Below are positions 1 to 64,000 of a stretch of DNA of 64,000 nt, one piece after another. The notes beneath the pieces are model-generated. The model made no database searches. It was not told where the DNA came from and worked only from the letters and a program-made list of their open reading frames with translations. The position numbers and the translations under genes were made by a program. The stretch is from Basidiobolus meristosporus CBS 931.73 (lineage: Eukaryota > Fungi > Basidiobolomycota), in the NCBI GenBank assembly GCA_002104905.1, contig MCFE01000294.1:37839-101838 (forward strand), in the 5' to 3' direction. How positions within the stretch are numbered: position 1 is the first letter of the stretch; each line of letters opens with the position of its first letter.

Positions 1-115
1 AAGGAGCACTATGACTGCAACAATGCCTTGCTACCCTTGGCAAAACACTGAACAAGCGCCATTATATTTTATCAACTTTATTAGACTGTAAAATTAGCAA
101 AATGCCAGTGTGATC

Positions 116-1332
116 TGTTGTGTTATATTATGATTAGTTTGGGGCTTGTTCTACAATGTAGAGGCTGATCAATAATATACAACAACTTCCTGTATGCTAA
201 TACTGATATAGTTTATTGAGAGTTTGATATACCAATAGAAGATAAAACAATCAATAATTTCCTCAATCTTAGGCTCAAAATATACTGTAGGCAGTGTTTA
301 TCACTTCTACAGCAGTGTTCTGACCTTCTGTCAACTAATGGGCTTATTACTTTTATAGTAACTTTTCCTTATTTGGAAGTCACTTTCTTTTCTGAGAAAA
401 TATTTCCTCATATGGAAATTCTGAACTCCCATTTAACCTAAAGGGGTGTGTTGTAGAAGTCTCTAAAGGGGTCTTTAGACCTAAAGGGGTGTCTTTAGAG
501 TAAAGGGGCTTCTTGTAGTGGTCTATAAAGTGGACTTTACACTAAAGGGGTGCCTAAAGGGGCTTCTTTAGAGTAAAGGGGTTTCTGAATGGGGTCTCTA
601 AAGGGGTCTTTAGACTTAAGGGGTGTCTTTAGAGTAAAGGGGTTTCTTAGAGGGGACTTTTCCAACAGAAAAGTGGTAGATTCTTATAGAACCTAGATTG
701 GATTCTTGTGAGCTTTGCAGTCGCTTTACTGATGTAGTACTGATCAATGTCAGAATACTCAACAGTGCAAGTGATGCAGGGGAAGTCTTATAGCATTTAA
801 ACTTGTAATTGCAGTGTGGAGATTCTGGAAAGAGAGGCTCTCCCTTTATTTTTCAGCTGGGGAAGTCATATACATGAAAATTTTGAAGGATCAAAGTTTT
901 TGGGCGATTGCACAAGCAATACATGTGATACAAAGCTAAAATATTGCAGTGGCGCAGATCGGACATAGGCGCAGCACCTGTGAAGATTTCATGTGATTTG
1001 ATTTGCTGGTTCAAAACCTACACGCAATCAAAGTCATCATAGTAATCCTAGCAATAAGGCAAAATTTATATAATAATTGGACTCTTTTGGTCATAACTCC
1101 TTGAGTACTGCTTCAGATGAGCTGTAATTTGAAACATGTGTTGGCTACTATGTGTTCTGTATGACATAATATTCTTGGGTGGATTGCTTGTCAGGGTCTG
1201 GGCATTTGTTCTTCAAAGTTGAAAATTCTTGATCTTTCACTTGTGTGTTATGATAGCAAAAAGCAAAATAAAGAAATGAGTGCAATATTGATTTAGAGAT
1301 ATTGTAGTAATGGAATACTTTCCATTACCACA
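116..1332 (+). mobile_element. Solo-LTR-like repeat A, copy 1 (~1.2 kb, TG...CA)
   Basis: Starts TGTTG and ends ACCACA. Near-identical to 5276-6499 and, inverted, to 8340-9435. GATC lies on both sides (112-115, 1333-1336). Confidence 0.7.
437..660 (+). repeat. Degenerate G-rich tandem array (CTAAAGGGG-like units) inside repeat A
   Basis: TAAAGGGG recurs repeatedly with short spacers. The array length differs among the three A copies. Confidence 0.8.
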
Positions 1333-1639
1333 GATCCCATCGCAAGATTGTGTAGATTGTTATAATCTACCCCTTGAATGTGTAAGTTAGATCAGTTCTT
1401 AGTCAAATCCATTAGTTATATGTTTAGCCTATCAGTATATCAGTGTTATTTATCAAATCAGTAGCATTAGTCAGCAAATGACTCACCAAATCTTTGTCAG
1501 ACAGAAATAGATATATTAAATAGGATCTTATTGGGTGATGATGATGCAGCTAAATGAGTCATCATTCACAACCTATGGAATTTCAAAAAAAATCAGTTCA
1601 AGTTTTAGTGAATACAATACTAGCTAAACTCCCTATTCC

Positions 1640-3955
1640 TCTACAACTGTTATACTAAGACTTGTAACATTGGTAGCAGCAATAACCATAGTACATCTTG
1701 AGTATACTTTGATTGGTTTAGGGTAATAGTCTGGGTACTTCTGTATATGGAGAACTTAATCCTTAAGTAGTAACTGAGTTGTCCTATATCAGACATCTTG
1801 AACTCCTTAGATAGGTGGATTTAGTCTCTTCCATTGTTTCTAGGTTATTGCCGGCTTTGATAGGATCATCCATATATAGAGTTAGTAGAGCTGGGTTTGC
1901 TCTATCTGGGTTATAATGTGTACATTAGTCAGCATTACTACTTTTGGAACTCAAACATTCCAAATATGAATCTATTTTGAGATTCTAGGCCCTTGGTGAT
2001 TATTAAGACAACACATAGACTTTTTTAGCTTGCAGACCAAATGGGAGTTATCTTGCACAGCAAACCTATCAGGCTTGTACATATACATATCCTTATCAAG
2101 GTCTCCATTTAAAATTGCCTTTTTTACATCCATTTGATAAATAGAAAGCAGATATTTAATCATATTTTGACTAATCTCTGGGCAGTTTCTTGGCATATGC
2201 TGTACACATAAACATTCTTAGATGTTCTGCACCTGGACCAAGTCTATACCATGCTTCAAATGGAGTTGGATCACTAAGTATTCTGTTATTACTCCTATTT
2301 TTAAGATATATTACTGTGGCAACTGATTCAACCCAAAAATTTTAAGATAATTTTTGATCATTCATCATAGATCTTGCCATATCAATTATTGATATGTTTG
2401 TGCATTCTGCTACTCCATTTTTCTATGGGGAGTAAGGTACAGTAGTCTCTTGCTTTATCCCATGAATTTTGCAGAAGTGGATGAAGAGTTTTGAGGTATA
2501 TTATCCCCCATTGTCAGAACGTATTTTCTTGATTTTTTCACTAGTTTCTCTCACTACCAGCTTTAAACTCCCTGAGCTTAGACAGAGCTTCTTCCTTTCT
2601 CACCATGAAGTAGACCTACATGTATCTTGTGTAATCCACAGGAAAGTGGTTAAATACCTCATCCCACCCAAGGATAAATTTTGCATAGGTCCACAAAGAT
2701 CTGGGTGAAATAGATCTAGTTTTTTCTTAGTTTTTATTAACCCAGAGCTCTTGAATAGTTGTCTGGCTTGTTTCCCATATATGCCGGCTTCACAGTGCTC
2801 CAAATCAGCTGTGGTTCAATTTTAACTTCTGAAATTAGCTGATCTTATTTTTTTGAGACACTTGTCCAATGTGTGTCCTTTCCTTTTGCAGTAGTTGCAA
2901 AACAGGTTGCTGTTGCCTTTGTAAGGTGTTGGGTACCCCCTTTGTTGGCATCATTGCTTATAAAAGGATTTTCTTCTTCCATCTTATTGATGCTTGATTC
3001 TCCTAATTCTTCATCCAGATGCCATCCATATACATAATTTAAGGGCAAATACTTAGTTCTGGATTCTAAAGTTGTTACAAGGCCCTATGACTTATCTGTC
3101 AGGCTATTCAGGATGGTTACTATCACATTGTCATCAGTAGTTAGCACACCCACAGATTCCATCTCATCTACAGGCAGCATAATGCTGTTAATTAGATTTT
3201 CATTTCTTCTCCTGGCACTATCTTAGTAGTAAGGAAATTTTGTCTCAGATAAGTTTTCTTAGCAGCTGAACACAACTGGTAGGTGCCTTTTAATGCTCCC
3301 CAGGCATTCTTTGCTGTTTTTGCTCTTGATTGTTGAATTAGCAATTTGTCTTTATCATTAAGGCAATTGCAGTTAAAGGCACTTTGTTCTTTCTTTTGGT
3401 ACTTTTTTAGGCTTCCTCTCCCATGTTTTTAGGAAGGCATTCTTCTCCCATGACAATATCCCAAAGGCCTCTTTCTTGTGGCAGCATCTTTGTCTTCACC
3501 TTCCACACTTAGAAGTGTGAACCCATCCAACTTTTGAGCAGAGGAAAAGGTTTCAGTAATAGCAGTAGTAGACATTGCAGAGAATCACTACTTGGGGCTC
3601 ATATTCTGTTATACAAGTCTTGAAGATACTGGAAGTGATTTGGGAGGACCAGTAGAATATACGGTTTGCACTTAATGCTTTATTGAATGTGGAAGTAGTG
3701 TTTATATTTTGATACAGTCTTGGCATTACAAACACATGGAAGAGGTTAAGGAAGGCCCCAAGAACATGTGTGCAAAGTTTGGGGCTGCTTGGCCAACTTT
3801 GAGACTTCTCATGTTCTGGGTACATGGTATTCTGGTGGAAATGTTTTAAGTAAGTCCCAATAAGGAATTTGGTTAGTATTCCCCAGAATTTGAAGGCAAG
3901 GATCTAAGTAACTAAGTTAGGTGAATGTTTAAGTAGAATTGGAATTTTTACAACA
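1640..3955 (-). mobile_element. Degenerate, internally deleted Ty1/copia element with 5' LTR (3607-3955)
   Basis: Minus-strand fragments of copia RT (QMDVKKAILNGDLD, VCKLKKS), integrase (HPDLCGPM) and gag. The LTR is homologous to 33797-34145 and has a degenerate PBS next to it. Confidence 0.85.
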
Positions 3956-4924
3956 GTGTGTGCACTGTGCCAGGAAATTAGGATAATCTCAATCAGGTGA
4001 ATTGACAAAACCTTAACTTGACCCATTATAGGTAGTTTCCACTACCTCATATAGTGTCTATATGATGAAAGTAACTGTTCCTGAGCCTAATATAGACATA
4101 AAGTGAAGTTGTCACCATGAATTAGACTGTTGCCCAGAAATAAGGAAACCTTAGATCTACTGTGAATGACAAAACCTTAACATGACCAAAAGTGGGTCCA
4201 TTTTTCTCAAACAAGAAGCATTGGATAGCCTAGTGGGTATATATCATAACTTCAATCTGGCAGTTAGACTCAGCCCATTATTTAAGCTTATGCAAGGTAT
4301 CAAAGATGATGATTACTATTTTGATCAGATTGTACTGATTTTAGGAACATAATTGAATAGCAATGCACCTTGAATTATAAGTTACTACATCAGTTAATCA
4401 GCACAAGTGCACATACTGTTGGATAATATATTAGTCCAGTATGCAACACAGTTAAATCTTAAACACTTATTTCAGATTGCACACCCTCAGTATGTATTTA
4501 TTACTTACAAATACTTTGTTGAGTGGAAGTGTTGTACCTATTGAGTTGTAACCTTAATATTTATGCTAATTTAGTCCAATAGATCATATTTGTTGAATAG
4601 CATTCTGTCCTGGCCAAATTTCTTGTTGGGATTTACTTCAATATTGTCACCAAAGTAAAAGGTACCCAGATTATAATCTTTCTCAAAGTTGTCAAAAAGC
4701 CCCCAAACTTTGTACACATATTCTTAGGACCTTCCTTACCATACTCTATATGTTTGCTTGCTCTACTTTATCAAAAGTATAAGTATCATAAGACTAAGAG
4801 TATACCAAAGTTGTCAGCCCCCAATTGGCTCTTTGACCAACACAGAAGCTACCTGATTTGCCATCAAATATCCCATTTTACCCATTAAGCAAGTAAATCA
4901 CTGATCCTAGTCATTTGACAAGGT

Positions 4925-5250
4925 ATCAGTATTCTGAAACCTGTGTAACATAGGGATACCATATATGATATGGAAATGGTAGGGATGGTGACACAGGTTG
5001 ACCATGTGTCATGGGTACTAGCGCGGGTACTTGCCTAACATAGAAGCCCTTATAGCTAGTAATCTTACATAAAGTGAGGGGTAACTTATGCAATAAGGTA
5101 AGCAGGTGTGATAGTCAACCAGCTTATGGGATAGTACTGATCAGGTAAGACAAATGGGATAAAACTAAAATAAGTGTAGTATAGATATAGGGAAGTAGAA
5201 ATATGGGAATGAGCACATCTGTCAGTGGGTGTCACTGTCACCCCACTACA
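4925..5250 (+). repeat. Dispersed ~320 bp LTR-like repeat B, copy 1
   Basis: Inverted copy at 10562-10888. The core is bounded by TGTAACA...CACTACA. Confidence 0.6.
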
Positions 5251-5275
5251 ACACTGTTGCTAGCGGTCTCTATTC

Positions 5276-6499
5276 TGTTGTCTTGTATTATGATTAGTTT
5301 GGGGCTTGTTCTACAATGTAGAGGCTAATCAACAATATACAACAACTTCCAGTATGCTAATACTGATATAGTTTATTGGGAGTTTGATATAACAGTAGAA
5401 GATATAACTTTGACTAATTTCCTCAATCTTAGGCTGAAAATATACTGTAGGCAGTGTATATCACTTCTACAGCAGTGTTCTGACTTTCTGTTGACTAATG
5501 GTCTTATTTACTTTTATAGTAACTTTTCCTTATTTGTAAGTCACTTTCCTTTATGAGAAAATATTTCCTAATATGGAAATTTGGAACTCCCCTTTAACTT
5601 AAAGGGGTGTGTTGTGGAAGTCTCTAAAGGGGTCTTTAGACCTAAAGGGGTGTCTAAAGGGGTTTCTTTAGAGTAAAGGGGCATCTTATAGTGGTCTATA
5701 AAGTGGACTTTACACTAAAAGGGTGCCTAAAGGGGTTTCTTAAAGGGGTCTCTAAAGGGGTCTTTTGACTAAAGGGGTGTCTAAAGTGGTGTCTTTAGAG
5801 TAAAGGGGTTTCTCAGAGGGGACTTTTCCAACAGAAAAGTGGTAGTTTCTTGTAGAACTTAGATTGGATTTTTGTGAGCTTTGCAGTCTCTTTACTGATG
5901 TAGTACTGATCAAAGTCAGAATACTCAACAGTGCAAGTGATGCAGGGGAAGTCTTATAACATTTAAACTTGTAATTGTAGTGTGGAGATTCTGGAAAGAG
6001 AGGCTCTCACTTTATTTTTCAGCTGGGGAAGTCATATATATGAAAATTTTGTAGTATCAAAGTTTTTGGGCGATTGCGCAAGCAATACACGTGATACAAA
6101 GCTAAAATATTGCAGTGGCGTAGATCAGACATAGGCGCAGCACCTGTGAAGATATCACGTGATTTGATTGGCTGGTTCAAAAGTTACACGCAATCAAAGT
6201 CACCATAGTAATCCTAGCAATAAGGCATAGTATATATAATAGTTGGACTCTTTTGGTCATAACTCCTGAAGTACTGCTTCAAATGAGCTGTAACTTGTAA
6301 CATGTGTTGGCTACTATGTGTTCTGTATGATATAATATTCTTGGGTGAATTGCTTGTCAGGGTCTGGAGCATTTGATCTTCAAAGTTGGAAATTCTTGAT
6401 CTTCCACTTGTGTGTTATGATAGCAAAAAGCAAAATAAAGAAATGAGTGCAATATTGGTTTAGAGATATTGTAGTAATGGAATACTTTCCATTACCACA
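5276..6499 (+). mobile_element. Solo LTR, repeat A copy 2, with 4-bp TSD ATTC
   Basis: TGTTG...ACCACA flanked by ATTC at 5272-5275 and 6500-6503. This copy defines the element boundaries. Confidence 0.75.
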
Positions 6500-6942
6500 A
6501 TTCTTCCTCTTGAAGCTCACCTTCTGTTTCCTCAAGGCATCCACTTACTCTCTGTCTAATACATTATAACTGTTGCCTGGATGAGTCCTGTGTATATTGT
6601 TCTTGAAAGCAACTTAGCTCTACTAATATATCATATAATACATTAGTCAGTTGAGGCAAAATTGTATTCAAAATATCTTTGGTTCTCAAAGTTGAGGCAC
6701 AAACCAATGTATCTGGCCTGTACTGAGCAAACTGTGCTCAAAATTGTTCCTGCCTGACTTTCTCATTAAATCCTATCCCTCTCAGCTCATTCTTTATTTC
6801 AATACTGGTCTTGTTATATATCTTCTTACATACAACCGCTGGCATCTTGATGTAGAACTCATGCCACAGCTTTCTACTCAGGTTCTTCCATCTCTGTTGA
6901 CTCTCTGAGGTATCTAGTTGAGCTAGATTAATGAGTAGTGCC

Positions 6943-7561
6943 TGTTGTGCATCAACATTTAAAACTTGAGCAATTTCATTCTGTTAGAAAATCTAGTACC
7001 CTAACTGATTTTCCCTAACCCAAACATAACTAATCCCAGTTATGGTTTATTTTATCACTTCTCAGAATCTATATTTAGCAGTCACACCTGATTAATTTTC
7101 ATGTGGTCATTACGTACTCAACTGATCTGCTAAGCCTTTTCAAGTAATTATTCATCTGATATTTATCCAACTGCTTAGCAGTTGTCAAGACATCAGGTGA
7201 CTAATGATGCAACTTTTCATTTATCTTATGCACCTATCAACACCCCAACAGATCTCAGTTAGTCCAGTCTCTTGGTGCTTACTAATGCAACTCAATCAAA
7301 AAGTATAAATAAGGTTTACCCAACCTTTTGGTTTAGTGTGTGTCTCTACAAAATTAAGAATTCAACAAATCCATTCTGGTTTCTACCCAAGCTTAGCATA
7401 TCTAGCACTCTCAAGAACACCAAGCCTAGCCTGCAGAGCAAACCTACTCTGTTGCCTTTATAAGCCCAACTCAGCTATATATAAGACCAATATTAAACCA
7501 GAACCTCTCTGCTAATATTTCTGGCACTCTTGACAATTTAAAATTCTGCACTTAGTTGTCA
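6943..7561 (+). mobile_element. Solo LTR of the chromovirus family found at the telomere
   Basis: Begins TGTTGTGCATCAACATTTAAAAC and aligns along its length with the reverse complement of 59784-60424, which follows the pol stop/PPT. Confidence 0.8.
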
Positions 7562-8339
7562 CTTAGGTTGAGTTAACTCATTCAAGAGTTTTATTACACT
7601 TTTCTCTTGGATACAACAGTGCCCAAATATCTGTATGAAGGCTCATAATAGACACTTGGGCCATACTTGAATCATTTTGTAAAAACTCAAACAGATCCAA
7701 CATCAACTTTTCCAGTCCAGACTGTGCTTGTGGGCTGGGGAATGGATTTTTTCTGGGTTGTACTAACAATGAGTCAAGACTTAGTATAGGAACCATAGTG
7801 ATGGATATGGATACTTATACAGTAGTGTATTGGCATCAACCTAGTCTTATATGAGATAAATATGAAAACTAATGTGATTGTTGAGTTTTCCATATATTAT
7901 GCATGATGCATCTTGGATTGCATTGACACAGATCAGATCACATCATTTGCAGATTTCCTATTTAATTATAGACTTGTGAGTAAACAACAATAAAGATACC
8001 AAGGCATTGTTTGGGGATGTTTTTGTGACATACTGATGGGATACATAGCTAGTATTGTATTCACTAAAACTTGAACTGATTTTTTTTGAAATTCCATAGG
8101 TTGTGAATGATGACTCATTTAGCTGCATCATCATCACCCAATAAGATCCTATTTAATATATCTATTTCTGTCTGACAAAGATTTGGTGAGTCATTTGCTG
8201 ACTAATGCTACTGATTTGATAAATAACACTGATATACTGATAGGCTAAACATATAACTAATGGATTTGACTAAGAACTGATCTAACTTACACATTCAAGG
8301 GGAAGATTATAACAATCTACACAATCTTGCGATGGGATC

Positions 8340-9435
8340 TGTGGTAATGGAAAGTATTCCATTACTACAATATCTCTAAATCAATATTGCACTCATTTCT
8401 TTATTTTGCTTTTTGCTATTGTAACACACAAGTGAAAGATCAAGAATTTCCAACTTTGAAGAACTAATGCTCCAAACCCTGACAAGCAGTCCACCCAAGA
8501 ATATTATGTCATACAGAACACATATTAGCCAACACATGTTTCAAATTACAGCTCATTTGAAGCAGTGCTTAAGGAGTTATGACCAAAAGAGTCCAATTAT
8601 TTTATAAACAATGTCTTTTTGCTAGGATTACTAGGGTGACTTTGATTGCATGTAACTTTTGAACCAGCCAATCAAATCATGTAAAAGTCTTACAGGTGCT
8701 GCGCCTATGTCCGATCTGCGCCACTGCAATATTTTAGTTTTGTATCACATGTATTGCTTGCACAATCGCCCAAAAACTTTGATCCTTCAAAATTTTCATA
8801 TATGTGATTTCCCCAGCTGAAAAATAAAGGGAGAGCCTCTCTTTCCAGAATCTCCACACTATGATTACAAGTTTAAATGTTATACAACTTCCCCTGCATC
8901 ACTTGCACTGTTGAGTATTCTGACTTTGATCAGTACTACATCAGTAAAGCAACTGCAAAGCTCACAAGAATCCAATCTAGGTTCTACAAGAATCTACCAC
9001 TTTTCTGTTGGAAAAGTCCCCTCTAAGAAACCCCTTTACTCTAAAGACACCCCTTTAGACACCCCTTTTGGTCTAAAGACCCCTTTAGAGACTTCTACAA
9101 CACACCCCTTTAGGTTAAAGGGGAGTTCCAAATTTCCATATTAGGAAATATTTTCTGAGAAAGGAAAGTGACTTCCAAATAAGGAAAAGTTACTATAAAG
9201 TAAATAAGCCCAGTAGTCAACAGAAGGCCAGAACACTGCTGTAGAGGTGATATACACTGCCTACAGTATATTTTGATCCTAAGATTGAGGAAATTAGTGA
9301 AAGTTATATCTTCTATTGGTATATCAAACTCCCAATAAACTACTCCAGTATTAGCATACTGGAAGTTGTTGTATATTGTTGATTAGCCTCTACATTGTAG
9401 AACAAGCCCCAAACTAATCATAATACAACACAACA
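8340..9435 (-). mobile_element. Repeat A copy 3 (inverted), interrupting the Harbinger region
   Basis: Reverse complement of 116-1332 with a shorter G-rich array. GATC on both sides. Adjacent 8046-8339 also matches 1333-1626 in reverse complement. Confidence 0.75.
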
Positions 9436-9439
9436 GATC

Positions 9440-10377
9440 CCTTGTTAAGCTTCTCTGCTATTATAAGAGCTATTGCCCCACAAGGTTTCAACCCACCATC
9501 CCTGGCAGCAAAAGTCCTAGATGCTTTCATTTGCAGCTGACAGCAATGGAGAACCACCTTGCAGAGGGTATGAATGACTTAGAGCAAACTTGGAGTACTA
9601 GGTTCAGAAGCCCCAGTAGACTTCCATATCCCCAAGTGTTCAGCAACAGGTTCCATATAAGAGGTATACTGGATACCTTCCCAGTCAGGATTAACAGACC
9701 TTCTAGAGGGCAGAAGCACTTTTATTCTTGCAAAACAAGGCACACTGTGTGTAGTTTCAAGCACTGTCTGACATTGATGGTTGCATCATCTGGTTTGGTA
9801 GGCCATTTGCTGGAAGTAGGCATGACAAAGCACTTTAGGTAGAGAGTTATTCAGAATTCAGTAGAGGGGAGAAATGTATGGCATACTTAGCTTATATAGG
9901 AGAGGATTGTCAGAGATTAGGATGTATTTCAGCTTATAGGAAACCAAGGAATGGTGTGCTTAGCAGGAAGCAGAAGCTCTACAATCAGATAATGAATCAT
10001 CTCAAAGTGAGGGTAGAGCATACATTTGAATATCAAAAGAGATTCAGCATACCGGCAGGTAAATAGAGAGGAAAGTCATATAGAGGAGAAAACAGTAGAG
10101 TAGGTAAGATAGTTAAGATACTTATCAATGCACAGTACATTTGTACAAGAAGACATCCACAGAGAGAAATGTGTCTGGAGCATTATGAAGAGTAAATAAA
10201 GCAAGGAAAGCACTACTCTGAGCAACATAAGTAAGATTGAGTAAATTGCCAGTAACTATATCCTACCACTGGCATTATGGTAGAAGTTATAGTGACAGAT
10301 GGAGCCATAGAGTGCCAGATCAATCAAGCACCATAAACAGGCTGGCACTATGTGGCACTATCACATGGGCCAAGTCT
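9440..10377 (+). pseudogene. PIF/Harbinger (DDE_Tnp_4-type) transposase relic with right TIR
   Basis: Frameshifted motifs ILDTFPVRINRPSRGQKHFYSCK, DIDGCIIWFGRPFAGSRHD and KPRNGVLSRKQKLYNQIMNHLKVRVEHTF. A TIR-like ATGGGCCAAGTCT at 10365-10377 is followed by ATT. Confidence 0.75.
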
Positions 10378-10561
10378 ATTTGCCTACCCACTACTACCTT
10401 GGGTATTCCACATATAGTTCAAATCAAAAAAAACTATGGCCTCCTGCTTAATAACCTCTACAAATGCACACACCTGCTACAATTGACATACTTCTATAAC
10501 CTCAACTTTATGGCTTCTTAGTGTGATACTTGCAAAGCTGCCATATACCTTGTACTGCCGG

Positions 10562-10888
10562 TGTAGTGGGGTGGCAGTGACACCCACTGACAGATGTGCT
10601 CATTCCCTTATTTTCTACTTCCCTATATCTCTACTACACTTATGATTGTTTTATCCCATTTGTCTTACCCAATCAGTACTATCCCATAAGTCAGTTGACT
10701 ATCACACCTGCTTACCTTATTGCATAAGTTAGCCCTCACTTTATGTAAGATTACTAGCTATAAGTACTTTGATATTGGGCAAGTACCCGCGCCAGTACCT
10801 GTGGCATATGATCAACCTGTGTCACCATCCCTACCATTTCCATACCATATATGGTATCCCTATGTTACACAGGTTTCAAAATACTGAT
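10562..10888 (-). repeat. Dispersed repeat B, copy 2 (inverted)
   Basis: Reverse complement of 4925-5250 with scattered substitutions. Confidence 0.6.
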
Positions 10889-10889
10889 T

Positions 10890-11500
10890 CCTGATTGGTT
10901 GGATGTGCTGTGCCTCTTAAACCCTTCCAGCACCTACTTGGAACATTCTTGGGTCATTCTGATGTCATTAAGATTTCTATTGATATCCAGAGCCTTCTAG
11001 AACACCATGATTAGTAATCACTTAGCCAGTGAGAAGAGTATATAAGGGAGGCTATCCCTCTACAATAAATCATCATCTCTTTTATCAATATTCCAACATG
11101 TTGATTAGTGTGATCACTGCTGACTGCTGCTACCTGAACCTCCAACCCTAGACCACAGGACACTTCCAGGAAACTGCGCTGACAGCCAACTGACCTTGGA
11201 GGCACTACTTGTGAGGAATACTCAGAGTAGGTATCTTTTATTATATTTGATTCTTTCCCAAGTTTGTTCTTGTACAGGTAAAGATACTTTTCTGTCTTTG
11301 TAACTATTGACCACAGCTGCATTCTTATTAAGTCCCTGCTGGTGGAGTTTACAGTTGTTTTGACTTTGGAAGCTTTAGTACATTGTCATCTCAAAGGATG
11401 CTGAACCCAGCACATACTTTTGTTATGACACCAACTAAGTTGGGGATTGTAGCTCAATAGTTTTCCCTTGACAAGCTTGTGGCTTTATTCCCCTTCACAT
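10890..11500 (+). mobile_element. Diverged LTR/leader fragment related to the gypsy leader at ~15400-15990
   Basis: Shared colinear blocks, e.g. AAAGATACTTT, AGCTGCATTC, GTTTACAGTTG, TTGGAAGCTTTAGTA, AAGTTGGGGAT. Confidence 0.5.
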
Positions 11501-11504
11501 TAGA

Positions 11505-14500
11505 TTAGAGACAGAACCCAAGTAATCCTAGCAAGCTTTTGCCAGAGGTTATTGCACCCAGTGAACACCCCACGCACAAAATACTTGAGAAGTGTTGGAC
11601 GTATCTCTCCCTTGGACCTATACACCACCACAACGGTAGTACCTGCAACTTGACTTGTCTTCCTATCTCCCCACACATCCGCTCTGTAGGTAACTCCCAA
11701 AAGGTGAAGCAAGGCCCAATATTCTCCACACACCATACAAGATGGAGTAGAGAATGGATACAGTAGCGGCAGATGTCTACACGTCCAGCTTTATGTTTGT
11801 AGCATAGCCGCCCAAATCCCATCACAAGTTCCTCACACAACAGCTGTAGATGAGTAAGGTTGGCATCAATGATCCACTTCTGAATGAGTATTCCTACAAT
11901 GTCCACATATGACTCTCAATGCTTCCAATGTACTCTTGATAGGAATGGCTTCAGAACACCATTTGAATAAATACATATCTAGTTCATCCAGTCTTTGCAT
12001 TTACATTGTTGCATATGCAAATGAATATTAATTAGAGCCCATGAGAAGTACATAGGGTAGCAGATGCTCTGTAACATCTTGCCAATTCTTTCAAATTTCT
12101 CCAGTATCTCAAAGGGCTCATTTAGCTTGAAATGCCCCATGTACAGCTTGGTCATCAGTATAGGGATATGTTGAAAAGCAAATGCATTGCTCCCAGTGGA
12201 AAGCTTTTGCTCCAACAGATATCCTCTATCTTAAGTATCTCTGGTTTCCAACTGGTTCTATATTTTGGCCAATGGCTGATAGCTTGCCAACTTTGCTGCA
12301 ATTGCATGCTGACTTCTGTATATTCTTTCTGTGGAAAGATGATGTTCTTAGTGCTGGTGTTTGGGTAATAATAATGTGTGTGAGTTATGGAGCAAATCCC
12401 CTGGATCTCACACATTCAACAGCAATACTGTCCATTGTGCCTAGAAAAACCTGCTATCTGGCTGATGGCTGGGGTATCTCCAATGCAGATAGTAGTATGT
12501 ACTTTTACATGATGGTCATTTACTGTTATCCTGCTGGAAAGCTTACAAAATTCATCAAGCAATGGATACTGGTAGCTATCCAGGTTTGATGGCAATTTAG
12601 GCCCAGATGCCAGTGAGACTACCATCAGATTATTGCTCTGATACCATGTGATGAGTGGCAGATTCAGATTGATGAGAATCAGTGGCCTACATGATTTGCT
12701 GGTAGAGTATTTGTTTAATGAGAATCCATCAAGTGCTAAAGCAAAGGCATGGTCATGCATACCTTCAAAGTAGCCCTTGCTTATTAGCTGTTTGTATTGT
12801 TTGCCATCATATTTATTGGATATGTTTGCGCTTGATTGATACTGAGAGCAGTACTCTATAATTTTGCCATACTTGTCAGACTGCATCAGCTTCCTCAGAC
12901 AGGGTATGACTGGAATATATCCAGAGTGTGGACAATGCTTTCCCTCAACAGTGGTGGATTCCGGACAATTTTGATACATTGCTATGGTAGCATTTTTGGA
13001 TGTGAATGCCATGCAACTGTTAACACATGCTGGAATCAGGACAGTCTCTGGGTCATATGTTGCCAGCCGCATGATTGTTGTCCAATTGTACCATGTACAT
13101 GGTAAATTGCATCCTGGTATGATTTTGGCAAGACCAAGTAATAAATCCTCAAGGCCCCCATGACTCATATTAGAGGAAATGCACCACTTCTCTAGCCACA
13201 ATATTACACATTCACCTGTAGATGGATTACTGGGCTCACTTGGCTCCATAAAGTATCCTTGGCATTTGTTTCAACAGGGGTTGTCTTATTGCAAATAGGG
13301 GTTTGACTGGGCTCATACATGTTACTGTTGTTAGGGGAGATAGGCTCAAAATCCATCAGTGAACCTTATTTGTCAGAACTATCACTCTGCGTGCCATACT
13401 CCAAAGGCTGAAGTGATCCTAAAGGTGTCACAAATTCACCTGACTCAGTTTGTGCAAGGTGTCAAAGATGGCCAGGTGCCAATATAGATGTATCAACTGG
13501 CTTGCAAGGTAAAGTTGGTACAGTAGTGACCAATGAATGGTCAAATATGACTTGGGTGGCTAAGCAATGGCAGTGATTCTTGTAATTCTTCCTATGCTGT
13601 CTGCATGCTTCATGGCTGAGAGGCTTGCCACAATAGCCGCATGGTCTTTTTTCTCCTCTCTTACAGCATTGAGTCAAAGTAATCTTGTCAATGGGGCAAA
13701 CAGTGTGACCTTTAGCAATGTAATAGACTTGTTCCATTGTGTCATTGATCATAGTGCAAGAAAGTGCTGCATATTTTGTAATTAAAATGATATTTAGGGT
13801 CATATGCATGTCAATTTTGATCCCAAATTGGCACTGTGTGGCACCATCTGGTACTCTGTGGCATGATCAGGCACCATCTGGCTTGCTATGGCACTATTGA
13901 GCACTATGATCAGCTGGAATGATGGAACAAGTCTAATGCTTTTATATGACTTTTTGGTTAATACTCATGCAAACTTAAGACAGTTTTGTATTTGAGACAT
14001 TACACCTACATGAATGTAGGATTCAATGCTGATCTGCCACAGTAAGCATTGTAAATAAAGCTGTGGTACCACATACACACGTATATGTAACACTATTCAC
14101 CTTTGGTTTGACTCACTTCCATATATATGCTGCCAAAAAAATAAAGTAAGGTTGTCTGGTTCCCATCCAAACCCCACTGCTGATGGCAACAGAAGAATGG
14201 TTGGACAACAGCTTGCTTTGACATTCAGTGCAACAAGTGGAGCTACATCCAAAAAAGGTCCTGTGGACAGTGTGCTCATTAAGGGCAATAATGTGGACTC
14301 CTCAGGCTTGCAGTCAAGTAGGCAATTGAGAACCTTGGCAGAGCCACAAGCTGACCTTTATGCTCAGGCAGATGAGAATGTAGCAAACAAAGTACCCTCA
14401 GTTGCAAACCAGCAAGTGGCCATGATAACATCATCACCACCCATATTGGCAAGTATGTTATCTGCTCATATCAAAGCATTAATGAAGCAATTAGGTGCAG

Positions 14501-15101
14501 TGGCTGATAGGATAGATGCAACAGCCCAGAGAAATCACAAAATAGTCCAGAAACATAATGAGCAGATAATACATGTAGGGCAATCAATATCCCAGGTAGA
14601 TAAAGCAGTATCTTTGCTGCAAAGAAGGAACTCAAGTATCTCAATGTCACAGCCAAGAATTGAGCCATTACCCAGTGTAACAGCAGAGGAACACTGTACA
14701 GTCATTGAAGCACAACAACAGTGCCCAAAGATAAAGCTCACAGAAAAACCTACCACTGTATGGGAGGGAGACATTGTGGTGTATATACCAAAGCCTAAAA
14801 ATCAAAAGACATTCAAGATCTGTGAAGCCATTGAGTACAATAATGAAGAGTGGGCTAATATACAAGACACCGTCAGAAGTCTAGCACGCCATCACCTTAA
14901 GTCTGGCATACCATGGGACCATCAGGACTGAAGGCCAAGCAGAATGCACTTGACCTGTTCCATGAGCATTATCCTGGATTCAAACAGGCAAATGGATCTT
15001 GGGCCAGCATTGGTATGCTAAGAAAGTATCTTAAGAATAGCAGAAAATATCATAGGCAGAAGAACAAGGGTGCCACGGCTAAAAACCAGTGGCGATCATG
15101 A
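11505..15101 (-). mobile_element. CMC/EnSpm (CACTA-type) DNA transposon copy 1, termini lost; transposase pseudogene on - (11505-13330), second ORF relic on + (14140-15101)
   Basis: Motifs FALALDGF, IGDTPAIS, GFSRHNGQYCC/MCEIQG, IHSLLHL and GPCFTFWELPTERMCG. Inverted homolog at 19062-22817. Confidence 0.75.
13725..13934. mobile_element. Tourist-like MITE, 13-bp TIR AGACTTGTTCCAT, 3-bp TSD AAT
   Basis: TIR pair with AAT at 13722-13724 and 13935-13937. The empty site is visible in the paralogous CMC copy near 19730. Confidence 0.85.
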
Positions 15102-15399
15102 TCACATGACATCCCTGGTCTCCAATTGTCTACCCAAATCAAGTCAGTGAAGAAATCCCATTTCCTTCTAGAAAGTTCTACTACATTCTAGCAGCTTCCT
15201 GAAAGCTCCAAGTCATCATTATACAATGGATCATTCTATGGAAGCTTCCCACTAGAACTTATGTAGTCCCATGCCATATATGGTACCTACATGTCACATA
15301 ACCTAGTCACATGATCAGCTGACCCCTGACATATCTCCATGTGATATTCCTGTCTGTTCTTTAGTATATTCTATCTTGGCACACTTACAGTGCCTCATC

Positions 15400-18300
15400 C
15401 CAGAACCCCATCAGTATTAGCCAATATCTCTTTGCATCCATATTGCCAAAAAGTATATATAGTCCTATCTTCCTTTATGTATTCCTTAGTCTGATAAACA
15501 CAAGTCTTGAATAAACAGCCTTGCCTTGGAAATCCACCATGCCTTGGGAACATGCAGTGCCTTGTTGATCCACACCTAAGTCCTTTCCTGGTCCTGCCTT
15601 GTCTAGCTCTACTCTCCTGCCTTGTGTCTATTCATAACAGTTTTATCAGACTGCTCCTGACTTACCTGTGGATCTCTGCCTTCTACCCAAGGTGCTTGAG
15701 AAGAATATGTAAAGGAATACCTACCATAGGTATCACCCTGAATCTTTCCCTGGTCTTGTCCTCTAAAGGCAAAGATACTTTATCTTTGTAAGATTATTGG
15801 CCAAAGCTGCATTCACTTTATTACCCTGCATGTGTAGTTTACAGTTGCTACAGTATTGGAAGCTTTAGTATAATACTCAATCAAATGATGATAAAGCCTG
15901 TACCTTCTGAAGTGATGCTAACTATTCAAAGTTGGGGATAGTGGCTCATTAATTGTATTCTTGACAAACTAGTGGCATTGTAACCCACAAATTAGTTAGC
16001 AATATTCAGTATTCCTGAACAAGTCCAAGAGACTTCTCCACCCCCTGCTACTGTGACATGTCCAGCCCAGAGTATAACTTTACAAGTCACATGGCTGCCT
16101 TTGCCCAGCTGCAACAAGATAATGCAGACCTCAGAAACTCTGTTGCTCAGCTCCAGAGCTAAAATGCTCAACAGCCTCTCCAGCTCCCTCCTACCATGAT
16201 CCCAAGATCACTCCCACTACCAAGTTCAGTGGCTCCCAGAATGAATTCAAAGGTTTCAGCAACATAGTAAAACACCACTTGTCACTACTACCCAATTGTT
16301 TCCAACAGATTAAGCAAAAGTTGGTTATATCTGTAACCTGCTGACTGGAACTGCTCAGAAATGGTTCTACCCTTTTGTGCAAACCAACTCCCCTCTACTC
16401 AGCAACTACCATGCCTTCCTCACAGAAATGGAGCTAACTTTTGGCAACATTTGCCAAGCCAGAACTGCTGCTAACAAGAGCAAGCACTTGAAGCTTGGAA
16501 ACAGACCTGCATCTGTATATGCTTATGAATTCCAGCTACTAGCCAGCAATTTGAGCCTTTCAGGTAATACTGCCCTAATTAGTCAATATCAAGATGGGCT
16601 CAATGATGAAGTCAGTGACCTACTTCTCACTCTCCCTGATCTAACTACCTTGGGTGAAGCTGCTCATCAAGCAATCCAATGTGAAATTGTCTTTTCCAGG
16701 AGAAACAGAAATTCTGACATACTTATCAGCCAACCTCCTTCCCAGTGATCCAGTCACCCAATACTAAGCCTGATGATCCTATACAAATATACTGTGCTAA
16801 ATATAAGAAGCTCACAAAAAAAATCAATCTAGATGTCATCAGGCAAACCTCTGCCTTTACTGTGGTCAGCCAGGCCACTTTGCCAAGTCTTGTCCAACCA
16901 AGAAGTCCAGCTTCAAGCTCCTGCAATCATCCAGTGAGCAATCTTCTCCTGAGTTATTGGGAAACTCCAATGTCCAGTTACAATGTCATGCTTGCAACTG
17001 GACCCTTCAATGAATATCCAGCACATTCAAGAAATATTATATGCTACCAAGTCCATCCAGTCCTTAAGAATTCCTGTCAACATCCACCTCCCTGAGTCCA
17101 ACCCTGTATGTGTCCTTGCCCTCACAGATTCCGGTGCTTCTTCCTGTTTCATTGACCAGTCATTTGTCCAAAAGCACAAAATCCCCACTGTCCTGTAATC
17201 CTGTTCTGTCCAGGTAGAAGTTATTGATGGAAGGTCCCTCTCTTCTGGTGCTGTTACCCATGAGATATTGCTACTCCAGCTGTCCAGTACTGGTCACCAC
17301 AAGACACTAGCCTTCAACATCATCAACTCTCCCCACTACTCCATAGTCCTTAGAAGCTCATGACTTAGTCACCATAACCCAGCTATCAACTGGCAGACCA
17401 AAATCCTGATATTCCCCAGCATCCACCATGTTAACTCCATGAAACCACCTGATTTTTCAGGTAAAGAGGTATCCTTTCTTAAGCTACCCCAGATCCAGGG
17501 GCCCATCATCATTGAAGGAACCCCCTCCAATCAAATACCTGCCAGGTTTCAAGAGCTTGCCCATGTCTTTGACAAGAAGAAAGCCAAACTACTCCCAGCC
17601 CATAGACCCTATGATTGTCCCATTGACCTTGAAGAAGGAAAAACCCCACCTTTTGGTCCTATATACAACCTCTTGCGACCCAAGTAGTGAGATCTCCATG
17701 GCAATATTCAAGAAAACCTCCAGAAAGGTTTTATTCAGTACTCTAAGTCCCCAGCAGGTACCCTAGTCCTCTTTGTCAAAAAAAAGGATGGTACCCTACA
17801 AATGGATGTAGACCACCATGCACTGAATAAGATCACAATCAAGAACCAGTACTCTTTGCCCCTGATCAACACCCCTTTGGATTAACTCTCTGCTGCCAAA
17901 GTATTTACTAAGATGGACCTCAGAGGAGCATATAACCTTGTCAGGATCAAGCCTGATGATGAATGGAAAACTGCATCCAGAACAGGATATGGTCATTTTG
18001 AGCATAAAGTTATGCCATTTGGTCTCACCAATACCCCAGCTGTCTTTCAACACCTGATAAATGACATATTCTGAGAATACCTGACCAATTTGAGGTTATC
18101 TACCTTGATGACATCTTGATCTACTCAAAGACCCAAGAAGGACATAACTCCAATATCAAGAAAGTCTTGACCAAACTTGACACTGCTGGCCTCTATGCCA
18201 AACTGGAGCAATGTGAGTATGACCAGAAAGAACTTGAGCTTTTAGGTTATCTTATCAGCTCAAGTGGAACAAGAATGGGCCCCAAGAAAGTAGAAGTCAT

Positions 18301-19061
18301 CCAGTTGTGGAAAACTCTCTGTTCTGTAAAAGAAGTGAAGTCTTTCCTTGGATTTGCCAACTTCTATTGTAGATTTATTGCCAACTACTACAAGATAGTC
18401 ACTCCCTTGACAAAGCTAACCCAGAAGAATCTACCCTTTGCCTGGAATGAGGAACAGTCCAAGTCCTTTGATTCCATCAAGGAATCCTTGCTGTATGCTC
18501 CCCTGCTTGCTCACCCTTACCTGGAGAAACCTTTCATCATAGAAACTGATGCCTCTGACTTTGCATTTGGTCCAATCCTTTCCCAGTACAATGACAAAAA
18601 TGTACTACACCCTATTGCATTCTACTCCCAGAAATTTACTACAGCTGAAGTAAACTATGATGTCTATGATAAGGAACTACTTGCAATCATTGTTGCCTTT
18701 GAACAATGGAGACACTACCTTGATGGAGCAGCCCAAATGATAAAGATCTTCTGTGACCACAAGAACCTCAAGTACTTTACTACCTCAAAAGTACTAAACC
18801 AGAGACAAGCCAGATGGTCCCTCTTCCTGTCTAGCTTTGACTTTGTCATCATCTATAGACCAGGTATAAAAAGGGAAAACTGTATGCCCTGTCCAGAAAG
18901 GTGGAGTATTCCCTTGAAGAAGGGGATGATCCCTGTTGGCAAATGAAAAACCTGGTACTCAGCAAAAGACACTTTGAGCTCCTTGCAACCCAGTCCTCCA
19001 GTATTATTGCTCCCTCACTCCTTGAGAAAGTCAAGGCCAGCCAAGTCACCAGTTCCATAGC
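15400..19061 (+). mobile_element. Degenerate Ty3/gypsy retrotransposon (gag, protease, RT, RNase H), cut before integrase
   Basis: gag (ICNLLTGTAQKWF), protease (LALTDSGASSCFID), RT (LPAHRPYDCPIDL, YLDDILIYS-like) and RNase H (IETDASDFA, ELLAIIVAFEQWRHYL). Many stops and frameshifts. LTR limits are unresolved. Confidence 0.85.
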
Positions 19062-22000
19062 CCCTATGAAAAATTATTGAGATGATACCATCAAAAGGCT
19101 GTCACAAAGTTAAAGTCCGGTGACTAAGAGGTACTGATCTTGTCAGGACACCATCCAGAGACCATTGAAAATAATTGCACCTCAGATTTCACAAAAAACT
19201 TAGTCAAAATTTTTCATTACAACAATGTATGAGTGGCTTTTGAATGGTTCCCTGTCAATTTGCTCACTTTCTGATCCCAGACACTCTTCTCATCTGCCTG
19301 AGCACAATGATCAGCTTATGACTCCACACAGGTTCTCAATTGCCTACTTGACTGAGAGCCTGAGGAGTCCGCATTATTACCTCCAATGGGCACACTGTCC
19401 ACAGGGCCTTTTTTGGATGTAGCCCAGCTTGTTGCACTGAATGTCAAAGCAAGCTGTTGTCCAACCACTCTTTGGTTGCCGTCAGCGGTGGGGTTTGGTT
19501 GAGAACCAGACAACTTGGCTTTATTTTTTGGTGTCATATGTATGGAAGTGAGTCCAACCAAAGTGGAAATAGTGTCACATATACATGTGTATGTGGTGCC
19601 ACAACTGTATTTATAATGCTTACTATAGCGTGTCATCATTGAATCTTACATTCATATAAGTGCAATGTCTCAAATCCAAGACTCTCTTGAGTTCACATGA
19701 GTATTGACCAAAAAGTGATAGAATAGCATTATGTTGTTGAAGGTCAAACTGTTTGCCCAATGGTCAAGCCTACTTTGACTCAATGCTGTAAGAGAAGAGA
19801 AAAAAGACCATGTGGCTATTGTGGCAAGCCTCTCAGCCATGAAGCATGCGGACAGCATAGGAAGAATTACAAGAATCACTGCCATTGCTTAGCCACCCAA
19901 GTCATATTTGACCATTCATTGGTCACTACAGTACCATCATTATCTTGCTGGCCAGTTGATACTTCTATATTGGCACCTGGCTGTCTTTGTCACCTTACAC
20001 AAACTGAGTCAGGTGAGAGTGTGACACTTTTAGGCTCACCTCAGCCTTCTGAATATGGCATGTAGAGTGATAGCTCTGACAAAGAAGGTTCATCAATAGA
20101 TTTTGAGCCTATCTCCCCTAAAAACAGTACCATGTATGTGCCCAGTCAAATCCCTATATGCAATAAGACAACACCTGTTGAAACAAATGCCAAGGATACT
20201 TTATGGTGCCAAGTGGGCCCAGTAATCCATCTACTGGTGAATGATTCAATGTTGTGGCTAGAGAAGTGGTGCATTTCCACTAATATCAGTAATGGGGGCT
20301 TTGATGATTTATTACTACTTCTTGCCAAAGTCATATAGGGATGCAACTTACCATGTACATGGCACATGTGGACAACCATCATGTGGCTGGCAACATATAA
20401 TCCAGAGACTGTCCTGATTCCAGCATGTGTTCACAGTTGCATGGTTTTCACATCCAAAAATGCTACCATTGCAACATGTCCAAATTATCAGGAATCCACC
20501 ATCATTGAGGGAAGCATTGTCAACACTCTGGATATATTCCAGTCATACCCTGTCTGAGGAAGCTGATGCAGTCCAACAAATATTGCAAAGCTATACAGTA
20601 CTGCACTCAGAATCAATCAAGTGGTTTAGGACTTGATGGATTCTCAATAGAGCAGTACTCTACCAGCAAATCCTGCTGGCCACTGATTCTCATCAATCTG
20701 AATCTGCCACCTGTCTTATGGTATCAGAGCAATAATCCAATGGTAGTCTCACTAGTATCTGGGCCTAAATTACCATCCAACCTGGATAGCTACCAGTATC
20801 CATTGCTGGTTGGATTTTGTATACTTTCCAGCAGGAGAATGGTAAATGGCCATCACATAAACATGCATATTATTATCTTCATTGGAGATACCCTAGCCAT
20901 CAGCTAGAAAGCAGGTTTTTCTGGGCACAATGGATGGTATTGCTGTCAAATGTGTGAGATCCAGGGGATTTACTCCATAACTCACACACATTATTATTAC
21001 CCAAATACCAGCACTAAGAACATCATCTTTTCACAGAGAGAACATACGGAAGTAAGCATGCAATTGCAGCAAAGTTGGCAAGCTATAAGCCATTGGCCAG
21101 AATATGAAATCAATCGGAAACCAGAGATACTTGAGATAGAGGGTATCTGTTGGAGCAAAAGCTTTCCACTGGGAGCACTGCATTTGCTTTTTGACAATAT
21201 CCCTATACTGATGACCAAGTTGTACATGGGGCATTACAAGCTAAATGACCCCTTCAAGATACCTGAGAAATTTGAAAGAATTGGCAAGATATTACAGAGT
21301 ATCCACTACCCTAAGTACTTCTCACAGGCTCCAATTAATATTCATATGCCTATGCAACAATACAAATGCAAAGACTGGATGAACTGGATATGTATTGATT
21401 CAAGTTGTGTTCTGATGCCATTCCTACCAAGAGTACATTGGAAGCATTGAGAGTCATATGTGAACATTGTAGGAATATTTATCCAGAAGCAGATCACCAA
21501 TGCCAACTAACACATCTACAGTTGTTATGTGAGGTGTTTGTGACAGGATTTGGGTGGCTATACTACAAACATAAAGCTGAACGCGTAGATCTCTGCTGCT
21601 ACTGTATCCATTCTCTACTCCATTTTCTATGGTGTGTGGAGAATATTGGGCCTTGCTTCACCCTTTGGGAGTTTCCTATTCAGCAGATGTGTGGGGAGAT
21701 AGGAAGACAAGTCAAGTTGCAGGTACTACCATATCCCAATCTCACCAATAATATTACCTTCAAGTCTGTCATGATTGTGATGAGTTAGCACATAGATGAC
21801 AGCCAGAAAGATTTGGCAAATACTGAGCACAAATATGCACATGGAGACACCTATGCCTAGGTCATTAAGTAGCTAAGCAGCCCCAATGCATGGGTAAACA
21901 GTTAAGTAATGCAAAGTTGGGTTGGGTGCAACAAGCAACTAATTTTTATTAGGAAAACTCCACCAAAATATGCTGGATTTTTTGTGGTCACAAGCCAACT

Positions 22001-22817
22001 TCTACGCCATTCTATATGGAATTCACAAAAACAAAAGCCAGAGTGCACCTATAAGGGGGACTAGAGTCCAGCAGGGAAAAGGAATATATTGGCTAAATAC
22101 CAAGAGGTTCTTTGCCAGTATTCAGGAGGTATTCATGGCAGAATTGGCAACAACCAAGCATATGTTTGCAAGATGTATATGCTACCAGCAGTACAAGGTA
22201 TATGGCAACTTTGCAAGTATTGCACTAAAAAGCTGTAAAGTTGAGGTGATAGAAGTATTCTGTAGTGGTTAGTAAGCAGGAGGCCAAAGTTTTTTTTTAT
22301 TAAAACTATTTATGGAATACCCAAGGTAGTAGTGGGTAAGCAAATAAAGAAAGATGATTCTACAGTGGAATATATGAATTGCACAAGGGGAGGTAGAAAA
22401 AGGAAATACCATTTGGTAAATTGGTACGGTAGCATTATACAGAATCAGCGGTAGGATGTCATACTGCCAAAAAAATGTGATCAGAGTCTTGCTGTGAGGC
22501 CGTCAAAATGATGTCAAGTTTCTTGCCATATAAGGTAATTGGAAGTCCTGGTCAACTGGATCCACTTAAAATAGTAATAGAGCACTGAAAGACCACAACA
22601 ATACTATGCAAATATTCTCTCAGCACCAATTAAAAATTGTCAAGTTTTACCCCTTTATTTGGCTGTAAAATTTGCAAAACACCATGATGATCTCATTACA
22701 AGATTGTCAGGAGGGTCACTAATTCCAATCTGCTTTTATTATAATGGTCTCTAAATGGGATCTTGATGGATGATCCAGATTGGATCCACCTGCGGGATCA
22801 AATTATTTTTCATAGGG
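19062..22817 (+). mobile_element. CMC/EnSpm transposon copy 2, fully bounded: TIR CCCTATGAAAAAT, 2-bp TSD GC; transposase pseudogene ~20090-21790
   Basis: 13-bp perfect TIR at 19062 and 22817, starting CCCTA (fits the CMCWR consensus). GC at 19060-19061 and 22818-22819. Same transposase motifs as copy 1. Confidence 0.8.
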
Positions 22818-23449
22818 GCTGCTCTGACAGGAGCCCAGCACAACTACAGTTGAGAGCTGAAAACAAGCCAAAAAGAAAAGTCAGGTTGCCAGAAGAGTGT
22901 CAGTAAGGGACAAGCAGGCCAAAACACATGTGTCAGAGCAAAGTTTATCCAGGAGAAAACGTAGTTCTTTACAAGAAGCACTCAGACAAAGTAGCAGTGA
23001 AAGACCTGGCAGTGACAAAGGTAAAGGTAATGGTAAAAATGTCTACCCAAGCCTGAGAGAGGGAGGCATGCAAAAAAAACTGCAAAGACTAGCAGATGAG
23101 GAGCTAGACCTTGCAGTGCCAGCTGAAGACCAGGATGTGTGGGAACCAGTGAATGAACAGTGCATAAAGCTGTTGGGTTCCTGCTGGAGTCATTGAGATA
23201 GAGCATCACAGCAGAAATAACTATTGAGTAGTGGATTTCAAAGGAGTTACTTGTTGAGTGTGGGGTTGGGCTCAATGTCAGTGTAGGGTATAGGGACTTG
23301 TATAGGTCAATACAATTGGCAATCAAGGTATAACTGAAGTTTCAACAGAAATAAATCAATTTGTATGCATGAAAAGTAAGAGAAACAGTTGAGTTAGGAA
23401 GTAAGGAGTGTGAAAAAGAGGTAATAGCCAATCAATGCACACAAATCTA

Positions 23450-23680
23450 GGAGGCAATAGAGTGTCCAGGATCAGAAAGTGAGCAAATTGGCAGGGAACC
23501 AATCAAAAGCCACTTTTACATTGTTGTGGTGAGAAATTTTGACCAAGTTTTTTGTGAATTCTGGGGTGCAATTATTTTTCAACAATCTCTGGATGGTGTG
23601 CTGATGGAATCAGTACCTCTTAGTCACGGGACTTTAACGTTTTGATGGCCTTTTGACAGGATCATCTCAAAAGTTCTTGT
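23450..23680 (-). mobile_element. Left-arm fragment of a third CMC copy
   Basis: Reverse complement of ~19075-19300; the terminus is missing. Confidence 0.6.
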
Positions 23681-23689
23681 TAAAGCTAG

Positions 23690-25135
23690 AAGCCTTCCAT
23701 ATACATAACTCAAGGTCAAGTCTTCAGTTCAGGACTCTAGGGCTTTTACAAGGCCCTGCAACATGTCTGGCAGGTTGTTCAGGATGGTTGCTATCACATC
23801 CTCCTTAGTAGTTGGTACACTCATAGATTCCATCTCTTCCACCAGCAGTGCAATTCTATTGACAGGATTTTTCATTTCTTCTCCTGGCAGCACTTTTAGT
23901 AAAGAATCTTTGTCTCAGATACATTTTCTTAGTAGCAGAACTTGACTGGCAGGTGACTTCTGATGACTTCCAGGCATTCTTTGTGGCTTTTGCTCTTGAG
24001 CATTGAACCGATAATTTGTCTTTAACAAACTTATGCTCTTTTTGCTGACTATCTCTCTTTTTCAAGCACTTTTCTTTTGCAGTAGCTGCAAAGCAGGTTG
24101 CTATTGCCTTCAAAGGCTCTTGGGTATCTTCTTTGTTGGTTATCATTGCTTATTAAGGAATTTTCTTCTTCCTTCTTATTTGCCCTTGATTTCTGCAATT
24201 CTTCATCCAGATGCCATCCATAGAAGTAATTCAAGGTCAAGTCTTCTTTTCTGGACTGTTGGACTGATACAAGGTCCTAAAATATGACTGTCAGGCTATT
24301 CAGGATGGTAACCAACAAATTCTCATCAGTATTAGGTACACACACATATTTCATCTCACCCAGCAGCAAAGTAATTTGGTTAATTAGATTTTGCATTTCT
24401 TTTCCCAACAGCATTGTTGTGGTAAAGAGTATTTTGTCCCAGATACATTTTCTCAGCCACTGGACATGACTGGCAAGTGTCCTCTCATGCCTTCCAGGCA
24501 TTCTTTACTATTTTGCACTTGAGCATTGAACTAGCAATTTGTCTTGGACATTAAGGCACTTGCAGTTTAGTGCACTTTGTCTTTCTTCTGCTACTTGAGG
24601 GCTTCCTCTCCCAAGTTCTTAGGAGGGTATTCTTCTCCCATGACAATACCCCAAAGGCATCCTTCTTGTAGCATCATCTTTGTCTTCACCTTCCATACTT
24701 GGTAGTTGGACCCATCCAACCTTTCAGCAGAGGGGAAAATTCCAATAATAGCAGTAGTAGACATTGCAGAGAGTGACAGCTTGGGGCACATAGCCACTTG
24801 TAAGAGTCTTGAAGATATTGGAGGTGATTGGGTATATAGGTCGATAATGTGGTTTTCACTTTTGATTTGTTAAATATTAAAGGAGTATATTTATGCTTAT
24901 ATGGTCTTGGCATAGCAAGCATGTAGAATAGGCTTAGGAAGTTCCCAAGAGCATGTGTATAAAGCTTAAGGCTGCTTATACAACTTTGAGAATTTTCATG
25001 TTCTGATGTTTTGGTGAAAATATTCCAAGTAAATCCCAACAAAGAATCTGGTCAGTATTCTCTATGATCTGAAGGTAATAATCTAGGTGACTAAGTTTTG
25101 TGGATATTTGGGAGGAATTCCTAACTTTTACACCA
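23690..25135 (-). mobile_element. Two stacked copia gag fragments plus LTR (~24797-25135)
   Basis: LDGSNYQVWKVKTKMML, KMYLRQRFF, zinc-knuckle region; LTR homologous to 33797-34145. Confidence 0.8.
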
Positions 25136-25199
25136 GAAATTGTGGCAGAGTATTGTAGGAATTCCAAAATGCCATTTCTGACAGGGTTTGGATGCAAAT

Positions 25200-28100
25200 T
25201 AGCCATCTTGATCTAGCTCTAATACAACTTTATCCAAATAATTTCTACAGAGGAAGAGTATGTAGCAACCAGCAAGGCTAAAAAAGAAGCAATACTGCTT
25301 AGAAAGCTTTTTAATGGCTTAGACTTAGGTCAATAAGCACCTATTACTTTATTTCAAGATTTTCAAAGATGTACATCATTGGGTAAAAATCCAGCTTTTC
25401 ATGCTATTGCTAAGCACATAAGTATCAGACATTACCTCCTACATGAAGCCATAGAGAGTAGTTTAGTCAACTTAGTGCAGTCTTCTGTAGATGAAATGAT
25501 TGTAGACATATTTACTAAGCCATTAGATAGAGGCAAAATTATATATATTAGGCCAAAATTAGGACTAGTTGGTATGAACATTTAGTGGAGTGCAAGTGTG
25601 GTGAAAGTTGTTGTAAAAGCTTGCAATTCCACCCAAGACCTTGCAAAGGAAAAAGCAACCTGCTTTGTAACCACTGCAAAAGCAAAGGGCACATGTCACC
25701 TGGTGCTTGAAAAAGAGAGATAGTTGGCAGAAGAAGCCTGAATATGGAAATGCTGCAGCAACTGAAGATAGACAACTCATATCTGCACTAAATATGACCA
25801 CAAACAAGGAGTCCTGGTCATGGTATATTGACTCTGGAGCTTCTCAACACTTTACACACCAAAAAGAACTTTTTACCCAATATCAAGAAATTCCAATTAA
25901 GAAGGTTTTCATGGATGACAGTCAAACATTTGATGCAGTGGGAGAAGGAACTATCCAAGTAAACCTTAGCAGCAGTAAAGGAAGCCATACACTAACTTTT
26001 AAGAAGTACTCCATGTACCAGAAATAGCCAAGAACCCACTATCTTTAAGCTAGGCCTCTGCAGAAGGATTCAGCTTCAGCTTTGACAGTACTGGATGCAG
26101 GACCACTGATTTAAATGGAGCTCTTATTGCTTTGGGTATCAGAGAGCAGAATTTGTATAAGTTAACTAATATTCTATCATATTTGAAGCCAAAATAAGTA
26201 ACTTTGAAGAAGAAAGACCAATGCTTTGGCACAGGAGACTTGGATAAAGCAGTTTTCATTATTTGTGTAAAATGATCAAAGATCAGCCACTTTCTGGAGT
26301 AAAAATAGATCACCCAGCTAATTTAAAGCACTGTGAAGCCTGCATATTTGAGAAACAACCCGGCAAATGTTCAAGAGCTCTGGGCTGATTGAAACAAAGA
26401 AAAAACTAAAGCTGATTCACTCAGGTCTGTGTGGACCTATGCAAAATTTATCCTTAGGTGGGATAAAGTATCTAATCACTTTTATTGATGATTATACAAG
26501 ATACACATGGATCTACTTCATGGAGTGAAAGGAAGAAGCTCTTTCTAGGTTCAGGGAGTTTGAAACCATGATGTAGAGAGAAACTGGTGAGAAAATCAAG
26601 AAAATATGCTCTGACATGTTGTAAGATTCTTGGAGATATTGGAAGTGATTTGGGAGAACAGGATATTATGTGGTTTTCATTTAATGATTTATTGAATGTA
26701 AAAGAAGTATTTGTACTTTTACATGGTTTTGGCATTATAAACACGTAGAATAGACTAAGGAAGGTCCCATGAGCATGTGTGCAAGGTTTGGGGCTGTTTG
26801 GTCTACTTTGAGAATTTTCATGTTTGTGGTACCTGGTATTTTGGTGAAATTATTCTAAGTAAGTCCTGACAAGGAATCTGGTCTGTATTCTGTGGGATTT
26901 GAAGGTAATGATCTGAGTGACTAAGTTAGGTGAATATTTAGGTGGAATTACAAATTTTTACAACACCCCCACTCGGCTAAATGTTCCTACTGACTAGTCC
27001 TAATTTTGACCTAAGATATTTAAGCTTGTCTCTTGCTAATGGTTTGGTAAATATGTCTGCAATCATTTCATCTGAAGGACAGTACACTAAGCCAACTAAG
27101 TTATTCTCTATAGCTTCACATATGAAATGATGTCTATTATCTATGTGCTTAGTTCTAGCATGAAAAGTTGGATTCTACCTAGTTGTATACATTCTTAATT
27201 ATCTTGAAATAAGGTAATAGGCGTTTTTGACATAGGCCTAAATCTGTAAAAACTTTCTTAACCACATTGGGTTTTTTGTAGCTCCACAGGCTGCCATGTA
27301 CTCTGCCTCTGTGGTAGAAAGTGCTATGGTTGGTTGTTTTCTTGAATTCCATGAAATTGCTCCTTTACAGTAAAGAAAGGTGTATCCTGTGGTGGATCTT
27401 CTGTCTTCCATATTTTGTCCCCACTCAGCATCAGAGTATCCCACAAGATCCTGTTCTGAGTTCTTATTAGTGTATGTTAAGTAGATATCAGCAGTCCTTT
27501 TAGGTATCTAAAGATCCGCTTAACTGCTGCAATATGCGCAAATCCATAGATCTGATTATGTGGGCTGACAACTCCTACTGAATATGAGATATCTGGACAT
27601 GTTCAGTGCAAAGAATTATCATATGATTTTTGGGCGGAATCAGTTGCCAAGACTGTAAACCTTAAAATAGGAGCTATAGCAGAGTACTTTTTGCTTCTAC
27701 TCCTTTTGAAGCATGGTATGGCTACAGACCAAGTGCAGAACATCTAAGAATATTTGTGTGTACAGCATATGCCAAGAAACTGCCCAGAGATCAGTCAAAA
27801 TTTGAGCCAAAAAGTGTAAAAAGTATATTTTTAGACTACTGCAATGAGAGTAAAGCATACAGACTCAATAATACCAAAGCAAAGAAGCTAATCAAGTCCA
27901 GGGATGTGTTGTTTGATGAAAATTCAAGATTTCCACAAAAAATGACATTAGATGATGACAAAAATTTGATATCAAGTCCACCAATTATCAGGATTGAATC
28001 AGAGCAAAACAATGAAAGTTTTTTGACTCCAGAGGACTCTACAACCATGGTTCAGCCTGAAGCCATGCTCAGGAATATCCCTGATGTGATCATTCCAGTA

Positions 28101-29367
28101 TCAAATGCCTGGAGATCCAATTGGACAAGAAATAGCCCAAATTACTATATCAATGATGGTACAAACTTAGCCTATGCCTATTCAGTCCATGTTGATGAGA
28201 CCCAGACTGTAAAAGAGGCCCTAAATAGCCCTTAGAAAAAGTTTTAGAGATCTGCAATGACTGAGGAATATCAGGCCATGATGGAAAATCATACTGGGGA
28301 CTTAGTCAATTTACCAATCAACTATAAATCAATTGGAAGCAGTTGGGTCTTCAAGACAAAATACAAGACTGATGGTACAGCTGAAAGATGGAAAGCAAGA
28401 TTGTGGCCAAAGCATACTCTCAAACCACAGGACTTGACTATACTGAGACCTTTGCACTGGTAGCCAAGTTTAATTCCATTAGACTAATATTGGCTTTTGC
28501 AGCCAAATATAAGTTTTTTATACATCAAATGGATGTAAAAGCTTCATTTTTGAATGAAAAACTTGAAGAGGATGTGTATATAGACCAGCCAGATGGGTTT
28601 GCTGACCAAGATAACCCTCATTTGGTCTACAAACTTAAAAGTCTCTATATGGTGTCAAACAATCATTGAGAGCCTGGAATTGCAAGATAGATTCTTATTT
28701 GGAATCTTTGAGTTTCAAAAGGAGTAATGCTGACTATAGTATATATTATAAGCCAAATAGAGCAAATCCAGTTCCATTAGCTATCTATGCAGATGATCTT
28801 ATCATAGCTGCCAATAACCTAGCAACACTGGAAGAGACTAAATCCAGCCTATCTAAGGAGTTCAAAATGTCCAATCTAGGAGATCCCAGTTACTACTTAG
28901 GGATTAAGTTCTCCATACACAGAAGTACCCAGACTATTACCCTAAGGCAATCCAAGTATATTCAAGATATACTAACAAAGTACCAAATGGAAGACTGTAA
29001 ACCAGCAGCTACCCCAATAGAGACAAACCTTGACTTGGTCAAATTCAACCAAATCAAGAGAGCTTGGTGCCATCTGAAAGCCCTGACTTTCTTTATCAAT
29101 CTATGGCTGGCAGTTGGATGTGTATCATGCTTGGGACATGTCCAGATATCTCATATTCATTGGGAGTTGTCAGCCAGCATTATCAGAGCTATGGATCTGA
29201 TCATGTTGCAGCTGTTAAGCAGATTTTTAGATACCTAAAAGGAACTGCTGATATCTCCTTAAGATACACATGTAAGGACTCAGAACAGGATCTTGTGGGA
29301 TGCTCTGATGCTGATTGGGGACAAAATTTGGAAGACAGATGTTCTACCTCAGGATACACCTTTCTTA
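25200..29367 (+). mobile_element. Mosaic of copia fragments (RNase H end, gag-PR-IN, IN-RT) with a nested minus-strand LTR + RNase H piece (26617-~27600)
   Basis: WYIDSGASQH, CTAYAK...KSVKSIFL, HQMDVK, IYADDL, GCSDADWG. The minus-strand LTR 26617-26965 is preceded by PPT GAGTGGGGG. Confidence 0.8.
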
Positions 29368-29716
29368 TGCTTTAAAAATTTGGAATTCCACCTAAATATT
29401 CACCTAACTTAGTTACTTAGATCATTACCTTTAAATCCTAGAGAATACTGACCAAATTTCTTGGTGGGATTTACCTAGAATATTTTCACCAAAATACCAG
29501 GTACCCAGAACATGAAAACTCACAAAGCTGTCCAAACAGCCCCAAACTTTGTACACATGTTGTTGGGACCTTCCTTGACCTATTCTACATGCTTTTTGTG
29601 CCAAGACCATGTAAAAGTATAAATACTTCTTTTACATTCAATTGATCATTTAATGAAAACCACACAAGCTACTTGTGCTCCCAATCACTTCCAATATCTC
29701 CAATACTTGTACAACA

Positions 29717-29728
29717 GGTTATGAGCCC
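29717..29728 (+). promoter_or_regulatory. Primer-binding site GGTTATGAGCCC (half-tRNAiMet type)
   Basis: Immediately after the LTR end CAACA; complementary to the tRNAiMet anticodon arm GGGCUCAUAACC. Confidence 0.85.
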
Positions 29729-32700
29729 CAAGCTGTCACTCTCTGCAATATCTACTACTGCTATTAGTGGAACTTTTCCCTCTGCTGTAAAGTTGGATGG
29801 ATCTAACTACCAAGTGTGGAAGGTGATGATGAAGATGCTGCTCCAAGAAAGAGGCCTTTGGGATATTGTCATGGGAGAAGAATGCCCTCCTAAAAACGTG
29901 GGAGAGGAAGCCTTAAAGTACCAGAAAAAAGCACCAATTGCCTTTAACTGCATTTGCCTTAATGTTAAGGACAAATTGCTAATTCAATGCTAAAGAGCAA
30001 TAACAGCAAAGAATGCCTGGAAGGCATTAGAAGACACCTACCAGTCACATTCAGCTGCTAAGAAAAAGAATCTGAGATGAAAATTCTTTACTACAAAGAA
30101 GCTGCCAGGAGATGAAATGAAAAATCTAATTAACAGAATTACCCTGCTAGTAGAGGAAATGGAATCTGTGGGTGTACCAACTACTGATGAGGATGTGATG
30201 GTTACCATCTAGAATAGCCTGACAGACAAGCTTCAGGGCCTTGTGTTAGCCCTAGAGTCCAGAACTGAAGATTTGACCTTAAATTATATATATGGAAGGC
30301 TCCTGGATGAAGAAATAAGAAAATCAAGTGCCAATAAGAAGGAAGAAGAAAGTGCCTTGATAAGCAATGATAACCAACAACAGAGGTACCCAAGACCCTA
30401 CAAAGGCAACAGCAATCTGTTTTGCAACTACTGCAAAAGGAAAGGCCACACATCAGACCGGTGTCCCAAAAAAAGAGATAATCAGCAATAGAAGCCTGAA
30501 TATGGAAAAGCTGCAACAACAAGTAACTTAAATGAAGAAACACCAATGCTTTGCACAGCAGATTTGGGCACATCAATTTTGCGTATTTGCGCAAAGTGAT
30601 CAAAGATCAGCTAATTTCTGGAGTAAGAATTGATCCCCCAGCTAATTTGGAGCACTGTGAAGCCAGCATATATGGGAAACAAGCCAGACAACTGTTCAAG
30701 AGCTCTGGGTTAATCAAACCAAGAAAAAATTAGATCTAATTCACTCAGATCTGTGTGGACCTATGCAAAATGTATCCTTAGGCAGCATGAAGTATTTAAT
30801 CACCTTTATTGGGAATTATACATGATACGCATGGGTTAACTTCATGGAGAGAAAGGAAGAAGCTCTGTCTAAGCTCAGGGAGCTCAAAGCCATGGTAGAG
30901 AGAGAAACTGGTGAAAAAATCAAGAAAATACGCTCTGACAATGGTGGAGAATATACCCCAAAACTCTTCATCCACTTCTGCAAAATTCATGGGATAAAGC
31001 AGGAGACTACTGTACCATACTCCCCACAGCACAATGGAGTAGCAGAACGTGCTAACAGATCAATAACTGATATGGCAAGATCCATGATCCATGATCAAAA
31101 ATTATCCTATGATTTTTGAGCAGAATCAGTTGCCATTGCTGTATACCTTAAAAATAGGAGTTATAACAGAATACTTGGTGATTCTACTCCATTTGAAGCA
31201 TGGTATGGATACAGACCAAGCGCAGAACATTCAAGAATATTTAGGTGTACAGCAGATGCCAAGAAATTTCCCAGAAATCAGTCAAAATTTGTGCCAATAA
31301 GTGTAAAATGTACATATTTGGGCTACTGCTATAAGAGTAAAGCATACAGACTCTACAATACCAGAGCAAAGAAGCTAATCAAGTCCAGGGATGTGTTGTT
31401 TGATGTAAATTCAAAATTTTCACAAAAATAGACATCAGATGATGACAAAAATCTGATCTCCAGTCCACCAATTATCAGGATTGAATCAGAGCAAAACAAT
31501 GAAAGTTTTTTCACTCCAGAGGACTCTACAACTGTGATTCAGCCAGAATCAGGGCCCAGGAATATCCCGGAAGTGATTGCTACAGTATCAAATGCCTGGA
31601 GATCCAATTGGACACAAAATAGCCCAAATTACTACATCAATGAGGCTACAAACTTAGCCTATGCCTATTCAGTCCATATTAATGAGCCCTAGACTGTGAA
31701 AAAGGTCCTAAATAGCCTTTGGACAAAGTTTTGAAGATTGGTAATGACTGAGGAATATCAGGCCCTGATGGAAAATCAAACTTGGGACTTGGTCAAATTA
31801 CCAATCAACTGAAAATCAATTGGATGCAGATGGGTCTTGAAGACAAAATGCAAGGCTGATGGTACAATTGAGAGATACAAAGCAAGACTGGTGACCAAAG
31901 GATACTCTCAAGTAACAGGACTTGACTATACTGAGACCTTTGCACTGGTAGCCAAGTTTAATTCCATCAGATTAATATTGGCTATTGCAGCCAAATACAA
32001 GTTTTTTATACATCAAATGGATGTAAAACTGCATTTTTGAATGGAGAACTTGATGAGGATGTGTATATGCACCAGCCTGAGGGGTTTGCTGACCAAGATA
32101 ACCCCCATTTGGTCTTCAAGATTAAAAAATCTCTAAATGGTCTCAAGCAATCACCAAGAGCCTGGAATTGCAAGATAGATTTTTATTTGGAATCTTTGAG
32201 TTTTAAAAGGAGTAATGCTGACTATAGTATATGCTATAAGCCAGATAGAGCAAATCCAGCTCTGTTAGCTCTATACATGGATGATCTTATTATGGCCACC
32301 AATAACCTAACAACATTGGAAGACTAAATCCAGCCTATCTAAAGAGTTCAAGATGTCCAATCTAGGAGAACCCAGTTACTACTCAGGGATTAAGCTCTCC
32401 ATAGACAGAAGTATCCAGACTATCACCCTATGCCAATCCAAGTATACTCAAGATATACTAGAGAAGTACCAAATGGAAGACTGTGAACCAGCAGCTACCC
32501 CAATGGAGACAAACCTTGACTTGGTTAAAACTCAAGCAAATCAAGAGAGCTTGGTGCCATCTAGAAGCCCCACTTTTCTGTATCAATCTATGGTTGGCAG
32601 TCTGATGTATATCATGCTTGGAACACATCCGGATATCTCATATTCAGTGGAAGTTGTCAGCCAGCATTATCAGAACTATGGATCTGATCATGTTGCAGCT

Positions 32701-32993
32701 GTTAAATGGATTCTTAGATACCTAAAAGGACCTACTGATATCTGCTTAAGATACAGATGTAAGTATTCAGAACAGGATCTTATGGGATGCTCTGATGCTG
32801 ATTGGGGACAAATTTGGAAGACAGAAGTTCCACCTCAGCATACACCTTTCTTAACTATTAAGGAGGAGTTTCATGGAAATCAAGAACGCAACCAACTGTA
32901 GCACTTTCCACCACAGAGGCAGAGTATATGGCAGCATGTGAGGCTACCAATGAAGCAATGTGGCTAAGAAGCTTTTTACAGATATAAGCCTAT

Positions 32994-33204
32994 AGACTTG
33001 TTCCATTGTGCCATTGATCATAGTGCTAGAAAGTGCTGTATATTTTGTTATTAATTTGATATTTTAGGGTCATATGCATGTCAATTCTGATCCCAAATTG
33101 GCACTGTATGGCACCATCTGGCACTCTGTGGCATGATCAGGCACCATCTGGCATGCTATGGCACTATTAGGCACAGTGATCTGCTGGAATGATGGAACAA
33201 GTCT
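32994..33204. mobile_element. Tourist-like MITE copy 2, TSD TAT
   Basis: Same TIR and body as 13725-13934. TAT at 32991-32993 and 33205-33207. The empty site GCCTATGTC is in element Y at ~38211. Confidence 0.88.
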
Positions 33205-34145
33205 TATGTCTAAAAACACCTATTACTTTATTTCAAGATAATCAAGGATTTATACAACTAGGTAGAAATCCAACTTTTCATTGTAGAACCAAGCATATAG
33301 ATATTGGACATCATTTCATATGTGAAGCTGTAGAGGATAACTTGATTAGCTTAGCTTACTGTCCTTCATATGAAATGAATGCAGACATTTTTACCAAACC
33401 ATTAGTTAGAGACAAGATTTAATATCTTAGGTCAAAATAGGACTATTCAGTATAAACATTTAGCTGAATGAGAGTGTGGTAAAAGTTGTTGTATAAGTTT
33501 GTAATTCCACATAAATATGCACTCAAGGTGATCACCAAGATTATTACCTTCAAATCCTAGGGAACAGTGACTGAATTCCATGTTGGGATTTACCTAGAAT
33601 ATTTTCACCACAATACCAGGTATCCAGAACATGAAAATTTCAAGGTTATCCAAGCAGCCCAACACTTTGCACACATGTTCTTGGGATCTTCCTTAACCTA
33701 TTCTATGTGTTTTTTATGCCAAGACCATGTAAAAGTATTAATCCTACTTTTACATTAAATAATCATTAAGTTAAAGCCGCATAATCTGCTTGTTCTTGTT
33801 GTAAAAATTTGTATTTCCACCTAAAAATTCACCTAACTTAGTCACTTAGATCATTACCTTCAAATCCTAGAAAATACTGACCAAATTCCTTGTCGGGATT
33901 TACTTAGAATAGTTTCACCAAAATACCAGGTACCCAGAACATGAAAACTCTCAAAGTTGTCCAAGCAGCCCCAAACTTTGCACACATGTTCTTGGGACCT
34001 TCTTTAGCCTATTCTACGTGTTTGTTATGCCAAGACTTGGTAAAAGTATAAATACTACTTTTACAATCAATAAATCATTAAGTGAAAACCACATAATCTA
34101 CTTGTTCTTCCAATCACTTCCAATATCTCCAAGACTCTTACAACA

Positions 34146-34157
34146 GGTTATGAGCCC
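34146..34157 (+). promoter_or_regulatory. Primer-binding site GGTTATGAGCCC (half-tRNAiMet type)
   Basis: Directly follows the LTR end; contains an ATG in frame with gag. Confidence 0.88.
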
Positions 34158-36093
34158 CAAGCTGTCACTCTCTGCAATGTCTACTACTGCTATTACTGGA
34201 ATTTTTCCCTCTGCTGAAAAGTTGGATGGATCTAACTACCAAGTGTGGAAGGTGAAGATGAAGATGCTGTTACAAGAAAGAGGCCTTTGGGATATTGTTA
34301 TGGGAGAAGAATGCCCTCCTAAAAATGTGGGAGAGGAAGCCTCAAAGTACCAGAAGAAAGAACAAAGTGCCTTTAACTGCATTTGCCTTAATGTCAAGGA
34401 CAAATTGCTAATTCAATGCTCAAGAGCAAAAACGGCAAAGAATGCCTGGAAGGCATTAGAAGACACCTACCAGTCATGTTCAGCTGCCAAGAAAATGTAT
34501 CTGAGAAGAAGATTCTTTACTACAAAGATGCTGCCAGGAGAAGAAATGAAAAATCTAATTAACAGAATTACCCTGCTGGTAGATGAGATGGAATCTGTGG
34601 GCGTACCAACTACTGATGAGGATGTGATAGTTACCATCCTGAATAGCCTGACAGACAAGTTTCAGGGCCTTGTATCAGCCCTAGAGTCCAGAACTGAAGA
34701 TTTGACCTTAAATTACGTATATGGAAGGCTCCTGGATGAAGAATTAAGAAATCAAGCGCCAATAAGAAAGAAGAAGAAAATGCTTTAATAAGCAATGATA
34801 ACCAACAAAGGAGGTACCCAAGACCCTACAAAGGCAACAGCAACCTATTTTGCAACTACTGCAAAAGGAAAGGACACACATCAGACCGGTGTTTCAAAAA
34901 GAGAGATTATCAGCAAAAGAAGCCTGAATATGGAAATGCTGCAACAACTGAAGATAGACTATTCATATCTGCACTAAATATGACCACAAACAAGGATTCT
35001 CAGACGTGGTATATTGACTCTGGAGCTTCTCAACACTTTACACACCAAAAAGAACTTTTTACCCAATATCAAGAAATTCCAATTAAGAAGGTTTTCATGG
35101 GTGATGATAGAACACTTGATGCAGTGGGAGAAGGAACTATCCAAGTAAACCTAAGAAGCAGTGATGGAAGTCATACACTGACCTTTAAAGAAGTACTCTA
35201 TGTACCAGAAATAGCCAAGAACCTACTCTCTGTAAGCAAGGCCACAGCAAAAGGACTCAGTTTCAGTTTTGACAATTCTGGATGCAGGATCACTGATCAA
35301 AATGGTGCCCATATTGCTTTGGGCATCAGAGATCAGAATCTATACAAGTTGACTTATATTCCATCATATTTGGAAGCCAATATAAGTAACTTAAATGAAG
35401 AAACTCCAATGCTTTGGCACAGGAGATTTGGACACATCAATTTTGATTTTTTGCGTAAAATGATCAAAGATCAGCTAATTTCTGGAGTGAAAATTGATCC
35501 CCCAGCTATTTTGGAGCACTGTGAAGCCTGCATATATGGGAAACAAGCCAGACAACCGTTCAAGAGCTCTGGGTTAATCAAAACTAAGAAAAAATTAGAT
35601 CTAATTCACTCAGATCTGTGTGGACCTATGCAAAATTTATCCTTAGGCAGGATGAAGTATTTAATCACTTTTATTGATGATTATACAAGATACACATGGG
35701 TCTACTTCATGGAGAGAAAGGAAGAAGCTCTGTCTAAGTTCAGGGAGTTTAAAGCCATGGTGGAGAGAGAAACTGGTGAAAAAATCAAGAAAATACGCTC
35801 TGACAATGGTGGAGAATATACCTCCAAACTCTTCATCCACTTCTGCAAAATTCATGGGATAAAGCAAGAGACTACTGTACCATACTCCCCACAGCAAAAT
35901 GGAGTAGCAGAACAAGCTAACAGATCAATAATTGATATGGCAAGATCTATGATCCATGATCAAAAATTATCCTATGATTTTTGGGCGGAATCAGTTGCCA
36001 CAGCTGTATATCTTAAAAATTGGAGTTAAAACAGAATACTTTGTGATTCTACTCCATTTGAAGCATGGTATGGATACAGACCAAGTGCAGAAC

Positions 36094-36442
36094 TGCTGTA
36101 AAAATTCGTAATTCCACCTAAATATTCACCTAACTTAGTCACTTAGATCATTACCTTCAAATCCTAGAGAATACTGACCAAATTCCTTGTTGGGATTTAC
36201 TTAGAATATTTTCACCAAAATACCAGGTACCCAGAACATGAAAATTCTCAAAGTTGTCCAAACAGCCCCAAACTTTGCACACATGTTCTTGGGACCTTCC
36301 TTAACCTATTCTACATGTTTGTTATGCCAAGACTTGGTAAAAGTATAAATACTACTTTTACAATCAATAAATCATTAAGTGAAAACCACATAATCTACTT
36401 GTTCTCCCAATCACTTCCAATATCTCCAAGACTCTTACAACA
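36094..36442 (+). mobile_element. Copia solo LTR nested in the integrase of element Y, TSD AGAAC
   Basis: AGAAC at 36089-36093 and 36443-36447; a single AGAAC occurs at the homologous site near 27737. Confidence 0.92.
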
Positions 36443-38842
36443 AGAACATCTAAGAATATTTGGGTGTACAGCATATGCCAAAAAACTGGCCGGAAATCAG
36501 TCAAAATTTGAGTCAAAAAGTGTAAAATGCATATTTTTGGGCTACTGCAATGTGAGTAAGGCATACATACTCTGCAATACCAAAGCAAAGAAGCTGATCA
36601 AGTCCAGGGATGTGTTATTTGATGAAAATTCAAAATTTTTTCAAAAAATGACATCAGATGATGACAAAAATTTGATCTCAAGTCCACCAATTGTCAGGAT
36701 TGAATCAGAGCAAAACAATGAAAATTTTTTCACTCCAGAGGACTCTACAACCGTGGTTCAGCCAGAATCAGTGCCCAGGAATATCCCGGAAGTGATCATT
36801 CCAGTACCAAATGCCCGGAGATCCAATTGGACAAGAAACAGCCCAAATTACTATATCAATGAGGGTACAAACTTAGCCTATGCCTATTCAGTCCATATTG
36901 ATGAACCCCAGACTGTAAAAGAGGCCCTAAATAGCCCTCAGACAAAGTTTTGGAGATCTGCAATGACTGAGGAATATCAGGCCCTGATGGAAAATCAAAC
37001 TTGGGACTTAGTCAAATTACCAATCAACCAAAAATCAATTGGATGTAGATGGGTCTTCAAGACAAAATACAAGGCTGATGGTACAATTGAAAGATACAAA
37101 GTAAGACTTGTAGCCAAAGGATGCTCTCAAACAAAAGGACTTGACTATACTGAGACCTTTGCACCGGTAGCCAAGTTTAATTCCATCAGATTAATATTGG
37201 CTATTGCAGCCAAATATAAGTTTTTTATTCATCAAATGGATGTAAAAACTGCATTTTTGAATGGAGAACTTGATGAGGACGTGTATATGGACCAGCCTGA
37301 TGGGTTTGTTGACCAAGATAACCCCCATTTGGTCTGCAAGCTTAAAAAGTCACTATATGGTCTCAAACAATCACCAAGAGCCTGAAATTGCAAGATAGAT
37401 TCTTATTTGGAATCTTTGAGTTTCAAAAGGAGTAATGCTGACTATAGTATATATTATAAGCCAGATAGAGCAAATCCAGTTCTATTAGCTCTATATGTGG
37501 ATGATCTTATTATAGCCGCCAATAACCTAGAAACATTGGAAGAGACCAAATCCAGCCTATCTAAGGAGTTCAAGATGTCTGATCTAGGAGAACTTAGTTA
37601 CTACTTAGGGATTAAGTTCTCCATAGACAGAAGTACCCAGACTATTACCCTAAGCCAATCCAAGTATATTCAAGATATACTAAAGAAGTACCAAATGGAA
37701 GACTGTAAACTGGCAGCTACCCCAATGGAGACAAACCTTGACTTAGTCAAAACTCAACCAAATCAAGAGAGCTTGGTGCCATCTAGAAGCCCCACTTTTC
37801 TGTATCAATCTATGGTTGGCAGTCTGATGTATATCATGCTTGGAACACATCCATATATCTCATATACAGTGGGAGTTGTCAGCCAACATAATCTGAACTA
37901 TGGATCTGATCATGTTGCAGCTGTTAAACAGATTTTTAGATACCTAAAAGGACCTGCTGATATCTGCTTAAGATACACATGTAAGTATTCAGAACAGGAT
38001 CTTGTGGGATGCTCTGAGGCTGATTGGGGACAAAATTTGGAAGACAGAAGTTCCACCTCAGGATACACCATTCTCAACTGTTAAGGAGGAGTTTCATGGA
38101 AATCAAGAATGCAACCAACTGTAGCACTTTCCACCACAGAGGCAGAGTATATGGCAGCTTGTGAGGCTACCAATGAAGCAATGTGGCTAAGAAGCTTTTT
38201 ACATATTTAAGCCTATGTCTAAAAACACCTATTACTTTATTTCAAGATAATCAAGGATGTATACAATTAGGTAGAAATCCAATTTTTCATGGTAGAACCA
38301 AGCAGATAGATATTAGACATCATTTCATATGTGAAGCTATAGATAATTACTTAGTTAGCTTAGTTTACTGTCCTTCAGATGAAATGATTGCAGACATTTT
38401 TACCAAACCATTAGTTAGAGACAAGATTTAATATCTTAGGTCAAAATAGGACTAGTCAGTATAAACATTTAGCTGAGTGAGAGTGTGGTAAAAGTTGTTG
38501 TAAAAGTTTGTAATTCCACATAAATATGCACTCAAGTTGATCACCAAAATCATTACCTTCAAATTCTAGGGAAAACTGACTGAATTCCATGTTTGGATTT
38601 ACCTTGAATATTTTTACCACAATACCAGGTACCCAGAACATGAAAATTTCAAGGTTGTCCAAGCAGCCCAACACTTTGCACACATGCTCTTGGTATCTTC
38701 CTGAACCTATTCTATGTGTTTTTATGCCAAGACCATGTAAAAGTATAAATCCTACTTTTACATTCAATAAATCATTAAGTAAAAGCCACATAATCTGCTT
38801 GTTCTCCCAATCACTTCTAATATCTCCAAGAATCTTATAACA

Positions 38843-40140
38843 GAAGTTCCACCTAAATACCCCCCTAAGTTAGTCACTGAGATCACTACCCACAAATCTT
38901 AGTGAATACTGACCAAATTCCTTTTTGTGATTTACTGGGAATACTTTCACCAAAACATCAAGTACCTAGAACATGAAAATTCTCAAAGTTGCCCAGATAG
39001 GCACAAACATTACACGCATATTCTTGGGATCTTCCTAACCATAATCTATGTGCTTATTATGCCAAGGCCATGTAAAAGCATAAATACTCCCTTAACACTC
39101 ATTAATTATTAAGTGAAAACCACATAATATACTTGTTCTCCCAGTCACTTGTAATATCTCCAAGACTCTTACAACAGAAGCAAAAGTAGTAAACAAACAT
39201 GTCTAGGAAGGTTCCAAGACCTTGTGTGCAAGCTTTGGAGCAGTTTGGACAACTTTGAGAAACTTCATGCTCTGGGTTCCTGATGACTTAGTAAATATAC
39301 CCTAAGAGAAGAAATTGAGAAAAGGCCTGCAGTATACAGTCATGATCTCTGCTGAACTCCAGCTTTCTCAAAACTGACAACCCTCAATATCTTGGGCTCC
39401 AGCTATTGGGCAAAGAAGCAGACATATTTTGCTGGAGGAGGCTAGGCTGACTAGCATTCATACAAAATTTGGTAAGCAGCTGCTCACTACTTCCACCCAA
39501 GATTGAAACAGTAAATTTCAATGAGAAACACCAGCAGAATACCAGCTGAGAATCACAAGTACTCCAAGTTTGCGATTTCTCCTAGGGATATTTGTAGCAC
39601 GTCCCGTCAAGGAATTTTACCAGATTTCCCCAAGATTTGTAGACTACGATCTAAATGACTAGGTTAGGTGAGTATTTGGGTGTAATTACGAAATTTACAA
39701 CACCAATCACTTCCAACATCTCCGGAACTCTTTCAACGAAGCTTGCAACAAACATGGACACGGCAATCTTTCTCCAGACCAGCAGCAGCAGTCACCAAGG
39801 CAAGGTAGACAGCCAAGGGCAGCAATATTGGGGCTCATTTCCTGTTGGAAGATTCTGGGGAGTGTTGGAAGTGATCGGGAGCACTAGAAGAGCTGTGTGA
39901 CATTCGCTTATCGTTAGATTTACAACTAGGAGGACTAGTAGATTATGTGGTGCTTATACTTGGACTTACATTAGGTCATGGCAAAACGAACATGCGTAAT
40001 ATGTCTGGAAAGGACCCGAAAATATTGGTGCAACGTTCAGGTGGGGAGGGGGTCATTTGAACAACATTAAGAGCTTGGGCGTCCAGGGTACCTGGCATTC
40101 TGGCGAAAATAGTCCGGGTAAATCCTGACGAAGAAACTCC
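38843..40140. repeat. Cluster of further copia LTR copies and fragments in both orientations
   Basis: ~38850-39176 (+), ~39190-39290 (-), ~39590-39702 (-) and ~39842-40140 (-, diverged, CpG-retaining). Confidence 0.65.
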
Positions 40141-42700
40141 CCCTCCGCCTGAGTGACGCGAATCGGCCCCGCATCCAGCATAGATATCACCAGGGATCCC
40201 ACGGACTTGTCAGGAAGACCCAAGTTTGACTGGCAATTGTTCAGGGCAACTTCGGTTCAATGTACAGTGGTGGAAACGCAAGTCATAATGGCACAGGAAG
40301 AGCCTTTGGTTGGTTGCATGCAATGGTTAGGGCGTAACCGGATGTGGTGGAAGTGGTGCACCAAATCTTTTTGAATCTCGGTCCCCATCATACCACCTTC
40401 GAGTACCCTTGCCCTTCCCACAGCACAGCACCATGCTGCGAGCTCGTCACCCAGGGAAAATCCCCCGGTGCCGGTGCACGTCAACAGTCAGCTGCCAGGG
40501 GTGGTGAGATCCCATACCACCGTAACATGGACCATGGTGGGTGAGTGTGAATCCTGGATCAGTCGTACCTCCAGGAAATACGAGGGGACAAAAAATCTGG
40601 TGTAGCATCAACCGCACCAGCCACTCCGTAAGGCGTATCCGTGGTTGGTGGGGGGGTGGGCGGGGCGGCGGCACTGACCAGATAACTCGGAAATCTCGCA
40701 CTATGTTTGGACGAGCAGGGGGAGGACACGTACGTGCGTCATGCGTCCGTGATGCAGGGTGAGGATGGTGATCGTCATGACGTGGTGAGTCGGTTACTGC
40801 CCCTCACCAACCCGTATGGATGGGATAGCGGCGGTGCACGAGTGATTCTGTGGCAGGCCAATCGGGTAACCGGCCCTCGATGAAATAGGAACCCTTCTTA
40901 AGGTATACACCCGTCGATTAAACGCGTGACATATGAGCGTGCTACCACCGAGTCTACCGGTAACTTCTTTGGCATGCCTCTTACAGAAGGGCGTAACCCT
41001 CCATACAATCAGTGGCTACTCCGAGATCTCGATATCCCCTCCACCTGATCTCGATGTTGATATCAACTGCGCAGTGATATCGTCTTGTCCAATGATCCCC
41101 CCTCCCACTTAAGGTGCGCCTATGGGTGGTTATGTGCGGAGTGTGGACTCCACCGAACCACCGCCGAGAGACCTGACTCATGGACCAACTCGATCTGAGC
41201 CTAGACTAATGATGGGATGATATGGGCTCAGAGTCGGATGGCGTGGTCAGGTCCAACAAGAAGCTCGTTGGAAGACCGCGACCTGCGATGGTATCCTCGG
41301 ACAAGGACTCACGCCGACTTTGACGAGGAGACAGGAGGGTGGCTGAGGAAGATCTCTTTGCCCATCGGGATGGGCGCCAATCAACCTCACTGATGCCACA
41401 CCACACCACACTACACCACACCTCGATGACCACCTATTTCATCCACCCAGAAAGTGTATCTGGTTTCAGAATCATCAGACCAAGAGGACTCCATATGGCA
41501 AATCGTTTGGATGACCGTACCGCCAAAGGAACATGCGAGTCGTAAATTACCATCCGGAATAGGTTGCTGATGGACTGATTGGGTAGGTCGAATTAGGTGT
41601 ACGCATCGAACCGAGGAATTCCAAGTCAACGATTCGTGCAGAGGGGCAACCCATATCGGGCCTCATCAAACACCCTAGAGGTAAGAAGACCAGAAATGGG
41701 ATCAGATCCTTTATGGCAACTCCGAGGATTCGCCAAATCTAGAACCAAGCCCATCGCGGAGAAGACATGGCCCATTGGCCGCAATACGGGGTCCATTTCT
41801 ATTGGCGAGATGAATGGTCGTCACCCAGGTGGAGCTGAGACAATGTCTGAATTTGGGTTTCGAATTTGAGGTCCTAACCCCTCCCCCTGCAAACGCGTAT
41901 ACGTACAGCCTAAATGCCGAAATCTCGACGTTCGCGGTCCGATGATTCTAGATGGATGTCGAGTGGTAAAAGGAAAATTCATCCGACAGGACGGATACAG
42001 CCACCAGGGTGAGTAAGAATAACCTCACCCATGAGGTGGCTACCGAGGCGAGTGGCCCGGGGAACTTCAGCGAAGTAAGCAGATCCATCGCAAAGGATGG
42101 CGGAACGGGGGGCAGTTGCGTTACTGTTGTACCCATTCACTAAGTAGAGCATCTGGCCCTGTGGGGGAGAGGGGGGTGATTCTGGATTGTTTGCTATGCG
42201 AACTTTATCTTCACACTTCCCGAATCTTATCATCGCAATCCCCGAAATTCATGGCCCTTTTCCACCTGGATTTTTCCCCTAATATTGGGAACCATCCCAT
42301 CTGAATGATCATCAAATCGCATGACTCTCTCTGGATGACCTTGATTGGCCGCACCTGGTGACGTAGGCCCGTTTGGGAAGGAAGGACTCGGTTGGGCTAA
42401 GGATTAGGATTAGGGTTGGGGTTAGGTTGGGAAGTATCCAACCACGCCCGAACCACAGATACTTGGGCCAAAATAAGGCTCACTTACCACACCTTAATAC
42501 GCAACTCCGAGGAAACATTGAAATACGTACACAGAATATCCGGTGGGATTCGGGGGTTTTATTCAAAATCTACGCGTCATATTGTCTAGGGGATGAGAGG
42601 GGGGTGGACATGAACGGGATGTGTTACAAAGGTCAGGATGTGTAGGGTGGAGGGGGTTATGCACGTTGGGGCGATTGGATGACGCGACAAGCCCACGAAT

Positions 42701-44077
42701 TTACAATTGGTTTTTGATCTTCAAGGCAACCATGGCGGCCAATGCGGCGCCAACACCGCTACCGTCCTTGGCCATGGTAAGCTTGATGTGGTTCTCCACG
42801 ATATCAGAGCCAAGCAGCTCGCGCATGGCTTCGGTCAAGTTGCCCTCGAAGCCAGGGTAGAACTCGAACAGAGAGCCATCGATACCGATGGTGACCGATT
42901 GCTCGAGAAGATCTTGGCGGGCCGATACGACGGCGGCCAAACCAGCGCCAGCGAGTCTGGCGGCTCTACGACCGATCATGTGACAAATCCGCTTCAGCAT
43001 CTGGCGGTCAGTCAAGGTGGAGTCGTTGATGTCCAAGCTGTTCTCCAGGACGGATTTAGTGTCGGTGAGGTTCTCGGTGGTGTCACTCTCGATGGTAGAC
43101 ATGTAGGAGGTCTCGAAGGAGAATGGAGTGTTGAGCATCTTGGAAGATCTTCCGTCGAAGATCAAGCGTCTGTCAATCAAGTTGAAGAGGACCAGTTGGA
43201 CAAGAGTGCCCAGGTATTCGCCGGAGATCATCTTCTCGAAGATCTGGCTGCCGGGACTGATGGACTCGCGGTCCAAATGGTTGTCGAACATGGTGCAGGG
43301 GAGGGAAACTCTCTCGTTATCGAAGGCTCCCCATTCGATGTTGACGATCATGTCGTCGGACTTGATGTGGCTGAGGTCCATTTTGGTGATGTTGCGGGTC
43401 TTCTCGATGAAGGCGGTGTTACTTCCGGTGCCCAGGATGACTCCCATGACACTGTTACGATCTTGGTAGCTACTGGCGAGAAGGGTTCCCACGGTATCAT
43501 TGAGGATAGCAACCACCTTGACGTTGAGGCCAAGGTTGTCCAATGCGTACTGTAAAAGCTGGACCACGTCACGGCCGACGGCTCCGGGGATGTCGAATCC
43601 CTTGTTCCAACGGACAAGCTTGCCAGAGTCGATGGCGGTTTGGTCGATGGGGTAGGAGAAGGTGAAGCCCAAAGGAAGGGGCTTTCCGTCGACGTCGATC
43701 TGGTTGGAGATCTGGCCCAAGAAGAGCTCGACGTTTTGAGCCATGGTCTGGAAAAGCTCCTTGTGATCGCCGGTCTTCAGGCTGTTGGGGATGTTAAACT
43801 TGTGCTGCTTGAGGGCAATCTGACCTTGACCTTTGAGGGTAACCAGACAGACGCGAAGGTTGGTGCCACCTAGATCCAAGGCAAGGAACTGGCCAACCTC
43901 ATCGCCGGTAGCTCTGTCGGTGATGAAGGAGGGGATCATGTTGCCATTGAACTTGGGGTCGGATCTGCGGACCTTGATTTGCTCGAGGAAGTGCTCCTTG
44001 ATTTTCTGCAGCTGCTCGGCGGGGGCGGAGAATTGCTCCTCGAGAGCATTCATAGCCTGGATTTGTTCGGGGTTCAT
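42701..44077 (-). CDS. HXK: Hexokinase (intronless, 458 aa)
   Basis: LALDLGGTNLRV, LGFTFSYP, ILNDTVGT, GVILGTGSN, NIEWGAF, FEKMISG, IDGSLF and KDGSGVGAA; open frame with strong codon bias. Confidence 0.96.
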   Translation of the reverse strand: MNPEQIQAMNALEEQFSAPAEQLQKIKEHFLEQIKVRRSDPKFNGNMIPSFITDRATGDEVGQFLALDLGGTNLRVCLVTLKGQGQIALKQHKFNIPNSLKTGDHKELFQTMAQNVELFLGQISNQIDVDGKPLPLGFTFSYPIDQTAIDSGKLVRWNKGFDIPGAVGRDVVQLLQYALDNLGLNVKVVAILNDTVGTLLASSYQDRNSVMGVILGTGSNTAFIEKTRNITKMDLSHIKSDDMIVNIEWGAFDNERVSLPCTMFDNHLDRESISPGSQIFEKMISGEYLGTLVQLVLFNLIDRRLIFDGRSSKMLNTPFSFETSYMSTIESDTTENLTDTKSVLENSLDINDSTLTDRQMLKRICHMIGRRAARLAGAGLAAVVSARQDLLEQSVTIGIDGSLFEFYPGFEGNLTEAMRELLGSDIVENHIKLTMAKDGSGVGAALAAMVALKIKNQL

Positions 44078-47000
44078 GATGATGGAATGGAGAGTTGAAA
44101 AGAGAGAGAATTGATTTTAACCGAGGATCGACCCACCGTGTATTAATACTCCGTGGTAGGTGGCTGATCTGTCCGATGTAGCGATCTCGCATTGCTTGTC
44201 TAGTGTGGTGCGCACGAAGCCACACTCTCAATTGACGTGGCGGTTACGGACTGAAGAAGCTAGACATGTGTTCAATCAAACTGTGTTCGAAACCTGATTT
44301 ACCTCGAAAAGGAATGTTGGGAAAAGGCGTGTGTCGCGTCCAGTGAACGCCCCCTCGAGCAACACAACAAACGATCCTAGGCAGCGATATGGCACCGGTA
44401 ATACAGACAACCGGGGGGTGATTGGTGGTTTCAAATGGCTTGGTGAGCTTGGTCATATTGAAGAGGAGAAATCCGGATGATAAGATTCACTCGAGGCACC
44501 CAGCTCACTCAGCGACCTCGCGCGTTCGCAACCATCCACAGTATTGGTTCTGCTGATAAGAAGCCCGCCCATTTCTGGCCCATGTTGCTCAAGAATCTAG
44601 ATGCTGGAATCTGAGACCACTTCCTGATGGGTGGGCCTATCCAGCAGGCAGACCCCAGACACAAGTGCCCTCTTGACTCCTCCCTCGCTATCGCGATGCA
44701 AATGGGAATGCTCATTAATTCTCTCGACGTTTCGGCATTTCCAAATGCGGTGCCCTTATCTTGTCTCTTGCGTATTTCCTAATCGGGCGGCGGCTCGTAT
44801 CGCAGATGAATCACCACGCGAAGATCTATCGATAAGATGCGGCTGGCACGTATGGCATGGAGTTCGGTAAACCGGCAGAGACAGGGATCCATCGGTGGCA
44901 CAGCTCCCCCGTCCCGCACCATATTCTACTGAAGATGGCTTCGTCTGTGCCTTCAGCCTTGCCACAATCCAGAAGCGTGCCATGTGTTGTTCGCAGCCCA
45001 CGAGTTGGTTGATGGGCGAGGTTGCTGCCCGGAGGGGACATATTACTACACATGGGCAAATATGAATATTTATATCGAAGATAGCCTAAACTGTCGGTTG
45101 GGATCAGACTGTCCTGTTATGTGTGTGCTGATAACAGAGACGGTGCACTGATTAGGTTGAATTTGTTCTCAGTTCAGCAAATCGCAAATGAAGCAAGCGC
45201 TTGGATTGTATTTATTAAGGCTGCATATAGCAAGAAGCAGTAATCCCTCGGCCCAATCAGCAGACGCAGGTGGCCGGCGCGCTTTTTTCCTGCTTCGAGG
45301 GTGTTCATGTTTTGGTGTCGAAGAGCAGCCAGAATGAGTCCAAGAGTAGCTAAAGGATTATGGTCGTGTTAGCTGTTGATTCTCCAGCCCAAGAACCAAT
45401 ATCCTTATCTCGGTTCTAGTGTGCTAAGAACCAGCTGATAAAGCCAAGACCTAGCCTTCTTAACGAGGCCCGGGCAGAACAGCTAAACGATACGGATCGT
45501 ATCCTTGAGACAGGCTGGGTCAGGCTCATAGATAGCAACCACCCACTATCGATGAAGGGTGTTTATGCCCTCCCATCAAATTTGCTCCCAGGACAAGCCA
45601 TATACAATCTACGTGTCTCCAATTTGCACGAAACAGCACCTTGACCTCAAGGGGTGCCACATTACTGTAGATCTGGAAGGACAGCTGCACCATCAATAGC
45701 ACAAAATACAGATGTGAGGTGCGTGTGCATAACCGTAGTGGGTCTCCAGGTTACTCGAACATCACAGACAATTCCAGACAAACACTGGTCGAGGGCGCTG
45801 TTCTATGGCTATTTCAGCGCACGTTACTTATTGACAATTGGCATGACCATATTAACAGGCCTTTGTTTTGGTAACTAAATACTTGGAATGCTGTATGATC
45901 CCAGTGCATTTGGCATATTGACCGATAACAGATGACACAACCTAATAAGACTTGGGTGTTTCATATTGTTGTCCCTTGATCCTCACTGGCCAATGGGCGG
46001 GGGCTTTTGTGTATAACCTAAGCAGCATATTGCACCAATCCACAATCCTGACCGCTCAGAGCGAACCTGGCCAATTACGACCTTGCCTTCACCATGGATC
46101 ATTCGAGGATCTCCATAAGCATAAGGAAAAGAGGGGAAGGTTGCATCCCAACGATCCCACGGTCTGGATTTCGCTGATGCCCTATCTCGCCAGGGTGCAC
46201 TCAACGTGGGGGATCACCCGCAGATTGGATGGTTCTTTGGTAAGATATCAATGATTTGGGATCATTTGGGCCATAATTGGTAACTCAGCGAAGGTCTCAC
46301 CTATTTCCTTCTCGCAAAGCTCCATATGTGGCAGTCACCTTCTGGGTGATCAAATTCGAACGAAATTGTCAGCTATCTCTGCACGGCATATTTGGATGCG
46401 ACCAACTAATGCATTCGATGGAACAGTTTGTGTCTGCAGCATTTTCTGAGCAATCGCATCCGGCGGCCAGAAGAAATTTCTAGAGATCATGTCGGACATT
46501 CGGCCTCCCTATTGAAGGAAATCTCTCATGGGGAAAAGCGCAGCCCCGAGGAGGCTGGGCCTTCCAGACATGTGCTGGCGGTAAGCGACTCCGCAATGTT
46601 GGCGCTACAAGCCCCTACCGCCATCATCCCTCATTCACGGTGGCCCTGTCTTCACCAAGCGACAAGCTCAGCCGGTGGGTCTGAATCCGGAAAAAAGGCC
46701 CACGCGGATTCTTGTTTTCGTATAGATATTCCACATAGCGTGCTGCTTCTTGTTTTTAATGGTAAGCGAATGCATACAAAGCGGACTTGCCATTTATAGG
46801 TTCATCGACGACACTTTTGAACCATCGACACGGCCTATAGGCTGTCTTCTGACGAAGCGAGTATATTAAAATACTTTTTTGTTGTTGAAACTAAAGCCAC
46901 AATGAGAGAGCTGGAATAGGAGCTGTACCTTGCATAATGAGATAGATGCACTCAATATGGGTCATTCGAAACATCCAAATAGAGTTAAGAATATAGAGAG

Positions 47001-47232
47001 ACAGGTGCGATTTCGATCTCCGACCATAACCTAGCCCAATTAATTACCGAGACGGGATGCAGGTTTTCATCCGTAACGATCGTTCGGGAATTCAAATAGC
47101 AGGCCGTCCGGGACCAGGAACAAATAAAAGTCACCGTTCGACCCACCTCAATTCCAACAAGTACAAGTTTTTCTAAGGCTTTAGAACAAACTACGCTACC
47201 GTCTCCTTACCACTTGTATCTTTCACTCCATC

Positions 47233-48732
47233 ATGTCTGAGGAAAAACGCAACGCCAATGACTCGAGGGATATCGGGTATCCTCCCTTCGCCATTTTTTG
47301 TACCTTGGTGGCTTGCATTGTGATGTTCTCCAGTGGTTTCACCACTTCCTCTACCAATATCAGTAAGTGAGCTGGGCAGCCGTCTTCGAAGCGCTTCTTA
47401 TTCACCATTCTCTTTCGATTCACAGCCTCCGATTCCATTCTTAACTGTCCCGAAAACAACATGAAGTTGGACGGAAGATTCCCCCATTGCTTCAAAATGG
47501 GCAGTTGGTTGTGGGGTTTCGCCGTCGGTAACGCCGCTCTTGGTGGTATTTTCGGATGTATGTTGGCCGGTTACACTCAAGAGAAGTACGGTCGCCGTCT
47601 CTCCATGATCGGAAACAACTTCTTCTTCGTCTTGGGTGGTCTGTTGATGGGCATGTCTATCAACCCTGGAATGTGGATTTGCGGCCGTTTCTTGATTGGT
47701 TTCGCTTGCGGTCACGGTGCTGTCATCTTGCCCACTTACATTGGTGAGGTCGCTCCCATCAAGACTCGTGGTACTTTCGGTACTTGCAATCAGTTCAACA
47801 CTGTCATTGGTATCCTTGTGGTTGAATGCATGAGTTTGGGTATGGCCACCTCTGTCGGATGGAGAGTCTTGGTTGCCCTTGTTGGTGCCTTCGGTCTTGT
47901 TCAGGCTCTTCTGATGCCCATGTGCGTCGAGACTCCTCGTTACCTTGTGTCCATGGGTAGAAACGATGAGGCCAAGGTCTCTTTGCAGAAGTTGAGAGGC
48001 AACTACGACATCGAAATCGAATTCCAAGAGATTCTCCAAGCCCGTGAGGCCGCCAAGATGCTCCCCAAGAACCTCAGTGTCGTCGAAATCATCAAGGACA
48101 AGCATTGCACTGTCCCCTTCATCATTTGCCTCGGTCTCGGTGCTCTCCAGCAATGGTCCGGTATTAACGGTATCATGTACTACTGTACCTCCATTTTCGG
48201 TGAAATCTACCACGACAACGCCAAGTACGTCACTGTCGGACTTATGGGTCTCAACGTTTTCATGACCATCGTTTCCGTCGTCCTTGTCGATCGTTCTGGC
48301 AGAAAGTTCTTGCTCCTTCTTTCCAGCGGTGGTTCCGCACTCTTCAATATTCTCATGTGCGTCGGTCTCCAAATCAACAACCACGGTTTGACCGTTGCCT
48401 CCATCTTCATCTTCGTCGCCTTCTTCGCCGTCGGTCTTGGCCCAGTTCCTTTCCTCATCATGACCGAGTTGATGCCCACCAACGCTGTGTCCGGCACCAC
48501 CAGTACCGCCCTTGCCATTAACTGGCTTTCCAACTTCGTAATTGGTCTCATTTTCCCTGCTGTTTCTGAAGCCATCAACGGATATATCTTCTTGATTTTC
48601 GCTGGCTGCTGTGCCGCCGGATTCATTGGAATTCTCTTCTTCGTCAGAGAAACCAAGGGTAAGAGTATCGAGGAATTGACCTCCAGAAACAGAGGTGGTG
48701 AAGAGATGAATGGCGCCAAGAGAAAGAACTAG
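47233..48732 (+). CDS. MFS sugar porter, GLUT/SLC2-like (~478 aa; exons 47233-47362 and 47426-48732)
   Basis: GTAAGT...CACAG intron keeps the frame. Motifs YGRR, EVAPIKTRG, ETPRYL, QQWSGIN, VDRSGRK, GLGPVP and RETKG. Confidence 0.93.
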
Positions 48733-51700
48733 ATCTCTCATTGATGTATTGAATTAATATTTTTTAGATTTAACCTATTACATGATACCCGCATCCTATT
48801 ACTATCGGTAACCAGTGTAAAATTGCTACGGTTATTTTAGAATAATTTGTCGAAATAAAACCTATGTCGTTGATTGACAAAAGCGTGCTCGATTTCGATG
48901 GTGTATTGGTCTGGTGGGTTCAAGGCAAATGCCCAGCTACGAGCGACGCTTATCTCCATCGTGCTAACTATGGAAGTCTGTCGATCGATATGCTTTCCTA
49001 ATACGGGGCCCTTGATATCAGCGATCACTCGAAATTGGTGGGATGTCTCGATGCGGGTTTCTGTTTACATGGCCAACAGATTAGGCGCTCGGCAAGTTTG
49101 TCGATCCAATCACATCCGAATATCAGCCGCTCCATTTAGGCATTCGAATAAACAACCTTTGTGTGGAATTTCGAGAATCGATTTGTTGGCCTCGAAAGAG
49201 GCCTATTTCATCCAAATCCAAACCTAAGCTAAAAGTAACTTCAGAATGCCGGGCTGGGCTTTCCAATTGTGTTTCGAATTATGCCTTTATTGGGGGTCCG
49301 TATGTCAACAAACCTTGTGCATTGGGCGAGACCAGGTGGCAAGAATGGTATATCTTCTCAAGCATCCAAGAAAGTCCCTCGATGTAAGGCAGATCGAAAG
49401 GGTGTCCAAGAACAGCTGGTGCCTGGTGGAAAGTTGATTGCCGGTTTTTTATCCGGGATCTGTGTTGCTCATACATACTACCAAATATAGTCAGCACTGG
49501 ATTTGCTGTATGGACAAATTGAGCGATGCTTATGTAGTTAGCACTTGTTGAAGAGCGTTCAGTGGCAGTCATATAACGCTCACGGATATCTATTGCGCTA
49601 GCTATTGCATGGATAATACTTTGAGGAAATACGTATGTGCACCCTTGCCAAATCACCTGGCTCATTAGCATCCGATGTGGTATCGCGTTAGCGCCGAATG
49701 GCAACGGCGAGCATCTTTGAAAATGCGTAAAGCACCTCAAACTCGACCTAGGTCTTCACGGATATAACGGTCGACAGGATTGAGTGAGGGATCAACGGAA
49801 TGATGAGCCAGAGGTGACAGGGTGCGCAGACGGACACAGTTATTCCAGATAGCCTGAAAAAGGTAAACAGCAGCTGCATCAGGCTTCCTTCGCCTTTCCA
49901 TTGGAACCGCCAATACCTCTGAGAGCGTTGACCATTTGATTTTAAGGGTTTTCACCTTTTCTATCGTGTTCTGTATCAGAAGTTCGGTGCAGCTCCTCGT
50001 ATTTTACTGAAGCTTCGTTATTGACGGCCAAAAGTAGGATCGGAGTGGTATTGAAGGGTGGTAAGCACAAGAGCCGGTGCCTAGTCATACAATGGGCCCA
50101 TGAAGATAGACATCAACCACTCCGTTTTACGATACGCACTTAATCTGTCGCTCATTTAACTATTCGTAGCTTCTCTCTGCATCCTAGCGTGACTCGTTAC
50201 TCGCTTCGTGAAATGAAGTGTACATGTGCCTTTCTATTCTGGTCTGATGGATACTTGCATCGGTAAATTAATTTCCCGTTAATTAATACGGCCATAATTT
50301 AGCCAATGCAGGGCAGCTCAGGTGGTTGAGCTCCAAATATTCTCGGTATTTCTCCATGGGCAAGGCCGCTCTGAGAGAACTCGGTAAATGATCGAGCCCA
50401 CAGATACGATTCCAGAAACAGCAACATTCACTGCAAGAGGGGATGGCGCTTGTGATGGGCTGAAGTGGCTGAAGCAGTACCTCGTGGGTTTGGCGTAGGT
50501 AGTTGGTGAACGGGTACTCGCAGAGTTTGGTAACCGATGGGATGAGACTGCTGCATCACTGTCCGTTACAACAGCCAGAGACCAACTTATAGCACAGGTA
50601 GCCTAGATCTCGGAAATAGCGCTCAAATGAGGCATTGCTCACACGAGTTGGATGCTGGAAACAATCAGTACATCCCTTAATTAAACAGGCATCGTTATTC
50701 CATTTGAAAGTCCGATATTCGTTGCTCCATATTAGGAGTGCTCTCCCGCGGCATATGGAAATACTCAAAGTTAGTTTCCGACCCGAACGAATCACTTTTC
50801 ATCCGGATTTCCAAGGCCTAGCATAACGTTCCAACGTTGGCTTATTTTTCGCTATTAGAGTGACTTCGACTTCATTTGGTCCAAGAGTGCATGGATTGGG
50901 TGAGAAGCCAAGTAAATACTGTGGGGTACACATGCACATCCAGTAGATCTGGGATACTGCTACAAGCGGGCCAATTCTACACAGTGCTTTATGGGGGTTC
51001 GGGCATTTGGTTCGGTGGCTGGCACTCAACCTCGTGGTTTGCCATTACTTCGATTGCTCTACATTTCAGCGGAAATGTTGCCGTTGGGGTGTAACACCCC
51101 CATTTCCAATGTTTTCCACACACAACAGAGTAACTGTTTGGTATCAAATTTCCATTGACCATTCGACTCCAGTGCTTCATCCTTGGCCACATTTTTCCAC
51201 CACCTCAAGGCCCTAGTCGATTTTTCGAAATTCCATCCCAAGTAGGAGAAGCCAACTTTTGTTGGTATAGGGTCCTTAGCAGAGGCGGTCTATTCGCCCC
51301 TATCGATTTAACACCAGAACTAGTGTAGTATGCATATCGATAATCAATCGGAGTTGCTGAAAATCGCCGTTCATGCTGCCTTTCTATATCTAGATGATCG
51401 TGAGGAGTAGGATCGTAGAGGCCTTGAGCTACAGCAATGCGTAAGGTAACAATGGTAGTGGCCAATCCAAATTTCCAAGATATTACGGTAACACGACGAG
51501 GCGATTAGAAAGGCTCCCAAGAGAGTTTTTATTGGTGAAATGCCCTGGAGAGTTCTATTGAACGCCCATGCCGCCAAGATTATACGGATGGTGTTACAGC
51601 TGATTAGTTCCCTAAACGTAGTGTTGATGCTACGTGTATTTGACCATGCTTGGCATCAAGTGTGTAGTCAAGAACAGGTGAGAATTCTTCGAAGCGAGCA

Positions 51701-51870
51701 AGCAAGTAGAGCTGGTGACCCAAAAACCGGTTCCTAGCAGGGAATCGAGCTAATCGGCTCCTGCAATCGTTTTGGGTGGTACGTCCTGAGAGGAATATTG
51801 GGGCACCCAATGGCTGTGTGATTGAGATGTTTATATAGATCTGCAGGTATGTGAGGGGCACGTCGCAAAT

Positions 51871-54800
51871 ATGTCTCAGCCCCTAAAGAGAACGAAGTTG
51901 GAGAATTGGCGGCTACGGGTGGAGCGTGGCCGCCAAGTATGGCACTATCTCCAAAGCGAATGCGAGACGGAACAGTGGCCTCAAACCGATTCGGATCGAT
52001 ATTGGTTAGGCCTGCAGTTGGTAAGTACGGAGCGGATCAGATGTAGAGGGCATAGAGTGAACATGTTTAACTCCATGATAGAAGGATGATCGCCCCTTGT
52101 CGCCACCAAAAACCCCGTTGGACGCCGCACGCAACGGCTTTGAATTCTATAAACGACTTCAAACAGAAGATGGTCATTGGGCTGGGGAATACGGTGGACC
52201 GAACTTCTTGATCCCTGGATATGTCTTTACCATGTACATCAGCAAGTCGGCGATTCCGGAGCATGAGCGCATGGAGCTTCTACGATATCTACTGAATATC
52301 GCTAACGAGGATGGTGGCTGGGGAATGTAAGTGGCTTGTCGGTGTCGGCCGTCCATGACATACTCTACTGAGCAAGTGTTTCGGCCCTGTCATTTAGCCA
52401 TACCGAAGGAGTGTCCACAGTGTTCGGAACCGCCCTGAACTACACTTGCTGCCGACTCCTAGGGTTGGATCCGGATGATCGAGCTTTGGTTAATGCGCGT
52501 GGCACCTTGCATAAACTTGGTAGGGGCTTCAATCGTCCTGTCAACGTTCGCACTTTCACTCACCACCGCCGCAGGAGGAGCCACAGGGATCCCTTCGTGG
52601 GGGAAATTTTGGCTCTCGTGTCTCAACGTATACGACTGGGACGGAATGAACCCGGTGCCTCCAGAGCTGTGGTAACTTGCCATTTCAGTAACCCTGTCGC
52701 TTCCCCAGGATTGACGGAATTATCAGGTTGCTACCCACCTGGCTACCGTTCCACCCATCCCGCTGGTGGGTGCATACACGAATGGTATACCTTCCAATGG
52801 GCTTGCTGTATGCAAAACGGTGTAAGGCGGAGGTGACTGATCTGATTCGGGAAGTGAGAGAAGTAACGTGTCAGTTTGCAAATGATCCAGCCCCTGCCAC
52901 TGTAATCGTGACAACTCCGTGGATATTATAGGAGCTTTACGGCCAGCCGTACAGCAGTATAGAATGGAAGAAGCAGCGAAGCAACATATCGCCGGCTGAT
53001 GCCTACTATCCTCACACCAGTCTTCTGAAGGTGCTCTACTCCTTTGCATCCGCATACGAGTGTGTCGCGCTCAAATCGCTGCGGCAGATGGCTCTGGATG
53101 AATCTTGGCGGCAGATCAAAATGGAGGATGAGAACACCGGCTATGGCAATCTGGCCTCTGTATGATTGAGGTTTCGTTTCATCATGTGGAAAGACTGTCG
53201 TTGAATGTTTGGTGCTGCAGGTTAACAAGGTCATGAATATGCTTTGCACCTACTTCCAAGAAGGCCCCGACTCCGCCGCGTTCATGAAGCACAAGGAAAA
53301 ATGCCGGGAGTATTTGTGGTACTGCTCGTATGGTATGGCCTCCATATCCGGATGATTGATGCTGATTCATGCAGGATGTCTGGCAAAGGGATGCTGTTCA
53401 ATGGAACCGACGGATCTCAGGTGTGGGACACATGTTGGGTGATACAAGCAGTGTGCGAAGGAGGTTCGTCTAACCAGGTGACTCATCGACATTCTCACTA
53501 ATCCATTACGTCAGGCTTGGCGACAGAGGGAGCTTTCCAAGAGTCCATGCAGCGTGCGCTCGACTTTTTAGATACTCAACAGGTAGGTAAGCAATGCATG
53601 TCAGCCGCCAAGTCCAGAGTCCCATTGTATCTTTGCAATAGATAAGAAATGACCCGCCAAACAGAGAGAGCTGCTACCGCGACGCCACAAAAGGCGCGTG
53701 GCCATTCAGCAAAGTCGATCAGGGGTACACATTATCTGACTGCACTGCTGAAGCCATCAAATGCGTCTTCTTGCTGCAGGAACTGGAGTAGGCCTTCAGT
53801 AATAGCGATTGCTGAGAAAAATCTCACCACTGACCCTAGCAAACCCGTAGGTTTATCCAACCGCGAGTGAGTGAGTCGCGTTTGTGCGAAGCCGTTGATA
53901 TTTTGCTATCGTTGCAAAACGCAGACGGCGGCTTTTCCACCTACGAAAAAACTCGAGGACCGTTTTTGTTGGAGACCATCAATCCAGCGGAGGTGTTTGG
54001 TACATTCGGGCCTTGTCCATTGGAATTGTACGCATATTCACGATGAGTTTCAGGGAATATCATGATCGAGTATAGCTACGTGGAATGCACCACTGCTTCT
54101 GTATTGGGTCTGAGTGCTGCCAAGAAAAGGTATCCTACATATCGTACTTCCGAAATTACGTAAGCTCTTCAAGAATGGTCCGATCTACGTCCCAGTCCCC
54201 ACTCATTTCGAATTAGAAACGCGATCGAAGGTGGATTCCAGTTCATCAAACAGAGCCAACGACCGGATGGAAGTTGGTATGGCTCATGGGCGATCTGCTT
54301 TACTTATGGTACCTGGTTCGGTTTGGAAGCGCTGGCCAACGCTGGAGAGTTCTATGAGAACAGGTAATATCTCGCTGTGACAATACCAAGGCCGATTGAA
54401 TTTGACCGAGCAAATTAGCGAGCACGCGCGTAAAGCTTGTGATTTTCTAGTGTCCAGACAAAAGGACGATGGGGGTTGGGGTGAGACTTACAAGGTAGTT
54501 TTTGGCATTGGAGTCTTTGAGGGCTTGGCTAATGATTTATTTTGTCCAGTCTTGTGAGACACACGTATATCAACAGCATCCGAAATCGCAAGTAGTGAAC
54601 ACTTGCTGGGCGTTGCTTGGCTTGATGGCATCCAGATACCCGGACGCAACTCCAATTAAGCGTGGAATACAGGTTTGCCTCAATCCAGCCCGAGCTTGCA
54701 AAACCAAATCGCTAATACCATGTAGCTTTTGATGGCACGCCAGCTACCCAACGGAGAATGGCTCCAGGAGTCTATTGAAGGGGTCTTCAACAGAAATGCA

Positions 54801-54896
54801 ATGATCAGCTATCCTAATTACAAGTTCGCATTTCCTGTCTGGGCATTATCGAGATTTAGTAAAGCATATGGAAACCCGGAGATGGCGATTGCTTAG
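51871..54896 (+). CDS. ERG7: Oxidosqualene cyclase (lanosterol synthase family), 16 exons / 15 short introns
   Basis: [44 protein letters not shown]-type repeats, [13 protein letters not shown] manual splice through all GT-AG introns gives an uninterrupted frame. Orthology to ERG7 is not proven. Confidence 0.9.
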
Positions 54897-57349
54897 ATGC
54901 TTATGCCAGTGACTTAGAACCACTATTGGAGCCCTGTGTGCCTCATTTCACATTTAATGCGAATAAGCTCATTAAATATCGGCTTTTTATTCTTCGAAGG
55001 GAGAGGGTGATTTGTTTTTTAATTTATCCATCAGTTGAACGGTGTTAGCAGCACCTCAGAGGCCAGTAGGAGTAGAAATGTGCACCCATCAATGTTGCAC
55101 GTTGCTTCGAGCCCAAAAGGGTTCCAAGCTATGGCTGCTAGATGTAACAATTGTTTTGCTGGCCTGGTTGTAGGTAATCCACATACCTCGATAAATCAAT
55201 GTGTTTCTGCTTGGGAATCCAGCTGATTGCTCACCTATATTACCAGATTGAACATGATTCACAATGGCGTACTTTACACAACTTTAGACTCGGTGTGTGT
55301 AGAAGTGGCATCGAAGGAGAAGAACATGGCACACTAGACCCGTTATATACATATCATTCGAAAGAGAGCCACCCAACGCAACGAAATCTAGAGATACCTT
55401 TCCTAATATCACTATTTTGAGGCAGACTCTGCTAACCTACTGCTCGTGCCAGAAGGAAGCTATTGCACCACAGGCTTCGCTTAGCGGTGGCAACAACTGT
55501 AAGTAGCACGCACCCCGATTTCCAGCCAACCAATGTTAGTAATAGCATGTCGGAGTACTCAATGATAGGAAAGTACAGTATGCTTAGAAGCTCACTCCTG
55601 AACGATGAGTGGTCTGCTATTGCCATCCAGTAGCCCTGCTTGTTCCGTTGGTTGGCATTAAACGTTAAGCCAGTTGGCCAAATGATTAGTAAAGTAAAAT
55701 CCTATGGGCCAGATTTTTTATGGTGGTGCTATCTAACCACTAGTGAATGTGTGGGTCAGAATCTCAGAACGATGTACAGGCGAAAACATGGGGAACGAAG
55801 TTCGTGCAAAGCAACAGCGAGTAAAGTGGAGAATGACGGATTGGCATAAATAGGGGAATTCAAGGAGACCCTAACTAAATCTTCAGTCTTCGGCTTGGGA
55901 CGCCATGAGTGCGACTGTGGCTAAGAAAACCTGTTCAAGCTGAGCATAGATGAGCGCATGGTTACTAGGTCCGTGAAACAGCCATATTTTCTCAATTAGC
56001 AATGAATTTCGTTCATTGAACAGCTCAGCGCTTCTGGTTGACTGACATAAACGCTTCCATGGGAGTCTGTTAGTGGATAGGACTGCAGAGCTTAAACGGC
56101 CTCCTTCGAAGCCCCATGGGAACGTGTGTCTGTTCCAAGTAAGTCCGTACGTAGCTCGTAATAATATGAATTACGGCAAATATTGTGGAGATGTTGTGAA
56201 AGTAGCATTCATTACTGAATACATTGTCCAGTTGTTCTCGGTCGATCTGATGTCTAATTGATCAAGAAGGTTGGCCGATTGCGTGCGTTCACTGGATACT
56301 TGTGATTTAAGGCTATAGCAAATGAGCGGTAATTCAACCACGCCACTTCCGGGTGGGGGCACCACTTCGCCATTAGCCTGTCTACAGCTATCAGGAGAGC
56401 ATGACAAGTAGAAATGCATACGATAGGAGTCATGAGAAAGGTACGATCCGGGATACTGAAGTTTGTCGAGCAAGCACATATATTCATGCCTTCCTAACCC
56501 AACAGGTAGCGCTCTAATATGGTAACTCCCTATCACAACAGTAGCGGGCAAATCGATTGGGTTTTCCTACCCCACTTTTCAGTCAATAAAGCATCGGACG
56601 GGGCCAAATCAGACGCACTCTATAGCATCGTTGGCATCCCCTTGTAACGTACAAGGTGGTGAACCCGGATCCCTATTCAATATGACGTTTGCGCCCATGC
56701 CACGATTTTATCTGGCGTATTTCGGTTACAATGTCTCCAAGGAAGGGGCTTCTTTCCTTCGCAGAAGGGGTAATCATCTTTTTGGACCTATTGAAGATAT
56801 GGCAATATAACACCCGTCATAGTACTGGAAAGATCAATGTCTCTCCGTCACCATCGAAGCACAGGCAGAGTTGATCGCTATGCGCAATACATCGATCTTC
56901 TCCCAAAATACCAAATACACCTTGGATTCCTGGCCCTATAAACCAGTTACTGGGTTTTACAACTGCAATAGCCTAGTTCCTCTGAAATGTCGTACACCTA
57001 TCGAAATTTGCAGGCAACACTCGTGTGCCATGCGTAAGTAAGCCCAGGTGGAAGTTACGTAAACACACACCAACAGCTGAACTAATTCAAATGAACGCAG
57101 TCACGCTACCTAACTGCAAAGGTGTACCACCGAAGTGCCCAGATTACCCATACTTTAGTTCAATTTGTACGCTGCTATCTCCGAGGTATTGTAAGTAAAG
57201 TGATATGGGTGCTACATGATATATTAATGATGCATTCGGATGCGAATCCGGTTATATGGATATAATGTCACGCTGAGCCTGGTGCAAAAGCAAGGGTTCC
57301 GATTTGCTTCAGTAATCAGCAGTGGGAAAATGGTTCTTTGCCGTCTCAG

Positions 57350-57358
57350 TATATATAT
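57350..57358 (+). promoter_or_regulatory. Candidate TATA element for the lysozyme gene
   Basis: TATATATAT about 45-50 bp upstream of ATG 57403. Confidence 0.35.
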
Positions 57359-57402
57359 CGGTTATTCCATACCATGAAGAGGCACCTAATCCATCTGTGA
57401 CT

Positions 57403-57894
57403 ATGCAGTTCAGCAGCAAGGGAGAGAATCTACTGAAAGCCATCGAAGTGCTTTCTTTGCAACCGTATGATGATCAAAAGGGTTTGAGTTCAGCACCAAT
57501 CAAGAGCTGGGTTGCTGGCGCCACCATTGGATACGGCCATTTGATTCCCAGTTCTCAATGGAGCAAGTACAAGAATGGGATCACCAAGGCTGAGGCGGAC
57601 GCCCTTTTCCAAGCCGATCTTAAGCCCTTTGTACAGGCAGTCAACGATTCAGTAAAAGTAAAGCTTCAGCAGCAGTTTGACGCTTGCGTGCTTCTTTGCT
57701 TCAACATTGGAGCTAGTGCTTTCAAGACCTCATCGGTGGTGAAAATATTGAATGGACAGACAACTACCTATCCTTCTCTGGAGGCCGCTTGGAAAGCCTG
57801 GAATAAAAGCCAAGGAAAGGTGAGCGCTGGGTTGGTTAACAGAAGAAATGCCGAATGGAAGATCTATACCCAAGGGATATACGAAAAGTGGTAG
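57403..57894 (+). CDS. GH24 phage-type lysozyme (muramidase), 163 aa, intronless
   Basis: AIEVLSLQPYDD (Glu...Asp), GATIGYGH, QFDA, FNIG and GLVNRRNAE. The first in-frame ATG is at 57403. Confidence 0.88.
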   Translation: MQFSSKGENLLKAIEVLSLQPYDDQKGLSSAPIKSWVAGATIGYGHLIPSSQWSKYKNGITKAEADALFQADLKPFVQAVNDSVKVKLQQQFDACVLLCFNIGASAFKTSSVVKILNGQTTTYPSLEAAWKAWNKSQGKVSAGLVNRRNAEWKIYTQGIYEKW

Positions 57895-58529
57895 TCATTA
57901 CGCTAATGCGTAGCCCTACCACACCAATACCTTGATGTCAAACATATCAGCCAATAAACTTCCTATCGCACATGAAATCTTTAGTCCAGATATCATCCAG
58001 AGATGGCCAAATACCTATCACTAACCGGTGCCACTTGTATAAACTTGACTGCCTCGTACCTGACAGCCACAATCAGATATAGCAATGATCTGCTTACTGC
58101 TAACAATACCATTTGCCAACAAGTCGTAGTTAAATAAGTGCTAGATGTTGGTGACACATAGATACTAACCCGTGTCACGGAGTCCCCAAGGGTCCAACTT
58201 CTGTTGGTTGATAAAGCAATTATATTGCTTGATACTGTATGAATGATGACTTATGTGTGCTGCTGGGATTGTCTTCAAGCTATGAGAAGGTCTAATTAGA
58301 TGACCTAGGTAAAGATAGCTACTCTTACTGTTCTAGATATTTGAATCTGATTTGCCGGCTCCTTTTTGCAACATCCTTTTCTTTAGGTATTTTCCAGATT
58401 ATTATTGAATAATCATATCAATACTTGTATACACGGATTCCTGAAGTTTGATGACGTAGGTAGACTCTCAAATAACTTGCATATATACAGTTACTTTAGT
58501 CCTCATTGTTGACAATACTGTAAGAGTAT

Positions 58530-59241
58530 TGGTGGTATTGAAAGTGATTGGGACCACAAGTAGACTCAGTGGTTTTGACTTAACAATCAATTGATTGTGG
58601 AAGTGGTATTTATACTTTTACATGATCTTGTCAGTAAAAACACATATATTATGTTCAGAACAATCTCAGAAGCATATGTGCAAAGCTTGCGGTTCTTTGG
58701 ACAACTCTGAGATTTCTTAGATTCTGTGCACCAGATGTTTTGCTGAGAAATATTCTAAGTAGATGTTGTAAGATTCTTCAAGATATCTTCAGTGATTGGG
58801 AGAGCATATAGATCATGTGGCTTTCACTTACTGATTGATTGAATGAAAAGAAATATTTATACTTTGACATGGTCTTGGCAAAACAAATGTAAAGAATTTA
58901 CTTAGAAAGCACCAAAGAGCAGGTGGAATTACAAATTTTTACAACACTCCCACTCAACTAAATGTTCATACTGACTAGTCCTAATTCTGACCTAAGATAT
59001 TCAAATTTGCCTATTGCTAATGGTCTGGTTAATGTGTCTGAAAACATTTCATATCTATGACAGTGAACTGGGTCAGCTTTGTTATGCTGTAAAAGTTTAT
59101 AATTCCACCTAAATATTCACCTCACTTAGTCACTTAGATCATTACCTATGTATCTTAGAGAATAGTGACCAAATTCCTTGTTAGGATTTAGTTAGAATAT
59201 TTATACCAAAATATCAGGTACCCAGAACATGAAAATTAACA
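58530..59241. mobile_element. Copia LTR fragments and RNase H/PPT end
   Basis: Minus-strand LTR pieces to 58945 preceded by PPT GAGTGGGAG; plus-strand LTR piece 59086-59241. Confidence 0.75.
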
Positions 59242-59783
59242 CCCTATGCAAAATCATTTGGTCCCGCAGGTGGATCCAATCCAGATCAGCTGTCAGGATC
59301 CTGTTTAGAGACTGTCATAATACCAGCAACTTGGAATTAGTGACCCTCTAAACAATCTCATAACAGGATCACAGCAGCATTTTGCTAATTCTACTGCCAA
59401 ATAAAGTTATAAAACTTGACAAGATTTGATTGGTGCTGTGACAATAATTGCATGGCATTGTTGCAGTATTATTGTGCTCTACAACTATTTAAATGGATAC
59501 AACCAGCCGGGACATCCAATTGCCTTATATGGCAAAAAATGTGACGGTAATTCAATGGCCTCATAACCAGACTCTAATAGCAATATAACAGCAGTATGGT
59601 AGCCTACAGCTAGTTCCATATAATGCTACCATACCAATTTACCAAATGGTATTTCCTTTTTCTACCTCCCCTTGTGCAACTCATATAGTCCACTGTAGAA
59701 TCACCCCTCTTCATTTGCCTACCCACTTGTTGTATCCAAGAGAAAGTGTAATAAAACTCTTGAATGGTTTAACTGAACCAAAG
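59242..59783 (-). mobile_element. CMC transposon right-arm fragment with terminal CCCTATG
   Basis: Reverse complement of ~22290-22817; it interrupts a copia LTR. Confidence 0.7.
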
Positions 59784-60424
59784 GGACAATTAAGTGCAGA
59801 ATCTTTGAATTGTCAGAGAGTGGCGGAAATATTAGCAGAAAGATTCTGATCTAATATTGGTCTTGGATATAGCTGGGTTGGCTATAAAGGCAATGATATT
59901 TGTTTGCTAGGCAGGCTAGGCTTGGTGTTCTTTGGAGTGCTAGATATACTAGGCTTGGATAGAAACTAGAACGGAATTGTTGGATTCTTATTTTTGCTGA
60001 GACAGAATCTTAATTTTGTTGAGACACACACTAAACCAAAAGGTTCAGTACACTTTATTTATACTTTTCTGATCAAGTTGAATTAGTAAGTGCCAAGGGA
60101 CTGGATTGATTGAAATCAATTTGGGTGTTCATAGGTGCATAAGATAAATGAAAATTACATCATCAATCAACTGATGTCTTGGCAACTGCACAGTGGTTGG
60201 ATAGATCTCAGATGACTAATCACCTGGGAAGGCTTGGCAGATAGGTTGATAACGTGATGACCATTTGAAAATAGATCAGGTGTGATAGCTAAAAATAGAT
60301 TCAGAGGTGGGATCAAATAAACTGTAACTGGGATTTGTTATGTTTGGGTTAGGGAAAATCAGTTAGGGTACTAGATTTTCAAACTGAGTAAAATTGGCAA
60401 AGTTTTAAATGTTGATGCACAACA
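59784..60424 (-). repeat. 3' LTR of the chromovirus
   Basis: TGTTGTGC starts right after PPT GGAAGGGAGTGA, which overlaps the pol stop; homologous to 6943-7561. Confidence 0.85.
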
Positions 60425-62938
60425 TCACTCCCTTCCAGAAGAGGAGTTTTTTGATACCTTCTGGGTTCCTCTGTGGCTCCAATACTGATTGATAATGGCA
60501 ACATCATCAAAGTTGGCGTAAGGTTCCCAGGTGTTGTGTCTGGCATCATAGCCTTTCCACTTGACTAAATAAAGGCAATTTGGTTCTTCTCCATCATGGT
60601 CCAAAATAGCTTCAACTTCATAGGATTCCAAAGTTACTGGGTCTTGAGAAATAAGTTTGAGTGAGGAAGGTGGAAAGTTTTTTGGTAGCAGTGCTCCAGT
60701 GTTATCTTGAAGTACATAAGATCCTCCAGTAGTGCGTCTGACAACCTTGAATGGTCCTTCATACTTGGGGTCAAGCTTAGATTGCCGGATTGGATCTAGT
60801 GTCATGACATATGACCCATCTGGGAAGCTGCTGTTCCTGTGTCTTGAGGCGTACGTTGAAGTCATCTTTTGCTGAGAGGCCTTACTTCTGGCACTGATAG
60901 CAGGGTAGACAATGTTGGTAAGGTACTCAAGCCGGTTCTTTAGCTTATCTGTATTCAAACTTGCTAACTCTGTATTCTGGTAGTCTCCAAAGTGGTTGTA
61001 TCTTCTTCCAAACATCAAGGAAAATGGGGTTGATCCATGTAGAGCGGCAATTTTGGTGTTGATAGCATACTGTACAGTCGGAATGTACTTGTCCCAATTC
61101 TTCTTGATACCTTTGATAGATTTCCTGATGATGTTCACTGAGGTCTGAACATGTCTTTCAGCCAGTCCATTAGCTTTGGGATGATATGGAGTGATCAGAC
61201 AATGATCAATGGCGCTATTCTGGCAAAGGGCTTTGATCACGTGATTCACAAATTCTGTTCCATTATCTGATTGAATGACCTTAGGGAATCCAAAAAGGCA
61301 GAAGAGCTTGAATAGTTCTTGTGCAATAGTGGCCGCATACTTGTCTGGGATGGCTTTGAGGAAGACAAAACGTGTGCAGACATCCACAATTACAAAGAGG
61401 TAGTGATTACCATCATCACTAGTGGTGAAAGGTCCAGCTAGATCAATTGCAATATGATCCATAGGAAGGCTTGCATGGATGGGGCTCAAAGGGTGAAATC
61501 CATGCTGGCTGATATTGTAAAGTTGACATTCCCTGCATGACTTGACAAATTCTAAGCAGTCAACTTTGATATTTGGCCAGTGATATCCATCAGAGTGTAG
61601 CTTCTTCATAAGTGTGTCAGCTCCAAAGTGGCCAAGTAAATGACTCCTCTGTATCAATGTTTTCCTTTGTTCTTCAGGTGGGATTTTCCAAGTTGCTGAA
61701 TCCAGTTGAGGAATTATTTTGGAAGTTGCAGAGAGTTTACTGATTACATCAGTAATCACATGTCCCTCCCAAGGTGAAGTTGGAAAAAGTCTTGACAGGT
61801 GGTCAGGAAGGATGTTGAGAATTCCTGGGCGATGAATAACTGTATATTCATAATCAAGTAGAGTATCAAGCCAGTTGGTAAGCATTGGAGTCAGAGTCTT
61901 CTGAGTGTGGATATAGACAAGGGCTTGGTGGTCAGTATACAAGGTAAAAGGTTTACCCCATAGATACTGATGAAACTTCTTCAAGGCAAAGACTATGGCA
62001 AGTAGCTCCTTCTTGGTAGCAGAGTAGTTTCTCTCAGCAGGTTGTAGGGACCTGGCTTGGAAAGAGATCCAGTGAGGTGGATTTTGGTCTTCATCTTGAT
62101 AGAGGACTGCCCCTAACCCAACATTAGATGCATCTGTAGCAACAACAAAGGGCTTAGTAAAGTCTGGGTAGGATAAGGTGGGTGCTTGTGGAAGCAGTTG
62201 GCAGAGTGACTCAAAGGCTTGGTCATGAGTCTTGTTCCAGGCTGAGGTGAGATCAGGGCTATGGCGTAATGCATCTAATGGGGCACTCAATGAGGACATG
62301 AGTGGTATGTGTTCCCTGAAATAGTTGAATACTCCAAGATAATGTTGAAGTTGCTTGGCGCTAGTGGGTTTTGGCCATTCTGGGATATTGACCAGTTTGA
62401 AAGGATCTAATTGGTGGCCAGCTGGTGTGACTATAAATCCAAGTAGATTGATTTTGAGGCGGGCAAAACTGCACTTTTCAGCATTGAGAATCAGTCCAGC
62501 AGTTGTCAGTCTGTTGATTACATCAGTGACATGGGTTGCATGATCATCACGGTTAGTGGAGAATATGATGACATCATCAACAAATACCAATGCATATGGT
62601 GCATTCTTGAGTATTATAGTCATGACTCTCTGAAACTTGCTGGTAAGTGTCTTTAGGCCAAAGAGAGCTCCCTGAAACATCCATTGCATATTATTCCAAG
62701 TAAAGGCAGTCTTATGCTGATGATCAGGATGGATCTGGAATTGGTGATATGCATCCTTCAAGTCCAACTTGGAGAATACTTTTACTCCAGATAGTGCGGA
62801 AAAGATATCTTGGATTCTTGGAATTGTAAACTTGTCATCTTGGAGAAGCTTGTTCAGAGGTCTGGGGTCCAAACAGGGTCTCTTCAGGGTTAGATTTCCA
62901 TCAGCATCTTTTTTTGGTGCAAGCGTCAAAGGGCTGTA
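60425..62938 (-). mobile_element. Ty3/gypsy chromovirus pol (RT-RNase H-integrase-chromodomain), open but 5'-truncated
   Basis: 834-codon ORF with SKLDLKDAYHQ, VFVDDVIIFS, TDASNVGLGAVL, HLLGH...C..C, SDNGTEF, GLAER and YEVEAIL...YLVKWKGY. No gag, protease or RT N-terminus upstream. Confidence 0.95.
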
Positions 62939-63064
62939 GGGGAGGGAAAGTCACCAAGGTAGGTGAAATCTTTATTTGATTTCAGACAAGTCTAACTACA
63001 AATAAAGAAGCCAGCTGGGAATAGAAGATTCCCAAAGTAAATACCAAGTAGAATATGAATAAAT

Positions 63065-63772
63065 CTAAGCTAAAGTTAAGGCAGTATCCCAGAGTACACT
63101 GGAGTTCAGGTTCATGGGGGAATGAAGTAGATAAGCTTGAGAGATATAATAATCTTTGAGGAAGTGGGTAACAGCAGGTGAAGGGGAGTTTTTGATAAGT
63201 GAAGTGAATCTTGAGAGCAGAGATTCCTCTAATGAGAAGGTCTTGTAAACTGGAGAATCAGGAAACTCTTTAAAGGCATGGTCAGTAGGTTCCCAGTAAA
63301 ACTGGTCAGAGACATTTTGAGAGAACTCTTTAGCAATACTTTTGTCAAGTACTACCTCCAGAGTGTGATTGTTGATAAATCTCATGTTAACAATCTTGGA
63401 TAAATTGTAACCTTGTTGCTTGAGATACATCCTATGCTCAGATATAGGAATAAACTCCACATTGGCAAAGTAGCAGACAGCCCAGTCAGTAGCAGGAGGC
63501 AAATCAGAAGTGGCAGGAAACTTTCTTTTAGTCTTGGGAGGAGCAGCAGGATGTTGTGAGGAAGCAGGAACAGGCTTTTTGACAGCTTCAGAGTAGGAAG
63601 AGTGAGCAGGAGCAGATGATTCTTGGGGAGTCTTGTTGACAAGAACAGCTGGCAGAGAGACAATAGATTCTTGCAGATCAGAGAAGGCAGAAAACAGCTT
63701 TTGAACTTGTTTCTTGAGTAAAGCATTTTCAGCTTCAACAAGTGCAAGCCTTTCCTCAAGGAAGGAAATCTT
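63065..63772 (-). pseudogene. Start-less 235-codon open frame, coiled-coil plus globular domain, retroelement ORF1/gag-like
   Basis: No stop from the telomere junction to TAG at 63065. Heptad region KISFLEERLALVEAENALLKKQVQKL, then a linker with SYSEAVKK, then WAVCYFANV...IVNMRFINNHTLEVVL. Family assignment is a resemblance only. Confidence 0.55.
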
Positions 63773-64000
63773 AGGGTTAGGGTTAGGGTTAGGGTTAGGG
63801 TTAGGGTTAGGGTTAGGGTTAGGGTTAGGGTTAGGGTTAGGGTTAGGGTTAGGGTTAGGGTTAGGGTTAGGGTTAGGGTTAGGGTTAGGGTTAGGGTTAG
63901 GGTTAGGGTTAGGGTTAGGGTTAGGGTTAGGGTTAGGGTTAGGGTTAGGGTTAGGGTTAGGGTTAGGGTTAGGGTTAGGGTTAGGGTTAGGGTTAGGTTA
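63771..64000 (+). repeat. Telomere (TTAGGG)n
   Basis: 37 perfect TTAGGG units (63771-63992), then TTAGG and TTA. The G-rich strand runs toward the end of the window. Confidence 0.98.

Follow-up and report, generated by a model that had tools for sequence, protein, structure and literature searches.

Bivalves have co-opted GH24 lysozyme genes from phages (Ren et al. 2017, PMC5303276), and GH25 muramidases have been transferred across domains (cited in PMC5303276 as reference 10). Among fungi, Coprinopsis cinerea produces three secreted, bacteria-induced GH24 lysozymes, LYS1-3 (PMC6461984), and the Trichophaea saccata enzyme CWBD-GH24 (PDB 8b2s) combines a GH24 domain with an SH3-like module (PMC10394673). 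GH24 counts are available for early-diverging fungi (PMC8778642), and the sole relevant entry in Ciach 2024 is a Piromyces Phage_lysozyme2 protein. [quoted passage not shown] 2020 (PMC7466969) reported 806 candidate bacterial genes (5%), mostly intronless and of host-like composition; the main text of that paper mentions neither lysozyme nor phage donors. As the screen required zero fungal BLASTP hits, the Basidiobolus lysozyme gene analyzed here may not be in its list. Our literature search found no paper on this gene.

An intact single-domain GH24 lysozyme gene

An exact match to the lysozyme protein lies on the 101,838-bp contig MCFE01000294.1 of assembly GCA_002104905.1. The final 64 kb of this contig, hereinafter designated the window, is the whole stretch of DNA that was analyzed, and all coordinates refer to it. 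The coding sequence and its predicted catalytic codons are as follows.

57403..57894, + strand: intronless coding sequence of a single-domain GH24 (T4-type) lysozyme (ORF, Pfam PF00959, PHROG 7, AF2, Foldseek)
57445..57447, + strand: Glu15 codon, predicted catalytic acid, equivalent to T4L Glu11 (invariant in 60 homologues)
57472..57474, + strand: Asp24 codon, predicted catalytic base, equivalent to T4L Asp20 (invariant in 60 homologues)
57523..57525, + strand: Thr41 codon in the TIGYGH motif, equivalent to T4L Thr26 (invariant in 60 homologues)

The sole long ORF at 57403-57894 runs on the + strand from an ATG at 57403 to a TAG stop at 57892-57894, encodes 163 aa and contains no internal stops. 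Its product matches Pfam PF00959 Phage_lysozyme over residues 26-151 with an E value of 2.5e-30 and 105.8 bits (gathering cut-off, 22.3 bits) and the PHROGs endolysin family phrog_7 with an E value of 5.9e-31, while a phmmer search of PDB sequences recovers phage and prophage GH24 muramidases (E 1e-17 to 3e-8). The AlphaFold2 model, computed from 60 homologues, has a mean pLDDT of 96.1 and a pTM of 0.88. Its best Foldseek match is the endolysin of E. coli phage FAHEc1 (7m5i, TM 0.73), and further matches include Acinetobacter phage endolysins, P22 lysozyme and T4 lysozyme (probability 1.00 for 7m5i, 8app, 2anv and the T4L entries, with TM 0.6-0.74). The model predicts the two-lobed alpha/beta fold of T4 lysozyme for the Basidiobolus protein, and the GH24 domain takes up the entire 163 aa by both Pfam and AF2. 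The 18-kDa product is basic, with a pI of 9.4 and a net charge of about +6.6.

Equivalence to T4L residues was assigned by position in the motif IE.L..PY.D...TIGYGH, not by residue-level structural superposition; on this basis Glu15, Asp24 and Thr41 form the predicted catalytic triad, and all three are also present in both fungal paralogs. The Asp-Thr insert (PYDDQKG...WVAGATIGYGH) and the C-terminal NKSQGKV..GL.NRR.AEW motif are common to the whole subfamily. The first-pass annotation of this DNA had described an intact, intronless 163-aa GH24 ORF with the catalytic Glu/Asp/Thr region, and had taken the PYDDQKG insert and the C-terminal tail for subfamily features; the ORF scan and Pfam match, the invariance of the triad and the alignment of relatives bear out all of this. 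From its family membership, the enzyme should be an inverting muramidase that, like T4 lysozyme, cuts peptidoglycan at its MurNAc-GlcNAc bond.

The nearest relatives are lysozymes of phages or phage-type contigs

The best 120 of 793 database relatives share 55-73% identity with the Basidiobolus lysozyme over its full length, and no named fungal protein from outside Basidiobolus is found among these best 120 of 793. The eight nearest non-fungal clusters (65-73% identity) are all phage-borne or lie in phage-type contigs, names or context having been checked for these eight; most database relatives are nameless. Cluster P0006 holds the lysozymes of two Klebsiella phages, vB_KpM_FBKp34 and KP13-16, with genomes of 137-141 kb. 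Clusters P0002, P0003, P0004, P0005, P0007, P0008 and P0009 sit in gene-dense same-strand arrays alongside PhoH, ribonucleotide reductase (RNR), glutaredoxin, Metallophos, rIIB, terminase and HNH genes. The order RNR-glutaredoxin-x-x-lysozyme-PhoH is that of FBKp34 (subfamily Stephanstirmvirinae), and lysozyme is followed by PhoH as in FBKp34 in five of the gene-dense contigs.

Lysozymes of Aeromonas and Pseudaeromonas phages are more distant (58% identity), as are named bacterial proteins from Entotheonella, Nitrococcus, Gallaecimonas, Zoogloea, Moritella and Cellvibrio (57-62%), which usually have additional N-terminal domains or are annotated as T6SS PAAR/VgrG proteins. An exhaustive representative search, whose output gives no taxonomy, added domain-fusion diversity only. 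When longer, fused fungal kin were sought by way of a 405-aa bacterial relative, the named matches were all bacterial.

In the maximum-likelihood tree of 62 sequences, a split with support of 98/97 sets 31 phage rows, the fungal pair among them, apart from 31 rows of bacterial type. The fungal pair itself has support of 100/99 and its sister group consists of P0002 and P0004 from phage contigs (81/80), and the AU test does not reject an all-phage clade without the fungus (p 0.33). The tree supports a placement of the Basidiobolus lysozyme with the phage clade, its exact sister not being fixed. The direction of transfer is clear, since the fungal gene forms one tip lineage, from one fungus, inside a phage and bacterial radiation that is both deep and diverse. 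Large myoviruses that infect gamma-proteobacteria are the best-supported candidate donors, ahead of a bacterial chromosome.

The first-pass annotation had proposed horizontal transfer of a bacterial/phage-type GH24 gene. The transfer itself is supported by the 98/97 placement in the phage clade. There is no sign, among the best 120 clusters, of the broad, vertically inherited fungal clade that it had named as evidence to the contrary.

A bacterial chromosome may still have supplied the gene, as a PG_binding_1-fused or T6SS PAAR/VgrG-linked proteobacterial lysozyme whose phage likeness results from exchange between phages and bacteria, although we regard this as unlikely. Every protein above 64% identity is phage-borne or lies in a phage-type contig, and the split that groups the fungus with the phage set has support of 98/97, even if the AU test allows a position just outside the sampled phage clade. 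Bacteria, among them Entotheonella, Nitrococcus, Gallaecimonas, Moritella and Cellvibrio, have many members of the subfamily at 55-63% identity, and the PAAR/VgrG-annotated proteins belong to it as well; most of these bacterial kin, however, have N-terminal domains, whereas the fungal and phage proteins are bare domains of 163-164 aa.

The lysozyme gene is integrated in the fungal chromosome

Three features of the window define the chromosomal setting of the gene.

about 51869..55506, + strand: multi-exon gene for a 714-aa squalene-hopene/oxidosqualene cyclase (SQHop_cyclase; gene table)
60425..62929, - strand: pol ORF of a Ty3/gypsy chromodomain retrotransposon (Pfam RVT_1, RT_RNaseH, rve, Integrase_H2C2, Chromo)
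about 63775..64000, + strand: TTAGGG telomere repeats at the contig end (sequence)

The cyclase gene extends over 3.6 kb upstream of the lysozyme, and the telomere repeats lie 5.9 kb beyond the lysozyme stop codon, in agreement with the initial description of a gene between a multi-exon eukaryotic gene and a transposon, about 6 kb from the telomere. Public runs were compared over window positions 54800-60400. A Logan read-derived contig of 10,218 nt from run X1 covers 54800-58886 with no differences and connects the 3' end of the cyclase gene, the lysozyme gene and 1 kb of downstream DNA; X1 derives from the same sample as the assembly, such that its strain is not independent, though its assembly may be. 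This contig supplies the link between lysozyme and flanks whose absence the first reading had named as counter-evidence. The lysozyme gene is physically integrated in the host chromosome and is no contaminant.

When eight phage loci were compared by tblastx with the window and both paralog loci, matches were confined to the lysozyme coding sequence, indicating that a single phage gene was retained. No remnants of PhoH, RNR, Metallophos or other phage-neighbor genes were detected by tblastx around the three fungal loci. With a chromosomal location in the fungus and flanks free of phage genes, the protein is derived from an endolysin but is not an endolysin in function.

Duplication, purifying selection and an old transfer

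The 90% cluster of the window protein holds a second protein, P0121 (ORX76865.1/ORX89696.1), which GenBank names 'putative phage lysozyme' (Basidiobolus meristosporus CBS 931.73), so that at least the paralog is already publicly annotated as a phage lysozyme. Two loci, on MCFE01000427.1 (L005) and MCFE01000912.1 (L006), code for P0121; they are 98-99% identical across more than 12 kb and thus represent a recent segmental duplication or haplotigs. Beside the paralog in L005 lies a pair of identical Cys-rich ORFs of 93 aa whose N-termini are hydrophobic and signal-like.

P0121 and the window copy share 94% protein identity and 83% DNA identity. The 83 nucleotide differences between them correspond to 68 synonymous and 10 non-synonymous codon changes, giving a dN of 0.03, a dS of 0.8-1.9 depending on the method and an omega of about 0.02-0.04. 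These values indicate strong purifying selection on the fungal lysozyme gene. The sites of the ten replacements vary among phage homologues too. Val16, which lies beside the catalytic Glu and is Gly in the paralog, was considered as a damaging change and rejected, Val being the majority residue in the phage clade.

GC3 is 0.53 in the window copy and 0.67 in the paralog, compared with 0.19-0.39 in nine phage homologues; the mean coding GC reported for B. meristosporus is 0.4865 (Tabima et al. 2020, PMC7466969). The drift of gene composition to that of the host implies that the transfer is old. A recent subtelomeric insertion is rejected in favor of an old transfer followed by duplication.

A conserved promoter and an apparently abundant transcript

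The flanks of the coding sequence contain the following features.

57308..57402, + strand: 5' flank conserved across both paralog lineages, comprising promoter and short 5' UTR (blastn against L005/L006, alignment)
57350..57358, + strand: TATA-box-like run TATATATAT, 45-53 nt upstream of the ATG, conserved in paralogs (sequence, paralog alignment)
57460..57972, + strand: exact-match contig of run X3, depth 3805 (cDNA-like run)
57953..57958, + strand: AATAAA polyadenylation-signal-like hexamer, 14 nt before the contig end (sequence)

Homology with the paralog loci starts 95 nt 5' of the ATG and breaks off precisely with the stop codon. Within this common 5' segment are a conserved TATATATA run (57350-57358) and a TGGGAAAATG motif, so that the upstream TATA-like run seen at first reading falls within sequence that the paralog has kept. 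That the copies share a eukaryote-type promoter argues for one acquisition followed by duplication rather than two acquisitions.

The same alignment shows an indel of 13 nt, and in the paralog a TAA lies in frame 12 nt ahead of the ATG; together these rule out a conserved N-terminal extension or a signal-peptide exon. An upstream signal-peptide exon is rejected, as the paralog flanks share only about 95 nt, interrupted by this indel and stop. Within the lysozyme no hydrophobic N-terminal segment was found, the maximum Kyte-Doolittle value being 1.75 compared with 2.76 in a neighboring secreted peptide. The lack of a signal peptide stated in the first-pass annotation is thus confirmed by the hydropathy of the N-terminus and by the lack of conserved upstream coding sequence.

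Evidence of transcription comes from run X3, which belongs to the same study as the assembly and was labelled 'DNA?' by guess. We infer that X3 is cDNA from its behavior: one contig joins 56146 to 56232, omitting 85 nt (56147-56231) that start with GT and end with AG, and the run covers the stretch only in part, leaving intergenic DNA uncovered, with no coverage over 56670-57417 or 57979-58352. Its contigs terminate in Illumina adapter sequence. The lysozyme is matched exactly over 513 nt, at a depth about 100 times that of neighboring transcripts (three neighboring exact-match contigs have depths of 12.7-33.8), contig depth being a crude measure of expression. The match is to the window copy and not to the 17%-diverged paralog. 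With X3 taken as cDNA, the lysozyme gene is transcribed, and the lack of expression that the first reading had named as counter-evidence is contradicted by this exact contig (57460-57972, depth 3805).

The first position of the X3 contig lies 57 nt into the ORF, and the bin 57231-57417, which includes the first 15 nt of the ORF, has a depth of 0. The lysozyme has one Met only, and its first 54 nt differ from the paralog by eight synonymous changes and two replacements; the single Met and the constraint on residues 1-20 strongly imply translation from 57403. The position of the AATAAA hexamer fits an interpretation of the contig end at 57972 as the 3' end of the mRNA, a probable poly(A) site. 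Runs X4 and X5, from another strain, contain no match to the lysozyme, nor to the adjacent cyclase at >=85%; as this neighboring gene is also unseen there, the two runs say little on the presence of the lysozyme.

Proposed history and role of the gene

We propose, with a probability of roughly 0.8, that this is a domesticated phage lysozyme gene, captured long ago by B. meristosporus, duplicated and kept, with a likely antibacterial use. One GH24 gene, minus its phage neighbors, would have entered the Basidiobolus lineage long ago, straight from a large myovirus that infects gut or aquatic gamma-proteobacteria or by way of a bacterium infected with it, the closest known relatives of the source being Stephanstirmvirinae-like phages such as Klebsiella phage vB_KpM_FBKp34. 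A TATA-box promoter and a 3' end of the AATAAA type would then have been added, gene composition would have shifted toward that of the host, and duplication into at least two lineages would have given the three loci in the assembly, with retention under strong purifying selection. Its use would most likely be antibacterial or bacteriolytic, for defense or feeding in a gut and dung niche rich in bacteria.

Holin-dependent phage endolysins have no signal peptide, and the absence of one in the fungal enzyme is their legacy. Without a signal peptide, the lysozyme would have to gain access to peptidoglycan through non-classical export, through release on lysis or senescence of cells, or within the cell itself, and an extracellular antibacterial role is not obvious. 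We give about even odds to an antibacterial or bacteriolytic role in gut and dung in which the enzyme leaves the cell non-classically or is set free by cell breakage. At distinctly lower odds, the enzyme may act within the cell, for instance on bacteria that invade it or in the turnover of muropeptides.

It is doubtful that the protein has been retooled for a non-antibacterial function, be it intracellular or housekeeping, muropeptide turnover or sensing, or remodeling of the fungus's own wall. Bacterial SpmX, which carries a detoxified lysozyme domain, provides a parallel for a housekeeping role. The Basidiobolus protein, however, retains the catalytic triad and every position that is invariant in the subfamily, the ten paralog differences being confined to variable sites, and a protein in the cytosol would not come into contact with the wall of the fungus. 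Absence of the signal peptide in both paralog lineages and the seemingly high transcript abundance in a library from a probably axenic culture are compatible with such retooling, as is the listing of fungal GH24 under 'cell wall remodelling' in PMC8778642; the fungal GH24s that have been characterized nevertheless lyse bacteria (PMC6461984, PMC10394673).

A further scenario, to which we assign a similarly small share of the probability, holds that a lytic-phage endolysin acquired direct from phage DNA now acts as an abundant cytosolic enzyme that protects the fungus from bacteria invading or living in its hyphae, or as a reserve freed when hyphae or spores break. Such deployment, if true, would be unlike that of the secreted lysozymes of other fungi and animals.

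Much less probable is descent of the lysozyme from an old, vertically inherited fungal GH24 family represented by Coprinopsis LYS and Trichophaea CWBD-GH24. GH24 proteins do occur in Linderina, Piromyces, Coprinopsis and Trichophaea (PMC8778642, PMC6461984, PMC10394673), but the Trichophaea protein 8b2s, the sole fungal GH24 compared, shares only about 30% identity (56 bits) with the Basidiobolus lysozyme, as opposed to 73% (272 bits) for phage proteins. Named non-Basidiobolus fungal proteins are absent both from the best 120 clusters and from the listed longer kin, and the Basidiobolus gene encodes neither a signal peptide nor a defensin-like or SH3-like module, such that vertical descent is largely refuted.

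Bacterial or phage contamination or a chimeric assembly, which an intronless ORF of prokaryotic affinities close to a contig end might suggest, is refuted by linkage and paralog evidence: a read-derived contig connects the ORF to an intron-rich fungal gene, the assembly has three loci with fungal flanks at each, GC3 is host-like, the TATA region is conserved between paralogs, other phage genes are absent nearby and the contig terminates in a telomere.

Eukaryotic lysozyme transfer, fungal GH24s, mass horizontal gene transfer into Basidiobolus and the GenBank name of the paralog are already known, making the gene less novel than the first-pass annotation held. What is new is the likely donor clade, large lytic myoviruses of enteric and aquatic gamma-proteobacteria; our analysis also adds the age of the transfer and the duplication, shows how strong the selection is, and contributes the promoter common to the paralogs, the evidence of a transcript and a contrast with secreted multi-domain fungal GH24s. 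As a domesticated phage lysozyme, the gene would offer a clean, datable example of a gene from a virus of bacteria turned into a working fungal gene. Its apparent donors infect gut and water bacteria of the Klebsiella and Aeromonas type, matching the amphibian and reptile gut ecology of Basidiobolus, and the published picture of bacterial gene transfer into this fungus would widen to include phage donors and antibacterial enzymes. The missing signal peptide raises the question of how eukaryotes deploy captured endolysins, and GH24 enzymes as small and basic as this one attract interest as enzybiotics or feed muramidases.

Comparison with known lysozymes

The Stephanstirmvirinae-like lysozymes (vB_KpM_FBKp34 QQV91822.1, KP13-16 and uncultured phage contigs) resemble the fungal protein most closely. 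They have the same length of 163-164 aa, 67-73% full-length identity, and the same Asp-Thr insert and C-terminal motif, and like the fungal protein they consist of a single domain without a signal or SAR sequence. The genes differ in their setting: the phage genes sit in compact, operon-like arrays (RNR-glutaredoxin-lysozyme-PhoH) and have a GC3 of 0.30-0.39, whereas the fungal gene is solitary, with a TATA promoter, host-like GC3 and fungal flanks.

The phage-type GH24 genes of bivalves (PMC5303276) were likewise transferred to a eukaryote and repeatedly duplicated, and there too donor and recipient share a niche. The bivalve genes have gained introns and fusions, in contrast to the intronless and unfused Basidiobolus gene, whose recipient is a fungus and whose donor clade is different. 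GH25 transfers also concern antibacterial wall hydrolases that eukaryotes have repeatedly acquired, in a different enzyme family.

Coprinopsis LYS and Trichophaea GH24 share the catalytic fold and residues of the Basidiobolus protein, and bacterial peptidoglycan is the likely target of all of them. The Coprinopsis and Trichophaea enzymes possess a signal peptide and an N-terminal defensin-like or SH3-like wall-binding module, neither of which is present in the Basidiobolus protein. The Basidiobolus lysozyme stems from a separate transfer than these secreted fungal GH24s.

Sequence context of the lysozyme gene

Near position 40000 the GC content of the window rises abruptly, from 0.36-0.41 to values of 0.52-0.55, and the GC-rich block contains a hexokinase ORF that is apparently intronless. 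Downstream of the lysozyme, dispersed repeats set in ~460 nt past the stop codon; over these repeats the summed contig depth in X1, a public run from the same sample as the assembly, climbs from 109 to values as high as 1.2 million, and inverted joints are numerous. The interval separating the cyclase gene from the lysozyme gives rise to a spliced transcript. X3, a same-study run that behaves as cDNA, has a contig in which 56146 is joined to 56232 with removal of an 85-nt GT-AG intron, and the gene table of the lysozyme locus (L007) holds no model at this position.

Features of the window
42701-44077, minus strand: uninterrupted 458-aa hexokinase ORF (Hexokinase_1 and Hexokinase_2)
55957-56438, plus strand: unannotated spliced transcript (X3 contig)
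58353-60400: very-high-copy dispersed repeats (X1 contig depth)

Paralogous loci

Repeats related to those that follow the window lysozyme (73-83% identity) are found upstream of the lysozyme paralogs at L005 (MCFE01000427.1) and L006 (MCFE01000912.1). L005 6901-19626 and L006 903-12990 share 98-99% identity across a span exceeding 12 kb, with 0 differences in the enclosed lysozyme CDS; the shared stretch is a recent segmental duplication or a pair of uncollapsed haplotigs. Identical, repeated ORFs adjoin the paralog downstream at both loci.

93-aa ORFs beside the paralogous lysozyme
L005 10875-11156 and 12955-13236, minus strand
L006 4864-5145 and 6315-6596, minus strand

These ORFs have no Pfam match; their hydrophobic, signal-like N-terminus and numerous cysteines (MRFFICLLCSL...CCAVCL) are features of what may be small secreted Cys-rich peptides. 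Next to the window copy, no ORF of this kind was noticed.

The subfamily in bacteria and phage

The subfamily of the window lysozyme recurs in P0099, P0100, P0355, P0357 and P0362 and in the long proteins P0161, P0171, P0176 and P0183: bacterial proteins as long as 1425 aa have it as their C-terminal domain, and proteins with a T6SS PAAR or VgrG annotation contain it too. The PAAR and VgrG annotations suggest that bacteria deploy the subfamily as a secreted antibacterial effector. A relative 65% identical to the window lysozyme, P0007, belongs to a phage-type lysozyme-Metallophos array on a short contig (L013; JACCDR011347353.1, 3028 bp) of the very fragmented NCBI assembly GCA_013565735.1, and this array has the look of phage DNA included in the assembly rather than of a second eukaryotic acquisition.
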